Source: Lytechinus pictus
Taxonomy: Eukaryota
Reading direction: 5' to 3'
NCBI RefSeq assembly: GCF_037042905.1
Contig: NC_087251.1
Coordinates: 27,530,001-27,594,000 of the forward strand
DNA: 64,000 nucleotides
In this document: positions 1 through 64,000 of the stretch, piece after piece
Position numbering within the stretch: the first letter of the stretch is position 1
Layout: every line of letters starts with the position of its first letter
Notes under the pieces: model-generated
Told to the model about the DNA's origin: nothing
Seen by the model: only the letters and a program-made list of their open reading frames with translations
Databases searched by the model: none
Translations under genes and position numbers: made by a program

Positions 1-1220
1 TGCGATCTTGTTTATGAAAGTAAATAACAGGCTTTAACTAAACGAAAATGCAATGCACAAGAAGAATATGCAAGGATTAGCTTAATCTAATAATTCATTC
101 CCGTTAAACTGTGCTAACGGTGTTGAGAAAATAAGCCATACAACTGCTCGCTTAGATGGTCACATTATTAAAAATTGTTGATCCATTTATATTAGAAAGT
201 ATAGTCTGTCCTTCTGAAGTCCTTGTTGCTGTTTCGTATAGTGTTTTGCTCATCAAGGCGTATCAAGTTAATGGTCTGGCTGATAATTATAAAGAGTCGT
301 ATTCTGTTATAAAAAAAAGGAAGAACAAGAAGAAGAGGAAGAAGAAGAGAGAGAGGGAGAGAGAGGGGGGAAATGCCCTTCAAGTCTTCAAGGATATTTT
401 CAAGAAAAAATACAGTACTTTTCTAGGAACATTATTTTCTAGACTGACTATCTTTTTTTTTTAATTTGAAAATATATAATGAGAATATCTCTTCGTCGTA
501 AAAAACAACTATCAACAATTTCAAATAAGAACATGAAGAACAACAAGATTTAAAAATAGTCCATTGCCTCTTTTGGTTGACATACTCAACAAAAGATGAG
601 CGTGTCGACTTGAGGCAATGGCCAATGGTCACCCCCACCATACAGTCACTTTTGTCATTAAATTAAAGAATAAGTCTCCTCTCATTCAAGTCAGCCATTA
701 TCACGTTACATTCATTTCCTTTTATGATTTATCTAAAACTGCATTAGCTTTTTTAATGTATAGCCTTTTTAATGCATTTTACTATGTTTTTACCATGTAA
801 TTTATTGTGCCAACACAAACTTGGAAATTTTCCAGCTCCGGCTGTTTTTTTTTTTTGCTTGTGCGATTGTTATTAACATGTTTGATCATCAATGAAGGCT
901 ATTTTTTAATTGAATAGAATTGAGAATGATAATTTAAGTATCCGCCACATAAGCATTTATTATTATTATTTATTTATTATCTATTTATTTACCATACTTT
1001 ACTCCGACTTTACTTCAGGCAAGACGTTGGTGTTTGCGTTCCTCCTCTTGTACGTTATATTTCTTTCCCGCACTAAATATTGGATTGGAGCCCATTACAG
1101 AAAGAACTGAAATCACACAGCTTTAAAAAATGAACACACGTTTATTTTTAACCAATCACAAACGTCTATTTTGATTTATTAGTTGTGTTTCAACGAATAG
1201 GGAGTTTTCATAACCACCTG

Positions 1221-1434
1221 GCAGACGCTTTCTAGAACATTAAAAATATAGTATCAAAGGCCCTTCAATAACAAAGCAACCTTTGTCGGAAGTCAGTTAA
1301 TCAAAACGGCATTGTCGTCTTGGATTCTGGACATCTGCTGTCCCGGTTCGTTAATTTTCGACAATGACCTCTAAGCCGTTCGTTATTTTGACGAGCATTT
1401 TCAATAGATTCTCAACGTTTCAGAAAGCGTCTGC
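1221..1434. mobile_element. MITE with GCAGACGCTTT terminal inverted repeats (copy 1)
   Basis: GCAGACGCTTTCT...AGAAAGCGTCTGC; the interior is the reverse complement of the copy at 5503-5766. Confidence 0.7.
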
Positions 1435-2727
1435 GTATATAGCGGTTGCGATATTTGCTATATTAATTTGCATTGTTTCCTTCCTGTTCTCCCCATTCGC
1501 ATAACATGAAGAAGAAAGTGAACCCTCCATAATCATATTCTAGTAGACTTTCGCATGAATGGAAGGGTTCTCATGATCAAGTACACCTTTATCCTCTCTA
1601 AACAAATCCTTAAGAGCTCCAGAAGGTCACCTTGGTATAATGATGGAGAGCTCGATCAATAGGGATACCCTCTTATAGCCAAAAGAGATGGGGTCGTGCA
1701 CTTTTATCTTCCATTTTAATAAAGTCGTACTAGTCACATGGTAACGTCTTGTTCATTTTCACCTGGCCGGTAACCTTTGCTTTGAGACTTGAATCCAAGA
1801 CAGGGGTAATAACAGAACATTTTAGATAAGGGGTGGTCTTCATTTCTTCATGCAGGTGAAACTTCAAAAGGCCAACATAAATCGAAAAATCTACAATTAT
1901 CTGTTTCAATCGTTACACTCTATTCCAAAATCCTTATATACCCCTTTATTCAATTTTAGTTCCCTCTATATTTTTTATCCTAATCCCAATTTCAAGAAAG
2001 ATAACTTAATCATTGATTTCGAATTACCTCAGCTAATGATGTCACAGACCTCCTTTGATTTTCCCCCACAAACTCTATCGATTGATTTTAATTATGAATG
2101 GATGTTATTAATGCTGTCAGAGTGCCCCTGAATTAGTTAACTACTTTTCCCTCTGCCTTGAATTCTTGTTATCCATTTGAAAGGAGCTGCACTTGGTCTT
2201 ACTAATTAATATGCGAATCAACTCCACCACTTTACTGTAGGTTGAGTGTACAGTTTGTATAGTCAGTGGGGTGTGGAGCTATGTTAGGTGAGTTGCAAAG
2301 GTCTATACAGAAAGCTGGGACCATTTATGATTTTTACAGAGGGAACACGCAGACCCTCACTGAAAAAGATTTCTTCTACTTTTATTTTGCCAGCTTCAGG
2401 CTATTTACTGGCAGTTGGTTATTATTTCTACATTCCAGAAATCAAGTGTGGCTCCTATTTCATGGGAAGACAGATCCACGCCCGATTCCATGTCATTCAT
2501 TCTGAAGGGGGCGCTATATTCACGCTATTTATTCTGAGTGAACTACTCTATGTGATCGTGATCTCGGATCTGCTTTGTGACCCCAATCTGAGTGAGGGGG
2601 ATAGGTGATACGAGCGTTCCATTCTGCGAAACATGGATTCATAGACAGTCCATCGATGACGATTAAATGATCAACCATAACAACGATCAACGTTTGTTCG
2701 ATGTCAGTAAGTCTTTTCAACTGGTAA

Positions 2728-3158
2728 AGCCCCCATCACACTTATTCCGAATCAAGCAGAATTGGCCTGAATGAAATGACTATTGTTTGACCACCAGTTG
2801 GTCATTTAAATCTACTTCGAACACCGTTCGAAAATACCCCTCGAATGTTTTGAACATGACCAAAACCTTCGGGACGGTCAAAAGAAATGACAAAAATATT
2901 TCGAATGCACCCAGAATGCAGTCAGAATATTTAGAATGCGCCTAGAATGTCCAAGAATGTAGCACGAATTATCAATCTGACTCCATTGCGGCTCATTTTG
3001 ACTAGTCTATGATGATTCACCTGGTCAATTTACTGAATTTGAACTCCAGTTTGGTGAATTCATAAGTTCCTCCCAAAAATTTCTAGATTTTTTGAATATT
3101 TTTTTCGTTCCAGCTTCTGCTTGATTCCTGCTGATTCCGAATAAGTGTGATGGGGGTT
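2728..3158. mobile_element. PIF/Harbinger-like MITE
   Basis: TIR AGCCCCCATCACACTTATTC / GAATAAGTGTGATGGGGGTT, flanked by TAA at 2725-2727 and 3159-3161 (3-bp TWA TSD). Confidence 0.85.
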
Positions 3159-4176
3159 TAAGCGGATTAGTCGTTTTCAAGGAACATCTATATGCGCTAC
3201 ATTTTTGTTTACTCACTACTGAACTTTACTCGATGAGCATCGTTCTGATTCCGAAATCGCATATGCCAAAGACTGAACTGGACTAAAACAAGCTATTTCC
3301 ACCTGAAATAATTGTATATGAGCTCAAAGACATGCCGGTCCGGTTTTGATAGTAATAATCCTTTTCCAAATTTAATAACACATTAAAGTGTAATCTGTCA
3401 TGTATACTCTAGGAGTTTAAGTCTTTGTATTTCATGTTCATTTCACCTGTGGTTATGAATGATGTACTTGAATGTAAACCTTGAAAAGTTTGAATATTCT
3501 GTTCATAAAGCTAAACTTAGATTTAAAGTAGTCGTTCTGTTTTTGATTATTCTGTGTACAAGCTTTTACCTGACAAATTCCATATAATATAGGGGACCCA
3601 ACATCAAATACTGGTAATATCATTCAGATTTTTTTTTTCATTATAGAGTGAGCTTGTTATGTCATCGGGCAAGTCACCTCTGACAAAGCCTTGTTCGCTC
3701 TTATTCATGAAAACAATGCAAACTTCCAAAACGTGAAACTTTATGTATGATATTTCATTCAATAGTGTTGAAATTTTCACTAGTTACGTTCTTGGAGAAG
3801 AAAATTTCATATGTCATTTCATCTTGTGTAATGCATCTTTTTTTAAGAGAGAGAAAGGGCTTGCGACGTGAGTAATCAAATCAGAGTTGAAAAAGTCCCG
3901 TTCGTTTTATTATCGAAAACAATGCACACTTCATTGTCAAAAGATGTATCTTTGCTGTTTTTAATTCAGCTCTGTTGAAATCCTCAGTAACTTGACTTAG
4001 CCAAATAAGGTTTAAAAAAAATTCTTCTTTAAATCTTGACAGCAAGTCAATTTATCCAACAAATTGATGATACCTCAGAAGAGAAAATTACAAACATCCT
4101 AAAAAATACGAAATCTGTTCCCTTTATTTTTTTAAAACATTTCATGAGCTCAAAATTCAACATGATGTACACCATT

Positions 4177-4427
4177 ATTTATGTTTGTTTATGTTTGTGG
4201 TATAACTCCCGTAGGATTGCTGGTAAACGCCAAGCTGGTATATAACCAATTACCTTGGAAACATTTTACGTCTAGGTTAATCAGTCATAGTGGCTGACGT
4301 AATAGACGATAGATTTCACTCTTGGACCTTTTTTTTTCATCAAAGTGGAGACAATGGCAGAGTTGGGATTCGAACTCACAACCTTGCGATTATGAGTCCG
4401 ATGCTCTAACCACTGGACCACACGACC
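4177..4427 (-). mobile_element. tRNA-derived SINE (tRNA-like head 4355-4427)
   Basis: Reverse complement reads GGTCGTGTGGTCCAGTGGTTAGAGCATCGGACTCATAATCGCAAGGTTGTGAGTTCGAATCCCAACTCTGCCA, with A and B boxes but a poorly paired acceptor stem. A body and an AAACAT/AAAC-type tail follow. Confidence 0.75.
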
Positions 4428-5502
4428 TTGTCGAAGATGAAACACAGCTTCTTATCTTCTAATGAGAAAAATGTTGAAATAGTGACAATATTACAATCAC
4501 ATCTCTTGAATGTTCGCTACACTGATAGCTTTTGAATGATAGACCATTCAGACCCTAAACTCGAGTGAAGGGTTTGCACAGCAGACTAAACAATTGCAAT
4601 AGATTAAAAAATAAAAAAACAACAGCAAATTAGTTTTCCGTAACCCGATCAGCGCAATTAAAACCTTCTGATTTTTGTATTGTATTCATATTTGACCCTC
4701 ATATAAAACTTAAATAACGAAATATATAAATAGATGAATGAAAAAAAATGAATGAATAGATAAATAAAATGGATAAAAAGTAAAATAAAAAAGCTGTGCC
4801 TGCCAACCCTTTATTCTTTTATATATACATTTTTGGAAGAGGTAAAAATGTACTTTTACCTCTGTCATTTTTTACCTGGCACCCAGTAGGACATCCCCAG
4901 CATATTGTGGGCAAAGGAAACTCATATCCGACTGATCCTCATTATGTTAAAATAGATCGAGGATACTTAAACCATACCTTTATTCAAAAAAAATACAAAC
5001 CGACCAAAGTTTTCCTCTGGCGACAAACAGTTTGTTTGTCAGATTCTGCGCTACCTTTGCTCATTAATGCCTAGTCAAGTATATCCGTGAAATACTGATC
5101 AGTGATACCATATACAGTTTGGGGTTATACAAGTATCTAAATCTTCTCATAACAACATAAATTAGGGACAATAGCTTTTTCCGATTCACAGATTCTTACA
5201 ATACACTCAGAATACTATACATGTATATATTTATTTCTGATTTGTTTTATTTCTAATATTTTTCTAACAATATCGAAATGAGACCGATACTCCCTTCCAG
5301 TGGCGATAATCCGTGGGGGAGACTTGGGGGTTAGAAGGTGTGTCCCCCTTGATTTTCGACTTTTTTTTTTTGGGGGGGGGGGGGAAGTAGCCTAAGGGAG
5401 AGAGTCAACTCCGACCCCCCTCTCTCCCCGATCAATGGACCATAAATCTCGAGAAATCGCCGACTACATGCTCTCGTCACAAACATGATAGCGTATATTT
5501 AA

Positions 5503-5766
5503 GCGTCACTTCGCAGACGCTTTTTGGAACGTAGAGAATCTATTGAAAATGCCCGGAAAAGCACAAGATTAGAGGTCATCGTCGAAAGCACATCGTCTTA
5601 AGATTAGGACCGAACGAAAAGTTGTAAATATGTCGTTTGTCCAGTGTCCTGCGTCCACGATAACACTGCTGTTTTGATTCACCAATTTTCGACAAAGACT
5701 GCTTTGTTATGAAGGGCTTTTGACAAAAGATTATCAGAGTTATAGAAAGCGTTTGCGAAGTGATGG
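5503..5766. mobile_element. MITE with GCAGACGCTTT TIRs (copy 2, inverted relative to copy 1)
   Basis: TCACTTCGCAGACGCTTT...AAAGCGTTTGCGAAGTGA; internal homology to 1221-1434. Confidence 0.75.
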
Positions 5767-6455
5767 CTAAAATGCCCTAACATGCCATAAGAACCTGAGT
5801 ATTGGTTAGGTTAAAGGATGGATGGCTCACAATCTTGCACAATACCTGATCAGACTACAGACTAATCCCAAACCAGTATTATTTCACTCAAGGGTGACTT
5901 TATTACATAATCTTCTACTTTTACCAAACTTTGCGTGACAGATTTTTAGGAAAAAAAAGTTATATTCACCGGGGCGTAGGAAATACGTGCTGATACTTAA
6001 CAGTGGTACCATGGAGTAGGTCCATGGTGATACATATCCTAAACAGTTTTTACTTTTAATGATATAAAGCGGGGAGTGGGTTTTAATGCGACTTATCTAT
6101 TGTTTTTGGTTTACCTTATCTTTTGCTACCCCTCTCTTTCTAGTTCTTATAGATTTTTTTTTAATTTGGAAATACATACATCATGATGGAGTCTATTTTA
6201 AAATCTGTTACATTTATATCGGATACGTTTAAATCGATGGTATGCGTCGGTAAGCACAACATAAAAACAGACCTCAAAAGAATCAGAGGAACGTATAGTG
6301 TTGTTGCTGATTACACTTAACAAAATAGTTCACCGGTTCCGTACCTTTTTACTCTTTAGAAGGAAGTCAACGAGAAAAGAGGAATCAATACCTGTGCTCG
6401 ATAAAGTTTCTGCTTTTATCATTTAGTTTTGCCAAGTGAAACCTAATTTTCAAAG

Positions 6456-6458
6456 ATG
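6456..6458 (+). CDS. EF-hand gene coding exon 1 (ATG only)
   Basis: caaagATG|gtaagt is a strong donor immediately after the start codon, as in calmodulin-family genes. An in-frame ATG in exon 2 is an alternative start. Confidence 0.7.
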
Positions 6459-8397
6459 GTAAGTTGGAATAATAATTTAAAACGGTTGATTTTTACTTCA
6501 TTCTAAGATTTCTTTTTTTCGGTCTCCGTGTATCCCTATCCTTTTCTCCTCCTTTCTCTCTCTCTCTCTCCCCCTCTCTCTGTGCAACTAATCACACTGC
6601 CTCATTATATTTTGTTAAACGCTTGCTCTCTCCTTCTCTCTCTCTCTCTCTATCGTTCTTATCTCTCTGAGAATTCGAAACAGAAAATCCTGCGACCAAA
6701 ATCAATCATGAGTCTTGTATCTTATAGCTAAATTGCGATTGTTAGCACGTATTCTTCTTGTCATAGAAGGTATGAATTGATTTGCGATAGTAAAAATTAA
6801 TGTACTTGTCAAATGATATTTTATGATCAGTTGCGAATTATTATGTTTCTTGCAATTTCGGTGAATCATATTCCCTTCTGATTCCCACGGAGAAGGACTT
6901 TACGGCGTTTCTCTTCTAGCATATATTTCTAATTTGCCCTAAAATAAAGTGCTTCTTTAAACTGAATATATTATTATTGGGAGTTTCACAGATTTTTTTT
7001 TAGATCTCAAACACTCAATAAAGTTGCACAATATGGGGCTGAAGAAAAAAATCAATTTGGTCTAAATGCAAGTTACTCAGGGGTTCTTTCGTCTTTTCCC
7101 CTAAAAAATTTCGATGAAGAGGAACATATTTTTATATTTCCATATACCAAAATCCATGTGACTTTATTTCTGCTATACATATGATAAAGGAGTGAAATGT
7201 CTCCCGTACTAAATATAATATAACACAAATAACCTTAACGCGAGTAGCCATGTTTCCTGACTTGCGTTAATACTATTTCTCTCCAAATATATATTTTACC
7301 AATAATTTTTGCCCCACTGTATCTATTTAAACAGGGTGGCCTGATCAACATAAAAAAATACAATATACGAGAAACATAGTAACAGGACATTATGAGATAC
7401 AGAAAAAAAAGAGAACAAATAAAAAAGTAAAAATGCGAAATTATGTTACGAGATACAGATGGCAAGATACATTATATAAATATGCAAAATACTAACATTA
7501 AAAGCTGGTCTTCCTCCGGGCTCTGTGATTATATTTTTAAAAAACATAAAAAAGATGAATGATTGTTAAAAAATAAGGCAATGTATTACAAAATACTAAT
7601 AAATTTAATTTTGGAATAAAAAAACAAGCAGAAGACATATTGCATCATTTGGTAATTTTATCACTAATATACATCGAGATAAAAAAAAAAAACACGACAC
7701 GTTTTATTGTTTAAATATATGGAATAAGTGCGAATAACAGAAAGACAAGAAAAGATTTTCCCCTGTTCAAAGCACAGTTTCATCAGATTGGAATACTTCT
7801 GAATTTACCACATTGTAATAATATTCCTGCTTTGTCCAAACAATCTTTCTTGGGGCCGGTCGGTCTGTCGGAATTCTTTCAGAAGTCTCTGTCAATCTTT
7901 TACTATTGATCTCTCAAAGATATCTGTTATAGTATATACACCAGATGATATTTCAGCGATCTCTTAATAGTCTAATCAGTCTCTCAGTAAATTTTCAGTT
8001 TACTACCTCGCTTTAAAAATATTTTGGTGTTACACTTCAAAATCATTCTGCAATCTACAGAGACAGCAAATATGTAGCTGATCTTGGAGACTGCCAGATT
8101 ACCTTGCCAGTTTTTGGTCTTTCGGTGTTCTTTGGAGGGTCTAGGTTCTGTGGAATGAGGGCCTTATCACCACCCCCTTTTTCGATTTTTTTCACAATAG
8201 TTTTATGACGCAATGATGTATTGAGACCCTTATTTTTATGTCCTTTATGTTCCATTGCAGGGAACTATGTACCGAGGATATACCAACGAAGAACTAGCAG
8301 GTAAGAAATATAATTTTGTTTAAAAAAGAATTCTTTGAATTTTATTCAAAATGATACAACGTCCGCTCTAATATCACATTGGTTTGAATAATTTTTT

Positions 8398-8438
<41 letters not shown>

Positions 8439-11400
8439 CATAGCCGCGTTCAGGTTATAAACACACAGACGGAAAAAGGGTATTTGATAGTTCTCCAACG
8501 TTTAATCGATACAACATAACGAGTACAGCATATAATAATGATACTGTGTGAAGGGAAAAAAAAACTATCGAAAAATAGGAAATGCTAATATCAGTCACCT
8601 AATGATGTCCAACTTATAGGCTTATAGGCCACCCCATTCTTTCATTTCCCTTTTTTTTATTCTCTTCCAATTTCCCCCTTTCTTTTCCCATTTTCTCATA
8701 ATTATGTTATGCCAATAATTGGTGAGTAATGTCCTATTTTGTTCTTTCTTTTTAGCTTTAATGCTGCAATTCGCAAGGTATGACACAAATGGTAATGGGA
8801 GTATCGGCAGTACGGAATTTGCAGAACTGATCAAGATAGGACCAGAACACGTTCCGACTGAAGAAGAAATTAAACAACGTATTGCAGAAATCGATTGTAA
8901 TAGTGAGTAGATAAAGGAAACCTGTATCAGTCGAAACAAATGACAATCATCTTAAGTATTTTAACACCTACACCGTAGTTTTGCAGTGTACATTCTAATA
9001 GTTGATTCATCCATGACCGTATGCAAGATTATTTTTTCCTTGGTGGAAAAATACGAAAATCTTCACGGATACATACACGCTAGTGAGCGAAGCGTCCGAG
9101 TAAATTACATTTTTTTTTATTTATGTATGGAAAAACACGACATACAGTAATACATAGTTGGGTTTAATTTTTTTTTGTAAATTTTGAAATAAAACTTTAA
9201 CATTTGTGATGAAATATCTTACTCACCTTAATATGTTCTTTCTTCGGGGAACCACTAAAGGCACCTTTTGTTGATTCATTTAGATGATGGGCGTGTCCAA
9301 TTTGAAGAGTTTTTACTGTTTATGGATGGAAAGACAAGAGGACGGAAATACTCGGATGAAATAATTAAAGGAATGTTCTCATTAATGGACAAGGATCGCA
9401 CGGGTAAGGTCGGGTAAGCATGCTCATCCTCGATCCATAATTAAGGAGGGTGCATTGTTTTGTTCAAATTTCGCGTATATAAAAATCATGCAAAATTACA
9501 AGTTGTAATGTAATAATAATATTGATAATAATAATAATAATGATGATGATGATAATAATAATGATACTAACAATACATAACAATAATAATGGTGATAATA
9601 ATAATAATAATAATATCAATAATGATAATAAATACAACTGATTGTTGCTGTTGTATTTCCATTGTGCCAGTGCATAATTATCAAGTGTAAAATAATCATA
9701 ACAAATCATGTAACAAAAAATGTAATTTATTGTAACAAAAATGTAATTTATTACAACAAAGTGTCCAATAAAAAAAGAATAAAAGAGAAGATCATATTTA
9801 CAAGAAGTATAATGTGATAGAAGTGTGATCAGGTGAATTATAAAGGTGGCTATATAAAGTGGATAGTTGACGAAAGTTTGGTGTAGGTACGGAGATCATC
9901 TTGTTATTAGGAAGATATGACCCCTGAATAAGTCAATGCATTTTTGCTTATTATTTACGAAGTTAAAGCCAATTAAAACAAATACATGGCGAAGATAATC
10001 TGCAAATAAAGTTGAAATTACCCTGACGTAGCGTTGTCCCCAAATGAAAGCAGAAAAAAAAAACACTAGAAACACAGCGGCAAAAAATAATTTATCCCCC
10101 TCTACCAAGGATAAAGACAAATGACTTTAGGGAGGGGAGTCTCCCGAAAATTCGGTTGTTAAATTATAATTGGCAAATATGCATTGACCCTATATAATTT
10201 TTCATTATCGTGTCATTATACATAAACATTCTGAGATAACTGAGGCACAGGATAATTCAAGGGTAACGGTTAATGTATTATGGCAAAAGATATTTATTTC
10301 ACCCAAATTTTCAAAGACAACCCTCCGTCTTCGTCAGAAGTTTAAAATGTGGTATCAAATAAAATGTTTCTTAATGAAGCTGTTTCTCAGATAGTTACCA
10401 GAGCAACAACATCTGTATGAGAACGAACTCTCTTCGAGTTTGATTTGGTCTTCTGACGAAGATGTAGGGTTGCCGTCGAAAATTTGGCTGAAGTAAAAAT
10501 ATGTCATTGGACACAACGCATTAATTTTTTTACTGCTGTTATGTACATTGGCCCTGTGCAGAATATAGGAACAAAAACTATTTATCATTTTTTCATACAG
10601 TCCAGAGGAGTTACGAGCGGCGATGAACAGATATTATGGTGCTAAAATGACGCTAGAGGAAGCCTGTAAAATAATCAGAGAATCTGACATTAATGGGGAC
10701 GGATACATCGACGAAGATGGTAAGCAAGTACGCGACGAAACGAAGTTTATAATTTAAAAATCACTCTGCGCATTCTCAGTCCTCAGGATGCTTATGAGCA
10801 TGCGCACAATATGTTTTCTTCTTTTTTGCCTTTTAATGTGAGGTAGATTCCTATTATCATGATTATGAGGTCAGGGTAGTGTGCCACGAAGTAATCTATA
10901 AGCAATTTAGGAATTAAATTTACATTACATAAACACTGAAATCCTTGTCTGATTGGCTGGAAAAAAAACCCTTTTTGAGTTATAACCAGCGCCATGATGC
11001 TTTATGAAATCCGCCCCCAGTTTGATGTAAGTCCCAACACTTCTGCAGGCAAAATCATGTGAGGCAAGACCAAAGACTGTCTTATCCGCATTATCACTCA
11101 GTCATTGGCAGGTATTCAGAGATGACATCATTGTCACAGATAAAAGCATACACGGGTGTGAGTTACATACTACCGAATGATTTGACAAACTTCTTAGAAT
11201 TAAGGAATTCAAAATGAGTGGTACAACGTTAACGATCTGAGTGCATACACCGAAATGGGTAGAATTTGCGTCTGCAACAATACATTTTTTCAATAGTATT
11301 TTCTAAAGAAACTCTATGGGAGATCTTCCTTGCGAAGTGTTGCTACCAGGACATCATGATGATTGATATATACTTCGTGATGCAAATATGCATGTCAAAC

Positions 11401-11835
11401 AACACGCGCTTAATGATATAGGTGCCAAAACACTTTCCTCATATCTGGGCCCTGTCTTACAAAGAGTTGCGATGCACAACCATGGAAAGCCAGCAACGTC
11501 AACATCTAAAATATGTTTGTTTAAGATATTTATGATGTGTATTCATCTATTCATGTTTTTGTTTCAAATTCAGTGTGATTTTCTTTATTTACAAAAGACA
11601 TGGTGCAAATTTCGGATGAAGAAAAAAATATGACATTGATGGTTTAATTTCCATAATACTTGAGGTTGATCGGATCAATCGTAACTCTTTGTATCACGTG
11701 ACGTGGCCCAGGTGTATTTCGCATCCTGCTATATATTCGACTATTATGATTGATTATTGAATTATGCTTAATTCTCTTTTTTCTATTTCAGATTTCGTTC
11801 GGAATCTGCTTGCCATTAAACTACAGTGGAGATAA
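6456..11835 (+). CDS. Calmodulin-like / Spec-like four-EF-hand Ca2+-binding protein, 160 aa, six coding exons: join(6456..6458,8261..8300,8756..8902,9284..9413,10601..10719,11792..11835)
   Basis: All five introns are GT-AG with compatible phases (0,1,1,2,1) and the total is 483 nt. Protein: MGTMYRGYTNEELAALMLQFARYDTNGNGSIGSTEFAELIKIGPEHVPTEEEIKQRIAEIDCNNDGRVQFEEFLLFMDGKTRGRKYSDEIIKGMFSLMDKDRTGKVGPEELRAAMNRYYGAKMTLEEACKIIRESDINGDGYIDEDDFVRNLLAIKLQWR*. EF loops are DTNGNGSIGSTE, DCNNDGRVQFEE, DKDRTGKVGPEE and DINGDGYIDEDD. An exon 1 that ends right after the ATG is typical of the calmodulin superfamily. Confidence 0.9.
8261..8300 (+). CDS. EF-hand gene exon 2 (GTMYRGYTNEELA)
   Basis: ttccattgcag|GGA...GCAG|gtaaga; TNEELA aligns with calmodulin TEEQIA. 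Confidence 0.85.
8756..8902 (+). CDS. EF-hand gene exon 3 (EF1 and start of EF2)
   Basis: Polypyrimidine tract and tttag acceptor; encodes DTNGNGSIGSTE and PTEEEIKQRIAEIDCN; donor A|gtgagt. Confidence 0.93.
9284..9413 (+). CDS. EF-hand gene exon 4 (end of EF2 to EF3 loop)
   Basis: ttag|AT GAT GGG CGT GTC CAA TTT GAA GAG; encodes DGRVQFEEFLLFM...MDKDRTGKV; donor GG|gtaagc. Confidence 0.92.
9505..9632. repeat. (ATA/ATG)n microsatellite in intron 4
   Basis: Runs of taa/tga triplets. Confidence 0.85.
10601..10719 (+). CDS. EF-hand gene exon 5 (end of EF3, EF4 loop)
   Basis: tttcatacag| acceptor; encodes PEELRAAM...IIRESDINGDGYIDED; donor G|gtaagc. Confidence 0.93.
11448..11708. mobile_element. 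GGCCC-terminated MITE with CWG flanks
   Basis: GGCCCTGTCTTACAAAGAGTTGCGAT...ATCGTAACTCTTTGTA..GGCC inverted ends; same style as 50520-50642. Confidence 0.65.
11792..11835 (+). CDS. EF-hand gene exon 6 (DFVRNLLAIKLQWR-stop)
   Basis: Strong acceptor ttctcttttttctatttcag. Phase 1 completes EF4, and the following FV helix matches the calmodulin pattern. A candidate AATAAA lies at 12599-12604. Confidence 0.8.
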
Positions 11836-12031
11836 ACTTGCTGGATCTGGATACCGGGGATGCATATCATAGCACCAAGCACATGTTTCTGCCAAAGCTT
11901 GCACATTTCACCCGGACATAGCAGCAATTTGATCCTTGTCCTGATAGCCACAGCTAATTATCAGCTCAGAGTGAAACAAACACAGTGAAAGTAGTGGCGT
12001 TGAGGAGGACATCGGTTTTAACACACCCTAT

Positions 12032-12340
12032 GGCCCGTATTCTGAAGTCGGGTTTAACTTCAACTCCGGTTTAAAGAGGTGGTTTAACTATGGAAAGCCA
12101 GTTGTTACATAAATCTTTAACACTAGGGGTTCAATGTATCAGTTGATTTGACTCGCAAAGCAATATTAACTGCCTGGGAAGGATAAGTATGACAATTGTC
12201 TTCACCATTAAATATTTAGTGAAGAGCACAGTTAACATGAGAAGCAATCACTGTAAACAAAATTTTGAAACGTTTGCCTTCCTATAATTTTAGCACAGAG
12301 TTAGAAGGTTTAACTGAAACCCCACCCCAGAATACGGGCC
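12032..12340. mobile_element. MITE (GGCCCGTATTCTG TIR), probably in the 3' UTR of the EF-hand gene
   Basis: GGCCCGTATTCTG...CAGAATACGGGCC is a perfect 13-bp TIR. Confidence 0.75.
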
Positions 12341-12935
12341 TCTGATGTGTTCAAATTACACTCTTTAAAGCAAGAACAGATCCATAGACTATGTTGCCAC
12401 TCGTTGACTATGTTAACAATCTATTGCATTGCAATATCTTTTATTAGATTACTTTTTAGATTACTTTTAGTAGTGTATTGTATAATTATTTTAGTATAAA
12501 TTAGTCTATAATAATATATGCATGTATATATATATGGAAACTAATTTATTTAAAGAGACGGGTATTGGTTTTTGTACTTAGTTACATAATTATTATGAAA
12601 TAAATATACTGGGTAGCTATTAATTGTTTTATCAGCAAATTGGGCCAGTATTATAAGTCTCCTTAAAATGTTACATTATTGTATAGGGATCTGTCTAGAG
12701 GGAAAAGTTGATGGATTGAGGTGGTGTTTTATATATAGGGCAATCGGTTCATATTGGCTGTAACACAGGTGTACGTAATCATATTCAACGCTTTACACTC
12801 CCGTGACCCGTTGTATATAACTTGCTGCCGTGAACAACAACTCGGTAAAAATCAAAAGTAGGTTACCACAATTATTCTGTCACTCAGAAAAAGACTGTGG
12901 TGAGAATCGTAAGAAGTTAGCCAAGTTTTCTCCGA

Positions 12936-13143
12936 GTTCCCATTGTCATGCGATCCTTTAAGAAAGCCACGATTGGCCTTTCGTAACTGATCGCGAAATC
13001 TTTTTGAACCATTCATTTTTTACGATCAATACGATTGTAACGACTTATCTGATGATATGATCTTATACGATCTGTAAGATCATTACGATTACTCCACGAT
13101 ATGCCTGGCATTTCAATCGTGGCCAAAATCATGACAGTGGGAA
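12936..13143. mobile_element. Degenerate MITE
   Basis: GTTCCCATTGTCATG..GCCACGATT / AATCGTGGC..CATGACAGTGGGAAC inverted ends. Confidence 0.55.
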
Positions 13144-13701
13144 CCATAAAGGGTATTATGAAACAGGACCTTGGTGGTGCATTTTGAAATGTTATTATTT
13201 TAATTAGGTGAACATCATGGGCAAATAGATAACTTTATACAAGGAAGGGAAGAAATTTTTGTCACTTCTATTCCGTATAAACATAAAAATCGTCCATTTC
13301 ATAAGTTGAATTTAAACGATATTTTGTTATTCAAAAAGCTTGAAATGTTTTTTCCCAGTAGTCAAAGTGCATAAACATCAGCAAATTCAATGAGAATGAT
13401 AATAGGAATTTGTTTGCATTAAGTAATCGTAAGTACCAAAAAATATTGACATTGTTGATTACTCTAAAAGTTTATAATAGGCCTGAAAATAGGTCAAAAT
13501 CATGATTTTTGTATTATTATGGTGTCATATAGGAATGATATTTTTCTAAACTGAAACATCAATCTGGACATAATTATCTCTTAAATACATTGTAATATCT
13601 GTGTAATAAACTTGTGGGTTTGTCAAAAATCCTCTTTCATAGACTTTGATATGTTTCTTCATATCTTATATTAGTGTGTATTTTAGAAATGAATGATCCT
13701 G

Positions 13702-13880
13702 CACACTCTTAAAGTGTTGGGCAACGTACTGTCAACACACCAATTGGTTACAAAATTTATACAACTCTTGGTAGTTTTCACCCAAAGCACATATTATTGG
13801 TCTAAAACTACCCAGGATTGGATAAATTTTTAACCAATTGTTGTGTGGGCAGTATGTTGCCCAACATTCTTAAGACTGCA
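13702..13880. mobile_element. CACAC-terminated MITE (CMC/EnSpm-like), copy 1
   Basis: CACACTCTTAAAGTGTTGGGCAAC...GTTGCCCAACATTCTTAAGACTG; related to 19002-19231. Confidence 0.6.
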
Positions 13881-13943
13881 GATACGAGAGTAATTAGGTT
13901 TTCATGAAGGTGACTTATTCTGCTTGTCTTGCTCTGTCTAACA

Positions 13944-14187
13944 GGGTGTGTGTGCTTGTGTGTACAATGCATAGTAAAGATGTGAGTTTTGTATTGGTAT
14001 GCTTGGGCGAATCTATGTATGTCCTTGGGCCTATAGATCAGATACGAGTATTTCGAATGGAAAATGTGCTCCATCCAAAGGACGTTACTACGGGTTCGAA
14101 CCACGGACCTGTGGAGTGAATGAGTTTGTAACTTCGCAATTTGTATATGCAGCTGAATTGCGGGCGAACACCACCACTCCGCCCAGG
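13944..14187 (-). mobile_element. Diverged 7SL-headed SINE copy
   Basis: Reverse complement: CCTGGGCGGAGTGGTGGTGTTCGCCCGCAATTCAGCTGC...GAAGTTACAAA...GGTTCGAACCC (B-box)...ACGTCCTTTGGATGG...ACAAAACTCA...(CA)n. This is collinear with the copy at 20990-21171. Confidence 0.6.
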
Positions 14188-14827
14188 TTCAGATATTTAA
14201 TGAGGATGACCCTAAACCGAACCCTGCCCTCCTTGGCTACGCCTTCGATCAGAAATTGTGTTTGCACTCGTGATATCTGTTGCCCGTTTTAGTGTTTACC
14301 GCCGCCACCCGGTCTGTTTGCCCCTGCTGTGTGGCTTCAAACAAGACCAGGAAAATGCGTGATCAGGTATCAAGAACAGTTACACCTCTTACCGTTTACC
14401 CAGAAGACAAGAAACATGATGAAACAGATAGGAGACATTCAAGAACATGGTGCGAGATCATTAATGGTTCACGATGTTCTTGCATGACCAGAACACCCTC
14501 CTCTCACATTCTCAGTCATGCGTTGGGTTTCGTTCGATTACCCCATCTTCTGCCATGTTTGAAACAGAAAAAGGCAATTATCTGTAGCAAACGACATTTG
14601 AAAACGTCGTGATCAGTGCGTGGGGAAATCGATAGGCCTGCAGTTTTTATTTTCTTTAAAGCAAATATCCAAAAACCATTATGAACAGCGCCAGCTCAAG
14701 ACAAAAACTACCCATGTAGAACCTGCTTCCACATAGGTTGCAACATAAATCTACAAACTTATCAACTTTTTTTTGGTTACCCACCCACCCCCATACAACA
14801 TTCACCTCACATATATTTTTGGTTTAG

Positions 14828-15135
14828 TCATCATCATTATCGTCACCATTACTATTTCCATCATCATGGCCATCACCTTCACATTCACCACCACCATAAT
14901 TATCACCACTGATCCCCACCAACACTTCAATTAACATCAGCATCATCATCGTCAACAATCACAACAAGCTTCGTCACCATTGTCACCGCCATAATCACTG
15001 CCAACACCACAACCATCAACATCATCATAATTCCCCTTGTAATCTTCATAATCAATACCACCACCATCACAACACCCACCTCCATTACTGCTACCATCGC
15101 CACTACCACCACCTATGCAATAACCATCACCAGTA
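14828..15135. repeat. Degenerate (CAC/CAT)n low-complexity tract
   Basis: Repeated catcac/caccat triplets. Confidence 0.8.
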
Positions 15136-17137
15136 TCTAAAGAGCTTTTCGTCGCTTTCTATGCCCCCACCCTGCAGGACCAAACCTCTGCACCTCGTTC
15201 TCCAATGTCATCGACCCATCGTCCATATGGCTTCATTGCCTCCCATGTCCACATAACGACTCATAATGAGCACGCATTAACAGATATGAGAACGATTTCT
15301 TTCGTATTTCTTTTCCTATCTTTTGAGGAAAGCGATCTCTGAATAGGAGATATCAGCTTTTACAAGAATCTTTACCAGCCATTATATGGCTCAATTCGGG
15401 ATAATCATGTCTTTACCAAATGTCAGGTTCCTGTAATACGAGTATTTAAATCAAAGTGGTTGGTCAGAACACGATAAAATACGAGACAAGTTCTCGTCAA
15501 GTTTAATACCTGTTCTATTACCCTCATAATATCCCATTAACCGAAGGATACACCAATTTCTAATCTATATTACTGCTAGTTTCGTATCATGTTTATTACC
15601 AATATACATTTCAGACCTTCACCTTAAAAAAGAAAATGTAGGATTTTTTTTTATAAAAAAAACACAATTTATTTAGACGATTACTTTGTTAATTTGGTGG
15701 GACTTCAGTATATATTTAAAAAAATACATGTATTTGGCCTGAGTTCCGTATACGTATAGAGAGATGGGAAAACAATAATGCGTCTTTAGATAATTTATAG
15801 AATGCTTGTTTCGGAAAATATTTCTCCGTCATTCAGGTTTAGACGTAATATCAAATATATCAACATTTATCGTTACTATTATTCATCGCATGCAGAATAG
15901 ACGTGTACCTAATCATGAATAGGCCAATGGTAATCGTTTCGCTCTAAGTTTGTCATCTGGTTCATAGCTCCTTGGTAATATCAATATCTGGGTGTACTAA
16001 TATATAATACGTCACATGAATGCGATGGAAAATCGTCCTCATTACTGAAGCTATTTTGTTGTCGAATGTTTTCTTTCTTAAACCCGGGGATCATATCATC
16101 GCAATTTTATCTAACTTCGTGTGGAGTGATGCGACCTTGTCATGTCTTGCATGTTTCATATCACCGGGACATCGCTTCTGGAATGTGAAATGTTTTGACA
16201 TTTCAATTTCCATGGATTTGGTTACATCGTTTAGTTTGAGATGCCACGGTTGAGGGGGCGATTCATCAGTGTACGAAGATATGAATTGGGCGACGTTTAG
16301 ACCTTAATCTCTCTGCTTGCATTTAGTAGAAAGACACAATTACAAAAGCTATATCGGGCAAGATAACAGAGTTCTCCTGCCTTATACCTTGAATCCTATT
16401 TCGTTCTGATGGAAAATGGCTCTGATATGATTTATAGAGTAGCGTTTGACACTGATGTTACAAGTTTTGATGGACGGGGGTTGGGATGGCCGAGTCATAA
16501 TTACATGTATGAATATTCTTCTGATGAAATATGAACATAAAGCGATGCTGCCTTTTTTTTACGATATCTATAATTTCTGAATGTAATGGGTAGTTAGTCA
16601 GTCTAATTTTGCTAATGGACTGACCGCACAGCCCATCAGAAAAATGGAACTAGGAAAGTGCATTTCTTTACCATTTCCTTATAATGTTTCTTTTTTTATT
16701 TACAGTATTTTGTTAACATTTTTCTGTGCCCCTTTTCTCAACGGAATCTCTCTCCTTCACTATCTATGTGTGTGTGTGTTTCTCTAAGTCACACACACCC
16801 TCAAACACGACGCACACACCCCACACACACAAACAAAATCTCTCTCTAATCTTATGTATTTAAATTTCTGTCTATTTTTCTATTACTTAATTTTGAGAGG
16901 GCTTCTAAACTACTAAAAGTACGTCATTTTTTCTACTCTTCTTTCTTATTTTGACATGTTCCTTCCTCTCTTTAGTCACTATACTTGAAATAAAAATCAC
17001 AGGAAAGATCACCCCTCTCCCCTGTTCTGCGGCCCCTGCCAGGTAACACTGCACCTTAAAGTGAAATTATTAATTTCACTGAACACAAGAAGATCTTTTG
17101 GTGTTGTTCTTTATTGTCCCCCTTTCCCCCCTTTTTG

Positions 17138-17350
17138 ATCCACATTGTGCTGCACTCAACCCAGGTGAGGTGAATGGGTACCCGGCAGGATTAATTCTTT
17201 GAATGCATGAGCGCTGAAAGGCAGCTCGAGCTAAAGCCGAGGTAATAATAATAACAACGCGCCTCGGAATAGAATATTTCTAGATAGATGGCGCTATATA
17301 AATGCCTATTATTATTATTATTATTAATGAAATTATTATTATTATTATTA
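17138..17350 (+). mobile_element. 5'-truncated SINE (CCCAGGTG...ATGGGTACC core, (ATT)n tail)
   Basis: The same core recurs at about 49120-49160, 49690-49710 and 51780-51816. The 3' end is GCGCTATATAAATGCC(TAT)n. Confidence 0.7.
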
Positions 17351-18473
17351 TCGCCCATTAAAGTCAACCCGACTCAAGCAAGAAAACAGATAGGTTGTCG
17401 CTTCATTTTTTTTTTAATTCAAAAGACAATGACGGCTTTTGGTAAATTAAACCAAGGCCTGTCTTTTACAGCTCAAACACATCTTGGAAAATAATAATGT
17501 TCTCTTCGCTTTCATTTATGATTTCCCTTTATCAAACGCCAGCGATGATCATGTGGAGAAGCAATAGACTCGACAAAATCGTTTTACCAATCATGTTCTT
17601 CGAAAGATCCAAGGGTTTGATTAATGGCGGAAACTACCACATCAAGGAGACAGTCACACTAAACGTCACCGATGTGAGATCGAGCCAAACGATTGCGTTA
17701 TTTCCAATTCAATTGCATATTAACGGATACTTTGTAATCGATTGCATTGTGCCTGCCACCCCACAACAGCCGATAGACACACGCACCTCATTCCATCCCG
17801 TTTAATATCATCATTACTGCATCACGTGTCGATGAGATATGAATAAGAATCTTGATGCAAAACACAACAAGCTCCCAGATTTGGAGTCAATGAACTCCAA
17901 TGTTAGTCGACAACATCTTATTATTCCCCCAAAAATCAAATCGTTAAGTCTTGTTATTGCAAGAACGCTCACAGTTTCTCAAAGCGTGGACATTAAAATG
18001 GTACCTCGATGGACTTAGCCACTTACATTGTATGTTTAGGACCAAACTTGTGATCAGTGTTCATCATAGTTTTTTTTCGGTATTAATCGGTATTAATCAA
18101 CCTGATAGTAATAAATAATTAGTATTAATCAACTGAAATTAAGTCATACATGATAGAATTCTGATTAGTTTTGAATAATTATTCATGTCCATCATCACAA
18201 AGTAAGAATTTATCTGGAGCAGTTGAAGAGTAGTGACAAAGGCATCTGATTTTTATTAGCTCCTAAAAATATGGCGTAAGAAGTCCCTCTATTCATTCAA
18301 GATTACTGTAAAAGATATCGCGCCATAGAAGACACGCAACAACTTTTAACCCTTGCGTTGGGCCACTTTTTTTATTATTCAAATTGAGATCAAACTTCTG
18401 TGGTGTTTCGTTTGAGTGATTTCTTTGTCTTTGAGCATGGGACATTTTGAATAGCCCTTGTCTCTTCTTAGTG

Positions 18474-18647
18474 CAGGGGCCGCGGAAGCGGGGGGGGGGG
18501 GGGGCTTCAGCCCCCCACTTTTTTCAAAACCGTGTACAAAAACGTAAAAATGACCATATGATTGTGATTTTTAGCATGGTCAGCCCCCCCCCCCCACTTT
18601 TGGCTCAGCCCCCCCCCCCCACTTTGAAAACCGTTCCGCGGCCCCTG
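18474..18647. mobile_element. hAT-like G/C-run MITE with 5-bp TSD
   Basis: TIR CAGGGGCCGCGGAA / TTCCGCGGCCCCTG; TSD TAGTG at 18469-18473 and 18648-18652. Confidence 0.9.
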
Positions 18648-19001
18648 TAGTGGGCTATTCAAAATGAATACAAGGCTTTAAAACAGATTGCTTTTCATGA
18701 CTGGATGACTGACAGACTGTGGGCATGATGTGACTTCAGTTACGATTAAGTTTAACTTTACCCATCATCAAAACTTCTGAAAAAAAGAGAATGGAATCTG
18801 TGCTTTGCTGTCCTCCGGATTAACTAATGGCAGTCCTGTGTAGGATCAGTGGTTTCCAGCGATATCAATGCAAATCTGAGGATTTCCTCTTTCATATTCA
18901 GGTAAATTCAAATGATATTTTGAAGGAAGAATTCCTTTTGCGACAGCCAAACAAAGTGAGAAAAATATATATTAGTGTTAGGGTTAAGAGTAGGGTTAGG
19001 C

Positions 19002-19231
19002 TCACACTCTTAAAACAGTTGGGCAAAAATTGCCCAACTTTTAACTTACCCTGGGTAACATACTGTTCACACAACTAGTGTGCTTAAAATCTGTCCAAAT
19101 TGGGTAAAAAAACTGATAATTGGGTAATAAATTTGCTCAATTGGATAATAATTGCCAAGAATATATACATATTTTTACCAAAATACATTACCCAACACAG
19201 TTGACAGCCAGTTGCCCAACATTTTAAGTGT
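19002..19231. mobile_element. CACAC-terminated MITE, copy 2
   Basis: CACACTCTTAAAACAGTTGGGCAA...TTGCCCAACATTTTAAGTGTG. Confidence 0.65.
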
Positions 19232-20989
19232 GTAGGGTGACTGTCGCAAAAGGATCTCTTTCCTATTTTGATTTTTTTTTAACCCTCTAGAATTGGATTG
19301 CTTTTTTATAAACATTGTGTAGGCCTAATCTAAGTCTGAGTTTATACGAGTGACAATTTGTGACCTCTCGAATATGCCATCACATAATTGTTGCAAAGGG
19401 ACTACACAATGGGGCTTCCGAAGCCCAACAAACTATAAAATGTCAGGATGACACAGTGTGATGGTGATTCATGTCCACTGTACGTGGTGATTGCATAAAC
19501 TATGACCGAAAGGCAACATATCACCACCACCGCAAGCGGTTTCTCGGTTTGCGTAGTATTATTTGTTTTGTTTTCTCTGAAACGGGTAGCCGTCCGGCAC
19601 AGCGAAGCAGTCTGTGAGTGGTGTCCGGTTTTCATTCTGTTCTTAAATTAGCTTAGTTTAGAGTTCATAATAAATACTGCGAGATGACTTCTCTCATATC
19701 GACAGCGAGTTATGAGTACAGATATGGATACTATTTTCCGTCTCGTATACTATTTCTGAGTATAGCTCACGACTCTTCCTGGTTTTACAACTATGTTTTG
19801 CTTTATTTCTAGGAAAATCCAATTACACGAGCCTGAACATTATATACTGAATATACTTGGTTTCACGGTTCGGATAGACATTCCACTTAGCTTTCAGATA
19901 TGAACCGAAGATAAGCTTATGTTTTTTTCATTCCCATCTTCATTATTCATTATATGCGTTTATACTAACGTCAAATATGAGATGAAACAATCCAGATACC
20001 AATGATGATTCTAAGAATTGTTATTGAGGAGTATATTCTGTACGTTTATAGATAAGACCAGGGAGTTGAGAGGAGACCGAACAAAGCCCGTTAACAATGT
20101 AATTTCTTTTTTTTTTGGTATAAAGAAATACACTCACACATGATTATTTCTACCAATCACAATTTCATGTGATTACAATCCTATTGTAATCGAATCTTTT
20201 CAATAACCATATTGTATATTATACGTTGAGATATTTAATTTATGTATATGTGAAGCGCATTGAAACTTCGTGTATTATGCGCTATAGAAATGTAATTTTA
20301 TTACTATTATTATTAACATGAAAAATCCGCTGTCCTAATATTATGCACTGCTTGTGGTGTATTATACAGCGCTATATGGGCAGCCTTCCACAAGTTTACA
20401 CCAGGAAAAGAAATGAATTTCGACCCTTCAAACTTTAATTTGAAGCGGCGCTGGTGGCTCCTTTGTCGTAAACCAGCTTTTCCCTTTTTGTCTGGGTGGA
20501 AGGGGGGGGGGTTCCCTTTCCTATTGCATTGTATTCTTAGATAAATTCCTGTTTGAATGCTTAAGAGGAAAATGCATCCTTTACGTCAGGTTGATTTTTA
20601 ATAAAAGAGCAGAACAAAGAAAAAACATAACAATGCAATGAAAGTTTGGTGAAGATCCATCATAAAAAATAGATATGATTTTTTCTATTTGACTTTTGTA
20701 TCGTCACATGCTAGCACCCCTTCCCATAATGTGATAGAAGATTACATAAAATGCAATTTTCTCAGAAATATTAATCTCAGCCGTGCATTTTATCTAACAT
20801 CTGAAACATTATGACATTTATATACATATTTCCATGAGAAAACATTTTTAGTCTTCATGAACCAGTAAGAAATGGAAATTTATTTCATTTCCATGATGAA
20901 TTGACTGCTGTTTGCATATGAAGCCATAATTTTTTTTAGGTCTGAATATCGAAAATTTTCAGAATTATTTGATTAGTCCTATACATATC

Positions 20990-21171
20990 GTGTGTGTGTA
21001 TTTTGAGTTTTTGTCAGACGTGTATCAATTAGATATGATTATTTACGTCTGGGACCGACCTTTAACGTCACCATCCGAAAGACGTGACCAGGGCTCGAAC
21101 CTCGAACCTCTGCATCAATTTGTAACTTCCCCGCATAGCTTGGATTACAGGCGCACGCCACAACGCCCAGT
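20990..21171 (-). mobile_element. 7SL RNA (Alu-domain)-headed SINE with B-box, Deu/Nin-like segment and (CA)n tail
   Basis: Reverse complement ACTGGGCGTTGTGGCGTGCGCCTGTAATCCAAGCTATGCGGG versus the metazoan 7SL 5' end GCCGGGCGCGGTGGCGCGTGCCTGTAGTCCCAGCTACTCGGG. B-box GGTTCGAGCCC at 21091-21101. Then GTCTTTCGGATGGTGACGTTAAAGGTCGGTCCC. Flanking duplication ATACATATC at 20981-20989 and 21177-21185. Confidence 0.8.
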
Positions 21172-24100
21172 TTTCGATACATATCCTTTTAATGGCACAG
21201 TCTTTAAAATGTCTCTGTTAGATCATATATGTGGTTATTGAGCGCGCTTCGCGCGTCCACTTAGTGACTCAAAACTTTTGCTGGTGCCCCCCCCCCCCAT
21301 GCCCGTGACCCACAGTACGCCACTGTCCCCTTTAACTCCGCAGCGTAATCGGTGATGATCAAAGTACTGCCGATCAAATTTTATTCGCTTGGCTACGATA
21401 TCCAATGAAGCCGAAATGATATTAGGGGTTCACCTTTACCAGTATTTATTTGTTATCATGCTTGTATGGTCTTTCTTATGGGGGGGGGGGGTGGCTTGTT
21501 TATGACATAAAAAGTTATTGTTTCATTTGGTTTCTTTTTGAGTAATAAAATCTTTATTAATTCAGGCCTACGTTCTAATTCCTACTGTTAATGTAAACTT
21601 GTAGAGGGGCAATTCGTAAAGAAATTTCTGAACTGCATTTACATGTATCTGTTAAATATAGTGATCAATTATGAATATCATCCCGCATCTCGGCATACGG
21701 TATTTATTAGACAAGATATAATTGCAACGATTCCCATTTTGGTGAGTTAAAGACGTGTATTTGAAATCCACATGAGGTGTAATTACAGCGATATTTGCAA
21801 TGAATCCTTTTGTTTTCGACCCGGTTCCTTTGAACTATTCTATCTGTGTGACAGCATGAAAGTATTATTGCCGAGTCTGGGGATTATTGCGCAAGAACAT
21901 TACGCATTGGATATCTGGGAAGTCTTTCACGAACATTCGTGTAACGATCTGATAACTATGCCCTTGTCCAATTAGATTCAAGTATTTGAGTAGCTTGTAA
22001 CAGCAGTGAGTGAAGAATTGCGGACAATTCGCTATCTGACACACTCCGAATATCGTGCAACATTTTCACATCTACGTTAGATAACTTTTGAGTCCGCGTT
22101 TCACAAACCTCATTGCAATGACTATTGAGATGAGTGTTGACAGCTGCAGAAATCGTAGCATTTGAATAGCGCATAGGAAATCTATCAAAGAAGTTTGGCC
22201 TTTGTTATTGATGATATTGATATGAAGATTTGTGAAGCAGGGCCGTGCTGCTTTTACTTTGTTCTGTTGGGAATCATAGCACGTGTATTGATAAAGACAC
22301 ATCGAAAGATTGGAGTATTTTTTCAACTGTTGATTGATACCGTTCAGACATTCTACTGACTTGCCTGATATACCGTTCACACCAATTATGCCAATTCTGT
22401 AATGATGAAACAATGCATCGACTTTACTGTGATTCTTTGACTTGAGTTTAGTATGGCTTTGCTTTTGAACCTGTGTTGACACAATAAAGATCCCTTTTCT
22501 GATTATATTTGAGCATCAAAACTTTAAGATGCTTTGCGAAGAATAATCGACTGATAGTACCTATGGAATAATTTGATACTACAAAAAAAGTACATTGCAC
22601 ATTGTAGTTTTGTAAATGCCATCCCATAGCAAATGTACGTCTTTATGTTTTTGGTTCTTTATAAATGCGTATGACGTATTTGCGCCGGTGGTGTCCGACA
22701 GGCTTGCACTATCCACGTTTTTTGTCACCCGTCATAACACGGCTGTCTGTCCTGATCATAGATCCATGGTCATTAATCAATAGCACACTTGTGTCCACTG
22801 CTGGAGTCCACGTCACAAGTGGACATTACCGACAGACTTGTCACGAAGGTTTACGTTTCTCCGTCGTACGCTTTGGTTAATAAACCTTCCATTTGATACG
22901 GACACACCAACGAAACCGCCTTCAGACCGATCAAAGCTATTACGTTATTTCCATTAATGGCATATCACCGGTCGGTTTGGGTCGGTTTCGTGGGTGTGAC
23001 GGCAGCACTGGTCAAACCTGGAACGGTAGGGGGTAGTGGATGGGGTTATTGGGTAGCGATAGAGTCTTGCCCGGTTGCGACCACGTTAGGAGTGGACATT
23101 ATTAACAGACTTATCATGAAAGTTTACGACCCTAAACCTTTCTCGAGGGTGTAGCACTTGTCTCGCTTTTAAGGGTAGGGGATATTTGAGGCATAAATTC
23201 TGCGTAGGTCTTGTTCATTTGAGATCATGTCAGATTCAGAAGCAGACATTGCAAATGGCCATGTCATAAAGGCTTAAACCCTGCACCCCTACGCTGTACA
23301 CTAAACACTTATCAAGGGGGTAGTAGTATTCCATTCTTCATAGGGTAGGGGATATTTCATGTTCGGTTACGATGTCAAAAGTGGATATTACCAGTAACAT
23401 TGTCAAGGTTTCTCTTCACTCCTACTATGTATAGTTATTAAGTCTTGCTCACGGATATATTACTGGAAGAATCTTCAAGGATAGGGGGTAATTGGGTAGG
23501 ACACTGGTCTTGCTCTATTTTCATCTTGTCATTAATGGGTATTTAATACGAACGGACTTGTCACGAAGGCCTAGGTCGCTACAATCTAGGTCTCGCCCAG
23601 TAGTGCAGCATGACTACACGATTTACAGGGTGATGGTGCGTTCGGACGTGGTCAGAAATTGTGAAACACAAGAGGATTGTTATTCAAATTACGGCGATGT
23701 ATTGGGTACTATAGTGTTGATATATAGAGAGCATTGTTCGATATGGTACTTGAAAAGTTAAAATTACATAACTTGGGTTGATTCCCATTATTCGAGTGCC
23801 ATTGTAGCTAAAGTAGATTCGCCAATTCTAAATTTTTGGTCCTCACATCATAATACTTTATTGGTAAAGACTTGAAATTGGCTATACTAGAATCAAATGT
23901 TTAAAACATTGGGGTGTCAATTGACCTCACCTCGTCCCAAACTTTCTATTTTTTACCCCGTCACTCTTCCATGCTTACTCTCTTTACTCTCTTTCACACA
24001 CACTCTCTCCCTCTGTCTCTCCGTCTCTCTCTCATTCTCCCCCCCCCCATTCCTTCCTTACCACGCACCACTCTATTTAATCTTTTCAATGGGTGGTAGA

Positions 24101-27100
24101 AAAATCGGTCAACTTAATTAGAGCTGCAATTTGACGACAAGTACTCGTAGAAACGGAATCAAATACAGGTATAAAAACCATAGACATAACACATGAAATT
24201 AAATTTAATGGTTTTTTAGTTTTTATTTTTACCCTCTTAAAACGTTACTTTGAATTTGGCCCTGTATATTGCAGTCTTTATTAAACATGCTTTTATAAGG
24301 GGGTTGGGGCACGAAACACGTGACCCAGACCTGTTCCTCTATCAAACTGCCATGACTGCGCCAATGTCCAATAGCCGACCGATCACGGTTGGCCCACTGA
24401 CCATGACGGCATGGCAGCTATCATCCACTCCATTAGATTTAAATAATGGCTGCTGCTAGATGCTCTTTTGATGTTGCCTCCTTGGAACAAGACCTTGAAT
24501 TTGATAAATATATGAAGCCCCCCCCCCCATCTTCCTCTTTCTCGGTGTTCAACACACGCTGTAAAATTGTGTCTTGAATTATCAACGACAAGCATCCTAG
24601 TATGTATTTAGTAGCTCAGTGGATTTTAAGATGGCTTTGATCATAATTTGTTTAATAATTCTTAATAGAATCCTTTATTTGATTTATTATAAAGCAATTA
24701 CAGAGCAATATTGTATAATTTGATATTCACCCGCAAATTATACATTACAATTATTTTCTTGCGCTTTATTATTTTCACTATATCTTTAGACAATATTCGA
24801 TTGCATCGGTGTTTTGTTGTGAGAGGGGGGGGGGGGGTTGAACGCCATTTTCAGGTTGTAACACACCCAAACAAAAACATAATGATAAAAATTGATATCA
24901 GAAGTTTACTCGACTCACAGTCACATCATTTCGTGAATGAAAATTGACGATGCCGATTTTTTATTAATAACATTTTTTCGCTTTGAATATTAATTTTGTT
25001 AAAGTCTTGTATTGTAAGAGGCAATAGTTTCATATACTCTTGATTGCGTATTATCATACAAGTCAGAGAATTAATGTCTTGGACAGTCTCCCATCAAAAT
25101 ATAAGAGGGAATTTAACCAGACCTTGAAAGATACTTAAGGATAATCGTATTAATTATATGATTTGAATATCAAGATGTGAAAAGGATGTACATAAATTCT
25201 AATCCAATTTAGTTACTCGATCAAAGGTGCTATAAAACTGAAAAAGAACTGCAACCAAAATGGCGTCATCGTGATACTATTATGAGAAATCATTATAACA
25301 ATATTAAAAGGAATGTGTTTAGTAGAATCATTGTTTAAAGATGTATTAAGCTTTACTAAAAGGATAAATCTATTGATACAAATGCGTATAGTATTGGTTA
25401 AGATATACAACTGTCATTTGGGGGCAAGATTTATCGACATGTCATAATTTCAAATATCAAACTCATTCTTTACAAAGTGTTCGTGGTTGGATCAAAATTC
25501 GATCAATTGTCCGAAGAAAAGAGGAACTTCCACTCGTTTGCCCTTTAAACATCATTTTATTTGATCGACCAGCATCAGAAATGCGTGCAATGTCTCACAG
25601 TCATCTCACATATCACCTTCATAAGGGAAACTGCTTTTATTGGCAATTTGTTAATAATACTTATTGGACGCGTCATGTGGGTAATAGTCCCTCGTGTGCT
25701 TAGTGGCACGTCCGCTTACTGCCGGGTTAAACCCAGTCACACCAAAGAATCAACTCTATAACATTGGACTGATTACTGGGAGCACGGTTACAACGATCCA
25801 TGTTCAGATATTTATCCCTGATATCCCGGACCTCCTCCCCTCGAATTTCGAATTTTGTACAAAAACCTATATATGGGAGAGGGTCATCTCGCCCCATCCT
25901 ACAGGGACAAACAAACCCCCAAAAAATAAATAAAGCGCCGCTCATGCCTGATAGTGTAAACCATTGACAAATCGATCACCTGACATACCTGATCGCCTCC
26001 ATGTTAGACAATCTATCCACCTGTCGATACATTCGGTGATTATAAATAAAACATGTTATTTTGTAAAATTAGATTGTCTCTGTTTATTGACGATGAAATT
26101 TCATCGCTTTTTCAGCCTTGACGGCTTCGCCTCAATAATCACATTTCACATAATATGTGAGAACGGAAGTATGGTATGAATTATTGGTTTTAGTGTGATC
26201 TTCATATTCAGGTTGTATTCTGTCTGTGTTTTTAAAAGAAATAAAAGTTTAGGGTTTTATTTTGTTCCTCCAATTATGTTTCATTTTCTGTCTCTTCTTT
26301 CACGCTTTCCTTGATACATCTCTTTTGCATCCTTGAAATCTGACCCAGTTTTACACTTTTTTTTTTACTTCATGATTTCACGAGTTCAAATCATAAATTC
26401 CCTTCACACTTCCTGCATCTATTTGGCATGGACACCACGTTGCTGTCGTCATAAATGTTCAAAATGGTTCGTTAAATTCCCCCTTTCATTCAAATCAAAT
26501 TTATGATTCTCCCGTGTGCTGCCATTATCTACACGTGAGCGATAGTGTGTCCATGAACATATTCAAATCGAAGGGTAGTGCAGACAATATATTTTCTATT
26601 CCCCAACGGAATAACATTGAATTATGTGAAAGAGACTACATCAATCATATTCGCTTTGAACATGACTTCGGCTTACCCTCAGTCTTTGGAGCAATCCATC
26701 ACGTGTTTTGGCAGACAAGAACGGATCCCTTAAAGGTTATGAGAATAATTGTCTTGAGGCGTAAACTCTATGTTCTTGTGTTTAAGATAAAATGAAACAT
26801 AGGGGCAAAAACTCACTTAGGAAAAGGTCAATCTTTCACTTAGAATGTCAAATTTGTTTTCTTATGCTTGAGGGGGAGATTTCCCTTTGTAGTATGGCGT
26901 CAATTTGAAAAATCACTATGCTTAAAGGTAAATGGATATAAGTGAGGGGTAATTTTTTTTAGTCGATTCGTCATATTCTGAAGGTATAAAGTATCGTCAC
27001 ATTTAATAAATTTCGATATTTGTTCGTTTAAAAGTAGGACACAATGCTGATTAAAAGTATTTTTCGAACGTATTTTCTTTAGAACATTTAATAACCCTAG

Positions 27101-29684
27101 CATCGAAATGTACTTAGGGGCATACTAACGCATGATCGTGGGTACGAATTGTTTTCTGGAGGAAAAACAATACACAAAATTTATTCATTCAAGCGAGAAG
27201 CGAAGCGACCGAAGAAAGCAATTGTGATATTTTTGGACGTTCTTATAATTTTCAGATTGCAATAGAAGTTTCTGGAGACACTTTTGGAAATTTGGTGTGA
27301 TTTTGTCTAAGTTGCCAGTGTGCACGGCAATGTTTACATTTAGAATCTCTCTTATCATGCCCGTAGCTCGTACATGGAAAACTTGCATGTAAAAATTGGT
27401 AATTTTCTTGTTGTTCGGATGCTGAGAGCAGAAGATTTACAATTACATTACCATTTCTACATTTTTTTGACAAGTAAATGAATGCATATCACTGAAAAAT
27501 AAAGACTATTTCTTAAGAATATTAAAACAACAATTTGATTTTTGTTATCCCTTTAATGGGGATCAATATTCACAGAAGGGTATCCGTAATTACAATTTTG
27601 GTTCAAAAGGGAACAGGGGGTAAAATGAAGGGAAGGGGATACGCCCCTTTATCCCGACATCCATGGGCACGATGAGCAAAATTGATACTTAAGAAGGGGT
27701 GAGAATATCCCCCTTTTCAAATTGATGCCATTGTCAAAATATTATCAAGGTAATATTGTATGATATAACGTTAATGGACAGCGCCTGTCACATGTCATTA
27801 TTATATCATTATTTATCCACCCCCTCCTCCTCCTCAAACGCCAACGTATTAAGCTCCTGTTTTGAAAAGGTCCATCCATTTTATACCAGCATTAGAAAGT
27901 AGCACACCACGCACCCCTGGTAAAGATTTGTTTTCAATCTTTCCTCAGCGAATGAGACCGTCAGCTATCATCTTGAAATAGCAAACACAATGACAAGCGA
28001 GATATGCCACTCAATCAAGAATATATCCCCCGTCATAATCGCCGGTTATTCCCACTTCATATACTGATACGCCCCGAACCACAAGGGGGTAAGTTAAGCA
28101 CAACTTAGTACCTTTTTGCTCTTATATAATTCGTTGTCGCTTTGAATTTAAAGAGAACAATTGGCACATTTATTTTTATTGATAATGACCCCCATATACA
28201 TCATTTACTTTCAGATGGCCTATAAACGTTCGAGAACACCTCGTACTATACAAAAAATTATTGCTAGCGTGGCAGAATAAAAAGAAAATGTCAACATCAA
28301 GACATTGAAGTTTTGTTCACAGTTTAAATTTCTTGCACAAAACAGTATTTTCCACACTGTTACATGTTTGACGACTTGTTTACCTCCAAAGACCTTGAGG
28401 CCATTCATTCAAAACCTTTCATTCAAGTAACCAACTCGATATCTACTAAGTATTAATCGTACGTTCATTCTCTCTCCGATGATCAGTCGTATAGAAAAAA
28501 ATGTTCCATCCTACGCAATTTTTCTTAATAGCGATACGATTTTATATTCTTGAATTATAAACTTGAGGTATTGACTGGCAAATAGCGAGAATTCGAGATT
28601 AATTCGGTTGTATGGTTGCTGAATAGGCGGTTAAAGCGATTTTGAACTATTATTTGGGTGTTTAGTTTCTGACCTAAACATGTCAAGTTGAATATGATTA
28701 AAGTAACAAAAAATTTAATGATAATGAAGATGATGATCGGATGATGACATTAAGAAAATGATTACAGTGAAAATAACCTTGACAATAATAATTATTGTTC
28801 AATGTATAAGTGATCATAGCAATAATGATTATAGTAGTAGGAACATTAATGTTAAACCTATATATAGTCCAGTCAATCTAGCCAGAATAGGGGGGTAACC
28901 CACCACTAATTGCAACACGAGATATTCCACTGAAATGCTTTCCAGGAAGGTCCCCTAAACAACATACTAAAAGTCCCAAGAAATCCAAGCAGTGGAAATT
29001 TATGAAATTTGCATATTATGCAAATTAGCCATGAAAAATTAGAAAAAGAAGGGAAATAATCCAAATATTACAAATTAAATGTCCATAACAATTTAATTTT
29101 AATGGAAATTCATGATAAATAACTGAATTCAATGTTTTTAATCAAAAGTGCAAAAATTTCTACCTCATTTGCATATTATGCAAATAAGCATCCTTAAATG
29201 GAAAAAATGTCAAAATATTGTGATTTTTCTCATATAGACTGCTTGAAAACATTTCATTAATGTTGACATTAATATGGTACTATATCACTAAGCATGAGAA
29301 CTCATCCCAATGCCTGAAAATTAATTTGCATATTATGCAAATTAGCCAAAATAGAAAATGAGGAAATTAATCCAAAGATTACAAATTAAATGTCCACAGC
29401 AAGTAATTTTGAACAAAAGTTCATGATGAATAAATAAGTTCAATATCTTTATTTAAAAAAGCTAGCAAATCTGCCTCATTTGCATATTATGCAAATAAGT
29501 ATCCTTATATGGAAAATGTCAAGAAATTTTGATTTTTATCACATTAACTGCAGTGAAAACGTTTCAGTTTTTCAAATTAATATACTGCTATCACTAAGCA
29601 TTCAAATCTATCCTAATATGATTTATATTCAAGGAAAAATACTGGAAATATGTTCTTCGCTTCCTATATAAGCCGCGTTGTTAG

Positions 29685-30600
29685 TCTGACAAGATGATGG
29701 GATTGGCAAGAACAAAGCACAGTATTTGAATTGGTGTGTAGTTTGTTGGAGTTGACAACCCTTTCTTATATGGATGGGAACGACTTTCTTGAAATTTCAC
29801 CGTATAAACATCATAAAGGGAGGCCAGGAAAAGCAAACTTATGGCAGGTAGGATCTGATGAGTAGTCTCATTAAGAAGTGCAGCAGAGATTCCGTCTGGC
29901 CTAGTAGCTTCATGCAGGTTGTTTTCTTTAAAGGAGAATGAAACCCTTGAAACCAGCTGAATCCATATCAAAGAGAAAAATCAAAGAAACATATTGTTGA
30001 AAGTTTGAGGAATATTGAATGAATAATAAGAAAGTTATGAGCATTTGAATATTGAGATCACTAATGCCATGTAGATCCTCCCATTGGCAATGCGACCAAG
30101 ATCTGTGATGTCACACACGTACAACTCCCTCATTGCTTTAGTACTTATTTCACTTATATTCTCACTTTTATAGTCTATCACAAAGTGAGGTGTTCTCTTT
30201 ATGAGAGGACAAGTACAGAGGTTTCACAACATTATATCATTGATGAATCGTTTGTCATATGATTAGAATGAGCAAAAAGAGATGTTTTGGGGTATATTTT
30301 CAGTGTCCAAAAGGGGAGAGTTGTTCATCTGTGACATCATAGATCTTGGTCGCATTGCCAATGGGAGGATCTCCATAGCATTAGTGATCTCGACATTCAA
30401 ATGCTCATAACTCTTCTATTGCTAGTCCTATTTTACTCAAACTTTTGTTGATCTTATTCTTTGATTTTTCTGCTTTCACAAAAGCTAACTTGCTCCAAGA
30501 GTTTCATTCTCCTTTAACAATTTCTTCAGTAGTCTGGCTACACCTGTTTGACTAAACAATGTGTTATCTGGTCATATCTGGGTCAGGACTGGGTCCCAGG
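29685..30600 (-). mobile_element. Degenerate LINE ORF2 fragment (pre-RT region) split by a MITE
   Basis: GVARLLKKL|..HEATRPDGISAALLNE..ILPAISLLF..YKKG..PTNYTPI matches the KAxGPDGI...KKG...NYRPISL motif of non-LTR retrotransposons. Reading continues across the insertion at 29932-30513. Confidence 0.75.
29932..30513. mobile_element. TTAA-flanked MITE (Kolobok-like) with about 185-bp TIRs
   Basis: TTAA|AGGAGAATGAAAC...GTTTCATTCTCCT|TTAA; long internal inverted match (CCCATTGGCAATGCGACCAAGATCT). Confidence 0.88.
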
Positions 30601-31917
30601 ACTTGTAGATCAGCGTCATTATCATCATCATCAGTGGTGAATACTATATAAGACTAAAAATCTTTGCCTTCCTTTAATAATGCTATTCCAATGTAGTCAT
30701 AGCTATTGATATTAAGGGTTCCCAACATGTTAATTGTTACAGCCTGGATAATTGTCAATCCGGTCAACAAATTATGTATTATAGGCTTGTCTACAAAGTA
30801 CAAACCCTCGTATGGTCCTCTTTAATGCATTGTAGCAATTCTGAGCTTTACCTTACTGACGCTTTTGGAGCTCTAAAATGTGCAAGCCTTCCTAAGCCTT
30901 TCTCTAAAACTCTTGACATCTTCCGACACAACTTATGTCCATTGTCTCATTGAGGCAACTTATGTCGGAAGAAGACATGGTTAACGGTGTGTTCTTGTTA
31001 AAGTCCTCTTGATTGGCATTCAGTCTCCTATGCTCGACTTGTCGGATTTCAGTACAGAGAGTTGTATGATTGTCCAAAGTACATCTGCATGACGCTATTA
31101 AAGTCAGCATTCCTCCAGAAGAACATCCTTAGTCGTATCATAATTACTAAAAGGTTTATTCCCCTGGATAACCTCACAGTATACCCATGAGTAACACATT
31201 GTGGCAAATAAATCCTGGAAGTGGTACACACTGTCTAATCAATGTTGGATGGTATTTGATGGTGATGTTAAGGGTGTTCCATTATGTTGTGTCCTCATGT
31301 TGGAAAGGCAATAATCTGGCTTATAGTCCTTCATCTGGTTTGTTCATTGTCCCACTAAGGAATTTCTGTTTACCATAAATATCAGGAAATTAATATCATT
31401 ATTTGCATACGACTTACTTAGAAACTATAGCTTTAATATTTGGAGATGGTTGCCATATCCTATAGGAAATTTATCAAAGAGGAAAGAAAAGAAAATGGAT
31501 GCTTCATCATGAAGCAGCAACTGGATTCAGCAAGAACGTCTTATCACGATTCCTGTATCTGAGAAAGATGCCTATAATGCACTTTCAGCCTTCATCATGA
31601 ATTTATGAATGGCTTTCATGTCACTCGTATAGGCAAATGCCCATTGTTACTCTTATTAAGCATGTTAAGCATGCCCAGAGATCTTGTGATCCAAGCAAGT
31701 ACTCATATTCACCACCAAGACAAGTGGTGATGATGATGATGGGTTCTTGTAAAGCGCCGGTATCCGCCTCAGCTGGGCGCTCATGGCGCTTGCTCAAAAA
31801 TAGGAAATATCTCACATATTTCAATGTCTTTAAACAGTGCTTAGGATCATCATTCAGTTCAAGTACTGTCCTAGTAATGCTACAATTGAGTTATTCTTGG
31901 GATAATGTTGGAGTGGG

Positions 31918-32400
31918 AAACAGAAAGGTCTTCAGGTAAGACTCAAAAGTTGATTGGGTCTCTGCTCTCCTGATAAATTGGGGAAGGCTATTTCACAGCT
32001 TTGGTCCAGAGATGTAGAATACTCTGTCACCCCAGGTTGTGTGGCTAAGAGATTCCCTCAGCAATGCTTGATCTGCTGATCTGAGACTGTGTGTTGGTCT
32101 ATGCTGAGATAAGAGTTCTGATATGTAGGGTGGATATTTATCGTTAAGCGCTTTAAATACAAGGACCCCAAGTTTATAAGCTAAGTGGTGTGCTACAAGG
32201 ACCAAATGTTCGAAGCTAATGGGCTTTTATTTGTACGGGTGTGACATCTTGTGCTGATCACTTGGCAATCCAGGAGCTTGCAAGCGTGGACTATACTCGC
32301 ACGAAACGCAAAGTCTCTACAACGTCAAAAAGAGAGCAAGACTTGGATGGAAATAACGAAGCATTCAAGCAGTGGGATCCATGTAGAATGGACTCATCAT
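31918..32400 (-). mobile_element. L2/CR1-group LINE 3' fragment
   Basis: AYKLGVLVFKALNDKYPPYISELL..PTHSLRS..WGDRVF..GPKL*NSLP..LKTFLF is a typical L2-type ORF2 C-terminus, here with stops. Confidence 0.8.
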
Positions 32401-34804
32401 TGTACAATATGAGTGGGGTAACTGCTCGTGACAAAAGTCAATATCAACCAAGAAAGAAGTGTAGGGAAGGTCAGCATGGTTAGCACACATATTCTACATG
32501 GAATTTTAGAGGAAAGTATCACGTTTGTGTTTCCTTGAATATTTATAACATGTCGGATGCTTATTTGCATAATATGTAAATTACACTTCAGATATTAAGC
32601 TGATTATTAATGTATTTGTCATTCTTAGTGATCACATCATATTGATCTAGACTGAAACGTTTTCATAACTGGTTTTGGGAGAAAAATCAAAATTTCTGGA
32701 TTTTTCCCATATAAAGATGCTCATATATATGCAAATGAGGTAGATTTATTAACGATTTTTTTTTTTTTTTTTAAATAAATAAATTTGTAAAACTTATCAT
32801 GGGCTTCAGTTCAATTCGTATTGTTTTCTGTACTTGATTTCCAATATTTGGATTATTTTCCTTATTTGTAATTTATTATGGCTAATTTGCATAAAATGCA
32901 AATTTTGTGATTTTCCTATATGCTTGTATATTTAAGGACTTTTAATATGGTGTTTAGGAAACGTTCTTGTAAGGTATTGCCATATTCCAATTTCAATAGA
33001 TAATCTACTTGCAATTTTTGAGGAATGTATCACCAGTGTGTTTTCTTGAATATTTATAACATGTTATATACTTTTATTTGCATAATATGCAAATTACACT
33101 ACAGACACTAAGCTGAATACAAATGTATTCAACGTCCTTAGTGATAGCAGCATGTAAATTTCAACATTAATGAAATTTCCAAGCAGTTAATGAGAGAAAA
33201 ATCACAATACATTGACATTTTTCCATATAAGGATGCTTATTTGCATATTATGCAAATGAGGTAGATTTTTTTGCACTTTTGATTAAAAACATTGAATACA
33301 GTTATTCATCATGAATTTTTGCTCAAAATTAAATTGTTTTGGACACTCAATTTGTAATCTTTGGGCTATTTTCCTTATTTTTCTATTTTTTAATGGCTAA
33401 TTTGCATAATATGCAAATTTCATAAATTTCCACTGCTTGGATTTCTTGGGACTTTTAGTATGTTGTTTAGGGGACCTTCCTTGAAAGCATTGCAGTGGAA
33501 TATCTCGTGTTGCAATTAGTGGTGGGTCAAACCCTATATTGACTGGACTAATAACAATAACACCAATAACGATAGCTAAAAAATGACGATTAGCATGGTT
33601 GTATGTAGCGAGAGGGAGGGGGTAGTTGCCCCCACCCCCGAGAAAAAAAAATCTGCATATATACGGTCATGACAAATAGTATGCTGATTATCAAAAACTT
33701 ACCTTGATGATCAGAAATGTATTTAATAATGATCATAATAATATAAAATGTCTGTCTTATCCTCTCTTGCTATCTTCTTTAGATCGTAACTTACTGGGTG
33801 TTGCGGCATGCGTCTAAACTGCATGCACAATATTTCAAACTGATTTAGAGATCTGTAGTGCAGATGGCACGATGGATGTTCTGAAGACGATGCAAATCTA
33901 ATCATGTGAAAAGGGTTATAGAATATATACATACAAACACTCTCTAATCATCTTTCTTTAAACATCTTTTCAATCGCTTTGCTTCCATATTATATCCCAA
34001 CCTAAGCTCCAATACTGCTTATCGCTCCTACGTCTCTATAATTATAACTATATTACTCACTTGGGGGGGGGGTGAAGAAACACTGTTGATACAATTGAAA
34101 CATTTGAAAGAGCGTTAATTTTTGTAAACACAAGGACAGGTTTTTGGTAAACATAATCATTATTTTGTACTGTTTAAAGATGCACTATGTTCGTTGTAAA
34201 AAGCCCCCATTACAGGTCAGAAAAAGCAAGCGCTTGTTTAAAGTAATCTTAAAACTTGTCTATCAACTCAACAATTATAATATTTTGCTTTTCTTGCATC
34301 ATTCTGTTAACTTAATGTTTGTATTTGATATATTTCTTTTTGGTCGTCGTCGTTTCACACGTCCACATTGCACATTAATTAAGGATAGCGTCAATGAATG
34401 TCATTTTTCAATGACGTAACCACATAAGTGGCAATACACTTTGACCCCCTTCCACCGTCTCTGTCTAAATGCACAACAGACAGGCAGGCAGGCAGTCGAA
34501 AGACTTGCCAAAGCTGTCTTTGCTCCGGGAAATTCGATCCGATTTCTTAAACCATCGGTGTTCTGTTTGATCAGAACTCGAGGCCGGAATCTAATTCACT
34601 TTCTCCCCACAATCTTGAAGCATCAAGTGCGCAATGCATCAACGGACTTGCCTTGAAGCCCTCCCCCACTACCGTTCCGCATCTTAAGTATCCCTTATGT
34701 ACACATGCCCTACACATTCTATTCGATGATGCGGCACCTTATAGCCGTTCGTGCTCTTAAAGCATTCAATATGTACCTAACCTATGCCACATAATGTCCC
34801 TTAA

Positions 34805-35833
34805 CCCTAAAAGGACTGGGCTATTTGAGATGTATTGAGGGCGGGAGGGGGGGGGGGACATGATGGCCCCCTCCTTCTGATCTCGGCCGCCGTAAGCGCG
34901 ATCGCGCCGAAATTTGGCACACACATTCTTTACCACATAAACTATACAAGCCAGTATAAAAAATAATAATAAACATTAATTTGTATAGCGAAGCTTTTAT
35001 ATGGATATTCAGCTGCGCTTGTTCAGAGCTCTTTTTGCTTATGTCTACACAGCATGTTTTCTTAACTAAAGTGATTTGAAGAGAGCCAAGGTTAAAACAA
35101 AGCTTAAAATTATTATTTTTTATATGTTATGAATATAATAATGCAAATTTATTCGTAAAATACATAGGGTGTTAAACATATTCAACACCCAATTTCACTT
35201 CAAAAGGATTCCACAAAGAAAAATTGCAACGCCTATTTTTTCCTTATGTATTTCTTTGTTTTTAGAATTTCTTATGTGTTTCTCTGTTTTGTCATCTTTT
35301 GTTTTTCATTGTTTTTTTTCAATGGAAATTATTACAGACCAATTAACAACTAAATTAAACCCTAAATTAATTAAGCAGACCAATTAAAACAGAAAATAAT
35401 CACACTTTTTATAAATGTGATCCCCCATAGACTTTGTATACAAAGTATAAAAATTAGCCATTTTCGGCATGATATTGTCTCGTAAAAAGTAATTTGGCGT
35501 CGCGATAATACCCGTATGTCGCGAATTTGGTCTCAAAAGTTGCGCGAGACTTCAAAGAAAAAAAGTCATAAAATTTTGCAGCGCTATCGGAGACTTTGGG
35601 AGGCAGGGAGCACGTGCCCTCCCCCTTTTGAGAAGCAAAAATAAAAATTTGTATTGCAAAAATGCCATTAAAACAGAGGTGTGCCCCCGCTTTTGAAATT
35701 GAAGACTTTTTTTTTTTTTTTGCTTGTCAAATTTTTCCTTCGAAAAATTTGCCCCCCCTTTGGAAAATCCTGGATCTGCCCCTACGCGAAGGATTGAGGG
35801 GGGAGGGGCATCATGGCCCTAGTCCTTTTAGGA
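34805..35833. mobile_element. piggyBac-like non-autonomous element, with a nested G/C MITE fragment at about 35590-35783
   Basis: TTAA|CCCTAAAAGGACT...AGTCCTTTTAGGA|TTAA. Confidence 0.8.
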
Positions 35834-36185
35834 TTAAAGCATTCCAAAGGACACATTGTTTCTTGGAATGGATGTTCTTGAATATAATAAGACGAATTCA
35901 AGTGCCCATTAATAACATTGCTATCAAGCGTTATAGCTTAATCCTATTATGTGAAGTAGATATATGATTGTTCAAAGTATCAATATACGTTAAAATTGTA
36001 TTAACTGGTAAATTCATTTTGACCAACCGATTCCTTGAGATAACACTAGAAGGCCTACATTTAATGCCGTATACAGACAGTGGAGGATTTTGACATAAGC
36101 GTCTTGCTTTGGTATTATGCGTGACTGCTTTTTATACAACTATGTCTGACAGAACACTCCCCAGGGAGTGGAGACGATATACTAT

Positions 36186-37180
36186 TGAACCTTGAACCTT
36201 GAAGAGTAATCCCTTTCAGCAGCTTCAAAGCTATCCCGGGATGAAAACATTATGTGTATCAGGGCGGGGTGCCATGGTGAAGTAATTTGAAATTTCACTT
36301 ATATACATTAAAAGTGAATGTGCACCGTGCAAGTAAAAACTGCCTCTTGGCTTACAGCATAAAATACAGCTGGGTTTGTTCCCATTACAACAGGTCCTGG
36401 TAGGTGATTCCAAATTTTGACAGTACGTGGGAAGAAAGAGAACTTGTATGCACCAGTGGTTGCTTTCGGTATAGCGTATTTAAGGCTGTGATCATGTCGT
36501 CCAATATATGTGGCAGGACCAATGGTAGGAGGAAAAGGTACAGCAACTAGATGATGATGAATTTTATGGAAGAGGGTACACTGAGCAAGAAGACGACGTG
36601 TATATAGAGACTATCCCATCCGAATGCAGACATAAGGGCTGGGAAGGTATTGAGGTCCTGTAGTCACCGTGTACAAAGCGAGCAGCTGATCTTTGCACTT
36701 TTTCAATTGAGCTAACAATTGTAGCTGTATGCGGGTTCCATGCCTCTGATGCATATTCCAATTGTGGACGGACCAATGCAGTGTAGGCTCTGGCTTTCAC
36801 CTTTTTGGTACATGGTGACAAGGTCCTTCGGATAAGTCCCAAAGTACGACTTGCTTTTTGTCTGATGTTCTGGCAATGCTTATTCCAACGTAAATCAGCA
36901 GTGATCGTCACACCTAGGTATTTGTATTCACTTGCTCTTGGTATAAGATCATTGCGGAGAGAGTAATCATAGAAGCCAGGCACACGTTTTCGAGTTATTG
37001 ATATAGAACTGCACACTTCTTCACATTGAAATTCATCAACCAGGTTGAAGACCAATTGGATAGTTGCTGGAGATCCTGTTGAAGAATGTGATGGTCATTA
37101 CTTTTGGAAATCTCTATATAAATTACACAGTCATCAGCAAATAGCCTCATATTTGACCTTATCTTATCTTGGATCAGATC
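36186..37180 (-). mobile_element. 5'-truncated CR1-group LINE (RT C-terminal half, frameshifted)
   Basis: NMRLFADDCVIY..LQQDLQQLSNWSSTWLMNFNVKKC, then YKYLGVTITADLRWNKH..KASRTLGLIRRTL..AYTALVRPQLEYASEAWNPH. The 3' tail is (TTCAAGG)n at 36186-36203. Confidence 0.92.
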
Positions 37181-38215
37181 AAAGAAATGATTAAGAATCC
37201 AGTACCATCGGCAAAATATCATCTTTTCGTGATGATCAAAATCATATATACCGACTTGAGCAAGGACGGTACCAGTGTTTTCTGATTAGCGGGAGTATGA
37301 CAACACGAATGTGGTTATATTTTTTCGATACAGACAAACAGATGTTATTTGCACAACTCAAAATCTTGTTTTCACAAATACTTTTTCATCATAATCATGA
37401 TAATTGTTCTTAATGTTCTATTTGACCTTTTCCCTCGACTTGAAAGAAACTTAAAGGGCAGTTGCCCCCTGTCGTCCCCTATTGGTCTTCGAGCAGCTCC
37501 TAAAGCTGAGCGAATCCCAATTCGGAAGTAGGCCAGGGATCCCCTGACCATAACCACAACCGCAGTCGATGTGACTTCCTTAGAGCTCAGTTGTATCATA
37601 CATAATTGATGTCTTAACATTAATACACTTATGAGCACAAATATATGGTTTCCATGTCCTCATTAATTTCCCAGATTTTCCCTAATTTATTACGTCATTA
37701 CTAAAAAACAAACAAAGGAACCAGTTTCATATTCCACTTCCATTTGAAAGTGTCTCCCATTCAACTGCCGACTTCCTAGCACAATTCGATTTATTTTTTC
37801 ATTCTCACTTGTTTGCGGAAATAGGTCTATATATATTTTTAGATCTACCTTCGTCTACAGATGAAATCCGACTGCATTTTGTTAAAAAAATGAAAGTGTG
37901 ATAATATAATGCGTGGTTCATGTAATAATGATCACTACAAAACGACCCTCTCGAAATTACGAGGGGAGTGGGGTAGGGTAAGGCAGCTTCAGTCTCTGTT
38001 TCGTCGGTTGTTCTTTAGGAATGATAATAACAATCTTTAATTTTTGCCATCTTTTGCAATATTTTTGTGTATATCTGCCAGTTATAAAAACTATAACATC
38101 TTGCACTTGAATCAGTTTCTTACCATATATTCGTTGACTTAAGCATTGATCTTCAAATCAGAGCGAATTCTATATATACCCATACTTAGTTATGAGTTTA
38201 GGAAACAGCTTGACC

Positions 38216-38276
38216 CAATGGCGTACCTAGGATTTTCCACAGGGGGGGGCAAAATCGGCCGCCAAAAAATTTGACA

Positions 38277-38311
<35 letters not shown>

Positions 38312-38483
38312 TCTTCAGGCTCTTCAGGGGGGTCATTAAAGGTCTTCACGTTCGTCAGGGGGGGGCAAAAAAGGTCTTTTAAGCTCGTCAGGGGGGCAGG
38401 TATATGTCTTTTGTATGGGTTGTGGCTCGTCAGGGGGGGCAGAGTGCCCCCTCTGCCCCCCCCCCCCCGTAGGTACGCTAGTG
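38216..38483. mobile_element. hAT-type MITE with 8-bp TSD
   Basis: TIR CAATGGCGTACCTA / TAGGTACGCTAGTG; perfect TSD GCTTGACC at 38208-38215 and 38484-38491. Confidence 0.9.
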
Positions 38484-38769
38484 GCTTGACCTCTTTCACA
38501 TGCTGCCACCATAGGCGAGGCAAAGAAATAATAAATACAAAATAGCGTATTTTTTCTAGATGTACAGTTTAAGGACTTGATTAGATATTAATGATATAAT
38601 AATATTTTTAAACAACCTCTTCTAATTTCCAATAAGATAAGCCCAATGGCAATGTAGTGTTTAATTTGCCTGACGACGTGATTTGACTCCTTGACTTGGC
38701 CCCTATTTAGCTAATTAGCTTTAGCTTTGTGCGAAGTCAACAAAGAAGTGAAAGAACTTTGTCGATGTA

Positions 38770-38871
38770 GTCTACCGTACGGTATCGGAACTTCGGAAGT
38801 GAAAGCTCTAACTTGGACGTGTTGTATCTCACTATCTTGTTTATTTAGAATGTACGGGATATACCGGTAAA
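38770..38871 (+). promoter_or_regulatory. Putative promoter / non-coding first exon of an unidentified gene
   Basis: CpG-enriched patch with an ETS-type CGGAAGTG motif, followed by donor AAA|GTAAGT at 38872. Confidence 0.5.
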
Positions 38872-39596
38872 GTAAGTATGATCTTCCAATCTAAAGGGAA
38901 CATAAGTAATACCACGAAATTATGAAATTCCAGGGCAATTTTCTTTTCATTAGATTAAAATACAGAAATTCAATTTCTAACGTGTCCCACCTATTCACTT
39001 TTGTGTCAGCGTGAGGACGAGGGCGTAGGCTAACTTAAAAAGTTAGATCTAGAGTTTAGACCTATCCAGTCTATTATCTTGATCTAGATCTAAATCTAAA
39101 TCCAGTCTAACTTAGATCTAGAGTTAGAACTACCAAAGTCTTAGGCTGTTGGCCTTATCCAGATTTCATATATTGGCGGACACAAGTGAAGATATGTCTA
39201 CGCATTAGTTATTGCAGTAATTATAGACTAGATCATCTAGATCTAGGCCTACTTAAATAAAAAATAGCGTAGGTTCTATTTGTCTTTGGTTTTAGACTAA
39301 GTCTAACTAAGATCTAACATAAGTACCAAGTTAATAGGCTAAAAGTAAGAATAGATTCCAATTAGGACATAAATCACGCCTCACTTCCCTGACTAACAAT
39401 AAATAGGCCTATATAAGTTTTACTTTGTTAAACTAAGTTAAGTCTTAAATTAGTTAGGCCTACGTCTAGATCTGGTAGGCCCTAAACGGAAAATCTACTT
39501 TCAACTTTGTGTTGGTAAACCTCTATTATTCTCCCATATCTAACCATACAGAAGTACTAAATAATTGTGAACAATTTTCTATCTTTTTTTTTATAG

Positions 39597-39825
39597 ATTT
39601 GATGTTAGACTCTGATGTCTTGGTGAAATGGAAATGGACTAGCAAGCATCGCATTGTCATTGCAACACAACTAAAATGGTCAAGGAAGCTGAAGAAGGGG
39701 GTTGAAATTATCATCAACTATAGAAGGGGTTTACTGGCAAGCAATTGTTTTGGATTCACAGAATGTAAGACTCAGAATCATCTAATGGAGGGTTTGGTAT
39801 CAATTTTGCACTCCTAAATATGCAG
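39597..39825 (+). other. Putative exon 2 (5' UTR/uORF) of the unidentified gene
   Basis: Long T-tract and atag acceptor; donors CAG|gtaaag (39826) or GTG|gtaaga (39834). Confidence 0.5.
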
Positions 39826-39912
39826 GTAAAGTGGTAAGAACTTAAGATGTTTTAGTACTTCATACAAAAATAATTGGTCCAATAGGAATGTAATGTGTGC
39901 ATTTGTATTATA

Positions 39913-40899
39913 CAGTGCGTATCAAAAAAAGTTTACACTTAGAAAAAAATCCTGTAAAATTATATATTTGTAAAATCCTGAAGATTTTTCCACATTTTAA
40001 CATTGGTGCACATCCACTTAAGTAAATGACGATATAATTGTCGAAAAATATTTCCGCTTGAGTGAGCACCACTTACTTTTGAAAAGTTAGTGAAAAATGA
40101 TTTGCGCAGAACTCTGAAATAGTTATGCGAATAAAAGTAGACCTTAATCATGAAGAACACGAGGAATTTAGCTAGTAAAATTGATTTGATGATATATTTT
40201 ACCTTTTTCAACTTGTTTCCTTGCCAAAAACACTTCGAAGAGTGCATTGCGCCCCCACCCCACTCCTCCACACACCGAGGCCATCGTGACGATATTTGCT
40301 TTACACTGAGCTGTAATTTACATGAAAGGGCTTAGGCTTCATTTTCATTTTGTTAATCATTTTCGAGCTTGGGAAAAGTGTGGAGAAACAAGTATTAAAT
40401 AAAAAATGAAATGTAAACACACTTTAAATGATACAAACTTAGTGAAAAATGCTGGAAATGTCTGATATAAACTTTTGTTCAGATTCAGTTATGTCCTCAG
40501 ATCCAGCTGGCACAAAAAGGGTAAAGGTTGTGCTTACTAAGTGTTGAAATTTTAATTTGGGTGGCAAAATTGTTACAGAATGCTTGAATGTATCCGTTTA
40601 ATTTCAATTGACTTAAAGTGCAAGGGAAATGGATGAGAAATGTTTCGCAGGGTAAGTTTGATTTCACCTTTTCCCCTTTACAAAGCGTGAAAACGAGCAT
40701 TTCTGCGCAAACAGATTTCTGCGAGCTTTACAAAAATGGACAGTGCTCACTCAAGTGTAACATTCTGTCAAATTTTGTTCTTGCATTAGATAGATGAGAC
40801 CCATATTAAAGATTATATGTGAAAAAACTACCCACATGATGTATATTTTTTAATTCCCAGGGCTTTTTCAAAGTGTAAACTTTTTTTTGATACGCACTG
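39913..40899. mobile_element. Tc1/mariner-type non-autonomous element (987 bp)
   Basis: TA|CAGTGCGTATCAAAAAAAGTTTACACTT...AAGTGTAAACTTTTTTTTGATACGCACTG|TA. Confidence 0.93.
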
Positions 40900-41159
40900 T
40901 ATGAGTGTTGAGTAACCTTAGTTTTGCTGAATGCTTTTAATAGGACATGTGTTGCAAGAGATGAGATTTAACTGTCAATTCTTTTTTTATGTTTCGTTTG
41001 AACGGCAGCATTTTTAAAATAAACTTTGAAAATTCTGTATACCATTCCTAGATTGTTCTGGATAATAAACTTGATATGTAGAGTAGGTTGTAGACCAAAT
41101 GGGTTTAGCCCAGGCAATATTAGACATCCAGAAGAGCAGACCAACTGCCAGTAGACCAG

Positions 41160-41307
41160 GGGGGCATTTCATCAACATTTTCATCCGACATGTTGTCAGG
41201 TCTGACAACTTTCCTTGAGCATAATTGGCTGAGAGGTACTGTTACCATGGTAACTGTCGGATAAAACAGTACTTGTCGGATAAAATGTCCTTTCATGAAA
41301 CGGTCCC
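41160..41307. mobile_element. Short CWG-flanked MITE containing an X-box palindrome
   Basis: GGGGGCATTTCAT...ATGAAACGGTCCC ends; internal ATCCGACA/TGTCGGAT inverted repeats. Confidence 0.7.
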
Positions 41308-41471
41308 CTGGTGGATATAAATCACATGGACGATTTGTCTATAATCTAGATTCTAGAATAACTGAGTGGCATAGAGCACATTTCCTAAAAAAAGAAGATA
41401 AATAATGATACCACTTAAGTATGATGTTGAGTATGCTTCTATTTTTTCATTGTATCTCATTTCTGTTTCAG

Positions 41472-41573
41472 GAGAGCAATTTTGGACCTTATAAATGCAG
41501 GATTGTCAAAGGGTCCTGAATCTGTAGCATAATGTGAAGATTTGATTAATAACCGAAGCGGAAAACAATGCTG
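41472..41573 (+). other. Putative exon 3 ending in a candidate start codon (AAAACA ATG CTG|gtaag)
   Basis: Acceptor ctcatttctgtttcag; donor CTG|gtaaga; A-rich initiation context. Confidence 0.5.
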
Positions 41574-44500
41574 GTAAGAAAATCTTGTAAAAAAATACAT
41601 ATAGGGTGCTTACTTTGGACACTGAACATAATTTTTAGATTTTGTAAAAAATAAATAAATAGATAGATAAATAATTAAACAAATAAATGAATTTATTAAC
41701 ACTACGTGTATGAAATCACCAACTATATTGGGATGAGAAAAGTTTTTATTTCTGTAACAGTCAAAATACATCATGTATTTTGTATCATTATTTTGCTGGA
41801 TCTAGATCACCCCCTCTTTGCTAACAACGTCCGGAATAATACCCATTGTTATTCCAATTATGGCATGATCATAGTGATATTTCCAGAATATCGCCCCTTG
41901 CTCATTGCCTTGAAAGGGTGAGGGTCTGTTATATAATTATTTGTCTTTGTAATAACCTTTATACTGTTTTCAAAAGCTGTTTCATCTCGTGATGTACAAC
42001 AAATCAATATATTTTGTTTTGTTGGAAATAAAAATAAATGAGAACAAATGAATTGAAATCGCAACACTTGTGTTTTCCCCCAAAATTCAAAGAATCATAT
42101 GAAATAGGAATAGGATCTAGAAATTGATGTGTTAAGTATATCCCCTAAAACACAGGATGTTTGTGAACCAATTACACCATATCAAGGAGCTTAATTGACC
42201 ATTTATATTCTCTCCCAGGCATATATCTTGATCATAAACAAGTCAAAGCATATATATTGTTAAATTAAAACAAAACGAAATGTAAACCAAAACAACATTT
42301 ATCATTCCCATTTTCTTTCCGATTTCTTTGGATGCACTGCATTATACATTCATGCCCATATTATAGTGATACTACCCATGTGCATCGTTTCAAAGATAAA
42401 TGAAGCAATATCGAAATCTGCAACACGTGCTTAGAATGAGATTATATATGTACGTGCATATTTGAAGGCTTTGTTTTTAGAGTGACCGCAGTTCACCTCA
42501 TCAAAGAGTATTGACCTTATTGCCAAAATAAGTCGGTTTGAATGAAAAGCAAAAACGTGAGAGGAACAAGTCTGTGAAAGATTGAGCAGATGTATTAAAA
42601 AAAAGACTGGGAAAATTATATATCTTAAAGTTATATAGCTTACCTCCATTTTGATCAGTGTAAAAGAATAAAAAAAAGACTCCTCCGAAGAAAAAAAAAA
42701 TAGCAAAAACTATTGTCGGAAATTAGAATGATGTCTTTTTTTTTAATTAATCTGATGCTGAAAATTAAGCTTCCGTCATCAAGCAGTTTATTCACTGTCA
42801 TGACTGTTATGAAGAATAGTCCTCGGTGAAGTCTCCATTTTGTTTATTAGAATTCATGTTCGTGATTAATTCAATTGTCTTCTTCAAGATTAACCGAATT
42901 GTATGAACGTTTCCCAAAGATTAAGTGTCATGGGTGTATTATGATTAGCAGATAGGAAAAAGGGTCGGTTTAGAAGTTTTTTGGCTTTCCCTTTGATCGC
43001 TAAACTTATCAAGGAATCTCATCTACGTGTTCGTTTACATCTAACGAGTTAGGCGCACGCAGTAAGTCTGTGTTATGTTTCTGTCACGCAATCCATGCCT
43101 GCAGACATTCGCTCATTGTGCTTGTTGTAAAACGATTTAGACGAGTTAGAAGGTCATAAGATAGCAAAGATAATCATATCACTATATGGTTTTTTTTAGG
43201 GAAGAAACAAACGAGTATAAAGAGGTTTTTTCATCTTAGATTTGGTGAAAATACACCGAGTTACCCACAATGTAAAGCGTTTACAATCGTCCAAAATCTG
43301 TTGAGGTCGTAATAAAAAAAGGACACCCAAAACTATTCGTCTTCTGAGCCAATAAGATACTTCTTTTCACACGTCAATACTATCCTTGCCCAGAGACAAT
43401 TGAGAGTTGGCAATAATCCCAAGATTGGGCCGTCAAGAAATATCCTAGAGATGAAGCTTTAGAACACACAGAATCAATCCCAATTTCATTCACTACATTT
43501 TATTTCGTTCATTTATATCACCAACATAGAATACATCGTTATTGTGTTGCACATAATGAGATGAATTATCTTTAAACAGTACTATAAAAGGGTACAGCAA
43601 AGACCCCCCCCCCCCCAAAAAAAAAAAAAAAAAAAAAAAATGCTGTAACAGTTTGGTAATAGATATGGCTACTAAAACTTTGGTCTGTAGGCAAAAGCTT
43701 CTTCAATCATGGATTTGTCATGATTTGGTAAAAGTTTGAAGATAAATTGCATACACGTATAATTGTATTAATATATATGTAAATATATTGTATGGTTTGT
43801 GCGTGATATGTTGCAAATAGAGCAAGCATAATGGAAACACAAATAACAGTGAAGACACAACAGTCGTGGCGATTTCAGAGGTGCAATTCTAATGTAGGTT
43901 CCAAGAACAACTTGTCTTGCCCTCCGACGACAATTACCACATTGGCCAATACTTGTAAATGAAAAAGGGTTCTAAATGTTAATAAAAACTGGTGTATATA
44001 TATTGTTAATGATGCTGCATATTGTTATTGATACTTGTGAAAACTGGCACACAAATATATTCACCATGCCTGTAAAGACTTTGCTAATTGTTGCTAATGA
44101 GTTGGCTTTTGCATATGACCGAGGTTCTGATTTCGCCAGAATGGTTTGCAAATTCAGAGGATCGGGTGCTGACAATGCAACCATTGAAAGTAATACCATG
44201 TAATTTTTGCATGCAAGGACTGTTATTGCCTTGGGTCTCATTAGAAAGGCAAAGACAATTCAGTAAAGGTCATAGACCGCTTTATTACCGTTACTTCTTT
44301 ACTGACCATGCACGCTCTTTCAAACATGGCAACATTATTGGTTTCTTGGCGATGTCATTTCGAGATAAAGAAACAATCTTAGCTTCGTCATCTGCTATCT
44401 CTCCCAACCCCCACCCCACTTTATCTCTCTGCCACCCCTCTCTGTATTTCCTTTAAATCATGACATGTCGATACAGTTAATATATAGGCACATTGGCAGC

Positions 44501-47500
44501 AACAAAGAAGTCCCTTTGCAGCCCCCCCCTTTTTTTTTTTTTTTACATTTTCACATATCATATTTTGTCATGATTCAAGTCGATGGTCAGAGACCATGCT
44601 CGCCGGAAAAACTGCCAGTTGATTTTACCCATATGGCGAATTCACAAATATCTTCTTGATGAAAAATACTAGTAAACCGCTCGGATTATATAGTTATCCT
44701 TGTCTGACCCAACTGATTGCAATCATGATTAAATTATCAGTTAAAAATCACTAATTTCTATCGTGAAAGCTGGCCAAAGATCCAAATAAGTTTTGTTTTG
44801 CCGCTTGAAATTCTATCAGCAGAGTTTCGAGAACACATGCAAGCACTGTGTAATCTTAAATGATATGTGTAAAATTAGAGATAATTTGAATTTGGGGTAG
44901 GACACCATACAAATTTCTTGTACTATAAAACATAGCCTTCGCCCCCTAAAAAAAGACATGTTGAAATACAGAAACTTTCCTGTTATAACAATACAGAATG
45001 ATTATGTTATTTTTTTCTGTAAAAAATTGTTTTCCTGTAGAATGTTCTGTTTTTTAATATTTACAGAGGCAATCGCATTTGAGTGCATTGCTAAAAAAAA
45101 AGAGGCCCTTTCATTATGGTGAAAATTACACTCCCAGATGCAAGGTTCCATTATACATCAGTCTGGATTATTTTAATGGGCTGAGCAACAATAACAACAA
45201 AATAGTATAATAAGGAGCAGAAGCGTATTTCTATGATCACCATGCAATGTGTGGGCGGAGTAGATATACAGTATATAGTCAGCAAAATTGCATGCAGGGC
45301 ATTTCAATAAATTTATATCATTCTTATATTCGACTCGATCTGAAGCATTATATCATTTCAGAGGCTCATCTCAAGTGGATATTTGAACGAAAAATCGATG
45401 TACAATTGAGGCTCGTTATATCACCTTTCTTCTCTTTTCTACTTTTTTTTCTGCTGATATATTCGTAAAATTCGCGCCATGAGCAATAACGATGAAGAAA
45501 CAAAGATTATCGGTTTTATTATTCTCGTTTGGAATCTATTTGGGAGAGAGGACATGCAAGACGGAGTGAGAGATCGAGAGAATGAGAGGAAGATACTCGA
45601 GAAGATGTGTCAGAGAGGGGGGAGAGAGAGTGAAAGAGAGAGGGAGAGAGACACACGCATACAGATATACATGCGAACCGAGACTGACAGAGAGAGAGAG
45701 GGGGCGGGGGTGGTTTAAAAAAAAATGGATGGAGACTTGTGCAAGATGACGTAATGATGCACTTCGGAAAGACAATGGCGAGCATATAATGCAAAACAAA
45801 AACAAAGACGAAGTAAGCTAAGAAGCGATAAAGAAAGAAAAATGAAAGGGTAAGGACGATGAGAATCCTCAAGTTTGAATAAATGCTTTGGGCGGTACTC
45901 ATCGAATCCTCAGCATCAGCGCATTGTCATAAATCTTTAATCCACCTAAAATTGTTTTTTCAAGCATTATCAAATTCATCTTTTTTTTTTTCAATTAAGG
46001 AAAAGAGATCGCGTTTTCGCACCTATTGTAAATTGTACTGCATGCGTTATTTGTTCTTATGCTTTAGTTTAGTTGTAGGTGTTTGTCTCATTTTACGGCA
46101 TGCAAGCTATATTTTTACATTTTCTTACCGTGAATGCAATCATCGTTTTTAAGCTTTGAATCATTACTCTGTTTGCACGCTCAATCGCGTACCCAAAGCT
46201 TATCAAAGAAAGACAACGCTCCTGGAATATTCCTGTTTGCTGGAATCCATTTCAACTAAATAATATCTATGGTGATCGTTTTTATTTTCCCTAGATGAGC
46301 ATTTTTTGCTTCTTAACAAAAGTCTAATCAACAGCCGTGCCATATCCCCATTATGATGCTTCATCGATGACAATTAGACACAGATTAAACTGATAGAATC
46401 TATTGGGATAATGATACACTTTAGTCATTTTCTTCCCATTGCATGCCATCTTTTTATCGATCTTTTTTTCATCATGCTTTCTTAAAATTATTCTGTAACT
46501 TGTAATCAATATGAAGGAGGCGTAAAAGTGTCTTATATGCTTACATACTCACACGCTTAAGAGTCGTCATTTTTTGTACCTCAAAAGTATACTTTTAAAT
46601 GGAGAAAAATATGCATTTTAGTTGAGATCTAAAATTTAGTTTAAATTGGTATCTGCATATATAGATTAGTGGCTGCTTGATTAAACTTTGCTCTCGTATA
46701 CTAGAAATATTTACTTTAATTAAAGTAAGACGGAAATTGGGAAAGAATTAGTATTATATCGTGACATTTTCTTCTCAGTATGTCGCATAAAACCTATACG
46801 CGTTGTACAAACAGCCATCGGCCTCTTCTGACAAGTTGCATGAATGTAAGTCACGCGACCCATGAGTGTTATGATATATTTTGAAAGAAAACATTGCAAT
46901 CAATAATATTTTGCCTCAAGTTGTAAATTTCCCAGAAGACCACCTTCTTATGAATCAAAACTGAAATCTGCATTTTCTTGGTCACTGCCCCCGCACAAAG
47001 TGCAAGAATTTACCTCACCGGGATGCCCATTTTCTGATAAATTACGGCTTTCCAACGTTCCCTGTATCGCCCGAACACCCTGAATTGTCTATTTCTACGA
47101 ATTGTGATTGACGGTTGAGCGGAGACATAAATTGATAAGATGGAGAAATAAAGTATCATTTGATTATGAAGTGACATTGCCGATTCATCACACTGCTTGA
47201 AGTAGGGCTCTCATTACCTCAAAGGGTGGTGGGATTGCGGCACATTCTCGCGCCGAGAATTGTTTGTTTGAGCTAAGTGCATGTACAGGAGGGAAACCCA
47301 CAGAAAATCTATTTGAGTTGATATGATGGAATCTAGGCAATGGTGGAAGCGGGCCTGGAGTTTAGAGGTAAATCTGCATGGCGTTGATGATGAAGCATGG
47401 ATGTTGGAGGAATTCGAGATGCCGAAAGCGGTGGAAAGAAGATCAAGAAATATAAGATGAAGTGATGGAATGACGTCGTGTTGGAGTTGAAGTCGAGTTT

Positions 47501-48774
47501 AGATGAATTGGCGGAGCTGCACATGACAAACACGAAACATACCCCTATTTAAACATAATGAACAGAGGAAAGAGCAGGAGGAAAATTATTGGCTCAATAT
47601 CAAAGGACCGAGAAGATGTGTGTGTGTGTGTGTGGGGGGGGGGGTGAAGGTGTGTTACCTCGGGAAATATCCTTAACAGAGGAGATGGGTTGCGTTACAG
47701 AAGAGGGGCAGGGGCGACGACCCCTATGATTTGTTTTAAGTAGTGAAATATAAGAGGAAAGAGGAGAAAGGAATTAAAACAATTTTACGATATTTCTATA
47801 ATTTAATTGAGAAAAAAACGTCAGCTGTGGTTCGTCTTGCCCCCCCCCCCTCGGCCCATCAAGATATCTTGTCCCAGCCCCTTGGGTGGCATCTTTATTC
47901 ATAAGCATTTATATCGAACGCTAGAAAACTAATTAGTAAGCCCATTTATATTTCATTCATCTGTAGTTTTTCTACATCTATTTCTATAACATGTATAAGG
48001 CGTGCGTCATTGTTTCATTAAAACCATTTCACCGATTTTATCGTCTAAGCATCATTCATATTGATTACATTATTTTACAATAATTCCTCTGAAAAAATGG
48101 TTTAATGTATATGATATTTGTATCTAAGGTATTATAGTCACGCTCTTATTTTTTTGAAATAAAATATGATAAAAGTAATTGCTAAGTGCAAAATATTTGT
48201 TGGTAATTTTTAATGTATATATCATAAATTACGAATCGCGTTAAGTGACATTGGTGCACTAATAAAATGCAGTATGTAATAGTTTAGCAGAGTATTTTAA
48301 GATTGCCGAAGGACGTTGGGGACTTGAGATTCCTGTCAACCCACGAATTTATTCCATATCAATTTATGCAAAAACATGACCCTGTATGCAATATATCGAT
48401 CAATTTATATATGACTGTCGGCATTCGTTAACCACGGAGCGAGAACGGGAACGTCGTAAATGAACTCCCGTTTGCTTGACGAAGACAATTCAGATAGGAA
48501 ACCAATACGCAGTCTGAGCTTTCTTGGTCATTAATCGAGAAACTAATCACTGAATGGGATGCCTAATGGATAGATAGATAAATATAAAACACACGGGAAT
48601 CCGTCAAGACTCAGTCATGGATCGCACACGGTTGGCGCATGTTTAATCGATTAGGTCGTAGAAATGAGAATTATGAAGAGAGAGGGAGACGAAAATACAA
48701 GAATAAGACTTACTAGAATGAAGCTCTCATTTGTGAGCCCTCGCTAGTCAATAAAACAAATGATTACGGTGTTA

Positions 48775-51700
48775 CAAGTGAAATGCATGGTATATTATTC
48801 GCCTAATTGAAAGGAACGTCCTCAAGCAATGACATACATACATAGTCAATCGAAATCTTTGCCTACATACAGTACTCTCTTCATTTTCCTTTTATCCCTC
48901 TCCTTCCTTCCTCTCTCCTCTACCCCATACGTGCCTTTAACGTACTAATTTCACTCAATCCTTTTCCATGATCTTCTTACTCGGCGTTTCATTATGGTGT
49001 CAAATTTTATTATTCATTGTATTAATATCTTTTTTTAAATATACCCATTCTTCATGGTGTATGATTCTAATCTAAATCACGGGTTTGTGGGTTTGAACCC
49101 TACTCCAGCAAGACATTTATCGATATTGTGATGCACATGACCCAGGTGAGGTAATGGGTTACGGTTAGGAGCAATTGTCACATGCTATAGTGTGTCGATG
49201 TATGTGACGACTTGCAAATTCACGCCTTGCTAATTATACACTTGGAATTAATGTAGTACCGGATTGGGATGTGGTAGTGTTTATTAGCATGGAGAGCCCG
49301 TCTATTGATCGGACAGGTATACCGAAACGACCAATTAGGTTACGCAATGAGATGAATATTTGCTATGAATGTGTGTCACGGTGTAATGGCAAAGCTAATG
49401 GTGTCGTGTCTTCTAAATCTAAATCATACACTGTAATTTCTTGATTCACGGTGTAAAGTTACAAGTGTTTTGCGGAAGACCGCACTCTCGGGAGTTTGTA
49501 CATAACACCAAATAATGTTAAAACAACATGCAGAATGTGTTACAATAGCACCATGAATTAAGCAATGGTGTCAAATGTTTGGTTTGGTACTCTGTAAAGA
49601 CTACTGGTGAATTGTGACACCACTTCTGTTTTGTTTATTTTGCAGTATGGACGTACAATCACAAGACACAAATATCTGCATCTGATGCCACTCTCCACCC
49701 AGGTGTGATATAAAGCCAGAAGGACCGACTCTTTAAATCGTCGAGCACCCTAATAAAAGCCTTCCTCGGCTTTGGTAAGCCTACATGTATTATTAGAACA
49801 TCTCGAAAACTGTATCTTATGAAAATATGATTTATACTTTATATAATATTATCATATTTAATCAAACAGCAGGTTTCATCCACATTCTATTGTGCTCTTT
49901 AAACTCGCCCCTTTTTTAACGATTTTCTTGCCATTATTCTAAAGATGCATTTTATTTTTGAATTCAATTTACTAGTACTGAGTAAATTTCTGACCTTGAC
50001 TTTCAATTTGAATGATGATAAAACGTCACCGAGAAAGGGGGTACATAATTTTCTGATAAAATCTAAACGATCAAACATGTCCTAATTTTCTCGGGGCACA
50101 TTTTACCATTAAACGTCACATAAAAATCAAGGTGTTTCGTATATAGGCAATGGCTCTATTAAGGTGTAGGTGTCAAGGAATTTTGTTCCGCCAAAATCTG
50201 TTGAGCCTCCTTTATTGCTCCCTAAACCATTCTAACGACTACATGACTGGCAAAACAGACTCCATACTCCATCAAAATCACATCATACGCCTTTGCTCGC
50301 TGGCATTTACATGTGTTTACGGGACCGCGCAGCTGCTTAGAATGTTGTCTACATCTTCAAAATGGGTGGATTTTTTAAAGGTGAACCATTCAGGATTTCA
50401 CTCCGACATTGTCATCACTACCACCAAACCCGTTGCAGCACTCTAGCATTAGCATTAGCATCCATTGGCAAAATGTTCACTTACACTATAGCCATTCTTC
50501 CCAATTAATATAGTACCTGGGGCCCGTATACACAAAGCTTAGCAATGCCGATCGTAGAACATTATTTCTACGATTGATTCCATTGATTACAATCGTGAAA
50601 ATTGAGTGTACGTTTAATCGCTAACCTTTGTGTTACGGGACCCTGGTATGATGCTAACTGTAATGCAGGTTGCGTTGTTTGCGTCTAAATAGCTTTGTTG
50701 AAAAGGCTCCCGAAGGTGTCCGGCTCACTTAGATCTTTTGAAAAATTAAACTCGAAATCTCTAATTCAAAGATATAAAAGTGATATAGCTCCTGAAATGG
50801 GATCAAAGACTAAACGGTTCTTGGGGAATCTTTATAGCCACGTGATCATTGCTGACCGGTGATTAGCGAGAATGGCTGAAGGTAAAACGACGGTAAAAAC
50901 GATTTATGATACGTCCCTAATCATTACTGATATAATAACTTCTTAAGCGGTAGAACCAAAGGCATAAATGAAAATCATTTGCGATTATGGAATACTTCCT
51001 TCCTCTGCGGCCTATCTGTCCTTATTTCTCTGAATGATAAATCGTAGCCGACAGGCGATTGCATTTTATTGCACCTGAAAGTGTGTCGTGTCCCAAATTA
51101 CTTAAAAGAGAAAGTGCTTATCTTGAATAATCAGATCCCTCCATAAAATGGGAATAATTGCGTTCAGCCAGAGCTCTGACATTGCATTTTTTTTCAACTG
51201 ATATAAATGAAGAAGAGCAAGCGTACAACTGTTGGAATGATTAAATAGCATTTTTAGCTTTTAAGAATCAGTTGTCTCTGTCGCCCTTTTGGCACTTTGA
51301 CAACGTGAGAAGTGATTTGTTGGTATCAATAGTGATGAGAATAATAATAATAATTGACATTTATATAGCGCTTTATCAATCGATACGACTGTTCAAAGCG
51401 CTTCACAATTATTATTACCCTGTCACTGGATTCATAGCAAGTGAAATGCGTGGTATATTATTCGCCTAATTGAAAGGAACGTCCTCAAGCAATGACATAC
51501 ATACATAGTCAATCGAAATCTTTGCCTACATACAGTACTCTCTTCATTTTCCATTTATCCCTCTCCTTCCTACCTCTCTCCTCTTACCCCATTCGTGCCT
51601 TTAACGTATTCATTGCCCTCAATCCTATGATCTTGTTCTTACTTACTCGGCGTTTTATTATGGTGTCAAATTTTATCATTTATTGTACTAATATTTTTTT

Positions 51701-52232
51701 GTAATATATCAATTCGTCATGTTGTATGATTCTAATTCTAATCACGGGGTTGTGGGCTTCTCCAGCAAGACATTGATATTGTGATGCACTTGACCCAGGT
51801 GAGCTAATGGGTACCTGATGGAAAGTGCGCTTATATGGAAACATAAAGGCATAAAATAAAATAAAAATCATTCGCGATTATGGAATACTTCCTTCCTTTG
51901 CGGCCTATCTGCCCTTATTTCTCTGAATGATAAAACGTAGCCGACAGGCGATTGCATTTTATTGCACCTGAAAGTGTGTCGTGTCCCAAATCACTTAAAA
52001 GAGAAAGTGCTTATCTTGAATAATCAGATCCCTCCATAAAATGGGAATAATTGCGTTCAGCCAGAGCTCTGACATTGCATTTTTTTCTACTGATATAAAT
52101 GAAGAAGAGCAAGTGTACAACTATTGAAATGACGAAATAGCATTTTCGCTTTTAAGAAGCAGTTGTCTCTGTCGTCCTTTTGGCACTTTGACAAGGTGAG
52201 AAGTGATTTGTTGATATTAATAGTGATGAGAA
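48775..52232 (+). repeat. Local direct duplication, A-(1.8 kb)-B-A'-B'
   Basis: A 48775-49160 is similar to A' 51438-51813, and B 50958-51340 is similar to B' 51845-52232, both with high identity. Confidence 0.9.
50520..50642. mobile_element. Short GGGCCC MITE with CTG flanks
   Basis: CTG|GGGCCCGTATACACAAAG...CTTTGTGTTACGGGACC|CTG. Confidence 0.7.
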
Positions 52233-53664
52233 CATGGTAACGCAGATGATTTACGTGAATAAATCCCCGATCTGTATACAGATCAGTGAAAGATATATGG
52301 GATGCAACCAATGCTTAAAAAAATATGCACATTTAGAAACCAAATTTGTATCGGTAATTATATACTTTAATGTAAAGATATCAAATATGTAGTCAGAGCT
52401 TCGTCTCTTTAATTGTATGTCTCTCATTGTAACTAATTTTGTATAGTCCAATGATACTGAACAACCTGTTCTGCAATCCGTCTTAACCGGAAATCATCTC
52501 CTTAAAATATCTTCTTCACAATTGATATTCAAGAGGTTTGCAGTTAGCTTTGTCCATATGTTACCAAATAAACATATTGGACAAACACGCTTCTGGCTGG
52601 TTATTTATCAAGGCTGAACCTGTTCCTTTAAATCTCATGTGCTGAGGCGGAAGGATGTGCTTGCATTTTGGTGCGAGTTTATATCGATGTCTACTGCGTA
52701 ACGTTTGGAACCCACCTGGCTTGAATGCCATACGCAGTACGACCTTATGGATTAAACGGATGTGCCTGTCGAGTCTGCATGGGCAGTGTTCCAAATGTGC
52801 CCTTGATGGACCTTGGCAAGCAGACAAGTAATATGTAATGAATGTTTCAACATCTTTCGTTACGGCAAAAACAACAGCGGGAAAAAAATGGTTGATCCCG
52901 TATAAACACGATATGATGATATGATGATCCAGATGTACTCTCTTCTTGGAATATGTAACATTATAAATTATGACGACGATTACCTTAGAGTGATATGTAT
53001 AAAAAACATAAATAATCACGTCATTTAAAGTAGTTGTGATTGAGCAATAGAAGTATAAGTTGTAATAGTACTGCCGGTATAATGGACTTCAGAATATGAT
53101 CTTTCTACTCGAGTACTAGCAATGCAAAACAAGAATGACTTCACATCTACAGAAGAAAGCGCGCAATAACCGATGCCAATGTCTGTTCCTCATCTAATGT
53201 GGATTAATAGGAAAGGCTGCTAGGGTATTGACTATGGTTTGAATACTGGCCTTTGGATTACAAGACCACATTTCAATCAAAGAAGCGCTCGAATCTTCTG
53301 GAGGAACTCTTTTCCTTGTAGATTATCATAATTGTTCGATTTTGGGTGAAGCATTAAGCACTAATCCAGAAGGTTCAATACACTTTGTGGCTGGACAACC
53401 CACGTGACCAACAAATAAAAATATCACTGAATGGAACGTCATACACCTCCGTAATGCGTATAAATGATCATAGATTTCACACCATAGGCATGCGTGGTAT
53501 CATTAGGGACCACATGACATTTGACTTCTATCATTACTTCCTTTCCCCTTATGGAACAAATATTGAAGTCATTAATGATTTGGGTATTGGAAAGTGGTTT
53601 TGAATTCTTCATAATCAATGCTGATGTAAGGATTTTGTTCAGATAATTCCATTGCTGTATTTTC

Positions 53665-53744
53665 TTCTACTGCTACTATTACTATATATATACGATGACG
53701 ACGACGTCCACCACCACCACGCCCAATAGCACCACTACTATTAT

Positions 53745-53808
<64 letters not shown>

Positions 53809-53872
53809 GCTACTACTGCTGCTACTACTGCTACTACTGCTACTACTACTACTTCTTCTACTACTACTACTT

Positions 53873-53909
<37 letters not shown>

Positions 53910-53982
53910 AACTACTACTACTACTATACTACTACTGCTACTACTACTACTACTACTGCTACTATACTACTACTACTACTTA

Positions 53983-54033
<51 letters not shown>

Positions 54034-54125
54034 TTCTACTACTACTACTACTACTACTACTGCTACTACTACTGCTACTATAACTACTTCTAATATCACT
54101 AATACGGCTACTACTTCTACTACTT

Positions 54126-54162
<37 letters not shown>

Positions 54163-54200
54163 GACGACGACTACTACTTCTACTACTATACTCGTACTAC
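53665..54200. repeat. Long (ACT)n microsatellite
   Basis: About 500 bp of act/tac triplets with frame slips. Confidence 0.97.
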
Positions 54201-56155
54201 CATGCTATCACAAATCTCATAATGCATGTAATGTCGTAAATGCTAACACCCCATCATGCCATGGCCAACTCTTCTCCCGTTCTGTCATCATATCAAATTT
54301 AGCCGTGGTTTAATTTTCTCAAATTCCATGTTCTACTTTCGCTGGTGGTACCAACCGCCAACTCGGCTACCATCTTCCCATTACCCCCAATACAAATTAT
54401 TGGTACTTAATAATGTCAATTTTCCCTACCTCTTCCTCCCCCAAAAGGGGTGACCTTACCCCCCTCATTCCTTGGAAGTGACTTCCCCCAGTGCTGCCAC
54501 CTTCCTCAATGTACTTTTCCCTGCTCTGTAGTGCGTTCAATCATAATGAATGGACGGCAGAAAATATCTCGTTTTGACTAGAGTCATAAATCAACAAAAA
54601 TGGTTTAATATTTAAGGGAGAAAGCGCACAAAGGGGTGACCCAGTTCCCGACGCCAATTCTCCCATAGTGTTTGTTCCTCTCCTGATGGAAATAAAGTAC
54701 TATTTGGCATTGATGGAGAAAGAATGTAGCATACCAGATTTTCTTTCTGAAATCTCATTAACATACTCCGTTGTTCAATACACTAATTCTATGCAGTTAC
54801 AGGTATATATAAATTAATACGAGGTGGATAGAGATTTCGTTTGAATAGTGTGCAGAGAATTCCCTGTCAATATGATGTTGATCATCACCTTTCCCCGTTT
54901 ACATATTAATCGAAATTATGGGTAAAACACTGTTTATCAACCAAATTGTGACTTTAAACAAACAAGATGAATAGATAAATGAGTTTTTAGATAGATAGAT
55001 AAATAAATGAATAAATAAATGGATGAATGAATGGCTTGATGAATAAATAAGTATACGGTATAAATGAAAAAAAATGATTGATCATATAAATTAGTGCTAT
55101 ATTCCTCTTTTAAATATGTACTGCATGTCGAATATTGAAACATTTTAATTAGATTAATCTCATTCTAGATACATCAAATCCTATTAGTCAGACTTTTTTT
55201 TTTCACAGACAAGACGACCACAATTACCTTCTCCTGCGACAACCATGGTATATCCGTTGGTATCGCTTGGCACAATATACTGATTACTGAGCACATTAAT
55301 CAAAGTACTTCGTTGATTAAAATAGATAATTTACATTTTCCATTAATATATTCATGCTTCATGATGGAGACTTTTCAATTTAACGAAATTATCGTGACTC
55401 TTTTCCTCAACAACCCATTTTCTGAGGAACATATTTTGTTAAAAAATTATATTTTGGAGTGACAAAATAACGATATGCTAAAAGTTTTGATTATCACTAA
55501 CGCAAATAAACAAAAGGAAAATTACGAAATGGAAAAGTACAATGTTTGTGCGTGCTTGTTAATGATAAAGAGAGAAGGGTGAATAGAAAGATGGTGGTTT
55601 ATAAAGAGAGGGTGGGGAAAGGCAGATAGAGGGGAAAGAGGTGGATTGTGAGTAAGAGAGAATGGAGAGAAAAAAAAGACAGAAAAAAGACAAATGAGAC
55701 AGAGAGGCCTCGGGTAAAGACAGACATCATGAACAAAGGCCTAAAGGTAAAATCGAATGTAGGAAAAGCAAGATAAAGTAGTTCATGTTTATTTACCTTT
55801 CCAGTTCCTTCGTTAACTTGAATTGGATTGATGACTTCTCTGATGGGTCAATTTAGAGATAATTTATATTGCCCAACCATTCTTTGCGAGAGATAACTTC
55901 AATGTATTGATGGGTATCAGAGGAAACGGGTCAGAGGCAATTCTAAAGTGACCCACTCCTAACCTGTAATTAAGCAGACTTTGAGTGAAGACGAAGTCCT
56001 CTATATTTATTATGGAAATCAGCAAATAAATGGACAGAAAAGGCTTGTTGTGATAAAATAATATTTTTCTGAAGATCTGAAGTATCGGTGACATTGTTGA
56101 AACTTGTGTGCTTAATTTATTATGTTTGTGCCATTATTATCTACAGATCGATAGA

Positions 56156-56538
56156 CACGTTTCCCAGCCCATAAGGGAAATCAGGGAAAATTATGTAATT
56201 TTTGAAAGATCTGGGAATTTGATAGAAAATACCTCATATCAGTGAAAACTTCCTTAAATGAGGAAAAAATCGGGGAATTTTGATCGGCCCAAAAGTCGAA
56301 AGCACGGAAGTCAGTCACATTTTGTTATATTTTGTTGCGTATCAACATCCATTGAATGACTGGTTATGGTGGTACTAATTAGTTTTACATTATTGTTTTT
56401 ATACTAAAAAAATCACTGCAACAACTCAGAAAACATACGAAACTGGGAATGGGTTGAAATAATAATATCAGGGAATTTTTAAACTTTATCAGGGGAAACA
56501 ACAGGGAATTTTGTTTTCTTGAAAAGCTGGGAACCCTG
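56156..56538. mobile_element. hAT-like MITE with 5-bp TSD
   Basis: CACGTTTCCCAGC...GCTGGGAACCCTG; TSD ATAGA at 56151-56155 and 56539-56543; internal CAGGGAA repeats. Confidence 0.7.
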
Positions 56539-57064
56539 ATAGATGAGGAACATAAATCAATGAAGATTATAAAATGAATGATTTTATAATATCCGACTGA
56601 GAAGTGCCCGATCTGTACTGGTTTTTCTGATATTGTACATGTTGCCCCAACTTTCTCTTGAAAAGATGTTAAAAAAGTAAGAGAGTTTTCATTTTCTAAA
56701 CAGTAAACTGTAATTCAAACATTGTGGAATCATCGGATAATTATGAGGGTAACGTCCAAATTGTTTCCTTTTAGCAAAGAGAATAACTATAGCAGAAAGA
56801 TTACATTCTCTGCATGTATTTGTTCCACTGCTCGTCAAGAAGCATTTTCCCTTACTTTATTCTTCTCCTACGTTTTTGACAAGCGTCCAAGTTACTTGAT
56901 GCTCTGCGTCACTCAAATTTGGTTTAGTGGAAACAGGTGTTTAGATACATTTCGTGGAGACTTCTTTACCTCCCTGAAAAGAAGGCTTTTTTCTGTATTG
57001 TGCACGTCTCCTCACCTGTATAGTGTCAGGTTTACCAGCGTTCCCATCTTAGGCGATATACCCA

Positions 57065-57268
57065 GGTTCCATGACATTTGCTCTGGCGACAATTGCTCCG
57101 ACTGAGAATCTGCACGTCAAGCCGAACCCCAAAAACCTAACCTCCAAAACTAAATAATCCTCAATCCTTATCTTTACATTATTCTGAACCAAAAACTCTA
57201 TTACAATCCAAACTCTAATCATATGCCCTCTGAGATATTAAGACCGGAGCATTATGTCGTGTCACCTT
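57065..57268. mobile_element. Small TIR element with a degenerate CCTAAC-like core
   Basis: GGTTCCATGACATTTGCTC...GGAGCATTATGTCGTGTCACC inverted ends. Confidence 0.5.
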
Positions 57269-58169
57269 TGCCCATAATTATATACACATATTTAACTCCT
57301 GAATTCGTTGGTTTTGTCCTTTGATAGAAAATTAAGAATTTCCAGAGTTCATGGCTTTAGAATAGGTAGAATTTTATGAATGGAAATTCAATTGACCTGT
57401 TTTTGTTTTATTTTTTTAAATCTTATTTTACTCTTTTTTATAACCAAGAACATCAGCTCCTTCAAATTTGTTAATAGTTAGAGTATATTTTGTGAAAAAA
57501 ATTTGATGTAAAGAAAAGTGCACCTTATATTTTATAATGAATTATTTCTAGATAGACAGCGCTATATGAAAACCTATTATCATTATTACTATGGTCAGGA
57601 GAAAAAAAAAACAATACAATTTTTATTGACGCACGGACTAGGGATGTTCCTCGCACTTATGATATTAAGATAAATAGATGAACATATTGAGATTGAAGGA
57701 ACGGGACAAAGAGGAATAACAAGGAAGGGTAATCTAACATAGGACATTTACCAATTCCAAATGATAGTAAAAAAAACATAAGTCAAACATTATTGTGGAT
57801 GAAGACTGACCATGTAAAGAAGGCGGGAGACCAGGCATCGGGGAGGGGCATAAATGGGGGCGTGGATGATGACTCTTGTTTAGAAGCCTTCTCGTCACAA
57901 TCATGTCCCTTGTTATTTCGAAGGACGAATGACGTTTATAATTTTACCTAGCCAAGAGAGAGCGAGAGAGGGAGAGACAGACAGACAGACAGACAGACAG
58001 GCAAACAGAGAGGGAGGCAGTGGAACTGAAAGAGGGAGGGAGAGAAAGAGAGACTGCATAACAAGGAAGTAAGCCATAGGACGTGAGGTAGATGTACTAG
58101 GATTAAGGAAGGTGAAGGATGATAGGGGGATGAGCTTGGTAATATGAATTCTGACGTTTTGCTTATTAA

Positions 58170-58776
58170 AGGGATGCTCCGGACTGAAAATATTTATTTC
58201 GAAATAAATATAGGAAAATTCACAGAGCAAAATGCTGAAAATGTTATCAAAATCTGATGACAAATAGCGAAGTGATTGAATTTTAAAGTTTAGCAATAAG
58301 TTGGGAAAACAGTTATATGCACGTTGTCATGAATATTCATTAGATGGGCTGACGATGTCACATCCCCACTACCCTGTTTCTTATGTTATTACATGAAATC
58401 ATAATTGTTTCATTATTTCATAAATGTGTGAATGATATGTCTCTCTTGTCATGAAAAAAGTTGCAGCGATAAATATCTAATGCACTTCATCAGTAGTTAT
58501 TCCAATATTTTTGGTTCTTGAAGGAACAAATTTGAATAAATCTAATTTCATACATTAAAATAAAAAAAGAACAAGTGGGGATATGATATCATAAGTTTGC
58601 TCATTGAATATTCATGAAGACATGCATAGAACTGTTTCACCGGAATAATGCTTTAAAAAATAAATCTTTAAAATGCCATAACTTCGCTATTTGTCATCAG
58701 AATTTGTTTCAGCATTTTGATCTGTGAATTTACTCCATTTATCTAGACATGAATATTTTCAGCCCCGATCATCCCT
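58170..58776. mobile_element. TTAA-flanked MITE (Kolobok-like)
   Basis: TTAA|AGGGATGCTCCGGACTGAAAATATT...AATATTTTCAGCCCCGATCATCCCT|TTAA. Confidence 0.85.
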
Positions 58777-58806
58777 TTAACGATATCAGGTCTGCAAGGT
58801 ACTTTA

Positions 58807-59217
58807 AGGCCACCGCACACCTTACGACTGTTAGCGATCCGATTTTGGAACAAATCGCATTTTGCTCATTTTCTGGAAAAGTTAATGGAACATTTCATAT
58901 TATTTGAGGTTAAAATCAATTGAAAGAATACTAATAACCATTTTGAAAGATTGCAAGCCTTTATTTTGGAGTAAACGCCAAATTGGTTTCAAATCGTAGC
59001 AAATCGTACGACTGCTATGACGTCATTACGACTAGATATTAAATTCTCTTTTATTCTAAGAAGGATGATAGCATATTCACAGATTTGAACATAGGTATTC
59101 GTACGATGATTTAGAACATTACACAGTAAGATATTCCAAGTCTCAATATTAGCATCAAATTCTACTACATTTTATTCTGAAATCGGGTCGCAGACCAATC
59201 GTATAGGTATGTCGCCT
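58807..59217. mobile_element. PIF/Harbinger-like MITE
   Basis: TTA|AGGC..ACCTTACGACTG..GCGATCCGATTT / AAATCGGGTCGC..CAATCGTATAGGT..GCCT|TTA. Confidence 0.65.
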
Positions 59218-59308
59218 TTACACGTACTGCTGATGTTTCTACTATACTAACACTGCAATTGCTGCTCCTACTCTTACTGCTACTATACTGCTGCAGCTAT
59301 ACTGATAT

Positions 59309-59331
59309 TACAACAACAACAACAACAATTG

Positions 59332-59395
<64 letters not shown>
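59309..59395. repeat. (ACA)n(ACT)n microsatellite
   Basis: Pure triplet runs. Confidence 0.95.
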
Positions 59396-59396
<1 letters not shown>

Positions 59397-62300
59397 GTAT
59401 ACCATTACCACCACCACATATTACTCCTACAAACTGTATAGAGTTATTTAATGCACCCTTCATTCTTATATCGAGTCGCAAAGAGCCTAGCTATTTACCA
59501 AACTCAAGTTCGCTAAAATCTATTGTAGTTGAATCAGAATGTGACACATTATTCCAACGAGACTGAAACATAATTGATATCCGATCTTTACCGCTGATTT
59601 ATAGAGGAGAATGAGAGCGGAGATTGGTTCGGAGGGCTTCAATTCCTCTCAAGTATTTTCACGTACCAAATATAAATCATTTAAATGATGCCCAGCTATC
59701 TCAAAGGTAGAGTCTCTATCTATATTATGCTAAGATGTTAAAGAAGATGCAAGTCCCGTTGGAAGAAAAGTGATGTCATAAAATGGTCAAATCAATATCA
59801 TTTAATATGTTAGTTGCATTTTGTTTAGGCATAATTCTCATTATCAGGTCCCTCATAGGGGTTCTAAAAGTTATATGTCTTTCTTGTTGCTAATTTAAGG
59901 ATAGTCACATTCTTTCAAATCATTCCGATTTATTCAAGTAAGCCAACAAGAATGAAGGAATCTAGAAAAAACAAAAAAAAAAAACATCGTATCGTTTTCA
60001 GAGATGTGTTATACAACCCTCCATAAATAATTTGGCGTGCACTTTTCATTCATGAGCATTTGCAAAAAAGTCTCTTTACAAATTTAACTTATTAACCCCA
60101 CCCCTCCCCCAAAATATTTTTCAGGTTTTTTGTGTGAAGCTGCTTATAGTAACATTTCGAATATTTCGGTACAATTTGCATAATACTTTTGCGCTTGAAA
60201 TGTATTTTTAGATTGAAGTATAACAGATGGGTTCGATCTTTAACGAAGGTACCCTCATATAGCAAGAAGTACGCCATAAAGCGATCACCGTACTCCGGCG
60301 ATAATGCAAGCCTTTTGCAATAGGGGTAACGATCTCCTTCGGCTCAAATGCCTCCAGCAATTAAATGTTCCAGAAAGGGACTTCTCCTCGTTTCCATGGT
60401 AACGCAGGAAAGAGCTCCTTCGAAAAATCGAAATTTCAATTCATGGGTATCTCTTCTTTATTTCACCCTCCTATGGAGCTGCGTTTTATCTCCTCTTTTC
60501 GCTCTGTCGTTTGTATTTTTGTTTGGTTCTGTCACCCGCTTTCTTTTTTTCCTATCCACTCTCTCTCGCCCTCTCCCCCTCTCTCTCTCCCTCTTACCCT
60601 CTCTCTTTATCTCTCTCTTCTTTTTCCTGCCCTGATTTTCAGAATAAATCTAATGTCGGAACATGTGCCGCTTGACCTAGTGTTAAGAATATATTCTATT
60701 GAGGTATTCATGGGGGAGCTCACGAGCGAAATAGAAGTGGAGCAATCGCACCTCAACTTATCCATCGACCGGTTATCAAAGTAGAATGACACCATTAATA
60801 TAATGTCATGGTATTTTTAAACAACTCTTTGTACCTACACATTGGAGTTTGAAGATTCAAATTTGTACTACTGTCATGTGAGCAAATTATGTGTCTTCTT
60901 ACTGTCTTAGAAAACGGGGAAGAGGAAGAAAAAGAAGCAGAAAAGAAGAAGAATAACAACAACAACAACAACAGTAGCATGCAAGATGATTAGATCAGTA
61001 CCAAGAATAGGAAGGAAGAAAAAAAAAGCAACGAGAGGGGAGGTTGATGAAAAGGTGAATAAAAATGTAATATATTACATAATAATAAATTACATTCTCA
61101 TGATTGAAAATATTAGTAATCGATAGAAAATTAATTGAAAACTGTATATGATCACTTATAAAATTCGGGGTTGATTTAGTTTTTCAAGATGTAAATGAAA
61201 AAAAAAGTGTATCTTTAACAATTTTATAGGGAATATAGAGACACAAAGACAGACAAGAAAGCTGCTGTAAGAACTGCAAGATAAAAATACCCATGAAGAT
61301 TCTCAACCAATGTTGAGGGTAAGTCAACAGCGACTACCCTAAAAGCACGACTATAAATATGAATTTTATATAACATTCCCAATCTCCTCCTTCACATGCT
61401 CTTTGTTTAACTCAATTGCAGTCGATTCAATTTTCCTGAAATGGAAAATTTGCGCCCTTTTCTTCTTCAAGGACATACAATTACATCAAAATTTCATTTT
61501 CCGAGTGATTCAAGTTTTCCCGCGGTTGGCCGAAGTGGCTTTTGGCTTATAAATGGGAAAAAGGAAATCACATGATACGAAATGAATTAAAGAATAAAAA
61601 AGGAGAGACCGATTTGTGATTACGATCTCATATTTAGAAATTGTTGACCTATTTCACAAGAAAGGTGAGAATGAAATTGAATGAAAAAAAAGGATTAAAC
61701 GATGCTCTTCATTTTGTGGGAAAAGAACCCAGTATGACTATCCATGATTAGGCGTTTCCCAAACTATTTTGATTATCTAACATATGACATAACCAAAGTG
61801 CGTATAGTATTACTAATGCAAATGTTAACAATGAAACCTCTGCTTTTGATTTGTGTTATGTATGATTGAAATAAAATAGGGTAATGTAAAGTAATTCTAA
61901 GGGAATTGCTTGTCCCGACTGTGATATGCAGTTATATTGGCTAAACCAGGGAACCTGGCTAAACTATGTTTTTTATGTAAAAAATTGGGAAATGTCTGAT
62001 ATCATTTAACAATTTTGGGGCAGACAAGGAACAGTTATTCATTTTTTTAAACCAGCTTTGGTTAAACATGTAGCAAGGAACTGCAGTGATGATCATTTTG
62101 ATCAAATTATCATAATTAATTTAGTCCATTGTACTTCTTTTCTTTTCCAATAACCAATATCTACGTGGATAATCAGATATCTACAGAGTCAACTATTTAG
62201 CCTAGTGACATTTAGTTATGGTATGATCAGACACTATAGGCCACACAGTCACGTAACATCTTGGATCTGCCTACATGCGTGTGCTTATAAGAGATTGTCG

Positions 62301-62552
62301 AGGCGGATGCATTAACTTGGCATTCATCTATACTGCCATTGTTTTGCGATAAGACATGAATGTGTTAGACTAAACAGAGAGATGAACATTTGGTTAGGGC
62401 TGCTGACAGACGAAGAGTCAGAATTGTTTGATTTAAACACGCCAAGGAAAGCTCTTTATAGGGGTGATGAGAGAAGGAGATCTCTACTGAGTACTGGAGA
62501 AATGTCTAATTAACCCATGGGATGCGCTTTGATTCGATATCCCGATCGGAGA

Positions 62553-62762
62553 GCACGACGTTTTTGGAACCTTAGCGGAAGTTTAGCATTCAAATCATTA
62601 GGATGGCGTCTGAAATTCAAACGCCTGACGCTCTTAGAACCTTAGCATAAGTTTAGTATTCAAATTATCAGGATGGCATCTGTCATTCAAAGGCACGACG
62701 CTTCCTTGTGGATCCTTGGCATGATCTAAGTATTGAAATTATTCGGTTGGCATCGAAATTCG
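62553..62762. repeat. Three diverged 70-bp tandem units
   Basis: Units begin GCACGACG, GCCTGACG and GCACGACG at 62553, 62623 and 62693. Confidence 0.8.
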
Positions 62763-63942
62763 TTTTTGTCTCGCCTGCGTAGCGGAGCGAGACATAGGTA
62801 TCACTATTTCCGGCGTCGGCGTCGTCGTCGTCAACAATTGTGTTGTACACCCAATAACTTTCTATAGCTTCGAGGTGGGATCACCAAATTCATACCAGAG
62901 GTCCATCTCCTGAAGGCACAGGTCAAGTTCGAATATGAGTCAAATTGGAATAAGGTCAAAGGTCAATGAACTTTCCATGACTGGCACTGTGCTGTGTTGT
63001 ACACATAATAACTTTGTAAACCCAATAACTTTCTATAGCTTCGAGGTGGGATCACCAAATTCATACCAGAGGTCCATCTCCTGAAGGCACAGGTCAAGTT
63101 CGAATATGAGTCAAATTGGAATAAGGTCAAAGGTCAAAGGTCAATGAACTTTCCATGACTGGCACTGTGCTGTGTTGTACACATAATAACTTTCTATATC
63201 TTCGAGGTTGGATCACCAAATTCATACCAGAGGTCCATTTCCTGAAGGCACAGGTCAAGTTCGAATATGAGTCGAATTTGAATAAGGTCAAAGGTCAATG
63301 AACTTTCCATGACTGGCACTGTGATGTGTTGTACACATAATAACTTTCTATATCTTCGAGGTGGGATCACCAAATTCATACCAGATGTCCATCTCCTAAA
63401 GGCACAGGTCAAGTTCGATTATGAGTCGAATTTGAATAAGGTCAAAGGTCAATGAACTTTCCATGACTGGCATTGTGCTGTGTTGTACACACAATAACTT
63501 TGTATAGCTTCGAGGTGAGATCGCCAAATTCATAACAGAGGTCCATCTCTTGAAGGTGCAGGCCAAGTTCAAATGTGAGCCGAATTTGAATAAGGTCAAA
63601 GGTCAATGAACTTTCCATGACTGGCACTGTGCTTTGTTGTACACATAATAACTTTTTATATCTTCGAGGTAGGATTGCCAAATTCAAACAAGAGGTCCAT
63701 CTTTTGAAGGTGCAGGTCAAGTTCGAATGTGAGTTGAATTTGATTAAGGTCAAAGGTCAATGAACTTTCCATGACTGGCACTGCTGTGTTGTACACACAA
63801 TAACTTTCTATAGCTTCGAGGTGGGATCGCCAAACTCGTAACAGAGGTCCATCTAAATCATATAGCATACATGTAGTTTTGACATGCAGTCTCTTCATGA
63901 CTGCAATATGCAGGCGAGACAACGCTTGGCGTTTGCCTTGTT
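62763..63942 (+). mobile_element. Helentron-associated (HINE/DINE-1/pearl-like) element with a 154-bp tandem core array
   Basis: T-rich ends; subterminal inverted repeat TGTCTCGCCTGC (62767-62778) / GCAGGCGAGACA (63910-63921); 5' fold-back GTCTCGC..GCGAGAC; (GTC)n microsatellite; about 6.5 units of 154 bp; 3' hairpin AACGC-TTG-GCGTT. Confidence 0.85.
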
Positions 63943-64000
63943 AAACTTTGTTTTTTTATGATGAAATGGAAGGAAACCAGCTTTCACGAAAAGTGAACAT

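Follow-up and report, generated by a model that had tools for sequence, protein, structure and literature searches.

The window, a 64,000-nt stretch of DNA from a sea urchin genome, carries on its minus strand a full-length SINE of 182 nt whose first 47 nucleotides are demonstrably derived, by the measure of sequence alignment, from the 7SL RNA of the host itself. Alu, the most studied retroposon, is a 7SL-derived SINE. What is new in the sea urchin element, as judged from its composition, is a 7SL head on an invertebrate SINE that holds the 5′ domain of 7SL RNA only, a probable head swap instead of a central deletion, and a tail other than poly(A). The copy in the window is very probably one full-length insertion of a young, LINE-dependent family of chimeras, built from four parts (the 7SL head, a short linker with the B box, the Deu-like core, and a 3′ end of hairpin, A-rich stretch, and (CA)n tail) and propagated by the mechanism proposed below.

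Structure of the window copy

The element runs from 21171 to 20990 on the minus strand, and its sequence reads in the order 7SL-like 5′ end, B box, Deu-like core, 3′ hairpin, and (CA)n tail. It opens at 21171 with the GC-rich ACTGGGCG... and closes at 20990 with the (CA)n run. Downstream of the B box comes the GTCTTTCGGATGGTGACGTTAAAGGTCGGTCCCAGACGTAAATAATC stretch and then the (CA)n tail; the stretch between the B box and the CAGACGT hairpin is CACGTCTTTCGGATGGTGACGTTAAAGGTCGGTCCCAGAC. The original prediction, made from this DNA by reading alone, had placed the 5′ start, the B box, the core stretch, and the (CA)n tail on the minus strand between 20990 and 21171, and all four lie there. The start may need a shift of one base: 35 of 49 copies have A at position −1, which places the probable start of the family at 21172. 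The features of the window copy and its flanks are as follows, from 5′ to 3′ of the element.

21177..21185, minus strand: 5′ copy of the target-site duplication, GATATGTAT, with CGAAA between duplication and element
20990..21171, minus strand: the SINE copy as a whole, 182 nt long, a full-length representative of the subfamily with a 7-nt internal duplication
21125..21171, minus strand: 7SL RNA-derived head, nucleotides 1 to 47, from the Rfam Metazoa_SRP match and the alignment with 7SL genes
21158..21167, minus strand: putative Pol III A box GGCGTTGTGG, nucleotides 5 to 14, inherited from 7SL, with presumed function
21111..21124, minus strand: linker between the 7SL head and the B-box segment, without significant similarity to host 7SL or the canonical DeuSINE
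21097..21110, minus strand: tandem 7-nt duplication, GAGGTTC twice, a subfamily marker
21091..21101, minus strand: Pol III B box GGTTCGAGCCC, nucleotides 71 to 81, a consensus match with presumed function
21047..21086, minus strand: Deu/Nin-like core motif of about 40 nt, matching the Deu domain in its 5′ portion only
21015..21051, minus strand: 3′ stem-loop with a 7-bp stem (CAGACGT/ACGTCTG) and a 23-nt loop
20990..21014, minus strand: A-rich segment and (CA)n microsatellite tail, with a CA run of variable length among copies
20981..20989, minus strand: 3′ copy of the target-site duplication, GATATGTAT, adjoining the tail directly
20952..20955, minus strand: first TTTT downstream of the element, 35 nt past the tail, a possible Pol III terminator with presumed role

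The target-site duplication comprises exactly 9 bp, GATATGTAT, whose plus-strand form is ATACATATC. A degenerate 14-bp duplication with an exact 9-bp core had been reported at the two ends of the element; the core is present at 21185 to 21177 and at 20989 to 20981, and the 14-bp form of the flank repeat shows 11 matches in 14 positions when aligned by eye. Over its full length, the window copy shares 95 to 98% identity with copies that lie on many contigs and in unrelated flanks.

A sea urchin had been named as the probable source of the DNA. The genome contains a match to Pfam Bindin of 236.7 bits, spread over two exons, and bindin is a sea urchin sperm protein, which identifies the host as an echinoid.

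Origin of the 5′ head

A permissive Rfam cmscan of a 401-nt region around the element returns Metazoa_SRP with 30 bits and an E value of 3.8e-6, aligning nucleotides 1 to ∼48 of the element with positions 1 to ∼48 of the model. The next match after Metazoa_SRP in this region is mir-1268, which is Alu-derived. The tRNA and 5S models give no match up to an E value of 10 in the same 401 nt, and ARAGORN finds no tRNA in the window. A comparison of the head with tRNA and 5S rRNA on one side and 7SL on the other thus comes out for 7SL.

The host genome (811 Mb in 368 contigs) contains seven full-length 7SL genes scoring 272 to 283 bits. It also contains 18 sub-threshold matches to RF00017 with 31.9 to 34.9 bits, and those cross-checked are copies of the SINE. 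The first 31 nucleotides of the element are identical to those of one 7SL gene, L037 (31/31), and over the first 48 nucleotides, 42 positions agree with this gene and 40 with the gene L031. The pair U3-A in helix 2 is common to the element and L037 only, with C3-G in the other six 7SL genes. Because this pair is shared with L037 alone, an L037-type 7SL RNA is the likely donor of the head, as far as the gene sequences indicate. The claim that the head corresponds to the 5′ Alu portion of 7SL RNA is borne out by the Rfam match and by the 42 of 48 positions shared with L037.

Aligned with the whole host 7SL sequence, the part of the element past nucleotide ∼47 reaches a local score of 15; shuffled sequences average 15.4 and score at least as high in 301 of 500 cases. 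With no detectable 7SL sequence past this point, the element has no S domain and no 3′ strand of the Alu domain, and there is no evidence for a 7SL-derived B box; this shuffle-level score gives no support to the idea that 7SL supplied the B box or a 3′ Alu strand. The earlier statement that the element is not a 7SL gene agrees with this, the similarity stopping at ∼47 nt with neither an S domain nor a 3′ 7SL segment.

The tRNA-type consensus B box and the Deu-like core, a combination usual behind tRNA heads, would suit an ordinary tRNA-derived SINE2 with a 5′ end that looks like 7SL through chance or convergence. This reading is contradicted by the lack of any tRNA according to ARAGORN or to Rfam up to an E value of 10, by the 31 of 31 and 42 of 48 nucleotides identical to a host 7SL gene, and by a T arm around the B box with only three canonical pairs (counted by eye), and it is extremely improbable.

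The head corresponds to the 5′ Alu domain and takes in its helix 2, its hairpins 3 and 4, and its UGUAAU turn. Folded alone, it adopts the same two-hairpin topology as the 5′ end of the L037 7SL RNA, which agrees with the fold expected of an Alu-domain head. The expectation holds only in this respect: the head-alone folds are no more stable than those of shuffles (z of +0.26 and +0.68), and in the minimum-energy fold of the full-length element, the 7SL hairpins are not formed. No subfamily seen has lost the UGUAAU turn or either hairpin. Nucleotides 1 to 30, which include box A, form the most invariant segment of the head, and the loop region from nucleotides 33 to 45 differs between subfamilies. 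By eye, loop L1.2 of the head is ∼3 nt longer than the 7SL loop and variable between subfamilies. Of the two loop cytosines, likewise by eye, the first is kept across subfamilies and the second is either C or U, a point in favor of the SRP9/14 role discussed below.

Copy number, dispersal, and age of the family

A 30-mer spanning the junction between head and body, searched with up to 2 mismatches, occurs at 692 + 725 = 1,417 places in the 811-Mb genome, and a 40-mer spanning core and tail, with 3 mismatches allowed, turns up at 1,419 places; the control, reversed in the case of the junction word, gives 0 in both searches. In a DNA search of the genome, 1,771 first-look candidates yield 52 scored matches with 91 to 100% identity. 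The assembly is chromosome-scale, and at least 20 of its contigs carry copies. The same junction in all of these copies indicates that the chimera formed once and was then amplified, so that the word searches show a single origin with an estimated ∼1,400 copies, not the one or two that would speak against a family.

These counts bear on three further sources of a 7SL-like sequence, a 7SL pseudogene or truncated retrocopy, a set of independent 7SL-SINE chimeric retrocopies, and contamination with human Alu. Small RNAs are known to give rise to chimeric retrocopies (Kojima 2020), but one and the same junction at 1,417 places contradicts such an origin. Against contamination stand the copies on at least 20 contigs of the chromosome-scale assembly and the head itself, which follows host 7SL at those positions where host 7SL departs from the Rfam consensus. 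Together, these sources have a negligible probability.

The original prediction of a SINE family is supported by the length of 182 nt, the 1,417 and 1,419 word places on many contigs, the unrelated and unique flanks of the copies, some target-site duplications, 5′ truncations, and the microsatellite tail. Copies truncated at the 5′ end and having unique flanks are common. Exact flank repeats of at least 7 bp (7 to 13 bp) accompany 8 of 46 copies with distinct 5′ flanks, compared with 1 of 46 in a mispaired control; three of the eight copies, L013, L023, and L024, represent one insertion in a duplicated region. Most copies are without a clear target-site duplication. Tandem dimers and trimers joined via the CA tail exist as well. 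Nine dimer loci have common flanks, which marks them as copies of a larger repeat and not as a dimeric SINE.

Divergence from the consensus has a median of 1.75% and a range of 0 to 9.1% among 52 full-length copies, a sample picked by similarity or pattern and biased to young members. Dated by this divergence, the family is shown to be young and recently active. The 7-nt duplication is present in 33 of the 52 full-length copies, the window copy included; the copies L068, L071, L074, and L078 are without it, and L030 has three units. A further, older subfamily is ∼89% alike.

Origin of the body

The core of the element shows 29 matches in 40 positions to the AmnSINE1 row of the Deu domain alignment printed in Kojima 2020 (Suppl. 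Fig. S4) when aligned by eye, and 21 matches in 24 to the canonical tRNA-headed DeuSINE of the same genome, a value reached by 1 of 500 shuffles. Recognizable similarity covers only the first 24 to 40 nt of the Deu domain, and the second half of the domain is absent. The Deu-like motif named in the original prediction is therefore present, limited to the domain's 5′ portion. In described members of the superfamily, the Deu or Nin domain measures ∼70 to 330 nt.

A degenerate Deu motif that excludes the 7SL-headed SINE finds the canonical DeuSINE at 355 places of the genome. Two aligned copies show a tRNA-like head and a long Deu domain, with an (AAT)n tail in one of them. The 7SL-headed SINE and the canonical DeuSINE have only 24 core nucleotides and the B box in common. 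By this comparison, the body is Deu-like, and the canonical DeuSINE is not its recent parent.

The B box had been described as tRNA-type. The consensus match holds, and a tRNA origin of the B-box segment is at most putative: only the B-box consensus matches, and neither a tRNA model nor a tRNA-headed sibling does. Twelve loci from one of the pattern searches described below include no tRNA-headed sibling that shares the body.

The 3′ end and the presumed partner LINE

The 3′ hairpin appears in both the minimum-energy and the centroid fold of the element, with a z of −4.85 and 0 of 200 shuffles folding as well. It is the sole strongly supported fold of the element.

A search for a LINE sharing the 3′ tail had been suggested, and none was found at the sensitivity of pattern searches. 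These patterns required the tail or the core and forbade the SINE's own upstream bases, giving 49, 69, and 21 matches. None of 37 inspected loci is a LINE with a shared 3′ end; all are SINE variants or 5′-truncated copies with unique flanks. Taken together, three pattern searches and one DNA search find no LINE with a near-identical 3′ end in the genome, at a sensitivity that a tail less than ∼90% alike would escape. Nor does a long open reading frame (ORF) adjoin the tail at the inspected loci, where the longest same-strand upstream ORFs measure 60 to 344 amino acids; the ORF of 344 amino acids stands upstream of a full-length SINE.

Two candidates were rejected. A tail-only fragment beside the copy L028 was considered as a LINE end; its upstream part matches a different repeat, and no match spans both. 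The ORF at 36564 to 37094 on the minus strand of the window has a weak GIY-YIG match below the cutoff, and the sequence downstream of it is without a (CA)n end.

Promoter elements and proposed mechanism

Parts of a Pol III type 2 promoter are present as box A at nucleotides 5 to 14 and box B at nucleotides 71 to 81. In 7SL RNA, box A comprises nucleotides 6 to 15 (Kojima 2020, Mob DNA 11:18). Box A of the element corresponds to it in position and has the same sequence as the host 7SL genes. Within the B box, 43 of 52 full-length copies preserve the GGTTCGANNCC motif, and no TTTT occurs on the sense strand inside the element. Box A, the intact B box, the lack of an internal TTTT, and the TTTT downstream fit transcription by Pol III, which we infer for the element from these signals.

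The proposed mechanism comprises the birth of the chimera and its spread. A template switch or recombination near nucleotide 47 would have joined the RNA of an older SINE onto 7SL RNA. Birth by template switch has been proposed for the hagfish element discussed below and for the composite 5S/tRNA heads of DeuSINEs (Kojima 2020, and others). Source copies would then be transcribed by Pol III from box A and box B, and a T run downstream would end the transcript. The reverse transcriptase of a stringent LINE, probably of the CR1/L2 type, would recognize the 3′ hairpin together with the (CA)n tail and copy the SINE RNA into nicked target DNA. The dimers and trimers joined via the CA tail fit with priming on CA/TG tracts. 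As proposed for Alu, the 47-nt head may in addition bind SRP9/14 and in this way bring the RNA to ribosomes making the LINE protein.

The SRP9/14 question

Moldovan, Yin, and Moran (NAR 2025) report that Alu retrotransposition requires a 46-nt 5′ Alu domain and that this domain associates with SRP9/14. The 7SL piece retained in the SINE occupies the same position and has nearly the same length. The study differs in its setting, an engineered human construct with L1 in HeLa cells, whereas the sea urchin SINE is a natural echinoid element with a presumed non-L1 partner. The genome contains an exon of SRP14; an exon-wise Pfam search did not detect SRP9, although a search of this kind cannot show absence.

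By analogy with Alu, it is conceivable, at somewhat less than even likelihood, that the head recruits SRP9/14 and so carries the SINE RNA to ribosomes making LINE protein. The enlarged and variable loop L1.2 could weaken the binding of SRP9/14. A head that serves as part of the Pol III promoter, providing box A and the correct start and perhaps RNA stability, and that plays no role with SRP9/14 is close to an even chance; mobilization would then rest wholly with the 3′ hairpin and the (CA)n tail. Stringent LINEs recognize 3′ structures, so that hitchhiking on ribosomes is not strictly needed (Kojima 2020). The pattern of conservation also suits a promoter, with box A inside the most invariant nucleotides 1 to 30 and the loop at nucleotides 33 to 45 variable and enlarged relative to 7SL, as does the absence of the 3′ strand of the Alu domain. 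Box A needs only ∼15 nt, however, and the retained piece stops almost exactly where the 46-nt SRP9/14-binding domain of the study cited above has its boundary; moreover, the UGUAAU turn and both hairpins persist in every subfamily seen.

The boldest reading is that of a natural SINE with a minimal Alu domain. It combines a separate capture of 7SL, unprecedented among invertebrates, through a head swap at nucleotide ∼47 rather than a central deletion, with use of the SRP9/14-binding 5′ domain to reach ribosomes translating a non-L1 LINE, probably CR1/L2-like. We hold this reading tentatively, as rather doubtful in its entirety. If it is true, hitchhiking by means of SRP9/14 would be a general SINE strategy, reached repeatedly and independent of L1 and of a poly(A) tail. 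If the head is a promoter donor only, the generality of the Alu model would be limited. Since the retained piece equals the 46-nt domain, the question of whether the aid of SRP9/14 is general and extends to non-L1 LINEs becomes testable in a tractable embryo system.

Comparison with known SINEs

According to Kosushkin et al. (BMC Biol 2026), supraprimates, hagfish, and a shrew mole (Urop) are the only taxa in which 7SL-derived SINEs are known, and all known ones arose after a central deletion of ∼183 nt with both 7SL ends kept. The original prediction had listed primates, rodents, tree shrews, and hagfish; these taxa are correct, but the list was incomplete, and the shrew mole has to be added on the authority of the same source. 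In 2018 and again in 2020 (for 2020, Kojima, Mob DNA 11:18), the Repbase curator confined the known occurrence of SINE1 to Euarchontoglires plus hagfish. Independent origins of 7SL SINEs are described by specialists as extremely rare. Literature searches found no report of a 7SL SINE from an invertebrate, an echinoderm, or a sea urchin.

The family may already be catalogued, for example, as a Repbase SINE2-n_SP entry or an automatic Dfam model, with its 7SL head unrecognized or unpublished, in which case only the interpretation would be new. Sea urchin SINEs have been in Repbase since 2005, and those in print are assigned tRNA heads. Among them is SINE2-3_SP, a tRNA-headed DeuSINE of sea urchin with a CR1 partner (Nishihara et al. 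2006, as cited in later papers). The comparison with Repbase, Dfam, and SINEBase covers published descriptions of their families, which leaves room for such an entry. The Repbase curator's limits for SINE1 in 2018 and 2020 speak against it, however, as does the 2026 statement of the SINEBase authors, who know of none beyond supraprimates, hagfish, and shrew mole. The lack of any report of a sea urchin, echinoderm, or invertebrate 7SL SINE in the literature searched and the fact that the canonical DeuSINE of the genome is a different element point the same way. A prior catalogue entry is unlikely, though far from negligible in probability.

With regard to classification, the head is 7SL-derived as in SINE1, but the feature of a complete Alu domain with both 7SL ends is lacking, nucleotides 47 to 182 being without significant similarity to host 7SL. 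The identity of 42 of 48 nucleotides (88%) is sufficient for SINEBase, whose criterion of a 60-nt overlap is missed on length alone because the overlap ends at ∼47 nt. The tRNA-like head that defines SINE2 is found neither by ARAGORN nor by Rfam. With an overlap short of 60 nt and without a complete Alu domain, the family is filed as a 7SL-headed chimeric SINE and not as a canonical SINE1.

Among the closest known systems is SINE1-1_EBu of the hagfish Eptatretus burgeri (Kojima 2020). Both elements have a 7SL head joined to parts of older elements and a non-L1 tail that ends in a microsatellite and is of the stringent type, presumably so in the sea urchin; both are young, with a few thousand copies or fewer (2,363 compared to ∼1,400 in the sea urchin), and both were born independently of Alu and B1. 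The hagfish element differs in retaining 96 nt from the 5′ end and ∼44 nt from the 3′ end of 7SL, a complete Alu domain formed by a central deletion, in contrast to the ∼47 nt of the sea urchin SINE. Boxes A and B are both 7SL-derived in hagfish, whereas the B box of the sea urchin element is not demonstrably so. The hagfish tail is bipartite, RTE-derived, and ends in (AAC)n, compared to a Deu-like body and a (CA)n tail, and its target-site duplications measure ∼17 bp, in contrast to the sea urchin copies, which mostly have no clear one.

Alu, FLAM, B1, and Tu of Euarchontoglires, as well as Urop, share with the sea urchin family a 5′-terminal 7SL Alu domain, an internal Pol III promoter, and tandem dimers. 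According to the description by Kosushkin et al., these elements keep both 7SL ends, carry poly(A) tails, and use L1, whereas the sea urchin SINE has neither a 3′ 7SL part nor poly(A). Its dimers also differ in being linked by (CA)n.

A second line of resemblance leads to the DeuSINEs with composite promoters, AmnSINE1 and SINE3, in which a 5S rRNA head is combined with partial tRNA. As described, these elements likewise possess a Deu-type core, an exchanged Pol III head, and a retained B-box segment. The partner of DeuSINEs, SINE2-3_SP included, is a stringent LINE in these descriptions, and the same is presumed for the sea urchin SINE. They differ in the head, which is 5S there and 7SL here, and in the Deu domain, which covers ∼24 to 40 nt here compared to ∼120 nt (Nin) to 330 nt elsewhere. 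The canonical DeuSINE of the same genome differs further in its tail, which is (AAT)n in contrast to (CA)n.

Set beside these systems, the sea urchin family would be the first invertebrate 7SL SINE and would demonstrate another way of acquiring a 7SL head, the second after central deletion, with ∼47 nt of 7SL joined to a B box of foreign origin, a Deu-like core, and a 3′ end that carries a microsatellite tail.

Insertion sites and tandem copies

The 5' flanks of the 7SL-headed SINE were compared in 49 copies drawn from loci L001-L087 of the L. pictus genome. Between positions -9 and -2, CAC or ACA is present in 18 of these copies; a control window farther upstream has it in 7 of 49. A run of (CA)4 or longer precedes 4 of the 49. 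Both features are compatible with priming on CA/TG tracts, although paralogues and dimers are among the copies sampled.

At five loci (L061, L074, L076, L077, and L086), full-length and variously truncated copies occupy apparently the same position in one repeated sequence, which reads ...gactacaccatatttc... before the copy and ...gctattcaatgttga... after it. This shared position hints that the SINE prefers a certain target or, alternatively, that a repeat unit carrying it has since decayed.

Tandem copies were studied at L018-L021, L025-L027, L029, L039, and L040, at the pair L005/L006, and at positions 17634172-17634687 of contig C2. The dimers are joined by (CA)n, and both outer flanks are common to nine loci on seven contigs; the dimers therefore belong to a larger repeat. 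The same flanks enclose a single copy at L040, and one paralogous pair of loci has a monomer in one member and a dimer in the other. Three copies stand in tandem at one locus.

Head-less copies

Four copies of ∼100 nt with unique flanks, L090 to L093 on contigs C3, C5, C6, and C1, lack the 7SL-derived head. All of them start with near-identical extra bases, CTTTTA or TCTTTA, immediately 5' of the core, and many further truncated copies begin exactly at the core. The pattern suggests that reverse transcription tends to stop at the small hairpin surrounding the core or that a short variant is itself amplifying.

Sequences flanking the 7SL genes

Three 7SL genes (L031, L035, and L036) form a cluster on contig C10 near 7.91 to 7.92 Mb, each with an upstream copy of the old SINE subfamily. 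These copies are ∼89% alike, with ∼80% for the copy at L036; they lie in the same orientation, with ∼35 bp between the end of the SINE and the start of the gene. At L031 the copy occurs twice, as part of a unit that is duplicated at a distance of ∼413 bp. In a comparison of all seven 7SL genes, the upstream copy was absent from the three genes on C1 and the gene on C12. The pattern would be explained if the SINE had inserted once and the combined SINE and 7SL unit had then been duplicated in tandem.

On the other side of the genes, a motif resembling the T arm of tRNA, cctggttcgagtccagg, lies 15 to 25 nt downstream of the T run (terminator) in four or five of the seven. It is carried by the 7SL loci L031, L034, L035, and L036 and in weaker form by L033, on two different contigs.

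Other elements in the window and the genome

The window has two further features of note:

36564-37094, minus strand: 176-aa open frame resembling by eye a fragment of a retroelement protein, considered together with the downstream sequence to ∼36180
4355-4427, minus strand: tRNA-like sequence (Rfam, 29.4 bits; gathering threshold, 29)

In Pfam the open frame matches GIY-YIG alone, with 21.2 bits, short of the 22.6 cutoff, and a short AAGGTTC repeat lies ∼350 nt 3' of the frame. Neither the frame nor the sequence downstream shows any relation to the tail of the 7SL-headed SINE.

The tRNA-like sequence, for which ARAGORN made no call, gives way to a run of A and to sequence unlike tRNA; it is probably the head of a copy of another, tRNA-derived SINE. 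The genome also contains a canonical DeuSINE family, represented by L094 and L095 and by 355 pattern matches genome-wide. Both copies read (L094 and L095) show a tRNA-like head and a long Deu domain with the core GTCCCTCGGATAGGACGTTAAA, and one of the two ends in an (AAT)n tail. This family probably corresponds to the DeuSINE already described from sea urchin.
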